In this document: positions 1-64,000 of the stretch, piece after piece
Layout: every line of letters starts with the position of its first letter
Position numbering within the stretch: the first letter of the stretch is position 1
IMG/VR virus record: IMGVR_UViG_3300012314_000001
DNA: 64,000 nt
Reading direction: 5' to 3' (one strand)
Source of the DNA: a virus
Program-made: the position numbers and the translations under genes
The notes under the pieces: generated by a model
What the model was told of the DNA's origin: nothing
The model's input: the letters and a program-made list of their open reading frames with translations, nothing else
Databases searched by the model: none

Positions 1-137
1 ACAGCTCGTGCGGTGGAAGTTGTGGCTCGTATTGATATTGAGTATAGGTAAGGGTTTGTTTTTGCGTGTGTGCCCTCCCCGCTGTAACATTGTTTGCGTA
101 TAGATTGTATCGACCTCACTAAGAAAGAAAAACTCTT

Positions 138-545
138 ATGGCACCTATTGCAAACGCAACCCCAATCGTCGAATTCGCCTATAATCTTGGCGACGAACTC
201 TACACCCGTGGCTACACTGCCCGCATCAACTCGCTCTACCAGTACCGCCCCGTCGACGAACCGTGGACGCTAGGACTGCTGATTTCTCCCCAACGCTACT
301 CAGGTCGAAGTGCGGATCTGCAGGTAGAGATGGAAGAAACCTCCGCGGACGGGTGTGTGAGCTGGATTAGGCTTGAAAAGCTCCGTCTGTCCCCTGTAGA
401 CGACGCGGAAGCACAACAGGCATTAGCCGAGCAGATTGAAAACTCAAGCAACGACGGGTCACAACCAGTTTCCTACGGTATTGTGGCGCGCATTGTTGCT
501 GATGTTCTCGATTCCTTTGGTGTGGCCGCAAGGGACAAGGGCTAG
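138..545 (+). CDS. hypothetical protein (135 aa)
   Basis: Uninterrupted ORF, no recognisable motif. Confidence 0.35.
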   Translation: MAPIANATPIVEFAYNLGDELYTRGYTARINSLYQYRPVDEPWTLGLLISPQRYSGRSADLQVEMEETSADGCVSWIRLEKLRLSPVDDAEAQQALAEQIENSSNDGSQPVSYGIVARIVADVLDSFGVAARDKG

Positions 546-578
546 AAGAATTGTGCTGAAAAGACCCCCGCAATAATG

Positions 579-1148
579 CTAGTCAGTCAAATCCCGCAAC
601 GCATACGCCACATCCCGAAGATCCACCGAACCATACTCACCCTCAATCGCAGCAAACTCCTCCGTAGGAGCCTGAAAAGACGTAGCACGGTCAATACGCT
701 TTGCGACACGCTGTCTAACAAGATCCTTATTTACTGTACTAGGCGGCTGATTAAGTGACTGAATAAACTCAGTTTCCTGTTTGATGAAACTAGTAGACGT
801 GTAATTAGTACCATAGCGGGATTCTAAAAGCTGACCAATCTTAGTAGTGTTAGCCTTCCACTTCTTTTGCGAAAATACACTCAAGTGCGGGCAAATAAGC
901 AGTGCAAGTAGCAGTGCTGTAGCAATAAGAACCGGGGCAATTGTGTGGGTGAGGGTGGAGATGGACGCGCCTAGGATAAACGCCAAGATCCCTATTTCAG
1001 CGAGGACAAAAATAGTGGGCCTGCTGATGGCGCTGTGTTGAGTGTAGTTGTTGTCGTTGGTGAGGTGCTTGGTGATGTCGTCGATGAGTTTATCGCGGTG
1101 GGTGGCAAGGATAGTGTGTTGGGTGGTGTTGTCGCGGTTGAGTGGCAT
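579..1148 (-). CDS. hypothetical membrane protein
   Basis: ORF with two long hydrophobic stretches (IFVLAEIGILAFILGASI, IAPVLIATALLLALLI). Confidence 0.4.
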   Translation of the reverse strand: MPLNRDNTTQHTILATHRDKLIDDITKHLTNDNNYTQHSAISRPTIFVLAEIGILAFILGASISTLTHTIAPVLIATALLLALLICPHLSVFSQKKWKANTTKIGQLLESRYGTNYTSTSFIKQETEFIQSLNQPPSTVNKDLVRQRVAKRIDRATSFQAPTEEFAAIEGEYGSVDLRDVAYALRDLTD

Positions 1149-1257
1149 GGGAAAGTCTTTCTAGCACAAAAGTGAGAGTTTGTCGATGCTCTATGGTACT
1201 AGAGGGGATCGTGTTGTGTGTGGGTTTGTGCTAGGCGTATAGGCCACGAAGTTGAAG

Positions 1258-2025
1258 TTACTTGGTTTTGCGGCGTACTAGCTCGGCAATAAGCAGGAAA
1301 ACCACCAGGCCAATGATCAAAAACGGCGCGTCGTTTTCGTCCAGGAACTGGTCGTCTGAACTATTGTGATCGTCTGGGTCACCGGAATTAGGGTTATGGT
1401 CCTTGTTGAAGTTAGGGGTGCCTTCTTTATTGTTAGCATACGACAAGGTGGTGGGGTGAGTATCACCGTTAAGAGTATAAGTTACCTCGTAGCCAGAAGG
1501 AGTGAGTGTGGTGGCGTCAGGATAGTAGATGGTCATGGTGAAATCGTGCGCGCCGCCTGCGTTCCTGATGTCGCGTTCCATGTGGGATTGTTGGCCGTGG
1601 CGGTTGAGGTAGCTATCTTGCGGGGTGATGTTGTAGGCGTTGGAGACTCCGCCGAGTGAGTCTGCAATAACGTGGCCTTCGTCGAAGTTGGGGTTGTCGG
1701 TGCCGGGTACTTTGGCTTCGTCGTTGCAGTAGCGGTTTTTGCTGGTAATGTCTTCAGTTTCGTCGTTTTGGAGGATGATTTCTTCGGCGGTGACGGTGAC
1801 GAGTTGGCCGGTGCTGTTGGTGGTGGCGGTGTAGTTGCGTTGAGGGCCGTAGCCGATGTCAGTGGTGGCGTTGGGTTCGCGGAGTCCGGCTTTGTTGCAG
1901 ACCCAGGCTTTGTCGGTGTCTAAGCCGTGTGCGGGGGCTGTGGTGGTGTTGGAGGCTGCGTGTGCGGTAAGTGGGGTGAGGGTGATGAGGGTGGCGGTGG
2001 TGAGTGCGGTGAGTAGTTTTTTCAT
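1258..2025 (-). CDS. secreted, C-terminally membrane-anchored putative DNA/RNA non-specific endonuclease (Endonuclease_NS_2-like)
   Basis: N-terminal signal peptide (MKKLLTALTTATLITLTPLTAHA). Motif DEGHVIADSLGG...NITPQDSYLNRHG...MERD resembles the GH..A..GG...N..PQ...N...E signature of secreted non-specific nucleases. C-terminal hydrophobic helix plus RRKTK tail. Confidence 0.45.
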   Translation of the reverse strand: MKKLLTALTTATLITLTPLTAHAASNTTTAPAHGLDTDKAWVCNKAGLREPNATTDIGYGPQRNYTATTNSTGQLVTVTAEEIILQNDETEDITSKNRYCNDEAKVPGTDNPNFDEGHVIADSLGGVSNAYNITPQDSYLNRHGQQSHMERDIRNAGGAHDFTMTIYYPDATTLTPSGYEVTYTLNGDTHPTTLSYANNKEGTPNFNKDHNPNSGDPDDHNSSDDQFLDENDAPFLIIGLVVFLLIAELVRRKTK

Positions 2026-2154
2026 GGTGGTGTGGTGTTGGTTGGTTTTTGTTTGCTGGGTTTAGTGTAGTGGGTTGGTGGGTGTGGGGCAAATTGTTGT
2101 GTTTTTGCTGGGGGCGTGGGTCTAGTATGTTTTTGTTGAAGAGAATTTCCTCAT

Positions 2155-2580
2155 GTGCCTCGTGGAAGGGGCGAGAAATCTGTGACTGTGGCCCGACTCC
2201 TTATTACTGGTTCGCGGTATTTTAACGATGCTGGACTGATGCATGCTGCAATTAGTGATGCAGTATCGACACTTCGAGGCTTCGGCTTTGCCCACATTGT
2301 GCTTGTTCATGGTGGGGCCCGCGGTGCTGACACACTTGCCGCACATATAGGCAGGAGTATGGGTCTCGAAATAGAAGCACACCCGGCGCGGTGGGACGTG
2401 TATGGAAGGGCGGCAGGGCCTGTGCGGAATAGTGAGATGGTGGAGTTGGGTGCTGATTTGGTGCTGGCGTTCCCGGAGGGTGAGTCTCAGGGTACGCGTG
2501 GGTGTATGCGGCTTGCGGTGGAAAAGGGCTGCGCAGTTATCAATGTTACAGAGGGTGCAGCGCCGCGGCGGGTTTTCTGA
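2155..2580 (+). CDS. DUF2493 / SLOG-fold (DprA/LOG-like Rossmann) protein, a phage-associated family
   Basis: LITGSRYF...HIVLVHGGARGAD...LAFP pattern typical of DUF2493. The true start may be an internal GTG near 2182. Confidence 0.5.
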   Translation: MPRGRGEKSVTVARLLITGSRYFNDAGLMHAAISDAVSTLRGFGFAHIVLVHGGARGADTLAAHIGRSMGLEIEAHPARWDVYGRAAGPVRNSEMVELGADLVLAFPEGESQGTRGCMRLAVEKGCAVINVTEGAAPRRVF

Positions 2581-2627
2581 TAGTATTTTAAATACACAAT
2601 TTCTATCCCGTATTTGAAAGGATCTGC

Positions 2628-3473
2628 ATGTTCACCGCCTCCGACAAGGTACTCGCTCTCACCCGAATGGTACTCGATATGGAAATCGACGCTTCCTGCG
2701 GCGCATATCTCAACCGTGTTCCTGTGGTCACCACTTTGTGCCACGAAGTGAATGAGGACGCGGACGTTTTCCGAATCGACGCGTTTGTTGGAAAAGAAAA
2801 CGGGATGACTTCTCTAACGGCAAACATTGCTCTTGATACTGAAGAAGGAACCGTGTCTTTCACCAAGGCCGGAATTGTGGCATTCACGGAGTTTGCGGAG
2901 GCTTTGGGCGATTCTGTTCTTGTTTTTGTCACCTGCGGTGAAGATGAGGGGGATACGCTTCGCACTGGTATGTTCCGAATTAGTGATAAGGGCATTGAGG
3001 GCTTTGACGGTGGGGAGGCGGGTCAGCGTTTTGTTGATTTGATGGAGGTGGATGATCCGGAGGAGGTTGAGTTTTGGGATACGGCGGGTGTTCCTGCTCA
3101 TGTGGCGAATCCGGGGCTGGTGGCTGAGATGCGTAAGGATTTGTTGCGTCAGGAGGAGATTGTTGATGAGGCGGTGTCTACTTTTGCTGATTTGCCGCTA
3201 GGTAGTGTGATGTTGTTGGATCAGTCGATTACGGTGATGAAGTGTTGTCATAGTGCGTCGGAGGAGAAGTTTTTTGAGTATGAGGGGTATGAGTCGGCGA
3301 GTGAGTATTGTAATCAGGTGGGGTTGTCGTTGGAGGAGTATGCGCAGTTGCGTGATGAGGCGCAGGTGGGTAGGTGGGTTGCTGTTGATGGGGAGTTTTT
3401 GACGAATAATGAGGTGGTTTTGTTGGCGGAGGATAATTTTATGGTGGTGTTTGGTCCTTCTCTTGACAAGTAA
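2628..3473 (+). CDS. hypothetical acidic protein (281 aa)
   Basis: Long ORF, acidic composition, no motif recognised. Confidence 0.4.
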   Translation: MFTASDKVLALTRMVLDMEIDASCGAYLNRVPVVTTLCHEVNEDADVFRIDAFVGKENGMTSLTANIALDTEEGTVSFTKAGIVAFTEFAEALGDSVLVFVTCGEDEGDTLRTGMFRISDKGIEGFDGGEAGQRFVDLMEVDDPEEVEFWDTAGVPAHVANPGLVAEMRKDLLRQEEIVDEAVSTFADLPLGSVMLLDQSITVMKCCHSASEEKFFEYEGYESASEYCNQVGLSLEEYAQLRDEAQVGRWVAVDGEFLTNNEVVLLAEDNFMVVFGPSLDK

Positions 3474-3505
3474 CGCTTGTTGCGTTATAGTGGTTGGTGT
3501 TCAAC

Positions 3506-3579
3506 ACCCTTGTAGCCCAAATGGCAGAGGCACTAGATTTAGGTTCTAGACAGTGTGGGTTCGAGTCCCACCAAGGGTA
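3506..3579 (+). tRNA. tRNA, atypical: anticodon loop tttaggt gives anticodon TAG (Leu codon CUA) but there is no long variable arm
   Basis: 7-bp acceptor stem acccttg/caagggt, T-arm gtgggTTCGAGTcccac, 5-bp anticodon stem ctaga/tctag. Confidence 0.55.
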
Positions 3580-3580
3580 T

Positions 3581-3652
3581 GGGAATGTCGTATAGTGGCT
3601 AATACGTCAGCCTTCCAAGCTGAAGACACGGGTTCGATTCCCGTCATTCCCT
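3581..3652 (+). tRNA. tRNA-Gly (anticodon TCC)
   Basis: Acceptor gggaatg/cattccc, anticodon stem tcagc/gctga with loop cttccaa, T-arm cgggTTCGATTcccg. Confidence 0.75.
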
Positions 3653-3698
3653 CTCACAGGCCCCACCTGTTTGGCTTAAAAATTGGGGCTTGTGTTTT

Positions 3699-3771
3699 GC
3701 CTCCGTGGCGCAATTGGTAGCGCAACGCACTTGTAATGCGTAGGTTGCGGGTTCGAGTCCCACCGGAGGCT
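3699..3771 (+). tRNA. tRNA-Thr (anticodon TGT)
   Basis: Acceptor gcctccg/cggaggc, anticodon stem acgca/tgcgt with loop cttgtaa, T-arm gcgggTTCGAGTcccac, followed by CCA. Confidence 0.75.
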
Positions 3772-3781
3772 CCAGATACTT

Positions 3782-3826
3782 GCGAGTATGGGAAACTTGA
3801 TTGATAGTTCCCATGCTCGCTTTTTC
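3782..3826 (+). terminator. rho-independent terminator after the tRNA cluster
   Basis: Hairpin gcgagtatgggaaac...gttcccatgctcgc followed by TTTTT. Confidence 0.55.
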
Positions 3827-4290
3827 AATAAGATGGTTAGCGCTGCTGTGACACCACCGCAGGGTGTGGTTGTTTGTCACTTTTCTCTTTTCACCAGGGC
3901 GGGTGCTGGGTCCTTGTACTAGGTGCAGTTATTGTTGTTGGCCCTGCAGTATCAACGTGGGGTGCTATGAGCATTTTACATAAGTAAGTTACGCGCCTTT
4001 ATAAGAATTTTTTAGGTCCGAACCGAACACGAGTTTTAGTATCCACCGCGCCACACATATTCCTCGCAAGGATGTGCCACAAGTCTCTCACATACACTTA
4101 TAGTGTTTTCCTTCTTAGTCCTCCAGTGTGCCAAGCCACATCACTGTGGCCCACTATGCCGCATATCTCCACCCCACATTCAGGAAAACATGTGTTTCCG
4201 TTACACAAAATCTAAGAACCATAGTATGCTGACAGTGTCTACACGACCGTAAGCGAATAAAAATCACTCTTCCACAGCAAACACAGCTCT

Positions 4291-5985
4291 GTGGGAAACC
4301 AACACGAAAGGCACAAACACGTGAAAAACACGCGCCACGCACGGCCACTTGCGCGAATCGCCGCAACCACAGCCGCCACAGCCCCCGCCACTACAGGACT
4401 TGCAATGCCTGCAGCAACCGCGGATGGGGCAAAGGATCTCCTGACTGATAACGCACACAATATCGCGGGTGGTGGTGCCAATATTCATGCTGACGACACA
4501 TGTGTGGAAAAGGTTGGCGACACAGCACACGTCAAATTCATGGCACAACACCAACCCCTTGTATACTCTTCGAATCACGACCAGACTTCGGCTTCGGGAA
4601 CACTAGCTATTCCCGCAAACATGGAAAACGTTAAAATTCGTATCAAAGCCGTCGGACACACGGGCGAAACAGACTTTCAAAACGCTCCTATCACTACAGA
4701 TATTTTCGACACTCCTATTGAAGTTCCTGTAGAAGAAGGGGATAACACAGGAACCGCAAAGGGTGTAGCTAACTTCACACCGCTGTACGAAGAGGGTGAG
4801 TTCATCGGCGGTAAGGAAAGTGTTGAAAAGAATATTGCAGACGGTGCTAAATTAGTTCGCCATCACCAGGCAGACCTTAAAGATGAGAGCGGGAATTTTA
4901 ACAACGAGAGCTTTCCATTCAGTTCCTATGGGGATTCGGACTTGCCTTGGTACGGACATCATGACGAAGAATATGACTTTTATGAATTCGGGAACCTTTA
5001 TGTTCCTTTGACCTTTGAGATTGAAGGTGACATCTCTACCGTAGGCGAAGATACGTTCGCTACCGCGGCGGTTTCTAATATCGGATGGAAGACGAGCTCT
5101 GAAGATAATTCAGGAGCTTATGAGCTAGGGGGGCAGTCACTCACGGAGTATACTCAATTCCGCCCTGGTGGCCTGCCCCCTGCCATGCCTGAAGACGAAG
5201 AAATGATCCAGGTGTATAAGGATAAATTGTCGGATGCTGGTTTGGATATTTCTTCGAATATTGCTCCCACTTCGGAAATTCCAGGTAATGCTAAGTATGC
5301 CCGTATTGGCAGTGATATTCGACCGTCTGCTCGTGGAGATGTGGGCAGGACTTATGTTGATCTGTTTTCTTTGAACGAAAATCGGGCTGTGACGTATCTT
5401 GGACAGGTTCCGGCGTCTGCTGAGGATGGTGCAGATGTGACTGCTGCTCATGTGACATTGTGTCCTGCTTCTGATACTCCGGAGACTGACGTACCAGAAA
5501 CCGAGACCCCAGAAACGGAGACCCCAGAGACTGAGACACCGGAAACTGAGACTCCAGAGACGGAGACACCGGAAACTGAGACTCCAGAGACGGAGACACC
5601 GGAAACTGAGACTCCAGAGACGGAGACACCGGAAACTGAGACTCCAGAGACGGAGACACCGGAAACTGAGACTCCAGAAACTGAAACACCGGAAACTGAG
5701 ACTCCAGAGACGGAGACCCCAGAGACTGAGACACCGGAGACCGAGACTCCAGAAACTGAAACACCGGAGACTGAAACCCCGGAGACCGAGACTCCAGAAA
5801 CCGAGACCTCGGAAATGACCACTGCCGCCCCGGCTGGTGACACCCCTGAGTCTGGAACCCCAACAGAATCTAACACCCGACACCTCGCCACTACCGGCGC
5901 AAGTGTTATCGGAATTGGTGTAGGAGCACTTGCACTCATTGGTGCCGGAACCTTCTTGGCTACCCGCCGTAAGAACCAAGCATAA
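4291..5985 (+). CDS. LAxTG cell-wall-anchored surface protein, paralog 1 (564 aa), with (ETP)n repeat stalk
   Basis: Conserved N-terminal block (NAHNIAGGGANIHADDTCVEKVGDTAHVKF) and C-terminal block (YEFGN..FEIEGD..TFATAAVSNIGW) shared with the next two genes. About 25 ETPET repeats. Ends LATTGAS + hydrophobic + RRKN. N-terminal leader is atypical (ARIAATTAATAPATTGLAMPAATA). Confidence 0.75.
   Translation: MGNQHERHKHVKNTRHARPLARIAATTAATAPATTGLAMPAATADGAKDLLTDNAHNIAGGGANIHADDTCVEKVGDTAHVKFMAQHQPLVYSSNHDQTSASGTLAIPANMENVKIRIKAVGHTGETDFQNAPITTDIFDTPIEVPVEEGDNTGTAKGVANFTPLYEEGEFIGGKESVEKNIADGAKLVRHHQADLKDESGNFNNESFPFSSYGDSDLPWYGHHDEEYDFYEFGNLYVPLTFEIEGDISTVGEDTFATAAVSNIGWKTSSEDNSGAYELGGQSLTEYTQFRPGGLPPAMPEDEEMIQVYKDKLSDAGLDISSNIAPTSEIPGNAKYARIGSDIRPSARGDVGRTYVDLFSLNENRAVTYLGQVPASAEDGADVTAAHVTLCPASDTPETDVPETETPETETPETETPETETPETETPETETPETETPETETPETETPETETPETETPETETPETETPETETPETETPETETPETETPETETPETETPETETPETETSEMTTAAPAGDTPESGTPTESNTRHLATTGASVIGIGVGALALIGAGTFLATRRKNQA
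5470..5812. repeat. tandem 15-nt repeats (gagac(c/t)ccagaaac(c/t)) encoding (ETPET)n
   Basis: Visible periodic DNA repeat inside the CDS. Confidence 0.85.
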
Positions 5986-6005
5986 TCACCTGTAAGTCCG
6001 TCTTT

Positions 6006-6040
6006 CCCGCGGCACAAGATCACATCAGCCGCGGGAAAAC
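6006..6040 (+). terminator. GC-rich hairpin (cccgcggc...gccgcggg) downstream of paralog 1
   Basis: 8-bp perfect stem. The same hairpin family follows all three paralogs. Confidence 0.5.
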
Positions 6041-6066
6041 TATTGTCAAATGAGAAAGGAATAATC

Positions 6067-7749
6067 ATGGCACTAAAGAAACCAGCACTACAAACCCTCA
6101 GTGGTATCGCAGCTATTGGTTTGACACTAGGCGTAGCAACACCAGCAAATGCTCTCCTGTCTGACAATGTTCACAACGTTGCTGGCGGCGGCGTTAATAT
6201 CCACGCTAATGACACCTGTATCGCTAAAAAGGGCGATAAGGCACATGTAAAATTCGAAGTACAACACCAGCCACTGGTTCATTCTTCTGACCACGGAAGG
6301 ACTGCCAACTCCGGGGTTATTGCTCTTCCCCACAACATGGAAAATGTTTCCATCAAAATTGTAGCCGCTGGTGGCCTCAATAGTGATAAAGGATACAAAG
6401 ACGAAAGCGGTGAGTTGTACTCCGATGAGGGATACACAACAGCTTTCACAAAGTACGACAACCCTATCGAAGTACCTATTAAGGACGCGACTGATGACAA
6501 CTTTGGTCCTCCCTCTATTGGTGAAGGAGAATACTCTGAAAAAACCTTCAAAGAAGGGAAAAACACTTACACCAATAATATCCCTGATGAGCAAGAGATG
6601 AGGGATGATATAGAAAAACGCGGGTCTTTCATGCGGAAGGTTCATCCATCCAAGAACAGTGAAGATCCAGACCCCGCTCGCTATTACACCGGACCTTTCG
6701 GTTCTTACGGTGACAATATGTGGTACGGCAACAATATCGAGGACTATGACGTTTATGAGTTCGGTAATGGACTCATGCCGCTTTCTTTCGAGATTGAAGG
6801 CGACCTTGCTGTAGACAGTGAAGACACTTTTGTTACTGCCGCTACTTCTAATCTTGGATGGAGTTCGTCTCAAGAAGGTACTGCTGGGGCCTATGAGCAT
6901 GGATCTCAGTCCCTTCAGGTATACGCGTGGGCCCGTCCTGGTTTCTTGCCTCCTGCAGTGCCAAAGGATGAAAACATGATTCAGTTCTATAAGGATCATA
7001 ACTCGGATGACGGTTTGGATATTTCGCCTTCCATTGCTCCGACTAAGGAACTTCCGGGTGATATTAAGTACCGTTATATTGGTTCCGATGTTCGACCGTC
7101 TTCCCGCGGTGATGCAGGAGCACACTATACTGAGACCTTCACTTTGCACTCTAACCCTGCTGTGACTTATGCTGGTCAGGTGCATCTTTCTGGTGAAGAT
7201 GGTGCTGATATTGCTGCGTCGCATGTGACGTTGTGTCCTGCGGAGGAGACTCCAGACACTGATGTGCCAGAGACCGAAACGCCGGAGACTGAAACTCCAG
7301 AGACTGAGGTCCCGAACACCGAGACTCCAGAAACCGAGACGCCAGAGACTGACGTGCCTGAGACTGAGACTCCGGAGACTGAGGTCCCAAACACGGATAC
7401 CCCAGAAACCGAGACCCCGGAAACTGAGACCCCAGAGACTGAGACCCCAGAGACTGAGACCCCAGAGACCGAGACTCCAAACACGGACACCCCAGAGACT
7501 GACGTACCAGAGACTGAGACTCCGGAAACCGAGACTCCAGAGACTGACAAGCCAGAAACTGACACGCCAGACACTGACACACCAGAAACCAGCGCCCCAG
7601 TCGCCGACACCACAGAATCCGAACCCCCGGCAAACAACACCCGCCACCTAGCCACCACAGGTGCTAGTGTTGCAGGCATTGGAGTACTAGCATTCGCTCT
7701 AATCGGCGCAGGAGTATTCCTTGCTTCTCGTCGCAAGAATGAGGCATAA
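6067..7749 (+). CDS. LAxTG cell-wall-anchored surface protein, paralog 2
   Basis: RBS gaaagga upstream of ATG 6067 (MALKKPALQTLSGIAAIGLTLGVATPANA signal peptide). Same conserved N/C blocks. Degenerate ETP/EVPNT repeats. LATTGAS + TM + RRKNEA. Confidence 0.8.
   Translation: MALKKPALQTLSGIAAIGLTLGVATPANALLSDNVHNVAGGGVNIHANDTCIAKKGDKAHVKFEVQHQPLVHSSDHGRTANSGVIALPHNMENVSIKIVAAGGLNSDKGYKDESGELYSDEGYTTAFTKYDNPIEVPIKDATDDNFGPPSIGEGEYSEKTFKEGKNTYTNNIPDEQEMRDDIEKRGSFMRKVHPSKNSEDPDPARYYTGPFGSYGDNMWYGNNIEDYDVYEFGNGLMPLSFEIEGDLAVDSEDTFVTAATSNLGWSSSQEGTAGAYEHGSQSLQVYAWARPGFLPPAVPKDENMIQFYKDHNSDDGLDISPSIAPTKELPGDIKYRYIGSDVRPSSRGDAGAHYTETFTLHSNPAVTYAGQVHLSGEDGADIAASHVTLCPAEETPDTDVPETETPETETPETEVPNTETPETETPETDVPETETPETEVPNTDTPETETPETETPETETPETETPETETPNTDTPETDVPETETPETETPETDKPETDTPDTDTPETSAPVADTTESEPPANNTRHLATTGASVAGIGVLAFALIGAGVFLASRRKNEA
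7249..7590. repeat. tandem ETP-encoding repeats, more degenerate (ETPETEVPNTETPETD...)
   Basis: Periodic DNA repeat. Confidence 0.8.
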
Positions 7750-7766
7750 GAACTGCTAAACTCTTT

Positions 7767-7797
7767 CCCGCGGCACTAAACACCAGCCGCGGGAAAA
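7767..7797 (+). terminator. GC-rich hairpin (cccgcggc...gccgcggg) downstream of paralog 2
   Basis: Perfect 8-bp stem, no strong T-tract. Confidence 0.4.
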
Positions 7798-7827
7798 ACT
7801 ACTACCACAACAAAAGGGAAAAAGATC

Positions 7828-9606
7828 GTGACACTAAAGAAAACAGCACTACAGACGCTTAGTGGTATCGCAGCCATTGGACTCACACTAGGCGTAGCAG
7901 CACCTGCAAACGCGCTTTTGGCTGATAACATTCACAATATCGCTGGTGGCGGTGTCAATATTCATGCTGATAACACCTGCGTGGAAAAAGTCGGAGACAC
8001 AGCACACGTTAAATTCGAAGTACAACACCAACCACTACTATTGTCTTCTGATCACGGCCAAACAGCAGCTGACGGATATATTGCTTTGCCGAAGAATCTC
8101 AAAAATGTAAAAATTGGACTTAAAGCTGTAGCAGATTTTGCTGGAGACGTGCCAAAGGAAGAAGCAAATGAACGCTATTTGGACACTCAGTACCGTGAGG
8201 CACGAATTCTTGATGAGCCAATCGAAATGCCCATTGTTGACCGTTCCGAAGACCCAGATGCACCACCAATGCTTGGTGCATCCCCTAGCGTTAGAGAAAA
8301 TCCTGACGTAAAGCGCGACGAGCGCGCTACAGATTACGAGGATCGTGGATTTTCTAAAAAGGTAACAGAAGATCCTAATAACTCTAGTAAAGCGCATGTT
8401 ACTTACTTGCCGACTGAGCAGGAGCTTCGTGACCACATCAAGAAATTTGATGTACATATGCGTAAGGTAAACCCTGTTCCGTACGATGACCCCGAGTATG
8501 ACGAGTCAAAGCACGGGTATACTGGTCCTTTCATGCTTGGGTCTGGTGACGACATGTGGTACGGAAGCCATATCAAAGAATATAATATCTATGAGTTTGG
8601 AAATATTTTCATGCCAGCCTCATTTGAGATTGAGGCAGATGTTGACGTAGAGCATGACGATACGTTTGTTACCGCGGCTACGTCCAATCTGGGGTGGAAG
8701 TCCAGTGAGGAGTACCGGGCTGGGTCCTATAAGGGTGGTTCTCAGTCTTTGCAAGAATATCCTATGTTCCGACCGGGTGTTCTTCCTCCTGCTATTCCTG
8801 AAGACAAGGATATGATTCAGGTGTATAAGGACAAGTTGTCGGACGCTGGTCTGGATATTTCTCCGACTATTGCGCCCACGAATGAGATGCCGGGTGACTC
8901 TAAGTATAAGTATATCGGTAATGATTCTCGTTCCTCTGCTCGTGAGGATGTAGGAGGTGCGTACTCTCGTATTTTTACACTGCATTCTCATAAAGCTGTG
9001 ACTTACGTTGGTCAAGTACCGCAGTCTGGCGAGGATGGTGCTGATATTACGGCGGCTCATGTGACTTTGTGTCCGTCTGACGAGACGCCACCAGAGACTG
9101 AGACTCCGGAGACTGAAACTCCAGAAACCGAGACACCGGATACTGAGACTCCAGAGACGGAGACTCCAGAAACGGAAACCCCGGAAACCGAGACACCGGA
9201 GACCGAGACCCCAGAAACTGAGACCCCAGAAACTGAGACCCCAGAGACGGAGACTCCAGAAACCGAGACCCCGGATACTGAGACCCCGGATACTGAGACC
9301 CCAGGAACCGAGACGCCAGAGACTGACGTGCCTGAGACTGAGACTCCGGAGACTGAGACACCGGAGACTGAGACTCCAAACACGGACACACCAGAGACTG
9401 ACACCCCAGAGACGGAGACCCCGGAGACTGACACTCCGAACACGGACACCTCGGAAACCGACACTCCTGCCCCTGCCCCGAGTAATGACGGGGACACTGG
9501 TTCCAGGACGTTGGCATCTACTGGTGCTAGTGTGATTGGTATTGGTGTTGTAGCACTGGTACTCATCGGTGCTGGTATTTTCTTGTCTCGCCGTAAGAAG
9601 GACTAG
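7828..9606 (+). CDS. LAxTG cell-wall-anchored surface protein, paralog 3 (592 aa)
   Basis: GTG start with RBS aaaggga. Signal peptide MTLKKTALQTLSGIAAIGLTLGVAAPANA. Conserved N/C blocks. ETP repeats. LASTGAS + TM + RRKKD. Confidence 0.8.
   Translation: MTLKKTALQTLSGIAAIGLTLGVAAPANALLADNIHNIAGGGVNIHADNTCVEKVGDTAHVKFEVQHQPLLLSSDHGQTAADGYIALPKNLKNVKIGLKAVADFAGDVPKEEANERYLDTQYREARILDEPIEMPIVDRSEDPDAPPMLGASPSVRENPDVKRDERATDYEDRGFSKKVTEDPNNSSKAHVTYLPTEQELRDHIKKFDVHMRKVNPVPYDDPEYDESKHGYTGPFMLGSGDDMWYGSHIKEYNIYEFGNIFMPASFEIEADVDVEHDDTFVTAATSNLGWKSSEEYRAGSYKGGSQSLQEYPMFRPGVLPPAIPEDKDMIQVYKDKLSDAGLDISPTIAPTNEMPGDSKYKYIGNDSRSSAREDVGGAYSRIFTLHSHKAVTYVGQVPQSGEDGADITAAHVTLCPSDETPPETETPETETPETETPDTETPETETPETETPETETPETETPETETPETETPETETPETETPDTETPDTETPGTETPETDVPETETPETETPETETPNTDTPETDTPETETPETDTPNTDTSETDTPAPAPSNDGDTGSRTLASTGASVIGIGVVALVLIGAGIFLSRRKKD
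9085..9460. repeat. tandem ETP-encoding repeats in paralog 3
   Basis: Periodic DNA repeat. Confidence 0.8.
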
Positions 9607-9624
9607 TAGACACTAGGTGGCATA

Positions 9625-27366: not shown

Positions 27367-28023
27367 TTACTTGGTTTCTAGCATGATGCAAGAGCAGTGA
27401 ATATTGTCGGTGCTTTGGGGGTCGGTGTCGCTCAGCAGGGCCCAAAGTGGGTGTCCGATGGGCAGTTCGAGGTAAATGTCGTCGGCGGTGACGGTGTCCG
27501 GGGATTGGATAATCGTGACCGCGGGAGAGTGGACGATTTGATCCCAGGCAATGGTATCGCCGTCATAGTCTTCGATGAGTGGTGCAAGGAATTCTTGGTC
27601 GGTAAGTTCCGTGTCGCCGTGGTAGTGGTATGCGGCGAGGCAGTGTATAGAGGTGTAGATTCCGGAGTTGGTGAGGTTGAGGTGTCCACCGCTGGGGGCC
27701 ACATGGTGTGCGCTGGAGGTGAAGGTTACGAATTCGCCTTGGGTTTTGGTGGTGAGGTTAGCAATGGTGATGTAGTCGAGTGTGGAGCCGTGTGCGGAGT
27801 GTGCGAGGGATGTGAGGGTGTTGGGGTTGCGGGTGAGTTCGGTGTGGATGAGTGGGTTGAGCCAGGGGAGTGTGGGTTCGATTTGGTCGTTGTAGAAGGT
27901 GAGTAGGGTGTCGTTGGTGTTTGTGGGTTCGGGTGTGATGCCTGTGCCGAGGAGGGTTGCGGCGTGTGGGGTGTTTTCTGGTGTGATGTAGGTGCGGTGG
28001 CGGGTGAGTTGGTATTGCGTCAT
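27367..28023 (-). CDS. hypothetical protein (218 aa), tandem paralog
   Basis: See previous. Confidence 0.45.
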   Translation of the reverse strand: MTQYQLTRHRTYITPENTPHAATLLGTGITPEPTNTNDTLLTFYNDQIEPTLPWLNPLIHTELTRNPNTLTSLAHSAHGSTLDYITIANLTTKTQGEFVTFTSSAHHVAPSGGHLNLTNSGIYTSIHCLAAYHYHGDTELTDQEFLAPLIEDYDGDTIAWDQIVHSPAVTIIQSPDTVTADDIYLELPIGHPLWALLSDTDPQSTDNIHCSCIMLETK

Positions 28024-28152
28024 GGGTTTAGTGTAGCAGGGAGTTACCCCTTTTGCACAATAAAAACCAGTATTTAATAATCGTGTTTAGTTTTGAAAAG
28101 TTGACCACAATCAACTACACTAAAAAACAACCAACAACAAAAAGGAGACACC

Positions 28153-28581
28153 ATGGACCCCCACACCCTCAACCTCGCCTACCGAATCACCACAACCCAC
28201 ACCCCCATCCACCCCGACACCCTCAACACCACCGTCTACCTCACCAACATCATCGAAAAAATCACCACCGACACCTACGCCACCCCCACCACCTTCTACC
28301 CACACGACAACACGCTCAAAACCCAAGAAATCAACACGCTTACCCTCCACAACAACCACATCACCACCAACTCCTTCCGCCCCTACTTCATCGTGCCACC
28401 CACCCACTTAGACGACAGTATCGGCTTAGCAATCGCAGCTATCGGCACTCTCACCGCCCAAGAACTCAGCGCCACTATCACCAACACACCGCCCTATATT
28501 CATGCTGTGGAACAAGGAACCCCCATTAACCTTGACGAAGCGGCGGAATACTACACTCAGCTTTGGAACCCGAGCGCATAG
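28153..28581 (+). CDS. hypothetical Thr-rich protein (142 aa)
   Basis: Strong RBS aaaggagacacc before the ATG. Preferred over the overlapping His/Pro-rich ORF 28053-28529. Confidence 0.45.
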   Translation: MDPHTLNLAYRITTTHTPIHPDTLNTTVYLTNIIEKITTDTYATPTTFYPHDNTLKTQEINTLTLHNNHITTNSFRPYFIVPPTHLDDSIGLAIAAIGTLTAQELSATITNTPPYIHAVEQGTPINLDEAAEYYTQLWNPSA

Positions 28582-28592
28582 GAAAGACACCA

Positions 28593-28907
28593 ATGTACGA
28601 CATATTTAACATCAACACTATCTCCGGAAAAACGTACCAGTATATCCTTGATCCTGCCGTTTCTGAAAACAAGGTCGTTATCAAAGACACAGCATGCATC
28701 TGCATTGTAGGATCGGGAGAAGTATTCGATTCCTTAATATCCGATGTCTGCGACGAAACAGGTCTTCACTATGGGCGGGCAAAACCCTATGACGCCTCCC
28801 GGTGGATATACTTCTGTCCTGGCGTCTACCTTAATGCGCACACTGTTGAATCAGTAGTGCGTACAAAAATTCCCGGTACGGAATACAAACAACTCCGAAG
28901 CAAATAG
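28593..28907 (+). CDS. hypothetical Cys-containing protein (104 aa)
   Basis: RBS aggaaaga before ATG 28593. Confidence 0.4.
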   Translation: MYDIFNINTISGKTYQYILDPAVSENKVVIKDTACICIVGSGEVFDSLISDVCDETGLHYGRAKPYDASRWIYFCPGVYLNAHTVESVVRTKIPGTEYKQLRSK

Positions 28908-28926
28908 CCCTGACGCAGGCATATAA

Positions 28927-28974
28927 AACCGGCCCCTAGAAGACAAAAACCAAAACTTCTAGAGGCCGGTTTAC
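28927..28974. terminator. bidirectional rho-independent terminator (aaccggcccctagaag...cttctagaggccggtt)
   Basis: 14-bp near-perfect stem flanked by A/T runs, between convergent genes. Confidence 0.6.
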
Positions 28975-29238
28975 CTATTCCCTACGGAACGAGGACCCTA
29001 ACCCTCGCCCCACAGTCAGTCTACACGACATGCTTTGTTTTGTGGTTGTAATATGCGGGAAAGATAGCAGATTATTCACGCGAAGAAAACCCCCGGTATT
29101 GAAACACAAATACCGGGGGAGAACAGGTTTTAAAAACTCGAAAAATGCATCAAATGCTATTCTCGGAAGCGGCGCGTGGCACGTATTTCAGAGCTGCTAC
29201 CACGCCTAAGTATATAGCATGCGATCTAAGGCGGTCAA

Positions 29239-29718
29239 CTAAAGGCTTTCAAACGATATATCCTCGGCAATATCGCCGGGATCTAGAACAGGGTTTTCGG
29301 CCTGAACCGCCTTGTCCCACGCTGATCCCTTAATTTTTGTTGCCTCACAAACTTCTAGTGTCGATAGGTTGCGCGTTTTCTCCCATACACGAAGCAAAGC
29401 CACGTTTAGCTCAACGTCCTGGGACTTATCAGGCACAAATACTTTGCCAGAAGCAGTTTGGCAGTAGCGGGTGATTCGGCCTTGGGGATTGTCGGAGAAC
29501 TGGTTGGCAAGGGAGTGGAGTGCGGGGCCGTGTTCCCAGGTGCAATAAGGCTCGCCGATGAGTTCTCTGCCTGTATTTTTCTGATAATGAGTCTCAATAA
29601 GGAATACGATACGCTGCAACTTCGGAAGGTTCAGCGGACTATTATCACGAAAAGAAAACTCCAGCACACTGTTAGCAACATGTGTCGCAAAATACGCCAT
29701 GAAACGCCTCCTCCACAA
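29239..29718 (-). CDS. Panacea-domain (DUF4065, SocA/PanA antitoxin-like) protein
   Basis: KLQRIVFLIETHYQKNTGRELIGEPYCTWEHGPALHSL matches the Panacea core (KLQKLLYyaq....g.pl....f.aw.hGPV..ly). Confidence 0.6.
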   Translation of the reverse strand: MWRRRFMAYFATHVANSVLEFSFRDNSPLNLPKLQRIVFLIETHYQKNTGRELIGEPYCTWEHGPALHSLANQFSDNPQGRITRYCQTASGKVFVPDKSQDVELNVALLRVWEKTRNLSTLEVCEATKIKGSAWDKAVQAENPVLDPGDIAEDISFESL

Positions 29719-29757
29719 AAAGGGCCGAGAAACTTATGTCCCGGCCCAACCTCATGG

Positions 29758-30813
29758 CTAATTATTCTCGTAGAACCAACTCGGAAGATTCCGCGGCTCA
29801 TCATCAGAACTGGAGCTGCTATTACCATTCGACCGCGGGGACTTCGTCACAGTAGTCGTCTCCGTCGTAGTCTGAACCTCAGCGTCAGCAACATCCTTTT
29901 CTAGCTGCTTAATGCGCTCATCCTTGTCCTTGACCCAGCCGTCACGTTCAGCAACCTTGCCTTCGGCGTCTTGTACTCGGCGGTTAAGGTCGTCCACCTG
30001 CTTTTGGAGATCCTCAGCGCTGTCACCAGAATCCGAGGCGTCCTTGGTGGCCTGATCGCGTTCCTTTACGAGCTTGTCTACTTCAGCTTGCAGTTCAGTG
30101 ACCTTTTGCTGGTTTTCTTCGTTTTCGTCTTCAGCGGACTTGTGGAAGGGGGAGCCGAGGGCAAGTAGGAGAATGGAGATGAGGGCTAGTATGCCGGTGG
30201 CGATAGCGAGGGCGGTGGACTTTTTGGAGGTGGAGTCGAGTTTTTCCTGATTTGCGTCTAGATCGTCTTCTACTTCCTTTAGTCGGGTAGTAAGTTCCCG
30301 GTTGTCTGCCTCCGCGGCGCGTAGCTTGTCTTTAGCGACGTCAAGAGAGGTGATGTTGCGGTTTCCGTCGGGGGAGTAATCTTCGTAGGTAGTGTTGCCG
30401 GGGAAAATTTGTTGCGGGGTATCTGGGTGGGTGTCTACGGGTGGGATGTTGGGGTCGGTGTTGTAGGAGTGGAAGATTTCGGTGGGTTGTTCTTCAGAGC
30501 GGTCGTAGTCGCGGTTGTAGTTGTTGCGTTCATGGCCGCGGTCAAAGTCACGGCGGTCTCCTCGGCGGGGGTCGTTGTTGAATTCACGGTCATCATAAGG
30601 GTCGTAGTTGTTGTCTGCCCGGTATTCTTGTTCGCTGCGGTTGGTGTAGTTGTCGTTGCGATGGAGGTCGCGGTTATTGTGGGGGTAGCGGCGTGCGTTT
30701 CCTTGTGCCGAGTTGTTGTTTTGTACATCGCCCATGTTTTTGTGGGGTCCGTAGGTTTGGCGGTATACGTCATTGAGTCGATCGTATTTTCCATTATCAT
30801 TCGGGTAGGTCAT
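29758..30813 (-). CDS. low-complexity N/D/R-rich protein with central TM helix and coiled-coil C-terminal half, immediately upstream of and co-oriented with the Panacea gene
   Basis: Start at the ATG with aaggaa RBS. TM segment ALAIATGILALISILLLALG. Heptad-like ELQAEVDKLVKERDQATKD... Confidence 0.45.
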   Translation of the reverse strand: MTYPNDNGKYDRLNDVYRQTYGPHKNMGDVQNNNSAQGNARRYPHNNRDLHRNDNYTNRSEQEYRADNNYDPYDDREFNNDPRRGDRRDFDRGHERNNYNRDYDRSEEQPTEIFHSYNTDPNIPPVDTHPDTPQQIFPGNTTYEDYSPDGNRNITSLDVAKDKLRAAEADNRELTTRLKEVEDDLDANQEKLDSTSKKSTALAIATGILALISILLLALGSPFHKSAEDENEENQQKVTELQAEVDKLVKERDQATKDASDSGDSAEDLQKQVDDLNRRVQDAEGKVAERDGWVKDKDERIKQLEKDVADAEVQTTTETTTVTKSPRSNGNSSSSSDDEPRNLPSWFYENN

Positions 30814-30937
30814 GGTGCTGATGTTCCTTCTGGGGTTATTTGTTGTTTGTGCCAACACTAGCAGGGTCTGGCGGTTGGCTCCAATTTTTCTTAAAACGAG
30901 TATATTTTAACATATTTAAATCTGATACCATGCACCC

Positions 30938-31636
30938 ATGGACTTTAACCACACCCCAGAACTCATACCCAACAACCTACCTCCAGCAGACAGACGATAC
31001 GCCCGACACGAACTCTTCCGAGCATTCCCCTGGGCAGTCTGGAACTCCAGCGCACTAGAAGGCTACAACTTCACCCTCAGCGAAGTCGAGTCCATCATTA
31101 ACGGCTACGCGCCCGGAAACTATCCTATTGACCACATCGATGACGTCCGCGGTATTGCCGCAGGATGGAAAACAGCCCTACAAGCCATGGATCAAGGGGA
31201 AGAAGCAGACGAAAATCTTGCCCGACAAATCAACTACGCCATCACACAAAAAACCAGCCTCGCGCCGGGCCAGTTCCGCGGCGAATCTACACACGTTCAT
31301 GGCGACGGCGGCAATGTACGCACCCCGCGGGGCTTGTATGTTGCGCCGCGCCCGGAAGAGATCAAACCCCTCTGGGACGACTTTGCTATTGACGACCCGG
31401 TGCAGCGCAGTTTCTTACGCATCCCTTTCATCGCCCGCCTGCAGCCTTTCTGGGACGGAAACAAACGCACAGCACTTATGCTCTCCGCAGTAGACCTCAT
31501 CAACAATGGCATGCCCCCGCTGATCGTGGAAAGCCACAACTTCGACCAATGGCACGACGCCCTTACCTGCCTATTCATTGACAACAACGCCGACCCAGTC
31601 CTCGAAGTACTCACCGGCTCCATTCTAAAAATGTAG
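30938..31636 (+). CDS. Fic/Doc-family protein with Doc-type motif in which the catalytic His is replaced by Gln (QPFWDGNKRTAL)
   Basis: Fic N-terminal region (WNSSALEGYNFTLSEVESIINGY). Core motif FWDGNKRTALML, compared with Doc HxFxDGNKRTAL. Codon CAG read at the His position. Confidence 0.65.
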   Translation: MDFNHTPELIPNNLPPADRRYARHELFRAFPWAVWNSSALEGYNFTLSEVESIINGYAPGNYPIDHIDDVRGIAAGWKTALQAMDQGEEADENLARQINYAITQKTSLAPGQFRGESTHVHGDGGNVRTPRGLYVAPRPEEIKPLWDDFAIDDPVQRSFLRIPFIARLQPFWDGNKRTALMLSAVDLINNGMPPLIVESHNFDQWHDALTCLFIDNNADPVLEVLTGSILKM

Positions 31637-31671
31637 ACAGAACCAGAACCCATGCTGCTACACTACTTGGC

Positions 31672-32124
31672 ATGGACAACTACCAAAAATACGCCGAACA
31701 ATACAACCTCAACCACGAAGACTTCAAAAAATTCGCCGAAGTCTTTGTCAACACCGCCGCAAGCGAACACTACGTCTCCTACGACGTTAACGAAGAACCC
31801 GTCCTCGTCGACGACCTAGAATGGGCAGCACCTGACATCGGTGAAGGAATCGACGAAGACGACGCCATCGCTGCCATCGAAAACCACGACACCACCTTCA
31901 ACACACTCGCCGTATTTTTCCGCGACTACCAGCACGTACTTGACGACAAAGGCATCTCCTACCCCGAGTTCGCATCAGCACTTTACTGGGACCTAGAATG
32001 CGGAGACGACCAGGTAGAACAGCTCATTGGCGGTGAAGAAGGAAAAAAGATCTCCGCCCACGCCAACGATGCCGGATGGTGCGACTACTTCTTCATCGAC
32101 CACGGAACCCTCGGACTAGACTAA
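31672..32124 (+). CDS. hypothetical acidic protein (150 aa)
   Basis: ORF. Confidence 0.4.
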   Translation: MDNYQKYAEQYNLNHEDFKKFAEVFVNTAASEHYVSYDVNEEPVLVDDLEWAAPDIGEGIDEDDAIAAIENHDTTFNTLAVFFRDYQHVLDDKGISYPEFASALYWDLECGDDQVEQLIGGEEGKKISAHANDAGWCDYFFIDHGTLGLD

Positions 32125-32231
32125 AAAACAGCACGCACGCGGCAAGGATTTTCCACACAACAACGAAACCTGTGCTACAGTTACCTCATTGTTACAAAAC
32201 CGTTTGACCACAACGTGCGCGAAAGACAACA

Positions 32232-32945
32232 ATGATCAAGAAAAAATTCCTACTGCCCTCTGCCCTAGCCGCCGCAGCACTCACCGGCGCAATCGTCGTA
32301 CCAACCTCACTCGCACAACCCCAAGACACTCCCACCGAATCCCACGCCCCCGAAAAGCCCGGCGCGGATGAAGATAAGGATAAGGAGTCTGTGGAGGATA
32401 CTGCGAAGAAGTCCACGGCGATCATTGCCCGTGTGCGTGCCACTATCCCCAAGCCGGATAAGGTAGAGCGCCTCAATTTGGATAGGTTCCGTGTTCCTGA
32501 TCCGCAGCCTGAACCGGAGCCGGTAGTCCCGCAGGAGACTGAAGAGGTTGTTGAGGATACGGAAGCGTCCGTACCGCAGCCAGAGTTCAATGTTCCTGTC
32601 AGTGACTACGGCAATGATGTTGTTGCCGCGGCCATGTCACGTATTGGCGCGCCGTACGTCTATGGTGCCACGGGCCCGGATTCGTTTGACTGCTCAGGTC
32701 TTGTGCAGTGGGCGTATGCTCAGGTAGGTAAGTCTGTGCCGCGTGTGTCTGATGCGCAGATCTGGGGTGGTACTCCGGTATCGCTAGAGGAGCTGCAGCC
32801 GGGCGACGTCGTGGGCTATTCTGGTGGCGGCCACGTGGGTATTTATATTGGTGACGGTCAGGTGGTTCATGCTCCGACTACTGGTCAGACGGTGACGGTG
32901 ATTGGTTTGCATGATATGCCGGTTGTGGGGGCTTCGCGCTACTAG
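32232..32945 (+). CDS. secreted NlpC/P60 family cell-wall peptidase
   Basis: Signal peptide. APYVYGATGPDSFDCSGLVQWAY...GDVVGYSGGGHVGIYIG...VHAP (Cys-His-His catalytic arrangement). Confidence 0.85.
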   Translation: MIKKKFLLPSALAAAALTGAIVVPTSLAQPQDTPTESHAPEKPGADEDKDKESVEDTAKKSTAIIARVRATIPKPDKVERLNLDRFRVPDPQPEPEPVVPQETEEVVEDTEASVPQPEFNVPVSDYGNDVVAAAMSRIGAPYVYGATGPDSFDCSGLVQWAYAQVGKSVPRVSDAQIWGGTPVSLEELQPGDVVGYSGGGHVGIYIGDGQVVHAPTTGQTVTVIGLHDMPVVGASRY

Positions 32946-33056
32946 GATAGTGCAGATTTTGTTTCCGTCGTACCTTTGTTGGGTGCGACGGTTTTTCTTT
33001 GTGTAGGTGCTAGACTTTTAGGGTAGTTGAAAAATTTTTCCTGAAAGGAAACAACC

Positions 33057-33326
33057 ATGAGCGATTACATCACCCCTATGCGCGAGCATGACTCTATCGA
33101 GCAGGCAATTGAAAAGTCCTTCGCACCCGGATATGAGGTTTTGTACGTGGGCGACTCTGACGAGGAGGACAAGTATTGGGCAGTTGCGGAATGTGACGGC
33201 ACGCGCGCTGTCTACGAGTACCGTGTAGAAACTTTCGGCGGCGAGTACCATTTTCGTTCTATCCCCGTAGACCCTGCCACACCGTGCGCCCACAGCCCCG
33301 AAATCAACCAACTCATCAACAACTAA
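33057..33326 (+). CDS. hypothetical protein (89 aa)
   Basis: ORF. Confidence 0.35.
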   Translation: MSDYITPMREHDSIEQAIEKSFAPGYEVLYVGDSDEEDKYWAVAECDGTRAVYEYRVETFGGEYHFRSIPVDPATPCAHSPEINQLINN

Positions 33327-33370
33327 ACCCTACCCCAAATCCCTAAAACCCTAGAAAGGAGACCAACCAC

Positions 33371-34972
33371 GTGGCCCGACAACGACGACACAACGCCCAA
33401 CCCATAGACAAACCCACACGAGAAGAAAAGAAACAAAAAACCACCCACCTTAAACGCACCATCATTCTCGTACTCTCCATTGTCCTTGTCGTTATCCTCA
33501 CCGCCGCGGTAGGCCTCTACGGTATCCGAGCGTTCCTTGGCACAGCACAAAGCTCCACCACCGTCAGCCTCGATACTGACGTTGATGATGAGTACAAGGT
33601 TGGCTCCGGCACACAAGACTCCGACAATAAAGGAAAAGGTCCAAAAGACGGGGCCATAGACTACCTGCTTGTGGGTGCGGATAGTCGCGTTGACATGCAG
33701 GGAAACCCTTTATCCCCGGAGATGGCGGAAAAACTACGCGCCGGGGATGTTGATACCACGAATACGGACGTGATTATGGTACTGCGTGTTGCTGCGGACG
33801 GGTCGCAGGCCTCAGCGGTGTCTATTCCGCGTGATACGTACATTAGTGACCGCCAGTTTGGTAATACGAAGATCAATGGTGTCTACGGTATGCACCAGGC
33901 GGACAAATTGTCTGAGTTGGGCAAGGATAATGCTGATGCGCAAAAACAGGCTGCGGACGCGGGTAGGCAGGGTCTTACTGAGGCTGTTGCAAACCTGACG
34001 GGTGTGACTGTGGATCATTATGTGGAAGTTGGTCTTGTAGGATTTTCTCTGTTTACGGACGCTGTGGGTGGAGTTGACGTGTGTTTGAATAACGCTACTG
34101 AAGATCCTATGACTGGGGCGTCGTTTCCTGCGGGTCAGCAGACTCTTGACGGTGCGGAGGCATTGTCTTTTGTACGTCAACGCTATGGGCTTGCTAATGG
34201 TGATTTGGATAGGGTGAAGCGTCAGCAAACGTATTTGACGTCGATGGGTAAGAAGCTTCTTTCTGCGGGTACGTTGACGAATCCGAAGAAGTTGAAGGGG
34301 TTGTTGGATGCAGTGGAGCAGTCTGTTGCGATTGACGATAACCTTAATCTTACTGAGGCCGCAACCACCTTATCGAAAATTGATCCCAGTAACATCACGT
34401 TTGAAACCATCCCCGTCATCACCATCGCCGGACACGGAGACCACGGCGAATCCGTCGTCGAAGTAGACACCCCCACCGTCCAAAACTTCTTCGCCGCCCG
34501 CGCAGGCTCCACCACACCCGACACCCCACGAACAGACAACCACGTCGACCCCCGCGGCGAAAAACTCCCCGAAGACATGGCCGTTATCGAATCCGTACCT
34601 TCTGCCCGAGTATTCTCCGTCGGCACTGACGAAGCCCCGGCGCGCGATGCCGCGAAACGACTCACTGACGACGGTATTGTAGTCACAGATGTGGCTATGG
34701 CACCGTCTAAGTGGTCGTCATCAGGTGGGCAGGTGCTGGTGCGCTCGTCGACAAAGTCTGCTCAGCGTATTGGCGAGCTTTTAGGACTGCCGGTGGTAGA
34801 GCAGCGATCCTTGCCGGAAGGTACTGTGGTTGCTCTTGTTGGTGCCCCATCGTCTGAGGTTCCCGCGGGCGAATTGGACTCTGGTGAGGCAGAAGAATTT
34901 GTGCCCTCTGCCCCGCCTGTGCAGTCTTCAGAAGCTACCAGTGTGGAACAAGGCGTGGTGTGTGTTAATTAA
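33371..34972 (+). CDS. LCP (LytR-CpsA-Psr) family cell-envelope phosphotransferase with C-terminal LytR_C-like domain
   Basis: GTG start with RBS aaaggaga. N-terminal cytoplasmic tail plus TM. DYLLVGADSR...IMVLRV...SIPRDTYI...VNGVYG...HYVEVGLVGFSLFTDAVGGVDV...LDGAEALSFVRQR. Confidence 0.85.
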   Translation: MARQRRHNAQPIDKPTREEKKQKTTHLKRTIILVLSIVLVVILTAAVGLYGIRAFLGTAQSSTTVSLDTDVDDEYKVGSGTQDSDNKGKGPKDGAIDYLLVGADSRVDMQGNPLSPEMAEKLRAGDVDTTNTDVIMVLRVAADGSQASAVSIPRDTYISDRQFGNTKINGVYGMHQADKLSELGKDNADAQKQAADAGRQGLTEAVANLTGVTVDHYVEVGLVGFSLFTDAVGGVDVCLNNATEDPMTGASFPAGQQTLDGAEALSFVRQRYGLANGDLDRVKRQQTYLTSMGKKLLSAGTLTNPKKLKGLLDAVEQSVAIDDNLNLTEAATTLSKIDPSNITFETIPVITIAGHGDHGESVVEVDTPTVQNFFAARAGSTTPDTPRTDNHVDPRGEKLPEDMAVIESVPSARVFSVGTDEAPARDAAKRLTDDGIVVTDVAMAPSKWSSSGGQVLVRSSTKSAQRIGELLGLPVVEQRSLPEGTVVALVGAPSSEVPAGELDSGEAEEFVPSAPPVQSSEATSVEQGVVCVN

Positions 34973-35825
34973 GGTCACACGCGTCGAGTACGTCTTGTAC
35001 TAGCTGATCGGCGTCCGCGTCGGGGGTGGTTTTTGAATCCGCAAGTGCCCACATGGTTGTGGCGATTTGTTGAGGGAATCCTTCGGGGTTGGACGATGTG
35101 GGGGAGAGTTGGGCGACGAAGTTTTGTGGCGTGCCGTGGGGGCCTACAACGTCAAGATATTTGGCGTATAGTCCGTAGATTTCGTCACGAGTGTAGACCT
35201 TAATGCCACGTTGCTGGATTTCTTCCGGAGTCCACACATCACCCTCGTAAGACTGGCGCAACTCTGGGTGGTGATAAATCGCGGCGGATCGGCCCTCAAC
35301 AGTGGTAGTAACATACGTAATCCAGGCCTCAGCATAGTCTGCTTTGGTTCCCTGTTCGACACCCTCTGCCGCCATAATCATAATAGGGTCAAGGTTTTCC
35401 TGACCTTGGGTGGTGCATTTGTCCACAAAGTCGTAGAGTTGGTTTCCCTGGCTGTCCGAGCGCAGTTCCCTAATGGCCTCTTGCTGCTCTTTGTCCATAA
35501 TACGATCCGGCATGAGCCACGATGGGATATTCGACGCGGCGTTTCCTATCCATGATGTTGCTACGGCACCTGCGGGGGCGAGGACACTGACAGCGCCGAA
35601 TATCAGGAAAACCACTACAGCCACAATGCCTACTGTTTTCCACCCGCCTAGAGCAAGGAATACTTTCCTACCGATTTTGCGGGCAATGTTTTTCGCCGCT
35701 GAGGAGGAGTCTTTCTTTTTAGCGGGGGCTCCCTTGGTATTATCAACCGCGCCGCGTGTATTGTCTTGAGCCCCGCGGGTATTATCCCCAGAGTTCGGGG
35801 AGAGTTTTTTAGCAAGCCACGACAC
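34965..35825 (-). CDS. hypothetical membrane-anchored protein (286 aa)
   Basis: Basic N-terminus with NTRGA repeats, one TM (TVGIVAVVVFLIFGAVSVLA). Confidence 0.45.
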   Translation of the reverse strand: MSWLAKKLSPNSGDNTRGAQDNTRGAVDNTKGAPAKKKDSSSAAKNIARKIGRKVFLALGGWKTVGIVAVVVFLIFGAVSVLAPAGAVATSWIGNAASNIPSWLMPDRIMDKEQQEAIRELRSDSQGNQLYDFVDKCTTQGQENLDPIMIMAAEGVEQGTKADYAEAWITYVTTTVEGRSAAIYHHPELRQSYEGDVWTPEEIQQRGIKVYTRDEIYGLYAKYLDVVGPHGTPQNFVAQLSPTSSNPEGFPQQIATTMWALADSKTTPDADADQLVQDVLDACDLN

Positions 35826-35836
35826 GAAAAAGTCCT

Positions 35837-36460
35837 CTACAACTGTAGGTTTTTGATAACTTCTTCTGCTACTGTAGCAGGCTTGATGGTTTGTTCCTGG
35901 TTAGAGAGCACTGTCACAGCCACAGGGCCTTTTTGCACCGAATACACTGACCCCACACCACCCTCATTGTTCCAACTACCACGGCCACCATCCCAGCCTT
36001 TAGGCTTCATAGCGGGGCTTGTCCACTCGATCGGGGCGTAGTGGTTGACGGTAGTAATAGCGTCTTCCTTAGTGGGAAGGTGGCGCACAATAACTTGGAG
36101 CTGCGGCTGGTCGGGGTAGGACCAGAAAACGCAGGCTGGGGTGTCAAATCGTGTGTCTAGCCCAACGCCTAAAACTTTTTGGCCGTTAGTGTCTGCAACC
36201 CAGTCAGTGTTGAGATACGGGCATTCGTCCCACGCGTCCTTGGGTGGGATAATGGCACCTTCTTCGGGGATGAGACCGCCGTCTGGTTGTGGGGCGTTGG
36301 CGGCGGGGTCAACGGTAGTATCCTCTGCGTTAGGATCTTTAGTTTCTGACTCAATAAAATCAGGGCCCTTGTGCAGATGGTCAAAATAGCTGGTGGAGCA
36401 GCCAGAAAGGGTTACTGACAGTGCTACACACGCAGCAGCAAGAGTGGTTTTTGTGCGCAT
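35837..36460 (-). CDS. putative lipoprotein (about 207 aa)
   Basis: Start set at MRTKTTLAAACVALSVTLSGCS (lipobox LSGC) with RBS aagga. The longer ORF to 36547 would overlap the polymerase gene. Confidence 0.5.
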   Translation of the reverse strand: MRTKTTLAAACVALSVTLSGCSTSYFDHLHKGPDFIESETKDPNAEDTTVDPAANAPQPDGGLIPEEGAIIPPKDAWDECPYLNTDWVADTNGQKVLGVGLDTRFDTPACVFWSYPDQPQLQVIVRHLPTKEDAITTVNHYAPIEWTSPAMKPKGWDGGRGSWNNEGGVGSVYSVQKGPVAVTVLSNQEQTIKPATVAEEVIKNLQL

Positions 36461-36473
36461 AGTGTCCTGATCC

Positions 36474-38444
36474 TTAAACGTACATCCAGTGGTCACCCAT
36501 GAAGTTAGCGTCCGAGCCGAGAAAAACTTCACGGCCCGCAGCAGCATTAAGCCAGTCTGGTGGGGTGACCATGATTTCTTGGATTTCTTTTTCTGCCTCC
36601 GAGTCTACAACAAGCTCATCGTGAATAGCGAGAATGATGGCGTCATCGAGGCCTGCTTTGTGGATATTGTTGATTGTTTCCGACAGCATGGAGTAGGCGG
36701 TTCCTTGCACAATGTAGTTCATGGCGCGGTAGCCCACATACGGGTCGGTATCCCAGGGCCTGTTATTGTCGGGGAAGTTTTCTGGCACGGTCAAACCACG
36801 CCCGTCAACGGTGCGGATAAATCCTTGTTTGCCTGCGACGTTTTTAACCCGGTTGAGGAAATCAACGGTGGGCTGCATGGCGGCGTTGTACTGGTTTTTA
36901 ATGTTGGTGGCTTCATCTAGAGATACACCTAAGTTGGACGCCAACAGAGCCTTTCCTTGGCCGTACATATTCGCCAGCACCACTGTTTTTGCTTTTTTGC
37001 GGCCTGGGTGGTCTTTGGCTTCCTTTTCGCTAAGTTCTTGTGGGATAAGGCCCGCGATTTTAGCGGAAGGGATGTACAAGTCGCCGCCCTTATTAAAGTC
37101 AACAAGGTAGTCAAAATCGTGTGCCACGTTGGTAAGCACAACAGGCTCAATGGACGACCAGTCAATGGATGTCCAAGATCGTCCTGGATCGGCATGCAAA
37201 ATAGGTCGGGCACGATCCGGGAATTGCTGAAGCTCAGGATAGCGGTAAGACATGCGGCCTGTGGCGTGAGCTCCAAGTACTCCTACCTCGGGGTGGACTC
37301 TGCCGGTAACATTTGCCATGGCAATGATTTTGTCCAAGTAGGTCAGAATCTTGTCGTGTTCTTTAAGGTCGGTGGCGAGTTTGATAAGTGGGTGGCCGAG
37401 TTTTTTGGTTTCCTTTTTCGACGCGGACAAGAGTCCCGATGCGGTAATCGGCCAGTCGGAGGGCAAACGGTCGGTGTAGTGCAGGTAGTTGATTACTTCC
37501 TGGGTGATTTTACCTGGTGAGGAGTCTAGGCCGAGGTCTTCAAAGACGGACATTTTCTCGTCCTTTGATTTTTCAAACTCGGCGCGGAAAGAGTGCGCGT
37601 AGTCCAAGTCGGCGTAGATACCAATAGCGGATCGTCGCATCATAACGTGGTTGGTGGTTTGTTCGCGTTGGATAAGGCGACGGATCTGGTCAGCGGGGTT
37701 TCCTGTAAATCCGGCAGATGGTGCGCGGTTGGCAAAGTCGCGTTGTTGGTTGTACACAGCATTGTACAGGGGGCGCAAAAGCCTCAGTGTAGCAACAGTA
37801 TCGGCCATGGCACCTGCCCGGTAGACGGGGTCAATAACAGTGGAGTTGCGGAAACCCATATCCGCTTTGGTGTATTTTTCACCAGTCACCTCATCTACTG
37901 CGGTTTCGTACCCCATGACTGCAAACGAGTCAGCAATTTTGCTGTTAATTTCTGGGAAGTTACAGAACTGGGTGGACAAAGTATCGAGGTCTCGACCGCC
38001 TTTTTGGGCAGTATTGTACATGCGGGCAAGAACAAGGGTGTCCCAAATTTTATAAATGTGGTCAAGTTCCATCAAACGGTTCTGGTACAGGCCAGGAACG
38101 TCGTAGGGGGCGTTATGGAGGACGAGGATTCCTGCGGCGTCAATAAGCGTAATGATTGCTTCGCGCTGGCCGGGGTTTCTAGGGTCAAGGAAGACGTTGA
38201 TGGTGCGGTTGTTTTCGTCCCATGCGGCGGTCACACAGCGGATGAAGAATTTTTCCAGGCCTTTGGTTTCAATATCAATGGCAACGGTCAGACCTACGGG
38301 TGGGTCTTGTTCGATTTTGTGTGCCGCATCTTGGGCAATGTAGCAGTGTGCTTGGGTGGTGGGGTTGTAGTAGGTGTCGCTGTCTGCCCCGAATGTGGAG
38401 TGAGGGAGGGTGAGGGTTCTTTCGGGGATGGGGAGGTGCGGCAT
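36474..38444 (-). CDS. family A (Pol I-like) DNA polymerase with N-terminal 3'-5' proofreading exonuclease, phage/plasmid type
   Basis: Exonuclease motifs AIDIETKGL and LVLHNAPYDVPGL. Polymerase motif B RKKAKTVVLANMYGQG and motif C ILAIHDELVVD. Confidence 0.8.
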   Translation of the reverse strand: MPHLPIPERTLTLPHSTFGADSDTYYNPTTQAHCYIAQDAAHKIEQDPPVGLTVAIDIETKGLEKFFIRCVTAAWDENNRTINVFLDPRNPGQREAIITLIDAAGILVLHNAPYDVPGLYQNRLMELDHIYKIWDTLVLARMYNTAQKGGRDLDTLSTQFCNFPEINSKIADSFAVMGYETAVDEVTGEKYTKADMGFRNSTVIDPVYRAGAMADTVATLRLLRPLYNAVYNQQRDFANRAPSAGFTGNPADQIRRLIQREQTTNHVMMRRSAIGIYADLDYAHSFRAEFEKSKDEKMSVFEDLGLDSSPGKITQEVINYLHYTDRLPSDWPITASGLLSASKKETKKLGHPLIKLATDLKEHDKILTYLDKIIAMANVTGRVHPEVGVLGAHATGRMSYRYPELQQFPDRARPILHADPGRSWTSIDWSSIEPVVLTNVAHDFDYLVDFNKGGDLYIPSAKIAGLIPQELSEKEAKDHPGRKKAKTVVLANMYGQGKALLASNLGVSLDEATNIKNQYNAAMQPTVDFLNRVKNVAGKQGFIRTVDGRGLTVPENFPDNNRPWDTDPYVGYRAMNYIVQGTAYSMLSETINNIHKAGLDDAIILAIHDELVVDSEAEKEIQEIMVTPPDWLNAAAGREVFLGSDANFMGDHWMYV

Positions 38445-38529
38445 GGTTTTTGTGCCCTCCTTGGGTTGGTTGTTGGTTTTTGTAATAGGGCTTTATTCTA
38501 GGGTGTGTGCGGCGGGTTTGGCAAATTGT

Positions 38530-38931
38530 TTAGTCGGTGTAGTTGACGGTGTAGATGCCTGTGGATTGTTGTTGAACATCAAAGATGAGGCAGTAGTAGT
38601 GGCCGGGCATGGGTGTGGTGTAGAAGTGTGCGGGTAGTTCTTCTGGGGTGATGTCGTTGAAGTAGTTGAGGGTGTGGAGTTTTTCGGCGGCTAGGAAGCC
38701 AGCAATGCAGATGACGTCGCGCACGTGTGTAAAGCCGTGTTTCTCAAATGCGGTATCGAGGCTGCCGTCGTATTCTTCTACCGCTAGGCCAGTTTCTGCA
38801 TCTAGGAATGCAGATTTAAGCACAGGATCTGCATCTGGGTACAGGTTGGCAAGGCACACGTTTTTACCTGCTTCTTGTGCGGTGTTTACAACGTGGCGGA
38901 TAGTGTCGTCGTCATACAGTGTGTAGTCCAT
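38530..38931 (-). CDS. hypothetical protein (133 aa)
   Basis: ORF. Confidence 0.4.
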   Translation of the reverse strand: MDYTLYDDDTIRHVVNTAQEAGKNVCLANLYPDADPVLKSAFLDAETGLAVEEYDGSLDTAFEKHGFTHVRDVICIAGFLAAEKLHTLNYFNDITPEELPAHFYTTPMPGHYYCLIFDVQQQSTGIYTVNYTD

Positions 38932-39011
38932 GGGTACTATTATACAAATGGTTCACGGGATGGATACTTGAATCCTCCCCACGGCTAAAGCCGGGGGATT
39001 CCCGTCTAAAA

Positions 39012-40139
39012 CTACCTACATCCCAAAAGAGATGCAGGATTTACGCTATCATCAACGGAAGGGTTGAAACCAGCCCTTAACAGCATATTACGTGCCGCAT
39101 TAACATCACGATCAATAGTGGTACCACAAAAGTCACAATGAAAAACTCTTGTACCCAGATCTAACTTGGCCTTGGCTCTCGTACCACAGTTAGAACAATC
39201 CATCGTCGTGTAATGAGGATCAATAACAAAAACGTCACTGCCGAATGTTTGGCACGCAGAGATAAGCTCCCGCTTTGCAATACCAATACCAATATCGGCA
39301 GACTTTTTTGCCATATTTTTCTTCTTAAACAAAAACGTCGACTTAAAATCCTCCACAGCAACAGTCTTATTGTGACGAGCTACATGCTGAGCCCATTTAC
39401 GAGACTGTTCCCGCCTTTGTCTTTTTACTCGACGCTCCAGCTTGGCTTTCTTCTTTTTAGCCTTACGATACTTCTCCCACTCTTGTTTGGCTTTAAGACG
39501 AGCCATTCGACGCTGATATTTAGCTAACGCTTTGGCGTTTTCTTTAACACGTGGTGTGTATCCTAAATCGAAACCAGGACGGGAGGTTGTTGCTGGGGTT
39601 TTAACTCCCCAGTCAATGCCGATCTGTCCGTCATTGTCACGAGAACGTGTTTGTGGTTCAGTGTCTACAACAAAAGACGCCCACCAGTCACCGCACGAGT
39701 CTTTAAACACTCGTACAGAACTTGGTTCAGACGGAAGGTTTCTAGACCACACCACAGGGATAACAATGTTTCCTGCTAGTTTTAGTCGCCCAGCTTTGGT
39801 GATGCTAAATCCTCGTGTGGTGTAGTTGAGTGAGGGTTTGTGGATTCGTTTTGATTTAAAGCGTGGGGCTTTACGAATCTTGTTGAAGAATGCTTTTTTA
39901 GCAGTTATGAAGTCCCTAACTATTTGTTGTTGGGGAACTACTGGCTGATCACGTAGCCATTCGTGTTCTTTTCGCCATGTAGTTACTTGTTTCATTAGGG
40001 AGGTTTGGTTTGTGTTTTCGCGTTTGTTGAACACTTCTACACACTGATTCCAAATCCAACGACACGTAGCATACTGCTGGTTAAGACTGTGTTGTGCAGT
40101 CTTTCCAGGTCGTAATTTGTACGTGTAGCGTTTCTTCAC
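39012..40139 (-). CDS. tnpB: TnpB (IS605 OrfB-type RuvC-like, RNA-guided nuclease family)
   Basis: RuvC-I IGIDWGVKT. C-terminal zinc finger CSNCG...CDFCG. RuvC-III DRDVNAARNM. 375 aa. Confidence 0.8.
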   Translation of the reverse strand: MKKRYTYKLRPGKTAQHSLNQQYATCRWIWNQCVEVFNKRENTNQTSLMKQVTTWRKEHEWLRDQPVVPQQQIVRDFITAKKAFFNKIRKAPRFKSKRIHKPSLNYTTRGFSITKAGRLKLAGNIVIPVVWSRNLPSEPSSVRVFKDSCGDWWASFVVDTEPQTRSRDNDGQIGIDWGVKTPATTSRPGFDLGYTPRVKENAKALAKYQRRMARLKAKQEWEKYRKAKKKKAKLERRVKRQRREQSRKWAQHVARHNKTVAVEDFKSTFLFKKKNMAKKSADIGIGIAKRELISACQTFGSDVFVIDPHYTTMDCSNCGTRAKAKLDLGTRVFHCDFCGTTIDRDVNAARNMLLRAGFNPSVDDSVNPASLLGCR

Positions 40140-40566
40140 ACGAACAGTATATCAGAGTGTCTGATTACAAGGACTGCGGGTACCGAAGCAACAAGAATGT
40201 GGTATATAAGTGCCATTTCCACGTTGTGTGGTGCCCTAAATACCGAAGAAAAGTACTACATTCTGGTGTTGACACTCGTCTTAAATAGCTAATCCATGAA
40301 GTATGTGAAGAATTACAGTGCCCTCTTACCGAGTTAGAAGTAATGCCAGACCATGTGCATTTGCTGGTAGAAGTAGATCCCCAGTTTGGTGTTCATAGAC
40401 TTGTTAAGAGGATTAAGGGCAGGTCTTCTCGTGTTCTTCGTGAGGAGTTTCCGTGGCTTAAAGTAGGGTCCCTACGTTGTGAACTAATTCTTATTTTGTC
40501 ACCACTACAGGAGGTGCTCCACTCCATGTGGTTAAGAAGTATATTGAGGGTCAGAAGAAGGTATAG
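40094..40566 (+). pseudogene. tnpA: IS200-type TnpA (HUH Y1 transposase) remnant, interrupted by an in-frame TAG (40286-40288) and a later frameshift
   Basis: N-part YKCHFHVVWCPKYRRKVL. After the TAG in the same frame: LIHEVCEELQCPLTELEVMPDHVHLLVEV (HUH motif). The conserved C-terminus YFVTTTGGAPLHVVKKYIEGQKKV is found only in a different frame after EFPWLK. Confidence 0.7.
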
Positions 40567-40873
40567 TAGTACGTATCAATTCCTCCCCACAGCTAAAGCT
40601 GGAGGCTTCCTTGATACGTCAGGTGACTTCAGCCGCGTATAAGGGAGCGAACCGTCTATGGCTCTTTACATAATTCAGGATAGTTCCTTCCCGCACTGGC
40701 CCAATGGTTTCGCAGAAATAACCTCCCGTCCACATAGTTGAACCTCATTGGTTCGCCGCGTGTTTTAGACGACGATGTTCGCAAGGCGAAGAACAAGATT
40801 CGACTGTTGTTCCCCGATGCGCTGCCCCTCAGCGCGAAGCAACTGCCACGTCGCATAGCCAGCCCGTTGTTCC

Positions 40874-41362
40874 TTAGACAAGAGTCCACTCCATTGTGTA
40901 GTCCATCTGCTGCAGTACTCCTGTTTCAGCGGACTCTACCGGGGCAGCAAATACAAAGTCCGTTCCCAGCTGACCACGGCCAGCATCAGGGAATTGTTCG
41001 TGAGCCTCATTCGCGTTTGCCAAAGCGGCAATCCGCCGAGCAATATTTTCTTTAAGCTCGGCGTAGGGAGCACTTCCGTGCTGGATACGACCATCTACTA
41101 CAAAGTGCGCCACATACGCTTCAACGGAGTTTGCGTACGCACGAATCATCTTCATTGTGTGGTTCTTCTTCCCAAGTCCCACCAATGATTCAAACTTGGT
41201 GACAACAGAGCGGTCGACACCCATGCGCGATGCCACCTCGCTTTGCGTCATACCTCGCAGTTTTCGAAACTCCACGAGTTGCTCAATGAGGTCCATTTGC
41301 GACCCGATGAGGTCCCCGGACAACGCATCCTTCGGCTTGATAGTTAACTTCGCCATTATCAA
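40874..41362 (-). CDS. XRE-family helix-turn-helix transcriptional regulator (possible repressor)
   Basis: HTH LRGMTQSEVASRMGVDRSVVTKFE. Confidence 0.55.
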   Translation of the reverse strand: MIMAKLTIKPKDALSGDLIGSQMDLIEQLVEFRKLRGMTQSEVASRMGVDRSVVTKFESLVGLGKKNHTMKMIRAYANSVEAYVAHFVVDGRIQHGSAPYAELKENIARRIAALANANEAHEQFPDAGRGQLGTDFVFAAPVESAETGVLQQMDYTMEWTLV

Positions 41363-41603
41363 TTCACCTCTGCTTCCCTATGTTCCATCCCATCATAAGC
41401 TATGTGCATTAAAATGCACATCCCTATTTCGGCCATGGCCGAAAAATGACCCGGTTTTTCTGACACCATCGCTTCCCTAGACGCATAGCCCGCAAAATAT
41501 CTCGATCCTGCGCCTCGTTAGTCCTATGAGCTCCCTGACGCGTGTCATCAAAGATCCGCTTTTCTTTACACAAGCTCACAAGCATCTGGTGAGGGGTAGG
41601 TCA

Positions 41604-42083
41604 CTAGAAATCCGGCTCTTTACCCCGCGGCCAGGACCCTAACCAGTCGGGCACGTCTTTGCCTGCGGAGTAGACAATGTAGACCCCAACTTTGGGGAAA
41701 TCTTCATTGGGGTAGATCTCGGCCATGTTTACTTGGCATACTTGACCGTCATCAAAATACGCGACGCCGGTTAGTCCGTCGAGTGTGGCGCGTAGTTGCT
41801 TATCAATATCGGGCAGGGTGGTAACAAACGGGGTGTATGTTTTAGGCGCGTTGGCCTTAGCTTTGCGCACAAAAATAATGACGAGGCTGATGGGGCCTTT
41901 TTGTGGCCGTATACCCGCGGCTAGTGCCGACATTTTCACCGCTTGTCGATAAGGTTTAACTCGCGCACTGGATTCACGCAGCACAGTCTTAGGTTTCTTC
42001 GACGGGTCTTTAGGCCGGGTTGTAAACGCTGTTTTGGAGCCCTGGGGTGCTGCTTGCATAGGCACATAAAACTGTTTTTTCAA
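41604..42083 (-). CDS. RusA-like Holliday-junction resolvase
   Basis: LPDIDKQLRATLDGLTGVAYFDDGQVCQV, compared with RusA [25 protein letters not shown]. Confidence 0.55.
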   Translation of the reverse strand: MKKQFYVPMQAAPQGSKTAFTTRPKDPSKKPKTVLRESSARVKPYRQAVKMSALAAGIRPQKGPISLVIIFVRKAKANAPKTYTPFVTTLPDIDKQLRATLDGLTGVAYFDDGQVCQVNMAEIYPNEDFPKVGVYIVYSAGKDVPDWLGSWPRGKEPDF

Positions 42084-42169
42084 CGAAATGGCTCCATTCG
42101 CACATAGTCCTTAAATGCTGTATTCTTCTAAGCATAGCAACCTGAAGTCAACCAGAAAGAACAAATTTC

Positions 42170-42874
42170 ATGCCTGTCCCCCGCCTCTTGTGCTCCTTCG
42201 ACCTTGAGACCACCGGCGTTGACGTCACTACCGATCGTGTTGTCACCGCAGCATGCCTCGATATTGACACTGAATCCAACAGTCAGACCCTGCACACGTG
42301 GCTGGCTGACCCTGGCGTTGAAATCCCCACCGAAGCCTCCGACGTACATGGTATTACCACCGACATCGCGCGCCGGGATGGTGAGGATCACGACAAGGTC
42401 ATTGATGAGGTCATTGCCCATATTTACGACTCGTGGAAGCAGGGCGCGGCTTTGGTAGTGTATAACGCCGCCTATGACTTGTCTATGCTGCATGTGCTCT
42501 CCCACGGCGCGTTCAACATTCATGGGCCTGTCATTGACCCGTATATCATCGACCGCGGTGTGGAGCCGTATCGTCGTGGTAAGCGCAAGTTGGTGAACTT
42601 GTGTGAGGCCTATGGTGTTGAGTTTAACGAGTCTGAGGCCCACGCCGCTGACTATGACTGTTTGAAGGCCGCGGAGTTGGCGCAGCAGCAGTTGGATGGT
42701 CGTGAGTTTTCTGGCGGGGTGCCGTCTGAGGATATGCGTGAGTTGTATATGCAGCAGGTGGGCTGGTATCGGGATTGGTTTGTTGGGTTTAAGGAGTGGA
42801 TGGCATCGCAGGGCCGTTCTATTGATGGTGATGAGGTGTGGCCGATTCAGCGTCGTGCGCAGGAGGCAATTTAG
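42170..42874 (+). CDS. DEDDh (DnaQ-like) 3'-5' exonuclease
   Basis: Exo I CSFDLETTG, Exo II LVVYNAAYDLSML, Exo III HAADYDCLKAAEL. Confidence 0.75.
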   Translation: MPVPRLLCSFDLETTGVDVTTDRVVTAACLDIDTESNSQTLHTWLADPGVEIPTEASDVHGITTDIARRDGEDHDKVIDEVIAHIYDSWKQGAALVVYNAAYDLSMLHVLSHGAFNIHGPVIDPYIIDRGVEPYRRGKRKLVNLCEAYGVEFNESEAHAADYDCLKAAELAQQQLDGREFSGGVPSEDMRELYMQQVGWYRDWFVGFKEWMASQGRSIDGDEVWPIQRRAQEAI

Positions 42875-42875
42875 A

Positions 42876-43160
42876 ATGTCGGCACGGGTCTATCCGCGGT
42901 TTCCAGTATTGTTGCGTCGCCCTTCTGCACGGTATGGGGCGAAAATCTCCTCGGACGGTGTGGAGTATCATGGCCGTGGGTCCACGCCGCGGGAGGCTTT
43001 TGAGTCTGTTGCTGCGATAGCGGAGCTTTTTGATGGCGTTGAGTTTAAAGGTAGGGTCGCTGATCCTAGGAACCCTGTTGTTGAAGACGCGCGGGCTATT
43101 GGCATTATGATAAAAGCGGCTGCGAAGCATGTGGCTTCAAAGTTGAAGAGGGAAAAATAA
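42876..43160 (+). CDS. hypothetical protein (94 aa)
   Basis: ATG preceded by aggagg, overlapping the upstream stop (translationally coupled). Confidence 0.45.
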   Translation: MSARVYPRFPVLLRRPSARYGAKISSDGVEYHGRGSTPREAFESVAAIAELFDGVEFKGRVADPRNPVVEDARAIGIMIKAAAKHVASKLKREK

Positions 43161-43477
43161 TGAAGTCTCGACAGGAATACAGGTATGTTGCTCGCAGGGC
43201 TTTGGACTCGGATAAGAAGTTTTTGGCACGAAATTATGGCGACAAAGTCAAATACATAATCAATTTTTCCGAGAAAGGACACCTGGTATCCCGACAGTAT
43301 ATTTGGGTAGAGGATTTCTCTGAGCCGGGCGAGACTCTTGTGGTACTAGAAAGTTTTTACAATGGCCGCAGTTTCCACGACCCTTCGTCGAGCGTATTTA
43401 AGGCATGCAAGAAAGCAATTGAGCGTCTTTTAGCCGAAGAAGACGAAGAAAATCAGGACTCTAGCGCGACTATTTGA
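43160..43477 (+). CDS. hypothetical protein (105 aa)
   Basis: ORF, start overlaps the upstream stop. Confidence 0.4.
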   Translation: MKSRQEYRYVARRALDSDKKFLARNYGDKVKYIINFSEKGHLVSRQYIWVEDFSEPGETLVVLESFYNGRSFHDPSSSVFKACKKAIERLLAEEDEENQDSSATI

Positions 43478-43790
43478 GGGTGACACCAGGTGTGGAGTCC
43501 ATGCACTCAAACACCTGGTCGTAGCCGTCTGTACGAGAGGTAATCGGCTCCATGTTTGTGCGTGCTATAACCCCAGACACGAGTGTAGCGCGCATAATAT
43601 CCACAAAACGCTGCGGGTCTGCGGTGTGCTCTACTGTGTCGTGGTACTCGGGGGTGAAAAAGCTTGTATCGCCGTAAACAACGCGGGGGAAGACTTCATC
43701 GGTTTCCACATCGGAAACTGTCTCACCTAGGTAAATGCTGGCGGTGACAGCAGTATCGTGGGGTGTGACGGTGATAACGAACGAGTCCAC
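43470..43790 (-). CDS. hypothetical protein (106 aa)
   Basis: ORF. Confidence 0.35.
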   Translation of the reverse strand: MDSFVITVTPHDTAVTASIYLGETVSDVETDEVFPRVVYGDTSFFTPEYHDTVEHTADPQRFVDIMRATLVSGVIARTNMEPITSRTDGYDQVFECMDSTPGVTLK

Positions 43791-43813
43791 TAAAATCCTC
43801 CTAGGCGTCTAAG

Positions 43814-43886
43814 CTCCCTCAACTGGGCTCGAACCAGTGACCCTTCGATTAACAGTCGAATGCTCTGCCAACTGAGCTATGAGGGA
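43814..43886 (-). tRNA. tRNA-Asn (anticodon GTT)
   Basis: Reverse complement: acceptor tccctca/tgaggga, D-arm gctcagttggcagagc, anticodon stem ttcga/tcgaa with loop ctgttaa, T-arm actggTTCGAGCccagt. Confidence 0.75.
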
Positions 43887-43948
43887 TTATGTAGCCCGGC
43901 GCGGTGTTGTGTGAGTATGGGTGCGCGCCGGGCACAAGAGTTAGTGTA

Positions 43949-44956
43949 TCAGTTTTGGGAGCTGGTGTGCAATTCTTGGGGTATGTGCATGCGGGTGTCG
44001 CGCATAAAGTCTTCTATCTCCCACCCCCAAGGGCGTGTTTTAGCGAAGTCGTCTACCGCTGAGGTGACTCCTACGGCCCAGTAATTGTTGTCACTGTCCA
44101 TAGCGAAAATGGGCCCTCCAGAGTCACCGCGGTCGGAGAGTCCCCAGAACCTGAAGCTGCCGTTGTTAGTGTCGATAATCTTTCCGCAGGAGAATCCAGT
44201 AGTTCTTCCTAGGTGACATACGGTAAGCCCTTTGTCCATTGCTTTTTGTGCAGACATGACTCCTTTAAATGTTGTTCCGGCTACAGGTAGTGTGGTCGAT
44301 ACCCATGCTGGATTGGTGATTTTGATAAGCCCCGTGTCGTCTCCTGCGATGAAGGTTTCCTTGTCGTCTTGGTAGCGCACACGGGTGTCTGTCATGTGGC
44401 CTATGATTTCGTACCTATTTGAGGTTTGTTCGTAGATGGCGAATGTGTCGCCTCTTTTTCCACAGTGTCCTGCTGTGAGGATGTAGAGTTCGTTGTCTGC
44501 ATTAGATACGATGTATCCGGCGCTGCAGTAGTATCCATGGGTGAGGTTTTTGATTTCCGCGCCGGGGAATATGCTGTGGGGTTTTTGGAGTTGGGGGAGC
44601 CAGTCGACGGAGTTATGGTAGGTCATTCCTTCGGGGTTTTTGGTTGAGGTTTTGTTGTAGGTGGTGTCGTTGATTGTGCCGGTGGCGTGTCCTTTTTTGT
44701 AGGTGCAGTCGATGGTGGCTCGGTGTTGGTTGGAGTCGTGGTCAGTGTAGGTGAAGGGGATGGTGGCGGTGCCGCGTATTTTGGAGTTGGTGTTGTCGAG
44801 TGTGGCGGTTGGGGGTAGTCCTTTGTTGGTGAGGTGTTGGTTTACGTAGTTGGTGCAGGCAAGTGTCATGGAGTCGGTGAGTTGGGTGGGCAGGGTGCAG
44901 CTGGTGGTAAGGAGTGTGAGGGTGGTGATGAGTAGGGTGGTGAGTTTTTTGTTCAT
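43949..44956 (-). CDS. secreted trypsin-like (S1 family) serine protease
   Basis: Signal/lipoprotein-like leader (LLTTSC). His motif LTAGHCG, Ser motif GDSGGPIF. Confidence 0.8.
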   Translation of the reverse strand: MNKKLTTLLITTLTLLTTSCTLPTQLTDSMTLACTNYVNQHLTNKGLPPTATLDNTNSKIRGTATIPFTYTDHDSNQHRATIDCTYKKGHATGTINDTTYNKTSTKNPEGMTYHNSVDWLPQLQKPHSIFPGAEIKNLTHGYYCSAGYIVSNADNELYILTAGHCGKRGDTFAIYEQTSNRYEIIGHMTDTRVRYQDDKETFIAGDDTGLIKITNPAWVSTTLPVAGTTFKGVMSAQKAMDKGLTVCHLGRTTGFSCGKIIDTNNGSFRFWGLSDRGDSGGPIFAMDSDNNYWAVGVTSAVDDFAKTRPWGWEIEDFMRDTRMHIPQELHTSSQN

Positions 44957-45037
44957 GTTTTTGGGGTGGTTTGGTGGTGTTTGTTGTTAGGGTTGTGGTG
45001 TTAGCTTTTGTCCAGTTATAAGAATTGAAGATTCAAT

Positions 45038-46243
45038 ATGTTTAAAAAAATTGCCGCTTCTAGTATAGCAACACTTCTTGTCGCAACGCCACACGTAGCC
45101 TTCGCCCAAGAAGCACAACCCGTCAAAGTAGGCGACCACCTGGTCCTTAAACTCGCTGACAAAACCCACCTGTGCTCACCTGGCCTTCTCGTAGGTAATG
45201 TGCTGCTTACCGCGGGACATTGTGGGCCTGCAGGAACCCCTGTATTTGATGAAAACGACAACCAACTCGGAACACTCGAATACTTCCCCGAAAACCCTTA
45301 TGACAAGGAAAGCACTGCCGCTAACGATAAGGGCTACGTCAAGCTCAATGTGCCTACTTCACGCGAGGGTGGACCTGTAGATCCTAAAGACCTAGAGCCG
45401 TACTACGGCCCAATTGACCAGGACAATGACGAGGTCTGCGCCTGGAGCACTATGGCAAACGAAGAACGGTGCGGCAAGATTGTGGGCATGTACCCTGGCA
45501 GCATTGATTATAACTTCACCATGATTAAGGGTGATTCAGGCACTGCTGTCTACATTAAGGGCAAGGGGACGATTGCTACTCACGGTGTGTCGAACCACGA
45601 AAATGGTACCGCGTATGGTTCTTTGCTTCCGTCCATGGACGTGATTAATGATGTGACGAAGCCGGAGTATCCTGACGCCCCAGCAGAGGAGAGCCCTGAT
45701 GCACCTGTGGAAGAAACCCCGGAGGATGCAGCAGATAACTCCGAGAACCCCGACGCGGCTGTAGAAGAAGGTACTACAGACAACACCTCAGAGGGCCCTG
45801 CAGAAAATGATTCTGAGGAATCGGACACCCCAGTAGACAACGATTCTACAGACGCTACCTCTGAGAACCCAGAAACCCCTACGGAGGGCACCACAGGCAA
45901 CGCTACTGGAAGCACAGACACACCCGCATATGAAACCACAGACACTACTTCTGAGAACCCAGAAGCTCCTGTGGAAGAAAACCCCACCGACACACAAGAA
46001 ACACCCACCACACTAGACCCCCACAAAGTCTACGAGCAACGCGTTCAGCCGCCAGCACCAGATGCTGAAAACAACTACGCGGTAGGAACCCCTGAACAAA
46101 AAACACCTAGCACCACTAACGAGAACAACACCCAGCGCGCGCTCGCATCCACGGGTGCCAACGTGCTCCTTATCGCAGGTATCGCCGCACTACTGCTCTG
46201 TGTCGGCATTGCCGTTGCACTGTTCCGCAAAAACCGCCACTAA
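45038..46243 (+). CDS. LAxTG cell-wall-anchored trypsin-like (S1) serine protease with acidic low-complexity stalk
   Basis: Signal peptide. LLTAGHCGPAG and KGDSGTAVY. E/D/T/P-rich spacer. LASTGANV + TM + FRKNRH. Confidence 0.8.
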   Translation: MFKKIAASSIATLLVATPHVAFAQEAQPVKVGDHLVLKLADKTHLCSPGLLVGNVLLTAGHCGPAGTPVFDENDNQLGTLEYFPENPYDKESTAANDKGYVKLNVPTSREGGPVDPKDLEPYYGPIDQDNDEVCAWSTMANEERCGKIVGMYPGSIDYNFTMIKGDSGTAVYIKGKGTIATHGVSNHENGTAYGSLLPSMDVINDVTKPEYPDAPAEESPDAPVEETPEDAADNSENPDAAVEEGTTDNTSEGPAENDSEESDTPVDNDSTDATSENPETPTEGTTGNATGSTDTPAYETTDTTSENPEAPVEENPTDTQETPTTLDPHKVYEQRVQPPAPDAENNYAVGTPEQKTPSTTNENNTQRALASTGANVLLIAGIAALLLCVGIAVALFRKNRH

Positions 46244-46920
46244 TATCCGCGGTACTTAGGATACCGCGACTGATAGAACGTATCGAGGCCGACACCGTTG
46301 GAATACACGTTGTGTCGAGCCTCGATATAGTTTATTGCCGCCGAGGCTTGCGCTACCGGATCATAGATAGCATCAGACGTTCCTGACTGGTGGTATTGGG
46401 CAAAGGTATCTGGCACAAGTTGCAGCCAGCCGCGGGAGGCGTGATACTTAAAACCATCAGCCATTTCGTCCCCGTGATAGTTTTTGTCCCACGTGTTAAT
46501 AGCGTTAGGGGTTCCCGCAGACTCGTTTTCACCAATAAGGGTTAGTACCTGCGTCCACTTTTCTCGCAGCTCAGGATCTTCAATTCCGTTTTTATCTAGT
46601 GCCTCGTTGATGACGTTTTCTACCTCAGATGCGGATAGAGCTCCTCTTTCTGGGCGAGTAAAGTCGACGTCTTTGTGGTCAATCCATTGTGTGCTGGTTT
46701 CTTCTCCAACAAGTGGGGTGGTGAAGTCTCCGTGGTAGAAGTCGACAATCTCGGTGGCGTAGGGTCGTTGGTCAATATCGGCAATGAGTTCTTCGACGCT
46801 GGGAGCGGTAGTAATGGAGGGGTAGTCGCCATGGGCGTGGAGGCTTGTGAGGGGTGTGTTTGCGGTAAAGGCTTGGGTGACTGATTCTGCCGCGGCGGTG
46901 AAGGCATCAAGTATGGACAA
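46240..46920 (-). CDS. lytic transglycosylase (SLT/lysozyme-like) domain protein
   Basis: LIGENESAGTPNAIN...GDEMADGFKYHASRGWLQLVPDTFAQY resembles the SLT catalytic-Glu region (E-S...GLMQ..P.T). Confidence 0.5.
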   Translation of the reverse strand: MSILDAFTAAAESVTQAFTANTPLTSLHAHGDYPSITTAPSVEELIADIDQRPYATEIVDFYHGDFTTPLVGEETSTQWIDHKDVDFTRPERGALSASEVENVINEALDKNGIEDPELREKWTQVLTLIGENESAGTPNAINTWDKNYHGDEMADGFKYHASRGWLQLVPDTFAQYHQSGTSDAIYDPVAQASAAINYIEARHNVYSNGVGLDTFYQSRYPKYRGY

Positions 46921-46985
46921 GGGTTTCTCCTTAGTAGGTTTTGGTTCTTTTGTGCAGTGTATCAGCCGCGCCGGGGTTTGTGGAC

Positions 46986-47456
46986 TTAGTGTGCCGGAGT
47001 GAGGTGGAGTGCTGCTGCGATGGTGTCGATGTGGTTGATGTAGAAGTCTTCGAAGGAGAGGGTGTTGTTGTCGTAGGTGTAGTAGCTGATATGGGTTTGC
47101 CAGGCGTTGTTGAGGGGTCGGAAGGTGATGTTGTGGTCATCGATGGTGTTGGGGGCGTTGAAGCGTTGGAGTTCTTGGTGGATGAATGCTCGGGTTGTGG
47201 TGGCGTGTTGTCCGGTGGTGAGTTCTTGGGCGACGTCGTTTGGGGTGGGTGTATTGTGGGTGGCGATGAAGTTGATAAGGAGTGCAGGGCCTCCGGTGAG
47301 TGCGTCGGATTTGGTGTGGGGTGTGGGTGCGAGGTTGATGGTGAGGTTGTTGTAGCCGGTGGCGTTGTTTGTGTATGTGTTGGGTAGGTGGGTGTTTTCG
47401 AAGCCGGTGAAGGGGTAGTTTCCGTGGGTGTGGACTAGTTGGGTGAGGGTGGTCAT
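46986..47456 (-). CDS. hypothetical protein (156 aa)
   Basis: ORF. Confidence 0.4.
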   Translation of the reverse strand: MTTLTQLVHTHGNYPFTGFENTHLPNTYTNNATGYNNLTINLAPTPHTKSDALTGGPALLINFIATHNTPTPNDVAQELTTGQHATTTRAFIHQELQRFNAPNTIDDHNITFRPLNNAWQTHISYYTYDNNTLSFEDFYINHIDTIAAALHLTPAH

Positions 47457-47595
47457 TGTGTGTCCTTTTGGTATTGGTTGTTTTGTTTTTAGTTTACCAT
47501 ACGGGTTTATTTAATGCTAATTGCATTGCAACATTTAGTAGGATGTAATACAATAACCAACGTACAACGCACCACTAGACAAGGAGTCCACTACC

Positions 47596-48012
47596 ATGAC
47601 CATCAAAAACCTTCGCGTCGCCTTCGCACACGCCTTCAACGCCGCCGTCCTACAAAGAGACGCCCACAAAGGCGACGAAAAAGACATCCACCACGCACGC
47701 GTAGCCCGCACCAGGTTCGACAACATCTGCGACGATACCCCAGACCTCGACCCACAACTACGCGACCAGCTTGCCACTGCTATTTCCAACGCCGACACCG
47801 ACAAAATCATGGTCATCGTCGACACCTACGGCGAGGGAGAACACCCCATCGTGCAATACATCAAGGGAGCCAACACTGAGATTGCCGAACTCAAACAAAA
47901 ACTCGACGAACTAGAGTCCCACCGTGACGCACTCATTGACCAAGCCCGATACAGGGGACTTTCAGAAGAACGCATTGCAGAAGTAGCACATGCAACAAAC
48001 GACCCACAATAG
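47596..48012 (+). CDS. hypothetical protein (138 aa)
   Basis: ORF; RBS aaggag upstream. Confidence 0.45.
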   Translation: MTIKNLRVAFAHAFNAAVLQRDAHKGDEKDIHHARVARTRFDNICDDTPDLDPQLRDQLATAISNADTDKIMVIVDTYGEGEHPIVQYIKGANTEIAELKQKLDELESHRDALIDQARYRGLSEERIAEVAHATNDPQ

Positions 48013-48032
48013 TCCCCGGCCCTATCCGCGCC

Positions 48033-48329
48033 CTAGGACAACGCCTCAATACGCGCCACCACTAGCTCACCCTCAACCAAACCCGTTAACTCTACAATAC
48101 ACTGATCACATGCCGCATATTGCACAGTATCCTCACCGACAACACTCCGGTGCGAAAACTCACCCTCAGCCTCAATAATCTTCTCAACGCACACATCAAT
48201 AGCCCCATCCATCGACTCCGGCCCGTTCAAATCAACAGCGAACACCTCCTCCGGATCGGAAACAAACCAGTACTCCGCGGCAAAATCAAACAACTCGTTC
48301 AAGCCTGAAAAATCCTCAATATTCGACAT
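48033..48329 (-). CDS. hypothetical acidic protein (98 aa)
   Basis: ORF. Confidence 0.4.
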   Translation of the reverse strand: MSNIEDFSGLNELFDFAAEYWFVSDPEEVFAVDLNGPESMDGAIDVCVEKIIEAEGEFSHRSVVGEDTVQYAACDQCIVELTGLVEGELVVARIEALS

Positions 48330-48332
48330 TTT

Positions 48333-48593
48333 TTATACGTTTCCATGCGCAGCCAACTTCAACACCATGGCAGCTACCTCGCCAGTACTGTACCCAGGAC
48401 GCGACACAGCCAAAACATACTTAGATTCCACATCCATGATCGAAATGCTGCCCTCATCGTCCTGCTCAAGAAGCAAGGAGCCATAGTGCGCCACATCAAT
48501 AGTCTCAATCTGCACAGTATGCTGCCCAAACGTTGCATCTTCCACCAGACCCCAATTTTCAAGAGTCTCAACAACAGCATCCAAAGAAATCAT
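48333..48593 (-). CDS. hypothetical protein (86 aa)
   Basis: ORF. Confidence 0.4.
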   Translation of the reverse strand: MISLDAVVETLENWGLVEDATFGQHTVQIETIDVAHYGSLLLEQDDEGSISIMDVESKYVLAVSRPGYSTGEVAAMVLKLAAHGNV

Positions 48594-48641
48594 CAGCTCT
48601 AACCTTCCATACTAGAAAATACTCACCGCTATACTATCAGC

Positions 48642-48857
48642 ATGATCGAAAAACACATCAACATCCTCGAAGACCATCTCATCGCCGCCCTCGGCCCGTC
48701 TGCCGCACGCTACGACATCTCAGGCCTCGTCACCGACCTCGTAGACCACATTGACTCCCACCAAGGCTGGGCAGACGACGAAACCTACACCCCAGAACTC
48801 CTCCACGCCCTAGGACCCTTCGACGAAATCAAAGAAAACTACCGCATTATTGCGTAG
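48642..48857 (+). CDS. hypothetical protein (71 aa)
   Basis: ORF. Confidence 0.35.
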   Translation: MIEKHINILEDHLIAALGPSAARYDISGLVTDLVDHIDSHQGWADDETYTPELLHALGPFDEIKENYRIIA

Positions 48858-48875
48858 AAAGGTACACTGACTTCC

Positions 48876-49475
48876 ATGGCATTAAACAATAAACTCCCCC
48901 AGCTCGCACAAGAATACCTCGTCGACGAAAACGGCACCATCACCTTCGACGACAACCTTGTTTCCATTCTCAGCGCCTCCAGCCACTTCGCTGAAATCTG
49001 GTCGGAAAACAACGACGATCGTGCTATCCCCGTCAACGTATCCCGCTCCGCTGACTTCATGGAACAAATGCACTCCATCGCCCATGTCCTCTTCGACGTA
49101 TTCTCCCCCGCCCTGCCACACTTTAGCTCGGAGACCATCTACGAGGCCTGCCGCTTCGGTATTGCACTATCACTGCCCATCGACGACGACACCTTAGAAA
49201 ACAGGTCCGCCCACTACACCTACCTGAAGGGCTCAACTACCGAAGACTTCAATGACTTCACCGATGACGTCAACGCCAGTATCCAAGCCGCAGGGCTGTC
49301 TTTAGAAGACGATGACACCCAAACGCAGCGTGCGGTAACCTACCTGTCTGCGTGTGCTGCAAATGATCGCCGCCGCAATGATGAAACAGGCTCTGGTCGC
49401 GCGTTCCGCCACGCATGGGACGAGATGGAGCGGTACATGGGTGGTTATTTTGCCCGATACGGAACCTTGACTTAA
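48876..49475 (+). CDS. hypothetical protein (199 aa)
   Basis: ORF. Confidence 0.45.
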   Translation: MALNNKLPQLAQEYLVDENGTITFDDNLVSILSASSHFAEIWSENNDDRAIPVNVSRSADFMEQMHSIAHVLFDVFSPALPHFSSETIYEACRFGIALSLPIDDDTLENRSAHYTYLKGSTTEDFNDFTDDVNASIQAAGLSLEDDDTQTQRAVTYLSACAANDRRRNDETGSGRAFRHAWDEMERYMGGYFARYGTLT

Positions 49476-49753
49476 AAGAGCGTTTGCGTTGCGGCGTTAA
49501 AGCTCTTTAGCTGCTCACGCTCACCGTCTAGCACACCATACACAGGGGTGTGCATAAGCTGCTCTGGTACACCAGCCAGGGCAGTTTTTATTGTTGTCAC
49601 ATCGAGTGGTTCATGCTCATAAAAAGAATGCAGCTCAATACTGCTGTTATCACGAGCAACATGAACCCCAGTGATAAAACCATAATCGTAGCGCAGGTAC
49701 AACATTCCCGGCACGGTTTCAAGATCGCGGACAAGTTCAGATACAGTGACCAT
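49472..49753 (-). CDS. hypothetical protein (93 aa)
   Basis: ORF. Confidence 0.4.
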   Translation of the reverse strand: MVTVSELVRDLETVPGMLYLRYDYGFITGVHVARDNSSIELHSFYEHEPLDVTTIKTALAGVPEQLMHTPVYGVLDGEREQLKSFNAATQTLF

Positions 49754-49755
49754 GA

Positions 49756-50277
49756 TTAAAAACTCCTTGCAGCAGCAGCGTTAGATTCGTCTTTTTCTTG
49801 CAGTCTCAACACTAGCTGATATGCCTCGGGGGCAGTATCATGTTGGGAAAATAGATTGTTGATATTGTTTTTGAACTCCGTGGGATCGTCTACCTTTGTG
49901 GTAAACCCTGCCACAACCCGCTCGTAGCGCACGGTGTAGATGAAGTAAAACAGGGCTACCGTAAACACCAGTGCGGGTACTGCAAGGAGAGCAAGCCCCG
50001 CGGTTGTGGTAGTTGCCGCCATGGCTATTAAGGAGCCTGCGGATAAAATGCCTGTAATCCACAACAGTGGTGTCATGTGGAAAAACGTGCTGGTATGCCG
50101 GTACGTGTTATAGCGTTTCCACCACGGGGAGGTTTTATCCCAGCGGCGGTCTACCAGGTAGAAGGTGGCAAGGCCGTCGTATTCGGGGCCTTCATCAAGA
50201 TAAAAGTAAGTTGCGGGTGTTCGCATTATGGGTTGCTTTCTGTAGGTATCTAGGATTTTAGTCGGAAAACTTTCCAC
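49756..50277 (-). CDS. hypothetical membrane protein (173 aa, about 3 TM helices)
   Basis: Hydrophobic segments LLWITGILSAGSLIAMAATTTTAGLALLAVPALVFTVALFYFIY. Confidence 0.45.
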   Translation of the reverse strand: MESFPTKILDTYRKQPIMRTPATYFYLDEGPEYDGLATFYLVDRRWDKTSPWWKRYNTYRHTSTFFHMTPLLWITGILSAGSLIAMAATTTTAGLALLAVPALVFTVALFYFIYTVRYERVVAGFTTKVDDPTEFKNNINNLFSQHDTAPEAYQLVLRLQEKDESNAAAARSF

Positions 50278-51155
50278 CTGCCGTCAGGGTCTTTTTCTAC
50301 TTTACCATCTGCGCGGAAGTCCTTTTCTATAGGCTTGATGTGGTCTCCGTTTCCAGGCTCTAGTGACCAGGAAGCGCGTGGTGCGGTGAAGTCTATGAGG
50401 TGTTTTTTGTCTTCGCTGAATTTGGCGTGGAAGTCGTCTGCGATGAGTAGGTCGTTTTGGGCTTTGACTTCCTGCTTACCCTTAACAGGCTCCATGAGGT
50501 AGGTGTCGGGGTAGACGTTTTGGATTTCGTCTGATGCGTTAACCAGTACCCAGCCCGGCAAAGGTACAGGAGTCCCGATTATGTCAGCGAGGATATTGTC
50601 GGTGTTGCGGACGAAAAGTAGACCTTTAATGACATAGGTATCGGTTGTTTTGCCATTAAAAGTGATCGTGCCAGAGCCAATCTGGCGATCCGTAGACCAC
50701 ACAGTATCAAAATCAATACGAGAGTCCCCATGCGAAGTAAAACCCTTCGTATGAACAACCGGCATCTTATAGGTCTCTAAAACCTTATCGTAGAGTTTCG
50801 CACCCGTATCAATAGCAGGAGCCTCGGGAGGTTTCGGTGCCGCAGGGGAGTCCTCTAACTCCGGGATTTCCCCATCGTCAGATTCCTGCGCAGGTGCCTC
50901 TTCGTCTTTGTTGTTAAGATCCTCACCAGCGTTTTCGTCACGAGCCTGAGTTGTTTCCCCACCGCTTGGGATAAGACCTGCAATACGATCCTTGTTGACA
51001 AAAAGTGCCGCCAGAATCACCAGAATCAAAAACGGCACAACAACAAACTTAACGACCTTCTCCAGGTTAAAAGACCGCGCCTCGGCTCGTTTACCGGAGG
51101 AGAAACTATCTTCTGAAGTAATAAGCGGCACGGGTGTTCGTGTCCTTTCTTTCAT
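50250..51155 (-). CDS. membrane-anchored (single TM) protein with acidic linker and extracytoplasmic domain
   Basis: Start set at MKERTRT... (the longer ORF extends to 51323). TM VVKFVVVPFLILVILAALFV. Confidence 0.4.
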   Translation of the reverse strand: MKERTRTPVPLITSEDSFSSGKRAEARSFNLEKVVKFVVVPFLILVILAALFVNKDRIAGLIPSGGETTQARDENAGEDLNNKDEEAPAQESDDGEIPELEDSPAAPKPPEAPAIDTGAKLYDKVLETYKMPVVHTKGFTSHGDSRIDFDTVWSTDRQIGSGTITFNGKTTDTYVIKGLLFVRNTDNILADIIGTPVPLPGWVLVNASDEIQNVYPDTYLMEPVKGKQEVKAQNDLLIADDFHAKFSEDKKHLIDFTAPRASWSLEPGNGDHIKPIEKDFRADGKVEKDPDGRWKVFRLKS

Positions 51156-51694
51156 CGCAGAGAGAGGATTTTCGGGAAGGTTAACTACAAAGCATTGTAT
51201 ACTTGACTCATTAATTTTGGGAAAGGAGTTTGGGTTTTCCGTGGCTTTACACAAAAAATCCTGGGCAGCGCTGCCTTTTATCGTACTCATCTTATGCTGG
51301 GCAGCAGCCGCCGCATCTCCCAAAGCAGCTAACCTACTTGTCGAAACCGGGTTTCTAACCCCACAATCCTCCGCACTCTTCGTCCTACCCGGCGCGCAGG
51401 GTGCGGGACTTGGGGTGTTTAATGTCCTGCTTTATGTTGGTGTCATGTTTGTTGTGGGGCCTATTTGGTCAGTGGCTACGTCATTGGACTATGTGTGGGA
51501 TTCCGATTTTCACGACGACAATGAGGCCCCAGTCGCTGAGCCTGCCGCGCCGGAGGTGCGTAAGGGTGCGGATAAAGGCAAAAAGGATCAGGGCAGTAAG
51601 TTCGCCGACTTAGACGAATAATCGGGGTTTTTGTTTTCTAGGTGTTGTGCGGGGCGGTTGGTAGAATATAGGCAGCTGACAGGTTGGAGGATTT

Positions 51695-52039
51695 ATGGCT
51701 ATTTCTTTTAGTGAAAGCGAAGTGCGCTCAATCCATCAGACGTTGGAAGAGTCTGCGGATCGTTTGAAGAAGGTTATTTCGCAGATGGAGTCTTTATCAA
51801 GCAAGTTTGATGAAAAAGATGTGTCTGTGCTGGACCCTAAGTGGGGCCATAAGGTTACGGGCAATACTTTCCGGCGTCGTGATGAGGTGCTGAAGGTGAT
51901 AAAGATCGTGCAGAATGATCTTGCGTCTTTGTCCAAAAACAATGGTGAATTGTCCGAAGTTGTTAAAGACTTTGTAGCTAAGAATAGGGAAAATACCGAA
52001 GATACTCTTGCCTCTCTCGACTCTATGAAGGAGAAATAA
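51695..52039 (+). CDS. hypothetical alpha-helical protein (114 aa)
   Basis: ORF; RBS ggagga upstream. Confidence 0.45.
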   Translation: MAISFSESEVRSIHQTLEESADRLKKVISQMESLSSKFDEKDVSVLDPKWGHKVTGNTFRRRDEVLKVIKIVQNDLASLSKNNGELSEVVKDFVAKNRENTEDTLASLDSMKEK

Positions 52040-52042
52040 CCC

Positions 52043-52645
52043 ATGCCTACCATTAAACTTTCCGATGAAGAAATGCTCGCTATGGCTAAAAAGCTCAACT
52101 CTTTGAAAGGTGAGCTTGATAAAAAGGCCATGGAATTGTCGAAGGTCCAGGACGTTTTTGACGAGAACGTCATTGAAGAGGAGTGGTGTCCGGAGCTTCG
52201 GGATGTGCAGAAGAAAATTGCTGAGGCGGGCAAGGATCGGCTTATTGACACTAAGTACGAGTTGTTGCATACTGCGGATCGTGTAGATCACTTTGGTCGG
52301 TCTATTATGGACTTCTTGGCGGAGTTTGCTGATCTTAAAGACGAGACGTATAAGGCTTTGCAGCTGGCTAATGCGGATATTGGGTTTAGGATTAGTAAGT
52401 TGGAGCCGGATGCGAAAAGTGATGATGCGGATAGGTACCGCAAAGGTGGGGATCATTTTCAAGAAAGTTTCGTTACAGACGGCCTAGAGGCTGACGACGA
52501 GGACGAGAAAAAGTCGGATGTTGGCACTCCAAGCAGCGACGAGACCCCGAAGGAAGAGGATAAGAAGCCTGAGTCTTCCGACACTGACCAGGGGCCGCAT
52601 ATTATGACTAAGGAAGAAGTTGCGGACTTTAGGCGAGGAGAATAG
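52043..52645 (+). CDS. hypothetical alpha-helical/coiled-coil protein (200 aa) with acidic C-terminus
   Basis: ORF tightly packed after the previous one. Confidence 0.45.
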   Translation: MPTIKLSDEEMLAMAKKLNSLKGELDKKAMELSKVQDVFDENVIEEEWCPELRDVQKKIAEAGKDRLIDTKYELLHTADRVDHFGRSIMDFLAEFADLKDETYKALQLANADIGFRISKLEPDAKSDDADRYRKGGDHFQESFVTDGLEADDEDEKKSDVGTPSSDETPKEEDKKPESSDTDQGPHIMTKEEVADFRRGE

Positions 52646-52655
52646 GAGTTTTTAA

Positions 52656-53153
52656 ATGACTAACCCATTGGCACATAATGAAGGACAGTCCTCCAACGAC
52701 TCTTCTTTAGCAAACGCACTAGGCGGATCATCCTTTGGTGATGCTATGAAATCTTCCGGTGGACTAAGCGACATGCTTAACTCTGCCGGTGGTGGTTTCG
52801 GCAGTGGCCTAAGCTCTAGGGAAACCGTTATTGTCAACACGGACAACATCCGGGACTTCATTTCCCAATACAAAAAAGCCGCAGAACGCTGGGAAAACGT
52901 GGCCCAATCCGTTCAAGGCATTCTCGACGCCTACGACGAAGACGCACAAACCTACACTGCCACGGGTGGGGCAATGCCGATTACCGACGAAACCCGCAAA
53001 ATCCTGTACGAAAAGCTGGAAAAGGTAGTCAAATCCTGCCACGAGTTCGGCGTGTCCGTGGAACAGGACTGTGCTGGCCTAGAAATGCTGGCACAAGCCC
53101 ACGACGAAAACGCAGCCCAAGCCAGCCAGGCAGCAGAAAACTCCTCCTCTTAA
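52656..53153 (+). CDS. hypothetical protein (165 aa)
   Basis: ORF; RBS aggag upstream. Confidence 0.45.
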   Translation: MTNPLAHNEGQSSNDSSLANALGGSSFGDAMKSSGGLSDMLNSAGGGFGSGLSSRETVIVNTDNIRDFISQYKKAAERWENVAQSVQGILDAYDEDAQTYTATGGAMPITDETRKILYEKLEKVVKSCHEFGVSVEQDCAGLEMLAQAHDENAAQASQAAENSSS

Positions 53154-53411
53154 ACCCAAAAACACACCCAACAAACCGGGCACTGAAACTATTGTTTTCG
53201 GTGCCCGTTTTTGTGCTTTCAACGGCACATTCCCTAAATTTTGACACCCACAACCACACACGGTATAGTCTCAATCAGTCGCCCACACACGGCGGCAACG
53301 TGGAACATTATTACGCGTGCTCCACGGCCCACAATCCGGGTTCGCAGGGTGCGGACTTCAATCCCTGTGCTACATTGCGTACTACACACTAGAAAGTGGG
53401 ATTTAACCTAT

Positions 53412-54569
53412 ATGACCACGCCAAATCTTCAAAACCCTTTCCTGGTCAACCAAACTGACCCTCTGCCAACCAACACCATGCCACAGGCAGAAGAACACAA
53501 CCCCACGGAACCGAAGGCCACTAAAATCTTCGGAATCCCTTTGCCAGACCAGTCCGGACCGGAACGCATCTACCGCTACGACAAGGGCGGCTACTCGCTT
53601 ACCGACCCGGCAAAGAACACGAAGTCCAGCACTAAGGTAACTCTGCTGCTCGACTCCACTTTGTCTAATGGTCTCAACGACATTCGCGGACTCGCAAAGA
53701 TCTCCTCCCGAGACATGCTGCGATCTGTCGTCAACGACCCTTCCTACCTGCAGTCGCTGGAGACTTCTTCCCCTGACGACATGGTCGAAGACATTGCTGA
53801 CACCTACCAGAGCCGTGGTGTTGCAGGACGTGCAGCAGAAGTTGCTGAGGCTATCACCGCATGGATTAACGCCTATGACTACCACGGCGTTGATATTGCG
53901 GAAATGCCGGAACAGATTCAGCCGTATGTTAAGGCTTACAACATTGTGTTGCGCAAGTACCGTTTGACCTTCAACGAGAATCTGACGAACCGTCTTATCA
54001 CCCGCGCTGGTGAAGACGGTGTCACTCCGGAAGACGGCCAGTACACAGTATCTAATACTCACCGCGTCTATACCGGGCCGGACGGCGAAACAATTAGTCT
54101 GCACCTGACTACATCGCCGCACTGGGAGCGTCGTCTACCTGGTTTTGCTGCTAATGCTGGTTTCGCGTCTCAGTCGCATCGTATTTTGGGCAAGGGTGCT
54201 AAGTCCGGTTGGGCAGAAAAGGACTTGTCTGATGCTAAGTGGCAGGACGCTAAGTTTGGTGTCCTTGTGCTGCCTCGTACGTTGGACGAGAGTGGCCGAT
54301 CTAATGGTCATATTGTTGGCCTGGACAAGAACCAATGCCAGGATATGGCGGACGTGGCTAAGACTTTGTACAACGTTAATCAGGCGCATGCCGATAAGGT
54401 TGTGGACAATAAGCTCATCTCTGGTGTTAATCCGGCTATTTTGGAAGAGCTGGATAAGACCAACGACTGGGTTGAGATGGCTGCGTTGTGGGAGAAGCAT
54501 AAGGACATTTGGGTAGACGAGTACACCACGTATGGTCAGGATCGTTTGCGTAATCTGGCTTCTCAGTAA
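53412..54569 (+). CDS. hypothetical protein (about 385 aa)
   Basis: Start set at MTTPNLQNPF (the longer ORF from 53241 overlaps non-coding-looking sequence). Confidence 0.45.
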   Translation: MTTPNLQNPFLVNQTDPLPTNTMPQAEEHNPTEPKATKIFGIPLPDQSGPERIYRYDKGGYSLTDPAKNTKSSTKVTLLLDSTLSNGLNDIRGLAKISSRDMLRSVVNDPSYLQSLETSSPDDMVEDIADTYQSRGVAGRAAEVAEAITAWINAYDYHGVDIAEMPEQIQPYVKAYNIVLRKYRLTFNENLTNRLITRAGEDGVTPEDGQYTVSNTHRVYTGPDGETISLHLTTSPHWERRLPGFAANAGFASQSHRILGKGAKSGWAEKDLSDAKWQDAKFGVLVLPRTLDESGRSNGHIVGLDKNQCQDMADVAKTLYNVNQAHADKVVDNKLISGVNPAILEELDKTNDWVEMAALWEKHKDIWVDEYTTYGQDRLRNLASQ

Positions 54570-54625
54570 TTTTGTCTTTTGAATCATTTTCCAATTTCCA
54601 CTTTTTCTAGAAAGGTTTAACTTTC

Positions 54626-55654
54626 ATGTCTAATCAGAACATCAGCTCCGAAAATCCGTTTGCTTCTCAGGCAGGTTTTGATCCGACTGCGGCACCACAG
54701 CAGCAGGGTCAGTCTCAGCAGCAGGATCCGTGGTCTCAGGCTCAGCCGCAGCAGGATCAGTCTCAGCAGTCTGGTGGTCAGGATCCGTGGTCTCAGGCTC
54801 AGCAGGGCCAGGATCAGCAGGCTCAGCCGCAGCAGGATCAGGCTCCGCAGTCGGATAATCAGGCTCCGCAGTTCCAGTCCCCGCAGGATCAGCAGGAGCA
54901 GCAGAATGGTCAGGGTGGTTTCCAGGGCCAGCAGCCGGATAATCAGGCTCCACAGTTCTTGTCTCCGCAGGATCAGGGCCAGCATAATCAGGGTGGTTTC
55001 CAGAATCAGCAGAATGGTTTCCAGAACCAGGGAGGATTCCAGCAGAATCAGGGTGGTTTCCAGAATCAGGGCGGATTCCAGGGCCAGCAGAATGGTTTCC
55101 AGCAGAACCAGGGCGGCTTCCAGCAGAATGGTTTCCAGAACCAGCAGAACGGATTCCAGGGCCAGCAGAACCAGGGCGGATTCCAGAACCAGCCACAGCA
55201 GCAGGCAGGCGAGACCATCACCGCCAGCGGCCCCGCAGTTGTTGACCTCAACAACCCGGACCAGTACATGTACCAGGCAAACCAGGACCGAGGCGACATC
55301 CGCAAGGAAGGCGACGCTATCCTCCTCATGGTGCCTACCAAGATCGAGTACGACGTACCATCCAAGTACGGCAACGGCAGCGACACCTACAACCGCTGCG
55401 TCCTCGACTTCCTAGTTGTCACCGGCCCCAACCAGGGCACCGTGTACCGCGATTCCATGAACTTCAACTCCTACATCATTTACTCCATGCAGGATGCGTT
55501 GAAGCGTAACATCCCGATCGTGGGCAAGGTTCAGAAGAAGCCTACCAAGAAGGCTCCGAATGGTGCATGGATGGTTGAAACCGTTGAGGATAAGAACATC
55601 TGGCATCAGGCAGTCCAGATGGGCATTCAGGCTGGCCTCCTCCGCGGCGCTTAA
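54626..55654 (+). CDS. Gln/Gly-rich repeat protein (QNQGGFQ repeats) with a globular C-terminal domain
   Basis: Long N-terminal low-complexity region with repeated GGFQNQ / QNGFQ units, then an ordinary-composition C-terminus. Confidence 0.5.
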   Translation: MSNQNISSENPFASQAGFDPTAAPQQQGQSQQQDPWSQAQPQQDQSQQSGGQDPWSQAQQGQDQQAQPQQDQAPQSDNQAPQFQSPQDQQEQQNGQGGFQGQQPDNQAPQFLSPQDQGQHNQGGFQNQQNGFQNQGGFQQNQGGFQNQGGFQGQQNGFQQNQGGFQQNGFQNQQNGFQGQQNQGGFQNQPQQQAGETITASGPAVVDLNNPDQYMYQANQDRGDIRKEGDAILLMVPTKIEYDVPSKYGNGSDTYNRCVLDFLVVTGPNQGTVYRDSMNFNSYIIYSMQDALKRNIPIVGKVQKKPTKKAPNGAWMVETVEDKNIWHQAVQMGIQAGLLRGA

Positions 55655-55723
55655 ATAACCCCTCGTAACAAACCCCCTTGTGTTCTCTAATACGAGAGCT
55701 CAAGGGGGATTGTTTTTGTATCA

Positions 55724-56635
55724 TCAATTCATGCGACGAATAGCACCTTCACGAATACGTGACATCTGATCCGCAATACTCGACGCTGTAGCCGGAGCAA
55801 CATACACCGACTCCTCGCCCTCAAAATTATTACGATACCCCGACAGCACCATACCTATCTCATACAAAAACTCCACCTCAAACCGCATAGACGAAATCTT
55901 TCCCGGCGCGGGGGAGTAGAGAACGTTAGTGTGCGCCAACTTCTCAACTGACAATAGTTTCGAATAACGCTCAATCATGTCCGATGGAACTTTCTCCTGC
56001 GCCATCAACTGACGCAGCTTCCGCATCGCCTTCGACGCACCAGAATCCGCACGAATCAACGACTGCGGCATAGACTCAAACACGCTCATCGGCACCATCA
56101 CAGGCTTAAACTTACCCGCAGGCCACGACCCTGTCGGATTAATTACGTTCAGTAACTCCTCTGCACAATCCCGCAAAGAGCTATCGTCAGACCCCTCGCG
56201 CCGGGTTACCACAATGCTGTCTCCGGCGCGCATAGCAACTGTCACCCCACCAGCATGCCGCGTAATTTGCCAAAAAACACGCGGCACGTCAATCAACGAT
56301 GCTGCAACGCCCCAGTCGATGAGTTCCTGGTCAAGTTCTACTTCGATGGGTTCTTTTTCGTTAATGAGCAGCAAAGTTCCCCAGAAGCTGTACTTATAGT
56401 GGGTGACGCCTTCAAAAAGTGCGCGTGCTTGCTCGGTGATTTCACCGTTACTGTCAATCACAGACCACCGGCGAAGTTCTTGTTCTACTACTGCGGTGCG
56501 GTCGGTGGGTTCTGCGGGTGCGATGGGGCCCAGGCCTGTGGGCATCTCTAGTTGGTTTCGGCCAATGAGCCAGGAGTAGTGGTCGGGGCCGAATTGGTTT
56601 TCGGGGTAGGTCATAAAGCGCGGGGTTCCTTCCAA
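55724..56635 (-). CDS. hypothetical protein (303 aa)
   Basis: ORF. Confidence 0.45.
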   Translation of the reverse strand: MEGTPRFMTYPENQFGPDHYSWLIGRNQLEMPTGLGPIAPAEPTDRTAVVEQELRRWSVIDSNGEITEQARALFEGVTHYKYSFWGTLLLINEKEPIEVELDQELIDWGVAASLIDVPRVFWQITRHAGGVTVAMRAGDSIVVTRREGSDDSSLRDCAEELLNVINPTGSWPAGKFKPVMVPMSVFESMPQSLIRADSGASKAMRKLRQLMAQEKVPSDMIERYSKLLSVEKLAHTNVLYSPAPGKISSMRFEVEFLYEIGMVLSGYRNNFEGEESVYVAPATASSIADQMSRIREGAIRRMN

Positions 56636-56807
56636 GCCGTTGAAAGATAAGACGTTTTAACCATACCGCATGGGCTAAAGAAGAATACGGAACAAAAGGC
56701 AGAAAGAATTGTTTTTCCCAAACGGTTTTTAGGATTTGCCAAGTGCCCGGCGCGAATATACAATATTGACGTATCCCGATAGTACAGAAAAGGACTACAT
56801 CCCACCT

Positions 56808-64000: not shown

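Follow-up and report, generated by a model that had tools for sequence, protein, structure and literature searches.

The minus strand of the window (the whole 64,000-nt stretch of DNA that was analysed) carries a two-gene unit in which the gene for a 351-aa membrane protein, p351, is followed by one for a standalone Panacea protein, PanA. The position of a Panacea antitoxin gene directly after a membrane coiled-coil gene makes the pair look like a toxin-antitoxin (TA) module. We tentatively favour the reading that p351-PanA is a PanAT-like, type II-style module whose Panacea antitoxin has swapped partners, with p351 as the predicted toxin. The family assignment of PanA is firm. The role of p351 is far less so, and it is almost as likely that PanA is an orphan as that the pair is a PanAT variant with a large new toxin candidate.

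Organisation of the two-gene unit

The features on which the argument draws are:

29758-30813, minus strand: p351, candidate PanT, a bitopic membrane protein of 351 aa (open reading frame)
29239-29700, minus strand: PanA, a standalone Panacea/DUF4065 protein of 153 aa (Pfam PF13274)
29722-29747, minus strand: conserved intercistronic stem-loop (terminator-like match and folding)
30814-30937, no strand assigned: divergent intergenic region between p351 and the Fic-like gene, 124 nt, AT-rich (sequence and gene arrangement)
29090-29119, minus strand: intrinsic terminator closing the unit (terminator scan)
28926-28972, both strands: bidirectional hairpin terminator (A-run and T-run flanks)
30938-31636, plus strand: Fic/Doc-like gene (Pfam PF02661)

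The initial annotation described a Panacea protein of 159 aa lying 40 bp behind a co-oriented 351-aa partner. The partner and its orientation stand, while the length and the gap required revision. The real start of PanA is almost certainly ATG 29700, which gives 153 aa: this codon is used in public gene calls, homologues align from residue 1, and a ribosome-binding site (GGAGGAGG) lies at 29714-29707. The alternative start, TTG 29718, sits within the U-run of a hairpin. The spacer between the p351 stop codon (TAG, 29758-29760) and the PanA start, as read from the sequence, is therefore 57 nt rather than 40.

This spacer contains a stem-loop absent from the initial annotation, GGGCCGGGA-loop-UCUCGGCCC, followed by UUUUUGUGG, which leads into the PanA ribosome-binding site. 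The 71-nt region around it folds at -27.4 kcal/mol (z -3.1), a value equalled by none of 200 shuffles. The stem is kept in four diverged lineages, with one C->U change giving a G.U pair and one bulged A; the loop is variable and the U-run is degraded in loci L021-L023. There is no space for a promoter between the stem-loop and the ribosome-binding site, thus PanA is most simply expressed via read-through from p351. The promoter of the whole unit is presumably carried by the AT-rich region at 30814-30937.

Downstream of PanA, the terminator at 29119-29090 has an 11-bp stem with seven G-C pairs, followed by UUUUCUUC, and a U-run on the minus strand only. Its stem is conserved, including a compensatory C->U/G->A change in L022, and its loop is inverted in L002, L027 and L028. 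The hairpin at 28926-28972 is flanked by both an A-run and a T-run and is therefore bidirectional. The initial annotation had recognised the latter but not the former, and it had correctly described the Fic/Doc gene as divergent while placing it downstream, when it in fact lies upstream of the 351-aa gene. The two co-oriented genes are thus isolated, with the divergent Fic-like gene upstream and terminators and convergent genes downstream; bounded in this way, the operon can comprise at most two genes. No coding sequence that might supply another partner for PanA was found between it and the downstream terminator.

Two strongly conserved (invariant) sRNA-like units lie just downstream of PanA; their predicted transcripts would begin near 29201 and near 29012, each running to one of the two terminators. 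A search for their targets with RNAduplex over translation-initiation regions gave no discrimination, and the p351, PanA and Fic mRNAs contain no stretch of 12 nt or more that is complementary to either unit.

PanA and the Panacea family

PanA matches Pfam PF13274 (SocA_Panacea) with 37.8 bits (E 4.2e-9; gathering cut-off 25.7), its residues 34-134 covering model positions 1-112 of 113, so that the domain first recognised from the sequence alone passed the profile search. It also matches phrog_1281 of PHROGs (55 bits). A phmmer search of 1.84 billion representatives returned 515 matches at E<=1e-3, including 112 at E<=1e-10, mostly over residues 1-150 and with the best matches full length; the nearest homologues outside the lineage share 40-43% identity. 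Residues N10, Q29, G58, W106 and W128 are invariant in the PanA alignment (A1).

The GPV motif in strand beta-2 is conserved across Panacea (Kurata et al. 2022, PMC8832971). At this site the W-A-Y-G-P-V of the relatives is W-E-H-G-P-A in the window lineage, with G and P kept and V replaced by A. In the PanA of V. harveyi a single V->S change is tolerated and function is lost only in the G/V double mutant, and in that of B. choladocola the Tyr preceding GPV, which is His in the window PanA, is needed for neutralisation. The GPA reading and the replacement of this Tyr may count against a role of the window PanA in a PanAT module.

The AF2 model of PanA, built with an alignment (pLDDT 95.6, pTM 0.91), shows the Panacea fold, a bundle of helices packed about a central one together with a small sheet of three strands; the helices lie at 5-19, 25-43, 62-67, 96-109, 114-120 and 127-133 and the strands around 53-60. 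Past the last core helix (127-133) there is a single short helix (141-145), and about 19 residues follow the Panacea core. Foldseek comparison of the model with BFVD gave TM scores of 0.69-0.77 to viral (phage) proteins of about 150 aa, and at rank 8, with a much lower TM of 0.44-0.51, an 'Antitoxin SocA-like Panacea domain-containing protein'. Fold and sequence searches of the PDB gave nothing meaningful and no comparable structure. PanA is under purifying selection (dN/dS 0.10-0.24). It is a standalone, single-domain, cytosolic Panacea protein, and this assignment is solid.

The candidate toxin p351

The architecture first proposed for p351 was borne out: an N/D/R-rich disordered N-terminus, one TM helix and a charged coiled-coil C-terminal half, in a protein far larger than many predicted membrane PanTs, which are small TM peptides. 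Residues 1-150 (N 15%, D 14%, R 11%, Y 9%) are predicted to be disordered and include a variable, low-complexity N/D/R/Y-rich part (~25-110) and a conserved Pro-rich motif (112-150). They are followed by a helix (156-196), the hydrophobic TM helix (~201-221, Kyte-Doolittle 2.7), an acidic coiled coil (227-318) and an S/T-rich tail ending in PSWFYENN. AF2 predicts helices at 156-196, 201-218, 227-262 and 266-318, with pLDDT below 50 for the remainder. The KK before the TM helix and the acidic residues after it point to an N-in/C-out topology, with the N-terminus of p351 predicted to lie in the cytoplasm.

Both parts of the protein are under purifying selection: aa 112-351 have a dN/dS of 0.04-0.06 and aa 1-111 one of 0.11-0.23. 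Residues 112-200 are nearly invariant, whereas aa 25-110 vary freely and hold all of the indels, every one of them in frame. A word-indexed search of 5.8 billion proteins found p351 homologues in three clusters only (75-93% identity over the aligned region). None were found by tblastn against phages and plasmids or by a scan of viral contigs, and searches of Pfam, NCBIfam, PADLOC, PHROGs and the PDB returned only coiled-coil and low-complexity noise. By the searches run, p351 homologues occur in one uncultured genus and none were detected outside it.

Distribution, synteny and host

The p351-PanA arrangement was present in each of the approximately 17 lineage loci covering the region (including L001-L006 and L021-L029). 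These share 86-91% local nucleotide identity with the window, which is below the species cut-off, and thus represent several species-level lineages. The block Fic-p351-PanA-p104-p142 is syntenic as a whole within the genus, therefore the conserved adjacency of p351 and PanA says little. Each detectable p351 homologue adjoins PanA, but since all come from one syntenic lineage this reciprocity has no power either. Moreover, the L002 PanA is the same as that of the window (dS 0), yet its p351 has a dS of 0.43, which places a recombination breakpoint between the two genes in this one lineage.

Contigs with PanA were about as numerous as those with the neighbouring LCP and NlpC/P60 genes; these are contig tallies rather than per-genome presence, and they suggest that PanA is near-universal, not patchy, in the lineage. 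The genomic context includes the cell-wall genes NlpC/P60 and LytR_cpsA_psr (LCP). Weak family matches to a Rv1815-type protease, Culp6 and EccC-like proteins indicate that the host genus probably belongs to the Mycobacteriales. The locus was not found in GTDB representative genomes, and metagenomes are the sole source of all its proteins.

Partners of related PanA proteins

At 13 of the 18 loci of the closest PanA relatives (27-43% identity), PanA is followed by an overlapping gene for a two-TM protein of about 130 aa; the other five have no obvious co-oriented partner. The two-TM partners belong to the IELLKLVTTTALGFVFAKT family (~124-134 aa, 4-nt overlap, a charged N-terminus and then TM segments). 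This is probably the T31 'CrgA-like' cluster of Kurata et al. (Actinomyces, C. glucuronolyticum), the two being equated via the dataset description, not sequences. p351 is unrelated to this family (hhalign probability 0.8%), and a six-frame hmmsearch of the window for a remnant of it gave a best E of 3.9, with none found downstream of PanA.

The Fic/Doc-like neighbour

The Fic-like protein exceeds the cut-off of PF02661 (32.3 bits against 24) and matches SoFic in PADLOC (38.6 bits). The motif His is essential in Fic and Doc enzymes. Judged against the catalytic motif HxFx(D/N)(A/G)N(G/K)R, however, the protein has Q-P-F-W-D-G-N-K-R-T, and Gln replaces the catalytic His in all 10 homologues aligned. 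Elsewhere, homologues (58-68% identity) lack both a nearby PanA and a consistent small partner. The small genes upstream of them were considered as a conserved antitoxin and rejected, as they are mutually unrelated or are the N-terminal half of a split Fic. With a Fic-like protein that lacks the catalytic His, and with no defence-family matches among the other neighbours of the unit, the notion of an 'island of conflict systems' in the initial annotation is weakly supported.

It is very improbable that this protein is the real partner of PanA and p351 an inserted or accessory third gene. Fic/Doc proteins are a known PanT class (cluster T7), validated in Corynebacterium doosanense, and Fic, p351 and PanA always travel together in the lineage. 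However, the C. doosanense PanA neutralises Doc via two extra C-terminal 'Phd-C' helices (PMC10440598), an extension that the window PanA lacks, and T7 pairs have PanA and then the toxin with a gap of about -1, whereas here the Fic-like gene is divergent and separated from PanA by p351. A Gln that substitutes for the catalytic His, and homologues that occur without PanA, make the Fic-like protein an unlikely partner.

Toxin-antitoxin module or orphan Panacea protein

All three formal criteria used by Kurata et al. 2022 (PMC8832971) to call PanAT-like loci, which include at most 100 nt between the genes and no operon longer than three genes, apply to p351-PanA, with the proviso that its conservation is limited to one genus with whole-neighbourhood synteny. 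In standalone-Panacea antitoxins it is the Panacea domain itself that neutralises the toxin, the example shown being a membrane PanT (PMC10440598). If the pair is such a module, p351 would insert N-in, and coiled-coil segments on both sides of the membrane would drive its oligomerisation. The small-residue-rich TM helices could then bundle and depolarise or permeabilise the membrane, like validated membrane PanTs. PanA would keep p351 inactive by binding the conserved cytosolic pre-TM segment at aa ~112-200 (Pro-rich motif plus helix). This site is proposed because, in B. choladocola, a prediction backed by mutants places a standalone Panacea protein against the unstructured N-terminus and the pre-TM helix of its PanT (PMC10440598). 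Loss or inactivation of PanA, e.g., through phage infection or proteolysis, would release p351 and lead to growth arrest. The intercistronic stem-loop could tune the relative amounts of the two products, or could stabilise the p351 mRNA after processing.

The PanT/PanA-like pair put forward in the initial annotation thus retains its Panacea domain, its isolated two-gene unit, its agreement with the formal locus definition and the layout seen in validated membrane PanTs, in which a TM helix comes after a charged, disordered N-terminus, and PanA has no other adjacent candidate partner. The p351 segment that matches the PanT contact region is nearly invariant and both genes are maintained (dN/dS 0.04-0.24). 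The partners of the closest PanA clade are membrane proteins in which TM segments come after a charged N-terminus, and a PanA already suited to juxtamembrane segments on the cytosolic side could plausibly serve as donor to a new partner in the membrane. Partner swapping within PanA clades is documented and toxin-first order occurs (PMC8832971), and cluster T4 provides a validated depolariser with a coiled coil and TM helix. However, adjacency within one genus, in a block that is syntenic throughout, is not independent evidence, and the downstream overlapping partner at 13 of the 18 related loci is unrelated to p351. The conserved terminator-like stem-loop and the recombination in L002 separate the genes, PanA is apparently near-universal rather than patchy by contig tallies, and p351 is much larger than the small TM peptides that form many predicted membrane PanTs. 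More than one third of it, including the highly conserved aa 226-351, is predicted to be extracellular and beyond the reach of PanA. Furthermore, of 25 predicted pairs tried in E. coli, only nine acted as TA systems (PMC8832971). The alternative, which we rate only a little below the module, is an orphan (solo) Panacea protein beside an unrelated, lineage-specific envelope or membrane protein. PanA would either have lost a downstream membrane toxin of about 130 aa or never have had a partner in cis, and would be kept to neutralise incoming PanT-like toxins of phages or plasmids, or as a sensor; p351 would have its own envelope role near the NlpC/P60 and LytR_cpsA_psr genes. About half of Panacea proteins fall outside TA-like loci (PMC8832971), five of the 18 loci of sampled relatives lack an obvious co-oriented partner, and the downstream overlapping partner typical of the nearest clade is missing here. 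The stem-loop and breakpoint between the genes, contig tallies for both that are close to those of the flanking genes, the cell-wall context, and a strongly constrained C-terminal part of p351 (dN/dS 0.04-0.06) whose predicted extracytoplasmic coiled coil suits an envelope protein all point the same way. Decay would be expected of an orphan antitoxin, yet PanA is under purifying selection and present at every locus; read-through from p351 is its simplest means of expression, and the two genes otherwise form a clean module by published criteria.

The two proteins may also be linked without forming a TA system, with PanA acting as a cytosolic sensor, chaperone or proteolytic adaptor (like SocA) that controls the stability or assembly of p351, and p351 alone not growth-inhibitory. 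We consider this unlikely, although SocA, the founding Panacea member, works as a ClpXP adaptor and is no inhibitor of the classical kind. Panacea has been proposed by Ernits et al. to serve chiefly as a sensor domain, and eight predicted PanTs were scored 'not toxic' in E. coli assays (PMC8832971). An apparent near-core distribution and the strong conservation of p351 would also fit a housekeeping role. However, PanA scores only 39 bits against the SocA_antitoxin cut-off of 190, there is no SocB-like gene, and the stem-loop and recombination weaken this linkage too. We know of no characterised precedent for a non-toxic Panacea client. At the speculative end, there is a slim chance that p351 is a large bitopic, Panacea-guarded effector whose extracytoplasmic coiled coil senses phage adsorption, cell-wall damage or another event at the envelope while PanA holds the conserved cytosolic juxtamembrane segment. 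This would amount to a transmembrane abortive-infection switch that an uncultured genus of the Mycobacteriales keeps in its core genome and that the two sRNA-like units might regulate.

If p351 is, as we tentatively prefer, a toxin neutralised by PanA, it would add a structurally unusual class (large, single-pass and with an extracellular coiled coil) to the Panacea network. It would also represent a partner swap within one PanA clade, in which an upstream membrane protein takes the place of a downstream two-TM toxin to which it is unrelated, and this in a host that only metagenomes have revealed. Such a swap would bear on how standalone Panacea domains recognise membrane proteins that are not related to one another. 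Should p351 prove non-toxic, the locus would be a cautionary case in which the formal definition of a 'TA-like locus' is satisfied by plain synteny in one genus. Either outcome is an incremental addition to a known system and holds no new principle.

Comparison with known systems

Close parallels in layout are the membrane PanATs of clusters T3, T12 and D11 (E. coli, Bartonella apis and B. choladocola; PMC8832971). As here, a standalone Panacea antitoxin of about 150 aa is encoded by a two-gene unit, less than 100 nt from a protein with a charged or disordered N-terminus and a TM segment, and the predicted neutralisation site is the cytosolic pre-TM region. Many predicted membrane PanTs are small TM peptides with the TM in the C-terminal part, to which p351 adds an extracytoplasmic acidic coiled coil and tail of about 125 aa. 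p351 has no sequence homology to the T3, T12 and D11 PanTs, its unit is toxin-first with a stem-loop between the genes, and its role as a toxin is putative.

The IELLKLVTTTALGFVFAKT-family systems come from actinobacterial metagenome contigs and genomes, have the PanA proteins most similar to that of the window, and share the combination of a charged N-terminus and membrane segments in the partner. Unlike p351, that partner lies immediately downstream of PanA with a 4-nt overlap, and it is absent from the window. The Doc-PanA pair of C. doosanense (T7) likewise combines an actinobacterial PanA with a Fic/Doc-family gene in its neighbourhood. There, PanA is followed directly by Doc and neutralises it through Phd-C, whereas here the Fic-like gene is divergent, two genes away and lacks the catalytic His. 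SocAB of Caulobacter, a type VI TA system, has the Panacea domain of SocA in common with the window PanA. It differs in family membership (NCBIfam NF047745, the SocA equivalog, 39 bits against a cut-off of 190), in its DnaN-binding toxin, no SocB-like version of which is present here, and in its ClpXP-adaptor mechanism.

In protein architecture p351 resembles cluster T4 (the PanT of Helicobacter sp. 13S00482-2; DUF334, SCP-1-like proteins of streptococcal phages), in which a coiled coil and one or more TM helices are likewise found beside PanA. Both T4 and p351 give generic coiled-coil matches, including the phage P22 tail-needle gp26. The comparison is by described architecture, and DUF334 is absent from the reported Pfam hits of p351. 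Whereas p351 precedes PanA, the T4 genes follow and overlap it (gaps of -10 to -13, up to +6), and their products have C-terminal TM helices. The Helicobacter T4 PanT is nonetheless a validated membrane depolariser with both a coiled coil and a TM helix, therefore neither the size nor the coiled coil of p351 excludes a toxin role.

Organisation of the p351-PanA locus

The locus comprises two co-oriented minus-strand ORFs, encoding the candidate PanT (p351) and the Panacea/DUF4065 protein (PanA), with these surrounding features:

30938-31636 (+), Fic-like gene, divergent from p351
between p351 and the Fic-like gene, AT-rich divergent intergenic region of 124 nt, common to both
29758-30813 (-), p351 gene, the upstream ORF, 351 aa counted from ATG
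29747-29722 (-), stem-loop in the spacer, after the p351 stop codon and ahead of the PanA ribosome-binding site
ATG 29700 (-), start of the PanA gene, 153 aa, ribosome-binding site GGAGGAGG at 29714-29707
29083-29238 (-), sRNA-like unit 1, starting immediately after the PanA stop codon
29119-29090 (-), strong intrinsic terminator closing the p351-PanA unit downstream
28924-29030 (-), sRNA-like unit 2, with invariant TGTCGTGTAGACT including the -10-like TAGACT (29023-29018)

The initial annotation had PanA as 159 aa from TTG 29718, 40 bp from p351. That codon sits within the U-run of the hairpin; the ribosome-binding site, public gene calls and homologue alignments, which begin at residue 1 of the 153-aa form, all indicate ATG 29700, and the spacer is therefore 57 nt. 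For p351, starting instead at the in-frame GTG 30858 would lengthen the protein by 15 residues, but this codon lacks a ribosome-binding site. The Fic-like gene is divergent, as first described, but was misplaced: it lies on the upstream side of the pair, across the common 124-nt region. The genes beyond the PanA-side terminator are convergent with the unit.

The intercistronic region folds at -27.4 kcal/mol (z -3.1). Its stem is retained across diverged lineages, where one C->U change yields G.U; the loop is variable, and three lineages have a degraded U-run. Attenuator or mRNA-stability hairpin is the most fitting description. As the space between stem-loop and ribosome-binding site cannot fit a promoter, PanA is probably expressed via read-through or from a promoter within p351. 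PanA of the related metagenomic locus L002 is identical to that of the window (dS 0) while p351 and Fic have diverged (dS 0.43 and 0.54), which places a recombination breakpoint between p351 and PanA.

Downstream of PanA, 331 nt are conserved far above the synonymous sites of the flanking genes. They resolve into two minus-strand sRNA-like units, and neither matched an Rfam family. In unit 1, the -35 TTGACC (29238-29233) and -10 TATACT (29214-29209) are invariant around a variable 18 nt spacer, followed by a variable stretch (29207-29202) and a conserved body of ~80 nt; the unit has no conserved ORF. Its terminator (29119-29090) carries one compensatory change, C->U/G->A, and the loop is inverted in some lineages. 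Unit 2 is present once in the window and in 15/15 lineage loci, and the 93 nt after TGTCGTGTAGACT do not vary among 8 distinct lineage sequences, bar one A->G that keeps G.U; the genes flanking it show dS of 0.2-1.0. Its fold consists of a 14-bp stem-loop (29015-28982), several G.U pairs of which are valid on the minus strand only, then GGAAUAGGUAA, which stays unpaired, and a 17-bp terminator (28972-28926) between A- and U-runs.

The PanA and p351 proteins

The Panacea assignment was upheld by profile search (Pfam PF13274, 37.8 bits; cut-off 25.7), whereas the NCBIfam SocA equivalog model gave only 39 bits, under its cut-off of 190. By these scores, PanA is a Panacea-domain protein and no SocA orthologue. 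It is a standalone domain lacking extra N- or C-terminal domains, with GPA in place of the conserved GPV and His where relatives have the preceding Tyr. phmmer, run exhaustively on 1.84 billion representatives, returned 515 homologues (E<=1e-3), the best beyond its own 90% cluster being full-length matches of only ~40% identity. The AF2 model (pLDDT 95.6, 25-sequence alignment) resembles phage proteins of ~150 aa (TM 0.69-0.77); the hit at rank 8, with a lower TM of 0.44-0.51, is annotated as Panacea domain-containing. Fold and sequence searches found no PanA-like solved structure in the PDB.

The outline first proposed for p351, an N/D/R-rich disordered N-terminus, one TM helix and a charged coiled-coil C-terminal half, agrees with its composition and AF2 model. 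Residues 1-150 are rich in N/D/R/Y with predicted disorder, followed by predicted helices at 156-196, 201-218, 227-262 and 266-318 and an S/T-rich tail. Because two lysines precede the hydrophobic helix 201-218 (Kyte-Doolittle 2.7) and an acidic run follows it, we infer from the positive-inside rule an N-in/C-out topology, which would place ~200 residues in the cytoplasm and ~125 outside. Family searches (Pfam, NCBIfam, PADLOC, PHROGs, PDB) gave only generic coiled-coil or low-complexity noise. Among 5.8 billion proteins p351 had just three homologous clusters, two full-length (86-93% identity) and one a 202-aa fragment (75% identity across 52% of the query), and none was found in the phage, plasmid and viral-contig sequences searched.

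Lineage variants of p351 range over 342-373 aa, with all indels in-frame and restricted to residues 25-110, and share 87.5-100% identity over residues 112-351. The dN/dS is 0.04-0.06 for residues 112-351 vs 0.11-0.23 for residues 1-111, and 0.10-0.24 for PanA. Both genes are real and maintained.

Distribution and neighbouring genes

The window's proteins have exclusively metagenomic sources, and the locus was absent from the GTDB representative genomes searched; a host in the Mycobacteriales is suggested by weak matches to Culp6, EccC-like proteins and an Rv1815-type protease. PanA occurs at 89-100% identity in ~17 metagenomic loci, and p351 is present wherever the upstream side is covered. 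These loci share only 86-91% nucleotide identity with the window and thus represent several species-level lineages, but throughout them the whole block LCP-p89-NlpC/P60-p150-Fic<>p351-PanA><p104-p142 is syntenic. By contig tally, PanA is about as frequent as its flanking genes.

The 142-aa and 104-aa genes (28153-28581 and 28593-28907, +) form a two-gene unit, 11 nt apart and convergent with PanA, without family matches. They evolve faster than their neighbours (dN/dS 0.25-0.57), p104 being just 68-73% identical between lineages. Beyond them, two neighbouring ORFs (26658-27359 and 27367-28023, -; 233 and 218 aa), also without family matches, look like tandem paralogues from their similar N-termini (MTHYTFVRHRAYVAPEDT / MTQYQLTRHRTYITPENT); in two lineage loci (L022, L023) a Band_7/SPFH gene occupies the position of the 218-aa ORF. 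A 707-aa protein (24199-26322, +), whose lineage cluster has 72 members, gives partial matches to phrog_33734 (115 bits) and to the MXAN_6230/SCO0854 RING-domain family, where its 126 bits fall short of the 600 set as equivalog cut-off. An IS605-type TnpB (39012-40139, -; OrfB_IS605 plus Cas12f1-like TNB domain) and a 656-aa family-A DNA polymerase-like gene (36474-38444, -) lie 6-9 kb from the pair, suggesting that the region is variable or mobile-element-influenced.

Candidate partners of PanA

An alignment of the nearest PanA relatives, run against collections of genomes and metagenomes, yielded 18 loci outside the window's lineage. In 13 of them (PanA 27-43% identity) a protein of 124-134 aa is encoded directly downstream:

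L017-L019, L030-L037, L039, L044, 124-134-aa partner family, downstream of the PanA match

Its gene usually overlaps the PanA stop by 4 nt, and the protein is shortened to 102 aa in L036. The N-terminus of members is charged, and their two hydrophobic segments end in IELLKLVTTTALGFVFAKT; the family also shares KLQ(F/Y)GQKLI, a TM segment and invariant IELLKLVTTTALGFVFA(K/R). This family is likely the cognate membrane toxin of the nearest PanA clade and, judging from the dataset description, probably the 'CrgA-like' cluster T31 of Kurata et al. (2022; PMC8832971), known from Actinomyces and C. glucuronolyticum. A six-frame search found no trace of it in the window (best E 3.9), and p351 is unrelated (hhalign probability 0.8%). 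It follows that PanA of this lineage either took the upstream p351 as a replacement partner or became an orphan.

The Fic-like protein was considered as partner because a Doc-PanA pair from C. doosanense has been validated (PMC8832971). There, however, Doc is neutralised via an added Phd-C extension of PanA (PMC10440598), which the window's PanA lacks. Moreover, the motif QPFWDGNKRT has Gln for the catalytic His in 10/10 aligned homologues, and homologues of 58-68% identity occur elsewhere without PanA or any consistent small partner, making this pairing very improbable. The substitution recurs in every Fic-like homologue found (58-94% identity); these proteins form a distinct subfamily with a full-length match to phrog_11900, and the gene is broken into two ORFs in some relatives (L013, L016). 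Of the readings involving p351, we lean, tentatively, towards a PanAT-like pair in which p351 is a new, large membrane toxin candidate. That PanA is an orphan beside an unrelated envelope protein is nearly as probable: TA-like loci contain about half of Panacea proteins (PMC8832971). A functional link of another kind than toxin-antitoxin is unlikely.

Comparison with known PanAT systems

The locus formally has all three features used by Kurata et al. (PMC8832971): <=100 nt between genes, conservation in >=2 species and an operon of <=3 genes. In that survey, 9/25 tested pairs acted as TA systems, and 'not toxic' was the score of 8 putative toxins. The gene pair initially described is confirmed, and its toxin-antitoxin interpretation is plausible but unproven. 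Membrane disruption is a major PanT mode of action, and cluster T4, whose members have a coiled coil plus TM helices, includes a validated depolariser (PMC8832971). A standalone Panacea is predicted, with support from mutants, to contact two parts of its membrane PanT, the disordered N-terminus and the pre-TM helix (PMC10440598); the counterpart in p351 is the near-invariant, predicted cytosolic segment aa 112-200, which PanA would bind by this likeness. If the toxin-antitoxin reading is true, p351-PanA would be a variant inside a system already known as hyperpromiscuous.

Follow-up and report, generated by a model that had tools for sequence, protein, structure and literature searches.

A phage-borne, class II FICD-like Fic protein with glutamine in place of the catalytic histidine

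The gene at positions 30938–31636 of the plus strand (ATG at 30938, stop codon included) encodes a 232-residue Fic protein in which a glutamine, Gln169, occupies the position of the catalytic histidine. It lies in a 64,000-nucleotide stretch of DNA (the window) from IMG/VR virus record IMGVR_UViG_3300012314_000001. Fic enzymes are defined by this histidine, and the clade to which the window protein belongs has exchanged it for an invariant Gln, with the rest of the active site kept. The clade is already known in silico, and the window protein is a new member of it. Our analysis indicates that the scaffold is that of a class II, FICD-like Fic, with an inhibitory-helix motif and a flap, and that only the active-site loop is Doc-like. 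The protein is not a decaying toxin. On balance, we favor its description as an intact and selected class II Gln-Fic that would serve as a non-canonical, nucleotide-dependent binder or regulator in mobile-element–host conflict.

The register of the active-site loop is consistent across several comparisons. The Pfam Fic family (PF02661) matches residues 92–183 with 32.3 bits, above the gathering cut-off of 24 bits (E=1.8e-7), and is the single Fic domain in the protein. In phmmer alignments with PDB sequences, the window segment QPFWDGNKRTAL falls column for column on HPFIDGNGRTSR of human FICD and on HPFTDGNGRTAR of Caenorhabditis elegans FIC-1, which places Gln169 in the catalytic His column. 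Gln169 is encoded by CAG at 31442–31444, within the peptide RLQPFWDGNKRTAL. The complete loop, Q169-P-F-W-D-G-N-K-R-T-A-L180, spans 31442–31477 on the plus strand, with its register taken from phmmer and the family profile. It departs from the Fic motif in three places, with Gln instead of the catalytic His, Lys, as in Doc, instead of the second Gly, and Leu180 where the second Arg would be. Apart from the invariant His, the residues of the Fic motif are all present (F171, D173, G174, N175, K176 and R177).

A sequence-only reading of this DNA had proposed Gln at the catalytic His position of a Fic-family protein, and this is borne out by the PF02661 match, phmmer, the family profile and the AlphaFold2/Foldseek results described below. 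A sequencing error at this codon, which that reading had considered, is excluded because the identical 232-residue protein is encoded on eight metagenomic contigs, which represent four assemblies or more, and because homologues that are 94% and 68% identical also have CAG at the aligned codon.

The AlphaFold2 model, built on a 118-sequence alignment, has a pLDDT of 92.1 and a pTM of 0.91, and consists of an all-helical core with a β-hairpin at residues 126–135. FICD structures are the top Foldseek matches in the PDB (E=1e-9, TM 0.70–0.73, probability 1.00), followed by BT_2513, C. elegans FIC-1, Clostridioides difficile Fic and Shewanella SoFic. The 118-sequence family profile matches FICD at E=1e-18 over positions 20–206, which is almost the whole length, and C. 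difficile Fic at E=1e-7. Doc structures are matched only at E=0.1–0.3 over ∼40 residues, corresponding to the motif alone, and the TIGR01550 (DOC_P1) model scores 13.6 bits against a cut-off of 38.65 bits, covering only 24 residues of the loop. Of the ‘Doc/Fic’ label given to the gene in the sequence-only reading, the assignment to the Fic superfamily therefore stands, whereas the reference to Doc is imprecise.

In the classification of Engel et al. (2012), as summarized in PMC5651007, class II Fic proteins carry an N-terminal inhibitory helix. The window protein contains the corresponding (S/T)xxxE(G/N) motif as S37-S-A-L-E41-G42 (31046–31063, plus strand), aligned to TVAIEGN of FICD with its E234; in the phmmer alignment, residues 36–43 (N-S-S-A-L-E-G-Y) fall on T-V-A-I-E-G-N. 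Because an inhibitory helix is built into the protein, the lack of a separate antitoxin is expected rather than anomalous. The β-hairpin (31313–31342, plus strand), in which DSSP assigns strands to residues 126–129 and 132–135 of the model, is the equivalent of the Fic flap, the docking element for the target peptide. The hairpin is preceded by a G-x-F-R motif which, together with P137 and P139, is conserved and aligned with GRFR...IPPHP of FICD. One class II feature is missing: the second Arg of the HxFx(D/E)GNGRxxR motif, the partner of the inhibitory Glu and of the ATP γ-phosphate, corresponds to Leu at position 180.

Comparison with known Fic proteins underlines this mixed character. The class II proteins FICD (4U04/6I7G), C. 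difficile Fic (4X2E) and SoFic (3EQX) have the same fold as the window protein (Foldseek TM 0.6–0.73) and share with it the (S/T)xxxE(G/N) helix, the G-x-F-R flap region and the F-x-D-G-N-x-R loop. The window protein differs from them in having Gln for His, GNK for GNG and no second Arg; it also lacks a TPR or winged-helix extension, and the identity is only 15–20%. Doc of phage P1 (3K33, 3DD7) resembles the window protein in the loop, where Lys-Arg follows the Asn (D-G/A-N-K-R-T-A-L) and the second Arg is absent. Relative to the Doc motif H-x-F-x-D-(A/G)-N-K-R, K176 is present and the His is replaced by Gln169. The Lys of Doc was reportedly linked by Castro-Roa and colleagues in 2013, as cited in PMC4454073, to an inverted orientation of ATP and to transfer of a phosphoryl group instead of AMP. 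Doc is otherwise a different protein: by published descriptions, it lacks both a flap hairpin and an internal inhibitory helix, relies on a catalytic His66 and is neutralized by Phd, the product of the upstream gene. It is also shorter, with ∼126 residues in PDB chains versus 232 here, and its upstream phd operon gene has no counterpart in the window, where the upstream neighbor is divergent.

The clade was described by Khater and Mohanty (2015, Sci Rep 5:10804; PMC4454073) as ‘clade D2’, comprising 45 single-domain bacterial sequences with the consensus Qx[F|Y]x[D|E][G|V]NKR, and these authors argued that it had been retained by selection (PMC4454073). The window protein is single-domain and reads QPFWDGNKR, and this shared diagnostic motif is what places it in clade D2. 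Whereas its authors filed the clade within ‘Doc’, the family collected here is FICD-like class II, with flap and inhibitory-helix motif. It amounts to thousands of clusters instead of 45 sequences, and includes members from phages and plasmids and fusions to XRE-type helix-turn-helix (HTH) domains. We found no experimental characterization of the Gln clade in the literature, where the 2015 in silico description is the only account that we found.

The Gln is maintained throughout the family. An initial homologue search returned 11 proteins, and all nine that cover the motif region (27–94% identity) have Gln; the remaining two entries were P0008, which appears to be frameshifted, and truncated copies that retain the motif. 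In a scan of one genome per species, 76 of 80 loci contain Q-x-F-x-DGNKRT in the matched gene. The four exceptions are the two weakest matches, which have His and are canonical Doc-like proteins, one with Cys and one without the motif. The 76 loci with Gln span Corynebacterium, Bifidobacterium, Collinsella, Enterococcus, Lactobacillaceae, Veillonella, Erysipelotrichaceae, Anaeroplasma, Spirochaetaceae and others. A profile search gave at least 5660 clusters (90% identity) at E≤1e-3, with Gln in 119/119 motif-bearing proteins among the matches listed. An exhaustive HMMER search of 1.84 billion representatives (50% identity) gave 395 proteins at E≤1e-30, a number that rises to 1816 at the looser E≤1e-10. 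Gln is present in 111 of the 113 representatives that fit the motif pattern (<50% mutual identity), and the 35 that were not matched by the pattern include truncated sequences as well as full-length ones with a diverged loop. The family, a very large and old clade, has members in Actinomycetota, Bacillota, plasmids and viral contigs.

Residue frequencies were counted from an hmmalign alignment of 268 family sequences, with denominators that vary by position. Gln169 is found in 244/251 sequences, and no other residue occurs there more than twice. The two sequences with His at this position (2/251) have degenerate loops, one lacking the Lys and the other both the Asp and the Arg. The other loop residues are similarly constant (D173, 239/251; G174, 240/251; N175, 250/251; K176, 241/251; R177, 242/251), as are Glu41 of the inhibitory-helix motif (251/256) and R114 of the G-x-F-R motif (260/264). 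Position 180, in contrast, is mostly L, M, T, Q, I or F, and Arg is not among its seven commonest residues. Both Gln codons are used in the collected loci (CAG in 53, CAA in 37). The dN/dS ratio of the window gene is 0.095 against the 94%-identical homologue and 0.175 against the 68%-identical one, and the gene is under purifying selection. As judged from these conservation patterns, the invariance of the Gln, the phosphate-binding loop and Glu41 points to what would be a preserved, specialized site rather than a relaxed, dead one.

Because the loop and flap are preserved, we infer that both nucleotide and target binding are retained. With its Asp/Asn/Lys/Arg loop and flap, the protein would probably still bind a nucleotide or another phosphate ligand together with Mg2+, and a target segment may be docked by the flap, as its conservation suggests. 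Without the His general base, normal transfer of AMP or a phosphoryl group to a hydroxyl would not be expected. A role as binder or regulator is favored because His-dependent base catalysis would not be available. In mobile-element–host conflicts, the protein would then work through nucleotide-dependent binding or regulation of a target in the host or in a rival element, or at most as a slow or chemically different enzyme. A precedent for binding by a class II Fic on a mobile element is Campylobacter fetus Fic1, which acts as antitoxin of the degenerate toxin Fic2 by binding it (PMC5651007), so that its main role is to neutralize rather than to modify a target. Fic1 differs in keeping the canonical His motif and in being encoded in tandem with fic2, whereas the window contains no second Fic or Doc gene that could be a target for neutralization and the family has no conserved neighbor. 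The sequence-only reading had offered a catalytically dead Fic repurposed for binding or regulation as its first alternative, and this is possible. At the same time, simple loss of catalysis would not predict a Gln that is almost invariant and shows no scatter of substitutions; a role in catalysis or in positioning a water accounts for this pattern equally well or better.

The main rival to binding is an active enzyme with altered chemistry, which we raise as a tentative possibility and which cannot be separated from the binder computationally. In such an enzyme the invariant Glu41 would take the part of the base, with Gln169 orienting a water or substrate molecule and Lys176 imposing a Doc-like inverted orientation of ATP. 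The enzyme would then hydrolyze NTP, remove a modification or carry out a transfer to a nucleophile for which a His base is not required. Catalytic Gln residues have precedents in Ras-like GTPases and in the Q-loops of ABC transporters. The Gln is 97% invariant, the metal- and phosphate-binding residues are intact, purifying selection is strong, and Glu41 is kept in 98% of members even though the family lacks the second Arg, with which this residue canonically forms a salt bridge. Classical autoinhibition cannot explain the conservation of Glu41, because this Arg is gone; taken together with a Gln that is too invariant for mere loss, it suggests a Glu/Gln pair that activates a water or nucleophile. 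Against such chemistry, deAMPylation by FICD still requires the catalytic His, and the roles of the Gln and Glu may, on the sequence data, be structural. The possibility that the clade is not dead was likewise put forward by Khater and Mohanty (PMC4454073). An extended form of the same idea, which we consider doubtful, is a distinct catalytic class of Fic proteins in which Glu41 and Gln169 activate a water or non-hydroxyl nucleophile on a Doc-like inverted nucleotide and which serves phages and plasmids as a counter-toxin. The clade would then supply, for instance, an NTPase switch or an activity that erases phosphorylation or AMPylation, employed by phages and plasmids against host Fic, Doc or HipA-type toxins, and its HipA-adjacent and HTH-fused members would be regulated versions of this activity.

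Two further explanations retain the idea of a toxin. A genuine AMP- or phosphotransferase that is weak, with Gln as a poor base and restraint by its own inhibitory helix, would agree with the class II architecture and its (S/T)xxxE(G/N) motif, with the occurrence of some members fused or adjacent to toxin-type genes (ToxN and HipA), and with the residual activity of an IbpA H-to-A mutant and of a His-to-Gln alcohol dehydrogenase mutant, as cited in PMC4454073. We consider it unlikely. Reversion would be expected, yet His, a single transversion away, is found in only 2/251 sequences, both with degenerate loops; no cognate antitoxin or conserved partner is present among 87 loci; and H-to-A mutants of C. 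fetus Fic2 and Fic3 are non-toxic (PMC5651007). The residual transferase suggested by Khater and Mohanty is therefore less likely than altered chemistry, because His is one substitution off and has almost never been regained. A recently inactivated toxin pseudogene, the second alternative of the sequence-only reading, was suggested by the CAG codon, one substitution from CAC or CAT, and by the missing Phd-like gene. The chance that it applies is negligible: the notion of a recent inactivating mutation is refuted by a Gln that is family-wide, encoded by both CAG and CAA and held under purifying selection with dN/dS ∼0.1, and the ORF is intact and identical on its eight contigs. Comparison of orthologs for His or Gln also speaks against a recent loss, the Gln being kept at both 94% and 68% identity.

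What is added here to the 2015 description is that the clade is far larger than reported, that it is class II FICD-like rather than Doc-like in structure, that it keeps an invariant inhibitory-helix Glu without the Arg partner, that plasmids and phage-like elements often carry it, and that it includes HTH-fused and HipA-linked subclades. Thousands of clusters, many of them on enterococcal and lactobacilli plasmids and on phage-like elements, are thus affected by an annotation blind spot, in which the label ‘Fic family protein’ implies an AMPylation that the clade probably cannot perform. Establishing the function of one member would re-annotate the whole clade. It would also tell whether, in mobile-element–host conflicts, the Fic fold supports a His-independent chemistry or a binding role of the pseudoenzyme type. 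The window copy is a clean, well-modeled and phage-borne example, which adds little beyond this and gives no handle on mechanism.

Members of the subfamily are mostly encoded by solitary genes, which are carried by phages, plasmids and chromosomal islands of Gram-positive bacteria. Clustering of the ORFs within 4 kb of the Gln-Fic gene at 87 loci yielded no conserved partner. The neighbors that were observed are specific to subclades. A tyrosine recombinase is the immediate upstream neighbor of the Fic gene in seven genome loci, and on an Enterococcus casseliflavus plasmid genes for a tyrosine recombinase, the Fic protein, an AAA ATPase and a helicase follow in this order. A Ligilactobacillus plasmid carries, in this order, SocA with a hypothetical gene, MazEF and the Fic gene, adjoined by a relaxase and a surface-exclusion gene. 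HipA-like kinase genes abut or overlap the Gln-Fic gene in five loci (Bifidobacteriaceae, Collinsella and Veillonella). Some chromosomal copies lie amid housekeeping genes (a Ger operon, a tRNA methyltransferase, ExoVII), so that a role limited to mobile-element conflict is not established. Among the best matches of the profile search, C-terminal XRE-type HTH fusions are common; rare fusions to ToxN, PD-(D/E)XK and DUF6710 may be gene-calling artefacts. A tblastn search matched 404 plasmid records, and Gln is present in the 3/3 that were inspected.

In collections of phage and defense proteins, the window protein has a match (E=9e-25) to phrog_11900, a group whose function is not known. The PADLOC SoFic model gives a partial match (E=2e-10), and the candidate PDC-S04 models match weakly (E=1e-6, 8e-5 and 1.5e-3); none of these models is supplied with a threshold. 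PDC-S04 was without defense activity in the single native-host test found in the literature. The window Fic gene itself sits in a phage-like element and not in a host defense island.

The sequence-only reading had remarked on the absence of an adjacent Phd-like gene, and the Pfam scan agrees, giving no Phd match near the Fic ORF. Among antitoxin-type genes, the closest is an ORF with a SocA/Panacea domain (29239–29718), on the strand opposite to Fic. It was rejected as a partner in view of its strand and its location directly behind the divergent upstream neighbor of Fic, a minus-strand gene for a 366-residue coiled-coil protein. A jackhmmer search found Panacea near Gln-Fic only in the window lineage, on one Ligilactobacillus plasmid and in one Corynebacterium metagenome-assembled genome, and in the last of these the Panacea gene precedes a canonical His-type Doc.

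Downstream of Fic on the plus strand, a gene for a very acidic 150-residue protein (pI 4.05; 31672–32124) starts 35 nt past the Fic stop codon, and is followed by a gene for an NlpC/P60 peptidoglycan hydrolase (32232–32945; Pfam NLPC_P60, E=4e-21). A strong hairpin followed by a T-run, which resembles an intrinsic terminator (11 pairs, seven of them G-C) lies at 32965–32991 on the plus strand, as identified by a consensus scan only. The three genes probably form one transcription unit that is closed by this terminator-like hairpin, and the same order of Fic, acidic protein and NlpC/P60 is repeated in loci L091–L093 and L095. The acidic protein has no match in Pfam, PHROG or PADLOC. It is seen only beside Fic genes that are identical or 94% identical and is missing from the locus of the 68%-identical homologue (L084); for this restricted distribution it was rejected as a conserved partner.

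The window as a whole is a large actinophage-like element. Its DNA polymerase A (36474–38444, minus strand) is 40–42% identical to polymerases of Gordonia, Corynebacterium and Nocardia phages, and it contains four tRNA genes together with RecE-like, exonuclease, FtsK-like and TnpB/IS605 OrfB genes. The majority of the window ORFs are orphans. A megablast comparison of 16 kb of the window with plasmids gave no match, and a scan of IMG/VR gave just four weak relatives. The 94%-identical homologue is located on a syntenic contig on which RusA is also present, and the 68%-identical homologue on a 221-kb scaffold that carries an AntA/ANT antirepressor gene.

Several relatives of the Gln-Fic protein, in which Gln occupies the catalytic His position, are encoded beside a HipA_C-type kinase. 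At several loci from Bifidobacteriaceae, Collinsella and Veillonella (L033, 8659–10780; L039, 2387–4452; L011, 4150–6336; L025; L031), the kinase gene abuts the Gln-Fic gene or overlaps it by about 10 nt, an arrangement that suggests a two-gene module in this subclade. Other family members, P0203 (600 aa), P0157 (449 aa) and P0201 (460 aa), are joined to a ToxN, PD-(D/E)XK nuclease or DUF6710 domain; these fusions may be genuine or may be artefacts of metagenomic gene calling. At the Corynebacterium MAG locus L075, a canonical His-type Doc (GHHFGDGNKRTAL) comes after a Panacea-domain gene (4686–5258 and about 5550). The Doc is separated by 5 kb from a Gln-type Fic, and His and Gln types therefore coexist in one locus.

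A Panacea-family gene also lies near the Fic gene of the window. The SocA/Panacea antitoxin-domain gene (29239–29718, minus strand; Pfam E=4e-9) is located 40 nt downstream of a gene on the same strand (29758–30858) encoding a 366-aa coiled-coil protein rich in Asn, Asp and Arg, with a terminator-like hairpin between the two (29747–29722). Both genes are kept in L095, the syntenic contig with a 94%-identical Fic homologue, and together they look like a Panacea-type toxin–antitoxin pair with an unrecognised toxin. Three long overlapping ORFs opposite or beside real genes in this region (28053–28529, plus; 28120–28407, minus; 30409–30861, plus) have extreme His/Pro/Thr or Gly/Val compositions; the likeliest explanation is that they are non-coding shadows arising from biased strand composition.

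Directly 3′ of the Fic gene is an orphan encoding a very acidic 150-aa protein (31672–32124, plus strand; pI 4.05), with 35 Asp and Glu residues versus 7 Lys and Arg. It is restricted to near-identical elements, and searches for Pfam, PHROG and PADLOC matches returned none. By analogy, its charge profile recalls those of DNA-mimic and anti-restriction proteins.

The window contains a plus-strand tRNA cluster, Leu(TAG), Gly(TCC) and Thr(TGT) (3506–3774), a separate minus-strand tRNA-Asn(GTT) (43813–43886), and phage-type DNA polymerase A, RecE-like, exonuclease and FtsK-like genes among ORFs that are mostly orphans. Together, these features suggest that the element is a large actinophage or a phage-plasmid, and a 221-kb scaffold carries a relative. 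Adjoining the DNA polymerase region is a TnpB/IS605 OrfB-type gene (39012–40139, minus strand) with OrfB_IS605 and Cas12f1-like TNB domains; L095 has a RusA gene at the corresponding position, so TnpB may have been inserted here. This phage-like element also contains cell-envelope genes, encoding an NlpC/P60 hydrolase (32232–32945, plus), a 533-aa LytR-CpsA-Psr (LCP) ligase (33371–34972, plus) and a DUF2020 protein (35837–36547, minus). An LCP gene is unusual for a phage or mobile element.

Follow-up and report, generated by a model that had tools for sequence, protein, structure and literature searches.

A probably non-autonomous actinobacterial IS605-type element with an inactivated tnpA and an intact tnpB, ends and putative guide-RNA region in a large phage-like genome

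In IS605/IS606 of Helicobacter pylori and in IS608, all of the IS200/IS605 family, a Y1 HUH transposase gene, tnpA, and a divergent tnpB lie between subterminal imperfect hairpins carried on one strand, and insertion takes place 3′ of a tetranucleotide without duplication; in IS608 the left motif is TTAC and the right end is TCAA (PMC8612924). In ISDra2 of Deinococcus radiodurans, where the two genes are co-directional and overlapping, TnpB uses a right-end guide RNA (omega RNA, or reRNA), whose scaffold derives from the tnpB 3′ end and the right end and whose guide is read from the flank, recognizes a TAM (TTGAT) that equals the TnpA target motif, and cleaves the donor joint (PMC8612924). TnpB also processes its own mRNA (PMC10278001), and TnpB homing as well as non-autonomous IS605 copies with tnpA fragments have been described (PMC10690162). 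In the IStrons of Clostridioides difficile (PMC10690162) and in IS1341-type solo tnpB elements, tnpB and the ends are intact while tnpA is missing or fragmentary, and it is presumed that such elements either do not move or depend on mobilisation in trans. The TldR nuclease-dead repressors, in turn, are TnpB-derived proteins whose transposase has been lost (PMC10705468). A dead tnpA accompanied by an intact tnpB and guide-RNA region is a state already well known in IS200/IS605.

An IS200/IS605 element had been predicted at about 38950-40640 of a 64,000-nt stretch from the IMG/VR virus record IMGVR_UViG_3300012314_000001 (hereafter the window), and the present analysis confirmed it and sharpened its borders to 38968-40622. 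Taken as a whole, the locus is most probably a non-autonomous actinobacterial IS605-type copy of this family, in which tnpA is inactivated, tnpB, both ends and the RNA region are intact, and guide-RNA homing is proposed. The features are as follows.

36474-38444, minus strand: PolA gene, following ORF133
38530-38931, minus strand: ORF133, a flanking gene that begins downstream of the right end at a distance of 36 nt; the PolA gene comes next
38948-38967, minus strand: predicted guide, flanking DNA GTATCCATCCCGTGAACCAT, directly 3′ of the conserved TCAA terminus
38968-40622, minus strand: whole IS200/IS605 element, IS605-type with divergent tnpA and tnpB, 1,655 bp, from homology limits
38968-39102, minus strand: omega-RNA-like scaffold of 135 nt over the tnpB 3′ end and right end, from a covariance model
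39078-39059, minus strand: scaffold helix H1
39058-39054 with 39006-39002, minus strand: scaffold helix H2
39038-39015, minus strand: scaffold helix H3
38998-38976, minus strand: scaffold helix H4 (right-end hairpin), followed by the 3′ tail AGGATTCAA
39012-40139, minus strand: tnpB, 375 aa, GTG start and TAG stop, from Pfam, structure match and alignment
40140-40156, no strand assigned: spacer between the divergent genes, in which a −10-like TATACT precedes the tnpB GTG by 6 nt, from 11 relatives
40157-40566, plus strand: tnpA pseudogene (Y1 HUH transposase), with Pfam Y1_Tnp matches on both fragments
40566-40622, minus strand: left end, an inner imperfect hairpin (40581-40610) within an outer 9-bp stem (ACGTATCAA/TTGATACGT), from DNA folding
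40623-40626, minus strand: TCAC left-flank motif, TnpA cleavage/target site and inferred TnpB TAM, from 11 insertions
40874-41356, minus strand: flanking HTH_3 gene in its 160-aa allele, on the upstream side of the left end

The borders, and the absence of a target duplication, were established by comparison with five relatives that lack the IS and with four independent copies (L026, L001, L003 and L005), in which homology begins and ends exactly at 38968 and 40622. In the empty sites of L017, L020 and L021, ...GAAGTCAT is joined directly to GTATCC..., while the window reads ...GAAGTCAC, then the element, then GTATCC..., a comparison in which one base differs, the empty sites having T where the occupied site has C. 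The element has a GC content of 0.44, its flanks about 0.52. In 11 independent insertions whose flanks are unrelated, TCAC stands directly before the left end. The element carries a Y1 HUH tnpA gene, a pseudogene in this copy, and is inserted 3′ of a tetranucleotide without target-site duplication; it lies intergenically between the HTH gene and the ORF133-PolA genes, in the same orientation as those genes. By its sequence, it entered the phage-like element by the canonical Y1-transposase route. An insert of about 2.03 kb (the IS plus 360 bp), first suggested by L011-type relatives, was rejected because relatives with the 160-aa HTH allele revealed the true empty site; the L011-type relatives carry a separate 327-bp deletion.

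Both ends carry subterminal imperfect palindromes on the same strand, rather than terminal inverted repeats. The near-identical hairpin sequences that had been noticed there were recovered as 30-nt repeats at 38973-39002 and 40581-40610, 87% identical, both folding as imperfect DNA hairpins and both kept in relatives with compensatory base changes. The left end folds at −10.5 kcal/mol (z = −3.2), and its outer stem co-varies in relatives (GTCGCGC/GCGCGAC, GTAGCGC/GCGCTAC and GTGGCGC/GCGCCAC), while one C>T change relative to L026 places a T.G mismatch in the inner hairpin. The right end terminates in ...GGATTCAA; a TCAA right terminus was found in at least 20 copies, and immediately beyond it the flanking sequence of every other copy diverges. 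The overall design is that of IS605/IS606 and IS608, with TCAC and a TCAA right end at the corresponding positions, and differs from theirs in its Actinomycetota background, in the left-flank motif and in the pseudogenization of tnpA in this copy.

An intact tnpB with RuvC motifs and a zinc finger had been proposed, and the catalytic residues were indeed present on alignment. The product contains the OrfB_IS605, Cas12f1-like TNB and HTH_OrfB_IS605 Pfam domains; its identity to characterised proteins is low, with only E=1e-21 to ISDra2 TnpB, and it matches ISDra2 TnpB structures (E=1.5e-21). Within this OrfB_IS605/TNB architecture, the RuvC-like D-E-D triad (D176/E263/D345) aligns to residues 191/278/361 of a 408-residue ISDra2-like chain, which belongs to the same protein family, and the CxxC...CxxC zinc finger (C315, C318, C335 and C338) is invariant in 26 relatives. 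By sequence and alignment, TnpB thus appears catalytically intact, and tnpB dN/dS was 0.12-0.19 against five relatives. The gene starts at a GTG; an in-frame TGA lies five codons before it, and neither an in-frame ATG further upstream nor a Shine-Dalgarno sequence is present. In a public gene call on the identical contig an internal ATG was taken as the start, which shortens the product to 327 aa; the N-terminus was therefore taken from family conservation. The arrangement (A/G)TATA(C/A)T-N6-(A/G)TG is conserved in 11 relatives, from which we infer a leaderless tnpB promoter at the −10-like box.

At the tnpB 3′ end and right end, where an omega RNA had been expected (about 38950-39060), a structured omega-RNA-like element was found at 38968-39102. 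A covariance model built in this analysis (R1), on which the RNA evidence rests and to which the alignment was fitted, aligned over its full 135 positions with the tnpB 3′ end of 66 loci, at scores of 39-173 bits. Paired cells reached 95.3%, compared with 40-52% in slid controls, and compensatory changes occurred in 26 of the 31 base pairs across the 66 loci. Helix 3 escaped RNAalifold when a MAFFT alignment was used, owing to shifts in register, and the structure-aware realignment by the covariance model recovered it. The region is identical to L026 at 134 of 135 bases, against 94% identity element-wide. A search of Rfam 15 over 38400-41200 (E<=10) returned no known omega-RNA family, the sole match being a chance snoRNA. 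On this modelled structure, the 135 nt look like an omega-RNA scaffold; by structure and position, a structured scaffold over the tnpB 3′ end and right end is followed by a flank-derived guide, as in ISDra2, and the TAM is expected here too to coincide with the TnpA target motif. Here, in contrast to ISDra2, the genes are divergent, the TAM is predicted to be TCAC, the RNA has its own four-helix layout without an Rfam match, and the activity of this copy is predicted only. By analogy with the guide length in ISDra2 (PMC8612924), the guide would be GTATCCATCCCGTGAA (38967-38952), about 16-20 nt. A match to it lies beside TCAT in the IS-free alleles L017, L020 and L021; within the window it is unique.

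These features suggest a homing cycle. The conserved −10-like box would drive transcription of tnpB into a leaderless mRNA beginning at the GTG, and the 3′ part of the transcript (about 38968-39102), with about 16-20 nt of flanking read-through, would become the omega RNA. The TnpB-omega RNA complex would then cut DNA in which GTATCCATCCCGTGAA comes after TCAC, the sequence of the element's own insertion site when empty, and repair from an occupied copy could reinstate or spread the element. The copy itself would be unable to move alone, and an intact same-family TnpA could mobilise it in trans, which is plausible because both ends are intact and L026 carries an intact TnpA.

Three-frame translation and base-by-base alignment against the intact L005 tnpA were used to read the lesions of tnpA. 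The in-frame TAG reported in the original prediction lies at 40286-40288, where intact homologues have GAG, and the reported frameshift results from a 1-nt deletion that leaves AAA at 40460-40462 in place of the relatives' AAAA. The count of two disruptions was nevertheless too low, since a third coding lesion, which turns the TGG at 40480-40482, part of the conserved motif LW(T)NSYF, into TGA, had been missed. The start region is damaged as well, by an ATG>GTG change and a 5-nt deletion in the 17-nt divergent intergenic region. The genes are divergent, as described, but they do not overlap, a 17-nt gap separating the family-supported starts (40157 and 40139). After repair, the translation is 136 aa, aligns end to end with intact homologues, and retains the HUH motif (HVHLL), KKYIE and the C-terminal Tyr. 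Over 3,439 bp that take in all of tnpA, L022, from the assembly of a different sample (JGI 3300012466), shows 100% identity, so the lesions are not assembly errors. Judged from these sequences, tnpA is dead, with two nonsense mutations, one frameshift and a damaged start region. Compared with the C. difficile IStrons, there is no group I intron here, and tnpA is full-length with point lesions only, an earlier stage of decay. The decay looks recent because only point lesions are present and the tnpA dN/dS against L026 is 0.18; this copy is therefore little evidence for long-term retention of tnpB after the death of tnpA.

Such recency raises the question of whether the whole element is simply decaying. 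The recent death of tnpA would then be the sole reason why tnpB and the RNA region are intact, they would be under no selection here, and tnpB might not be expressed. The few tnpA lesions, all of them point changes with the low dN/dS just given, fit this account, as do the GTG start without an upstream ATG or Shine-Dalgarno sequence, the 327-aa automatic call, and the fact that inter-copy dN/dS mostly records history preceding tnpA loss. The closest relative, L026, has 94% nucleotide identity along the full 1,665 bp, and its TnpA, of 136 aa, is intact. Against decay of the whole element, the sister copies L001 and L003, at two other loci, have tnpA deletions of 80-160 bp and still keep a full-length tnpB with all catalytic residues. 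For these two tnpA-deleted copies tnpB dN/dS was 0.16-0.19, and it was 0.19 between L001 and L003, both without a working tnpA. By sequence comparison, this supports continued selection on tnpB, a pattern already described for the IS200/IS605 family. Moreover, the RNA region is one base off L026 against 6% divergence element-wide, and the 5-nt deletion shortened the tnpA-side spacing, whereas the −10-like box and spacing on the tnpB side survived it. We therefore regard decay of the whole element as unlikely, and the non-autonomous copy with an intact tnpB and omega-RNA-like region is preferred.

The proposal that this copy is an immobilised, retained and stand-alone nuclease locus was supported in one part. 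Sister copies keep tnpB, in line with retention. Immobilisation was not supported, since both ends, with TCAC and TCAA, are intact and L026 encodes an intact TnpA; nor was a stand-alone or TldR-type domesticated TnpB, in view of the intact RuvC triad, the retained transposon ends and a guide that matches the local flank. The guide is simply flanking DNA, as in any canonical copy, and the locus is not a TldR.

A doubtful alternative, slightly less probable than decay of the whole element, is that the phage-like host element uses TnpB-omega RNA as a weapon or drive against IS-free co-infecting genomes, by marker exclusion or homing in the manner of phage homing endonucleases, and keeps tnpB for that use. 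The element and its relatives do lie in large phage-like genomes, with a PolA closest to Corynebacterium, Gordonia and Nocardia phage polymerases and with RusA, YqaJ, WhiB, Dam, cutinase and tRNAs, and copies with a dead tnpA and an intact tnpB occupy three different loci in the lineage and were seen in several samples. At the TCAC position the IS-free sites have TCAT, CCAT or CCAC, so that exact TCAC occurs at the insertion site in none of the sampled IS-free relatives and a cleavable target was not seen in nature; every one of them is altered in the TAM (TCAT, CCAT), in the target (L019 and L023) or by deletion, and the L011-type 327-bp deletion takes out the TAM together with roughly 10 nt at the beginning of the target. 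Yet the IS-free relatives are 4-8% diverged overall, so that a single-base difference in the TAM is to be expected through drift and common ancestry; TCAT is only putatively non-permissive as a TAM, and co-infection and cleavage are purely hypothetical. What is described would in any case be normal TnpB homing in a different setting, not a distinct function. Extended to a broader statement, that tnpA-less TnpB-omega RNA modules persist as homing or exclusion nucleases in large phage-like elements of skin-associated actinobacteria, with the TAM changes and the 327-bp deletion as escape scars, the idea is speculative and rather improbable.

That tnpA is functional after all, its stops read by an alternative code or suppressor, its frameshift programmed or all lesions being sequencing errors, is very hard to credit: TAG or TGA is sometimes recoded in large phages, the TGA falls exactly at a conserved Trp codon and the frameshift lies within a homopolymer, but TAG terminates 12 and TGA 2 of the 22 domain-bearing window genes, none of the four tRNAs is a suppressor, GAG, AAAA and TGG stand at the three positions in intact relatives, which show no frameshift, and the contig recurs identically in another sample's assembly, so that recoding and programmed frameshifting were rejected on alignment, tRNA set and stop usage.

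Alone, the non-autonomous copy has little significance, since tnpB outliving its transposase is the rule in IS200/IS605 and the mechanism is established. Together with its relatives it forms a natural one-lineage series, from the autonomous L026 through the freshly inactivated window copy to the deletion-bearing L001 and L003, which, given its exactly placed ends, the TCAC TAM inferred for it and its well-supported RNA structure, is usable for characterising actinobacterial TnpB systems. The IS-free alleles that differ at the TAM or target add a small population-level hint, interesting only with measured TnpB cleavage specificity.

Megablast and blastn found no nucleotide relatives of the region in the phage collection; in the plasmid collection, the only nucleotide match was tRNA-sized and tblastn of TnpB gave only matches of <=45% identity. 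IMG/VR scans with TnpB, PolA and the TAM-plus-target sequence yielded no close relative, and a GTDB scan with TnpB peptides gave no match. The GyrB of L001 is a highly divergent gyrase with matches only in metagenomes. The right-end DNA pattern was found only in assorted Actinomycetota MAGs and Bifidobacterium gallicum.

ORF listing of 38950-40640 revealed a 375-aa minus-strand ORF, matching Pfam OrfB_IS605, a Cas12f1-like TNB domain and HTH_OrfB_IS605, and two plus-strand ORF fragments opposite, both matching Y1_Tnp. The features of the region are as follows.

Features of the IS200/IS605 element and its flanks
38530-38931, minus strand: 133-aa ORF, next to the PolA gene
38948-38967, minus strand: predicted guide
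38968-39102, minus strand: omega-RNA-like scaffold
39012-40139, minus strand: tnpB
40157-40566, plus strand: tnpA pseudogene
40874-41356, minus strand: HTH_3 gene (160-aa allele)

Many contigs from related elements encode the flanking 133-aa and 160-aa proteins, and some of these contigs are IS-free. In relatives with the same 160-aa HTH allele (L017, L020, L021) the empty site reads ...GCTGAAGTCAT|GTATCCATCCCGTGAACC..., whereas the occupied site in the window reads ...GCTGAAGTCAC|[IS]|GTATCCATCC... From this comparison the element is delimited as 40622→38968 (1,655 bp), inserted directly 3′ of a tetranucleotide without duplication. TnpB close relatives are numerous in metagenome assemblies, and copies inserted independently elsewhere (L026, L001/L002, L003/L004 and L005-7) share with the window a homology that spans exactly 40626 to 38968. 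TCAC always abuts the left end (11 insertions with unrelated flanks), and the right terminus is TCAA in at least 20 copies, beyond which the flanks diverge. Such a combination, a target motif in the left flank and a related terminus on the right, is IS608-like, and by analogy with ISDra2 (PMC8612924) TCAC would be the expected TAM, the motif beside a target that TnpB needs. Both ends fold into imperfect DNA hairpins, the left one with an extra outer stem that co-varies among relatives. A larger insert of ~2 kb, suggested by comparison with L011-type relatives, was rejected, because in those relatives the site is spanned by a distinct 327-bp deletion.

The original prediction that TnpB keeps its RuvC motifs and zinc finger proved correct. 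The product matched solved ISDra2 TnpB structures (E=1.5e-21); in a 408-residue ISDra2-like chain the counterparts of D176, E263 and D345 are positions 191, 278 and 361. Across 26 aligned relatives (45-94% identity) these three residues were invariant or near-invariant, and C315, C318, C335 and C338 of the zinc finger were invariant. The start assignment is the weakest link in calling this TnpB "intact": the public gene call for an identical contig uses an internal ATG, giving 327 aa. With an in-frame TGA five codons upstream, the start must be the GTG at 40139; the N-terminus M/V-KKRYTYKLRPG, conserved among relatives, also argues for it. The window and 11 relatives carry a −10-like (A/G)TATA(C/A)T box 6 nt before this start, and the absence of a Shine-Dalgarno sequence ahead of it suggests a leaderless mRNA. 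In intact copies, a perfect palindrome, AGTATATACT, occupies the space between the divergent starts (equivalent to window 40140-40156) and could be a bidirectional −10 box for two leaderless mRNAs; a 5-nt deletion in the window leaves only its tnpB side intact.

The lesions of tnpA were mapped by three-frame translation and by aligning the gene base by base with its L005 homologue, which is intact (136 aa). The in-frame TAG and the frameshift predicted originally were both recovered, the former as GAG>TAG at 40286-40288 and the latter as the loss of one A at 40460-40462, where an AAAA run has become AAA; overlooked were a third lesion, TGG>TGA at 40480-40482 within the conserved LWTNSYF motif, and damage to the start region. 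Here the start is GTG at 40157 (ATG in relatives), and the 5-nt deletion brings it closer to the conserved, palindromic −10-like box. The supposed overlap of the two genes was not found: with family-supported starts they lie 17 nt apart. When repaired in silico, TnpA retains its HUH motif as well as the tyrosine region at the C-terminus. These lesions are real, since L022, a contig from another sample's assembly (JGI 3300012466), is 100% identical to the window over 3,439 bp including the whole tnpA. Recoding or programmed frameshifting was excluded, since TAG is the commonest stop codon in the window's domain-bearing genes (12/22), no suppressor tRNA occurs among the window tRNAs, and intact tnpA relatives contain no frameshift.

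Examination of other copies on metagenome contigs showed that tnpA is intact elsewhere. The closest relative, L026 (TnpB 96% identical; 94% nucleotide identity over 1,665 bp), encodes an intact 136-aa TnpA, and L005, L032, L038, L041, L043 and L046-48 also encode an intact TnpA. This indicates a lineage that is active, and the window copy, which retains both its ends, could be mobilised in trans. Decay has occurred independently in other copies: L001-type copies have a 160-bp tnpA deletion, L003-type copies have two deletions plus the same 1-nt frameshift as the window, and tnpA was not detectable in L036, L037 and L044; every one of these retains a full-length tnpB. The pairwise dN/dS of tnpB was 0.12-0.19, with 0.19 between two tnpA-dead copies. 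For tnpA it was 0.18 between the window and L026 versus 0.03-0.04 among intact copies, which suggests recent relaxation. Solitary tnpB genes and fragments of tnpA are known in the IS200/IS605 family (PMC8612924, PMC10690162), and the window copy is an early stage of this well-known decay trajectory. The original observation was confirmed and refined, while its reading as an immobilised and retained locus is only partly supported: tnpB is kept in tnpA-dead sisters, but the ends are intact, mobilisation in trans is plausible and the decay seems recent. Domestication of the TldR type (TnpB-like nuclease-dead repressors; PMC10705468) was rejected, as the window TnpB, unlike TldRs, keeps its nuclease residues and transposon ends.

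Two further arrangements were seen among relatives. In a 72%-identical TnpB relative (P0013; L035:895-1995), Gly replaces the RuvC-I aspartate (GVGWG), the right-end hairpin is divergent and no tnpA lies within 895 nt upstream; it is possibly a nuclease-dead derivative. In L008:2075-5197, tnpA (147 aa) is intact and has a TCAC and left end of its own; three ORFs (119, 155 and 147 aa; no Pfam hits) lie between it and tnpB, and directly upstream of tnpB is what remains of a second tnpA start. This arrangement represents either passenger genes or two abutting elements.

The RNA region had no match in Rfam. When the final 220 nt of 21 distinct copies were aligned (MAFFT), a conserved hairpin was seen within the coding sequence, along with the right-end hairpin and a long-range helix of 5 bp in which AU<->UA and CG<->UA exchanges occur; a variable hairpin spanning the tnpB stop codon was misaligned. 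A covariance model of the resulting four-helix structure, built from nine close copies, bore out the predicted structured RNA, matching all 135 of 135 positions at the tnpB 3′ end of 66 loci (39-173 bits; TnpB identity down to 42%). In the 66-locus alignment, which was fitted to the model and so inflates pairing somewhat, standard pairs made up 95.3% of cells, against 40-52% with partners slid by 1-3 columns; two-sided, compensatory changes occurred in 26/31 pairs, and the covariation score was 0.486 versus 0.05-0.10 in slid controls (0/500 shuffles reached the observed values). Helices 2 and 3 swap pair types freely, and are not required for DNA recognition by TnpA. The original placement at 38950-39060 was about right, although the scaffold extends deeper into the ORF, to 39102. 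Only 1 of its 135 bases differs from L026, whereas the whole elements are 6% apart. The predicted guide, GTATCCATCCCGTGAA(CCAT), occurs once in the window.

A homing or exclusion role of TnpB and its omega RNA within phages appears improbable. None of five kinds of IS-free allele (L017, L019, L020, L021, L023) has TCAC with the exact target: three have TCAT at the TAM position, one CCAT and one CCAC, the target also being altered in these last two. This absence would fit escape from TnpB cutting, but the IS-free relatives are 4-8% diverged and share ancestry, and drift explains the pattern as well. In the common L011 type (L011, L013-L016), the 327-bp deletion, around 4971-4979 (window 38961/40986) and bounded by TCC microhomology, takes out the HTH C-terminus (127 aa versus 160) together with the TCAY motif and the initial ~10 nt of the omega-RNA target; it could be an ordinary deletion or mark a break that was repaired. 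In L019 (2123-3911) and L023 (780-2460), at the counterpart of window ~41400-41900, another IS200/IS605 element, whose genes for TnpA (129 aa) and TnpB (465-473 aa) are co-directional, sits immediately upstream of that HTH gene; IS605-family insertions thus recur in this short stretch.

Part of a 76-kb ENA contig (ERZ27289756:k141_4759) matches the window at 100% identity, and related contigs reach 266 kb (140-266 kb). The nearest named relatives of its family A DNA polymerase are those of Corynebacterium, Nocardia and Gordonia phages (~40% identity). Further genes are listed below.

Other encoded functions of the host element
RusA, DnaQ-like exonuclease, YqaJ/RecE-like exonuclease, WhiB, cutinase (LysB-like) and SLT domain
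59507-60049 and 62121-63149: Dam-like and EcoRI-like adenine methyltransferase genes, flanking the FtsK/SpoIIIE-like gene
60116-62134: FtsK/SpoIIIE-like ATPase gene
3506-3774: tRNA cluster Leu-TAG, Gly-TCC, Thr-TGT
43813-43886: lone tRNA Asn-GTT

The host element was absent from the phage, plasmid, IMG/VR and GTDB genome collections searched, and one relative came from a human-skin assembly; its most likely identity is a large phage or phage-like element of actinobacteria. A gyrB-gyrA pair adjoining a sister IS copy (L001:349-4567) suggests that it encodes its own gyrase; this GyrB is highly divergent, with one 98% identical copy, next relatives at no more than ~61% identity, and only 20 hits at E≤1e-50, all metagenomic. 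The tRNA-Asn is 93% identical to Tsukamurella and Arthrobacter plasmid-record sequences, and in L008 the IS is followed by a Thr-like tRNA. At 4291-9606 lie three paralogous ORFs in tandem (564, 568 and 592 aa), which have proline-rich C-terminal halves and only sub-threshold 'extensin-like' matches. The right-end motif GGAATCCCC-N4-TTTA-N4-TGGGGAGGAWTCAA was found (L106-L112) in Bifidobacterium gallicum DSM 20093 and in MAGs labelled Mycobacterium, Acidimicrobiia and Nanopelagicales, so that the range of the IS family extends across Actinomycetota.
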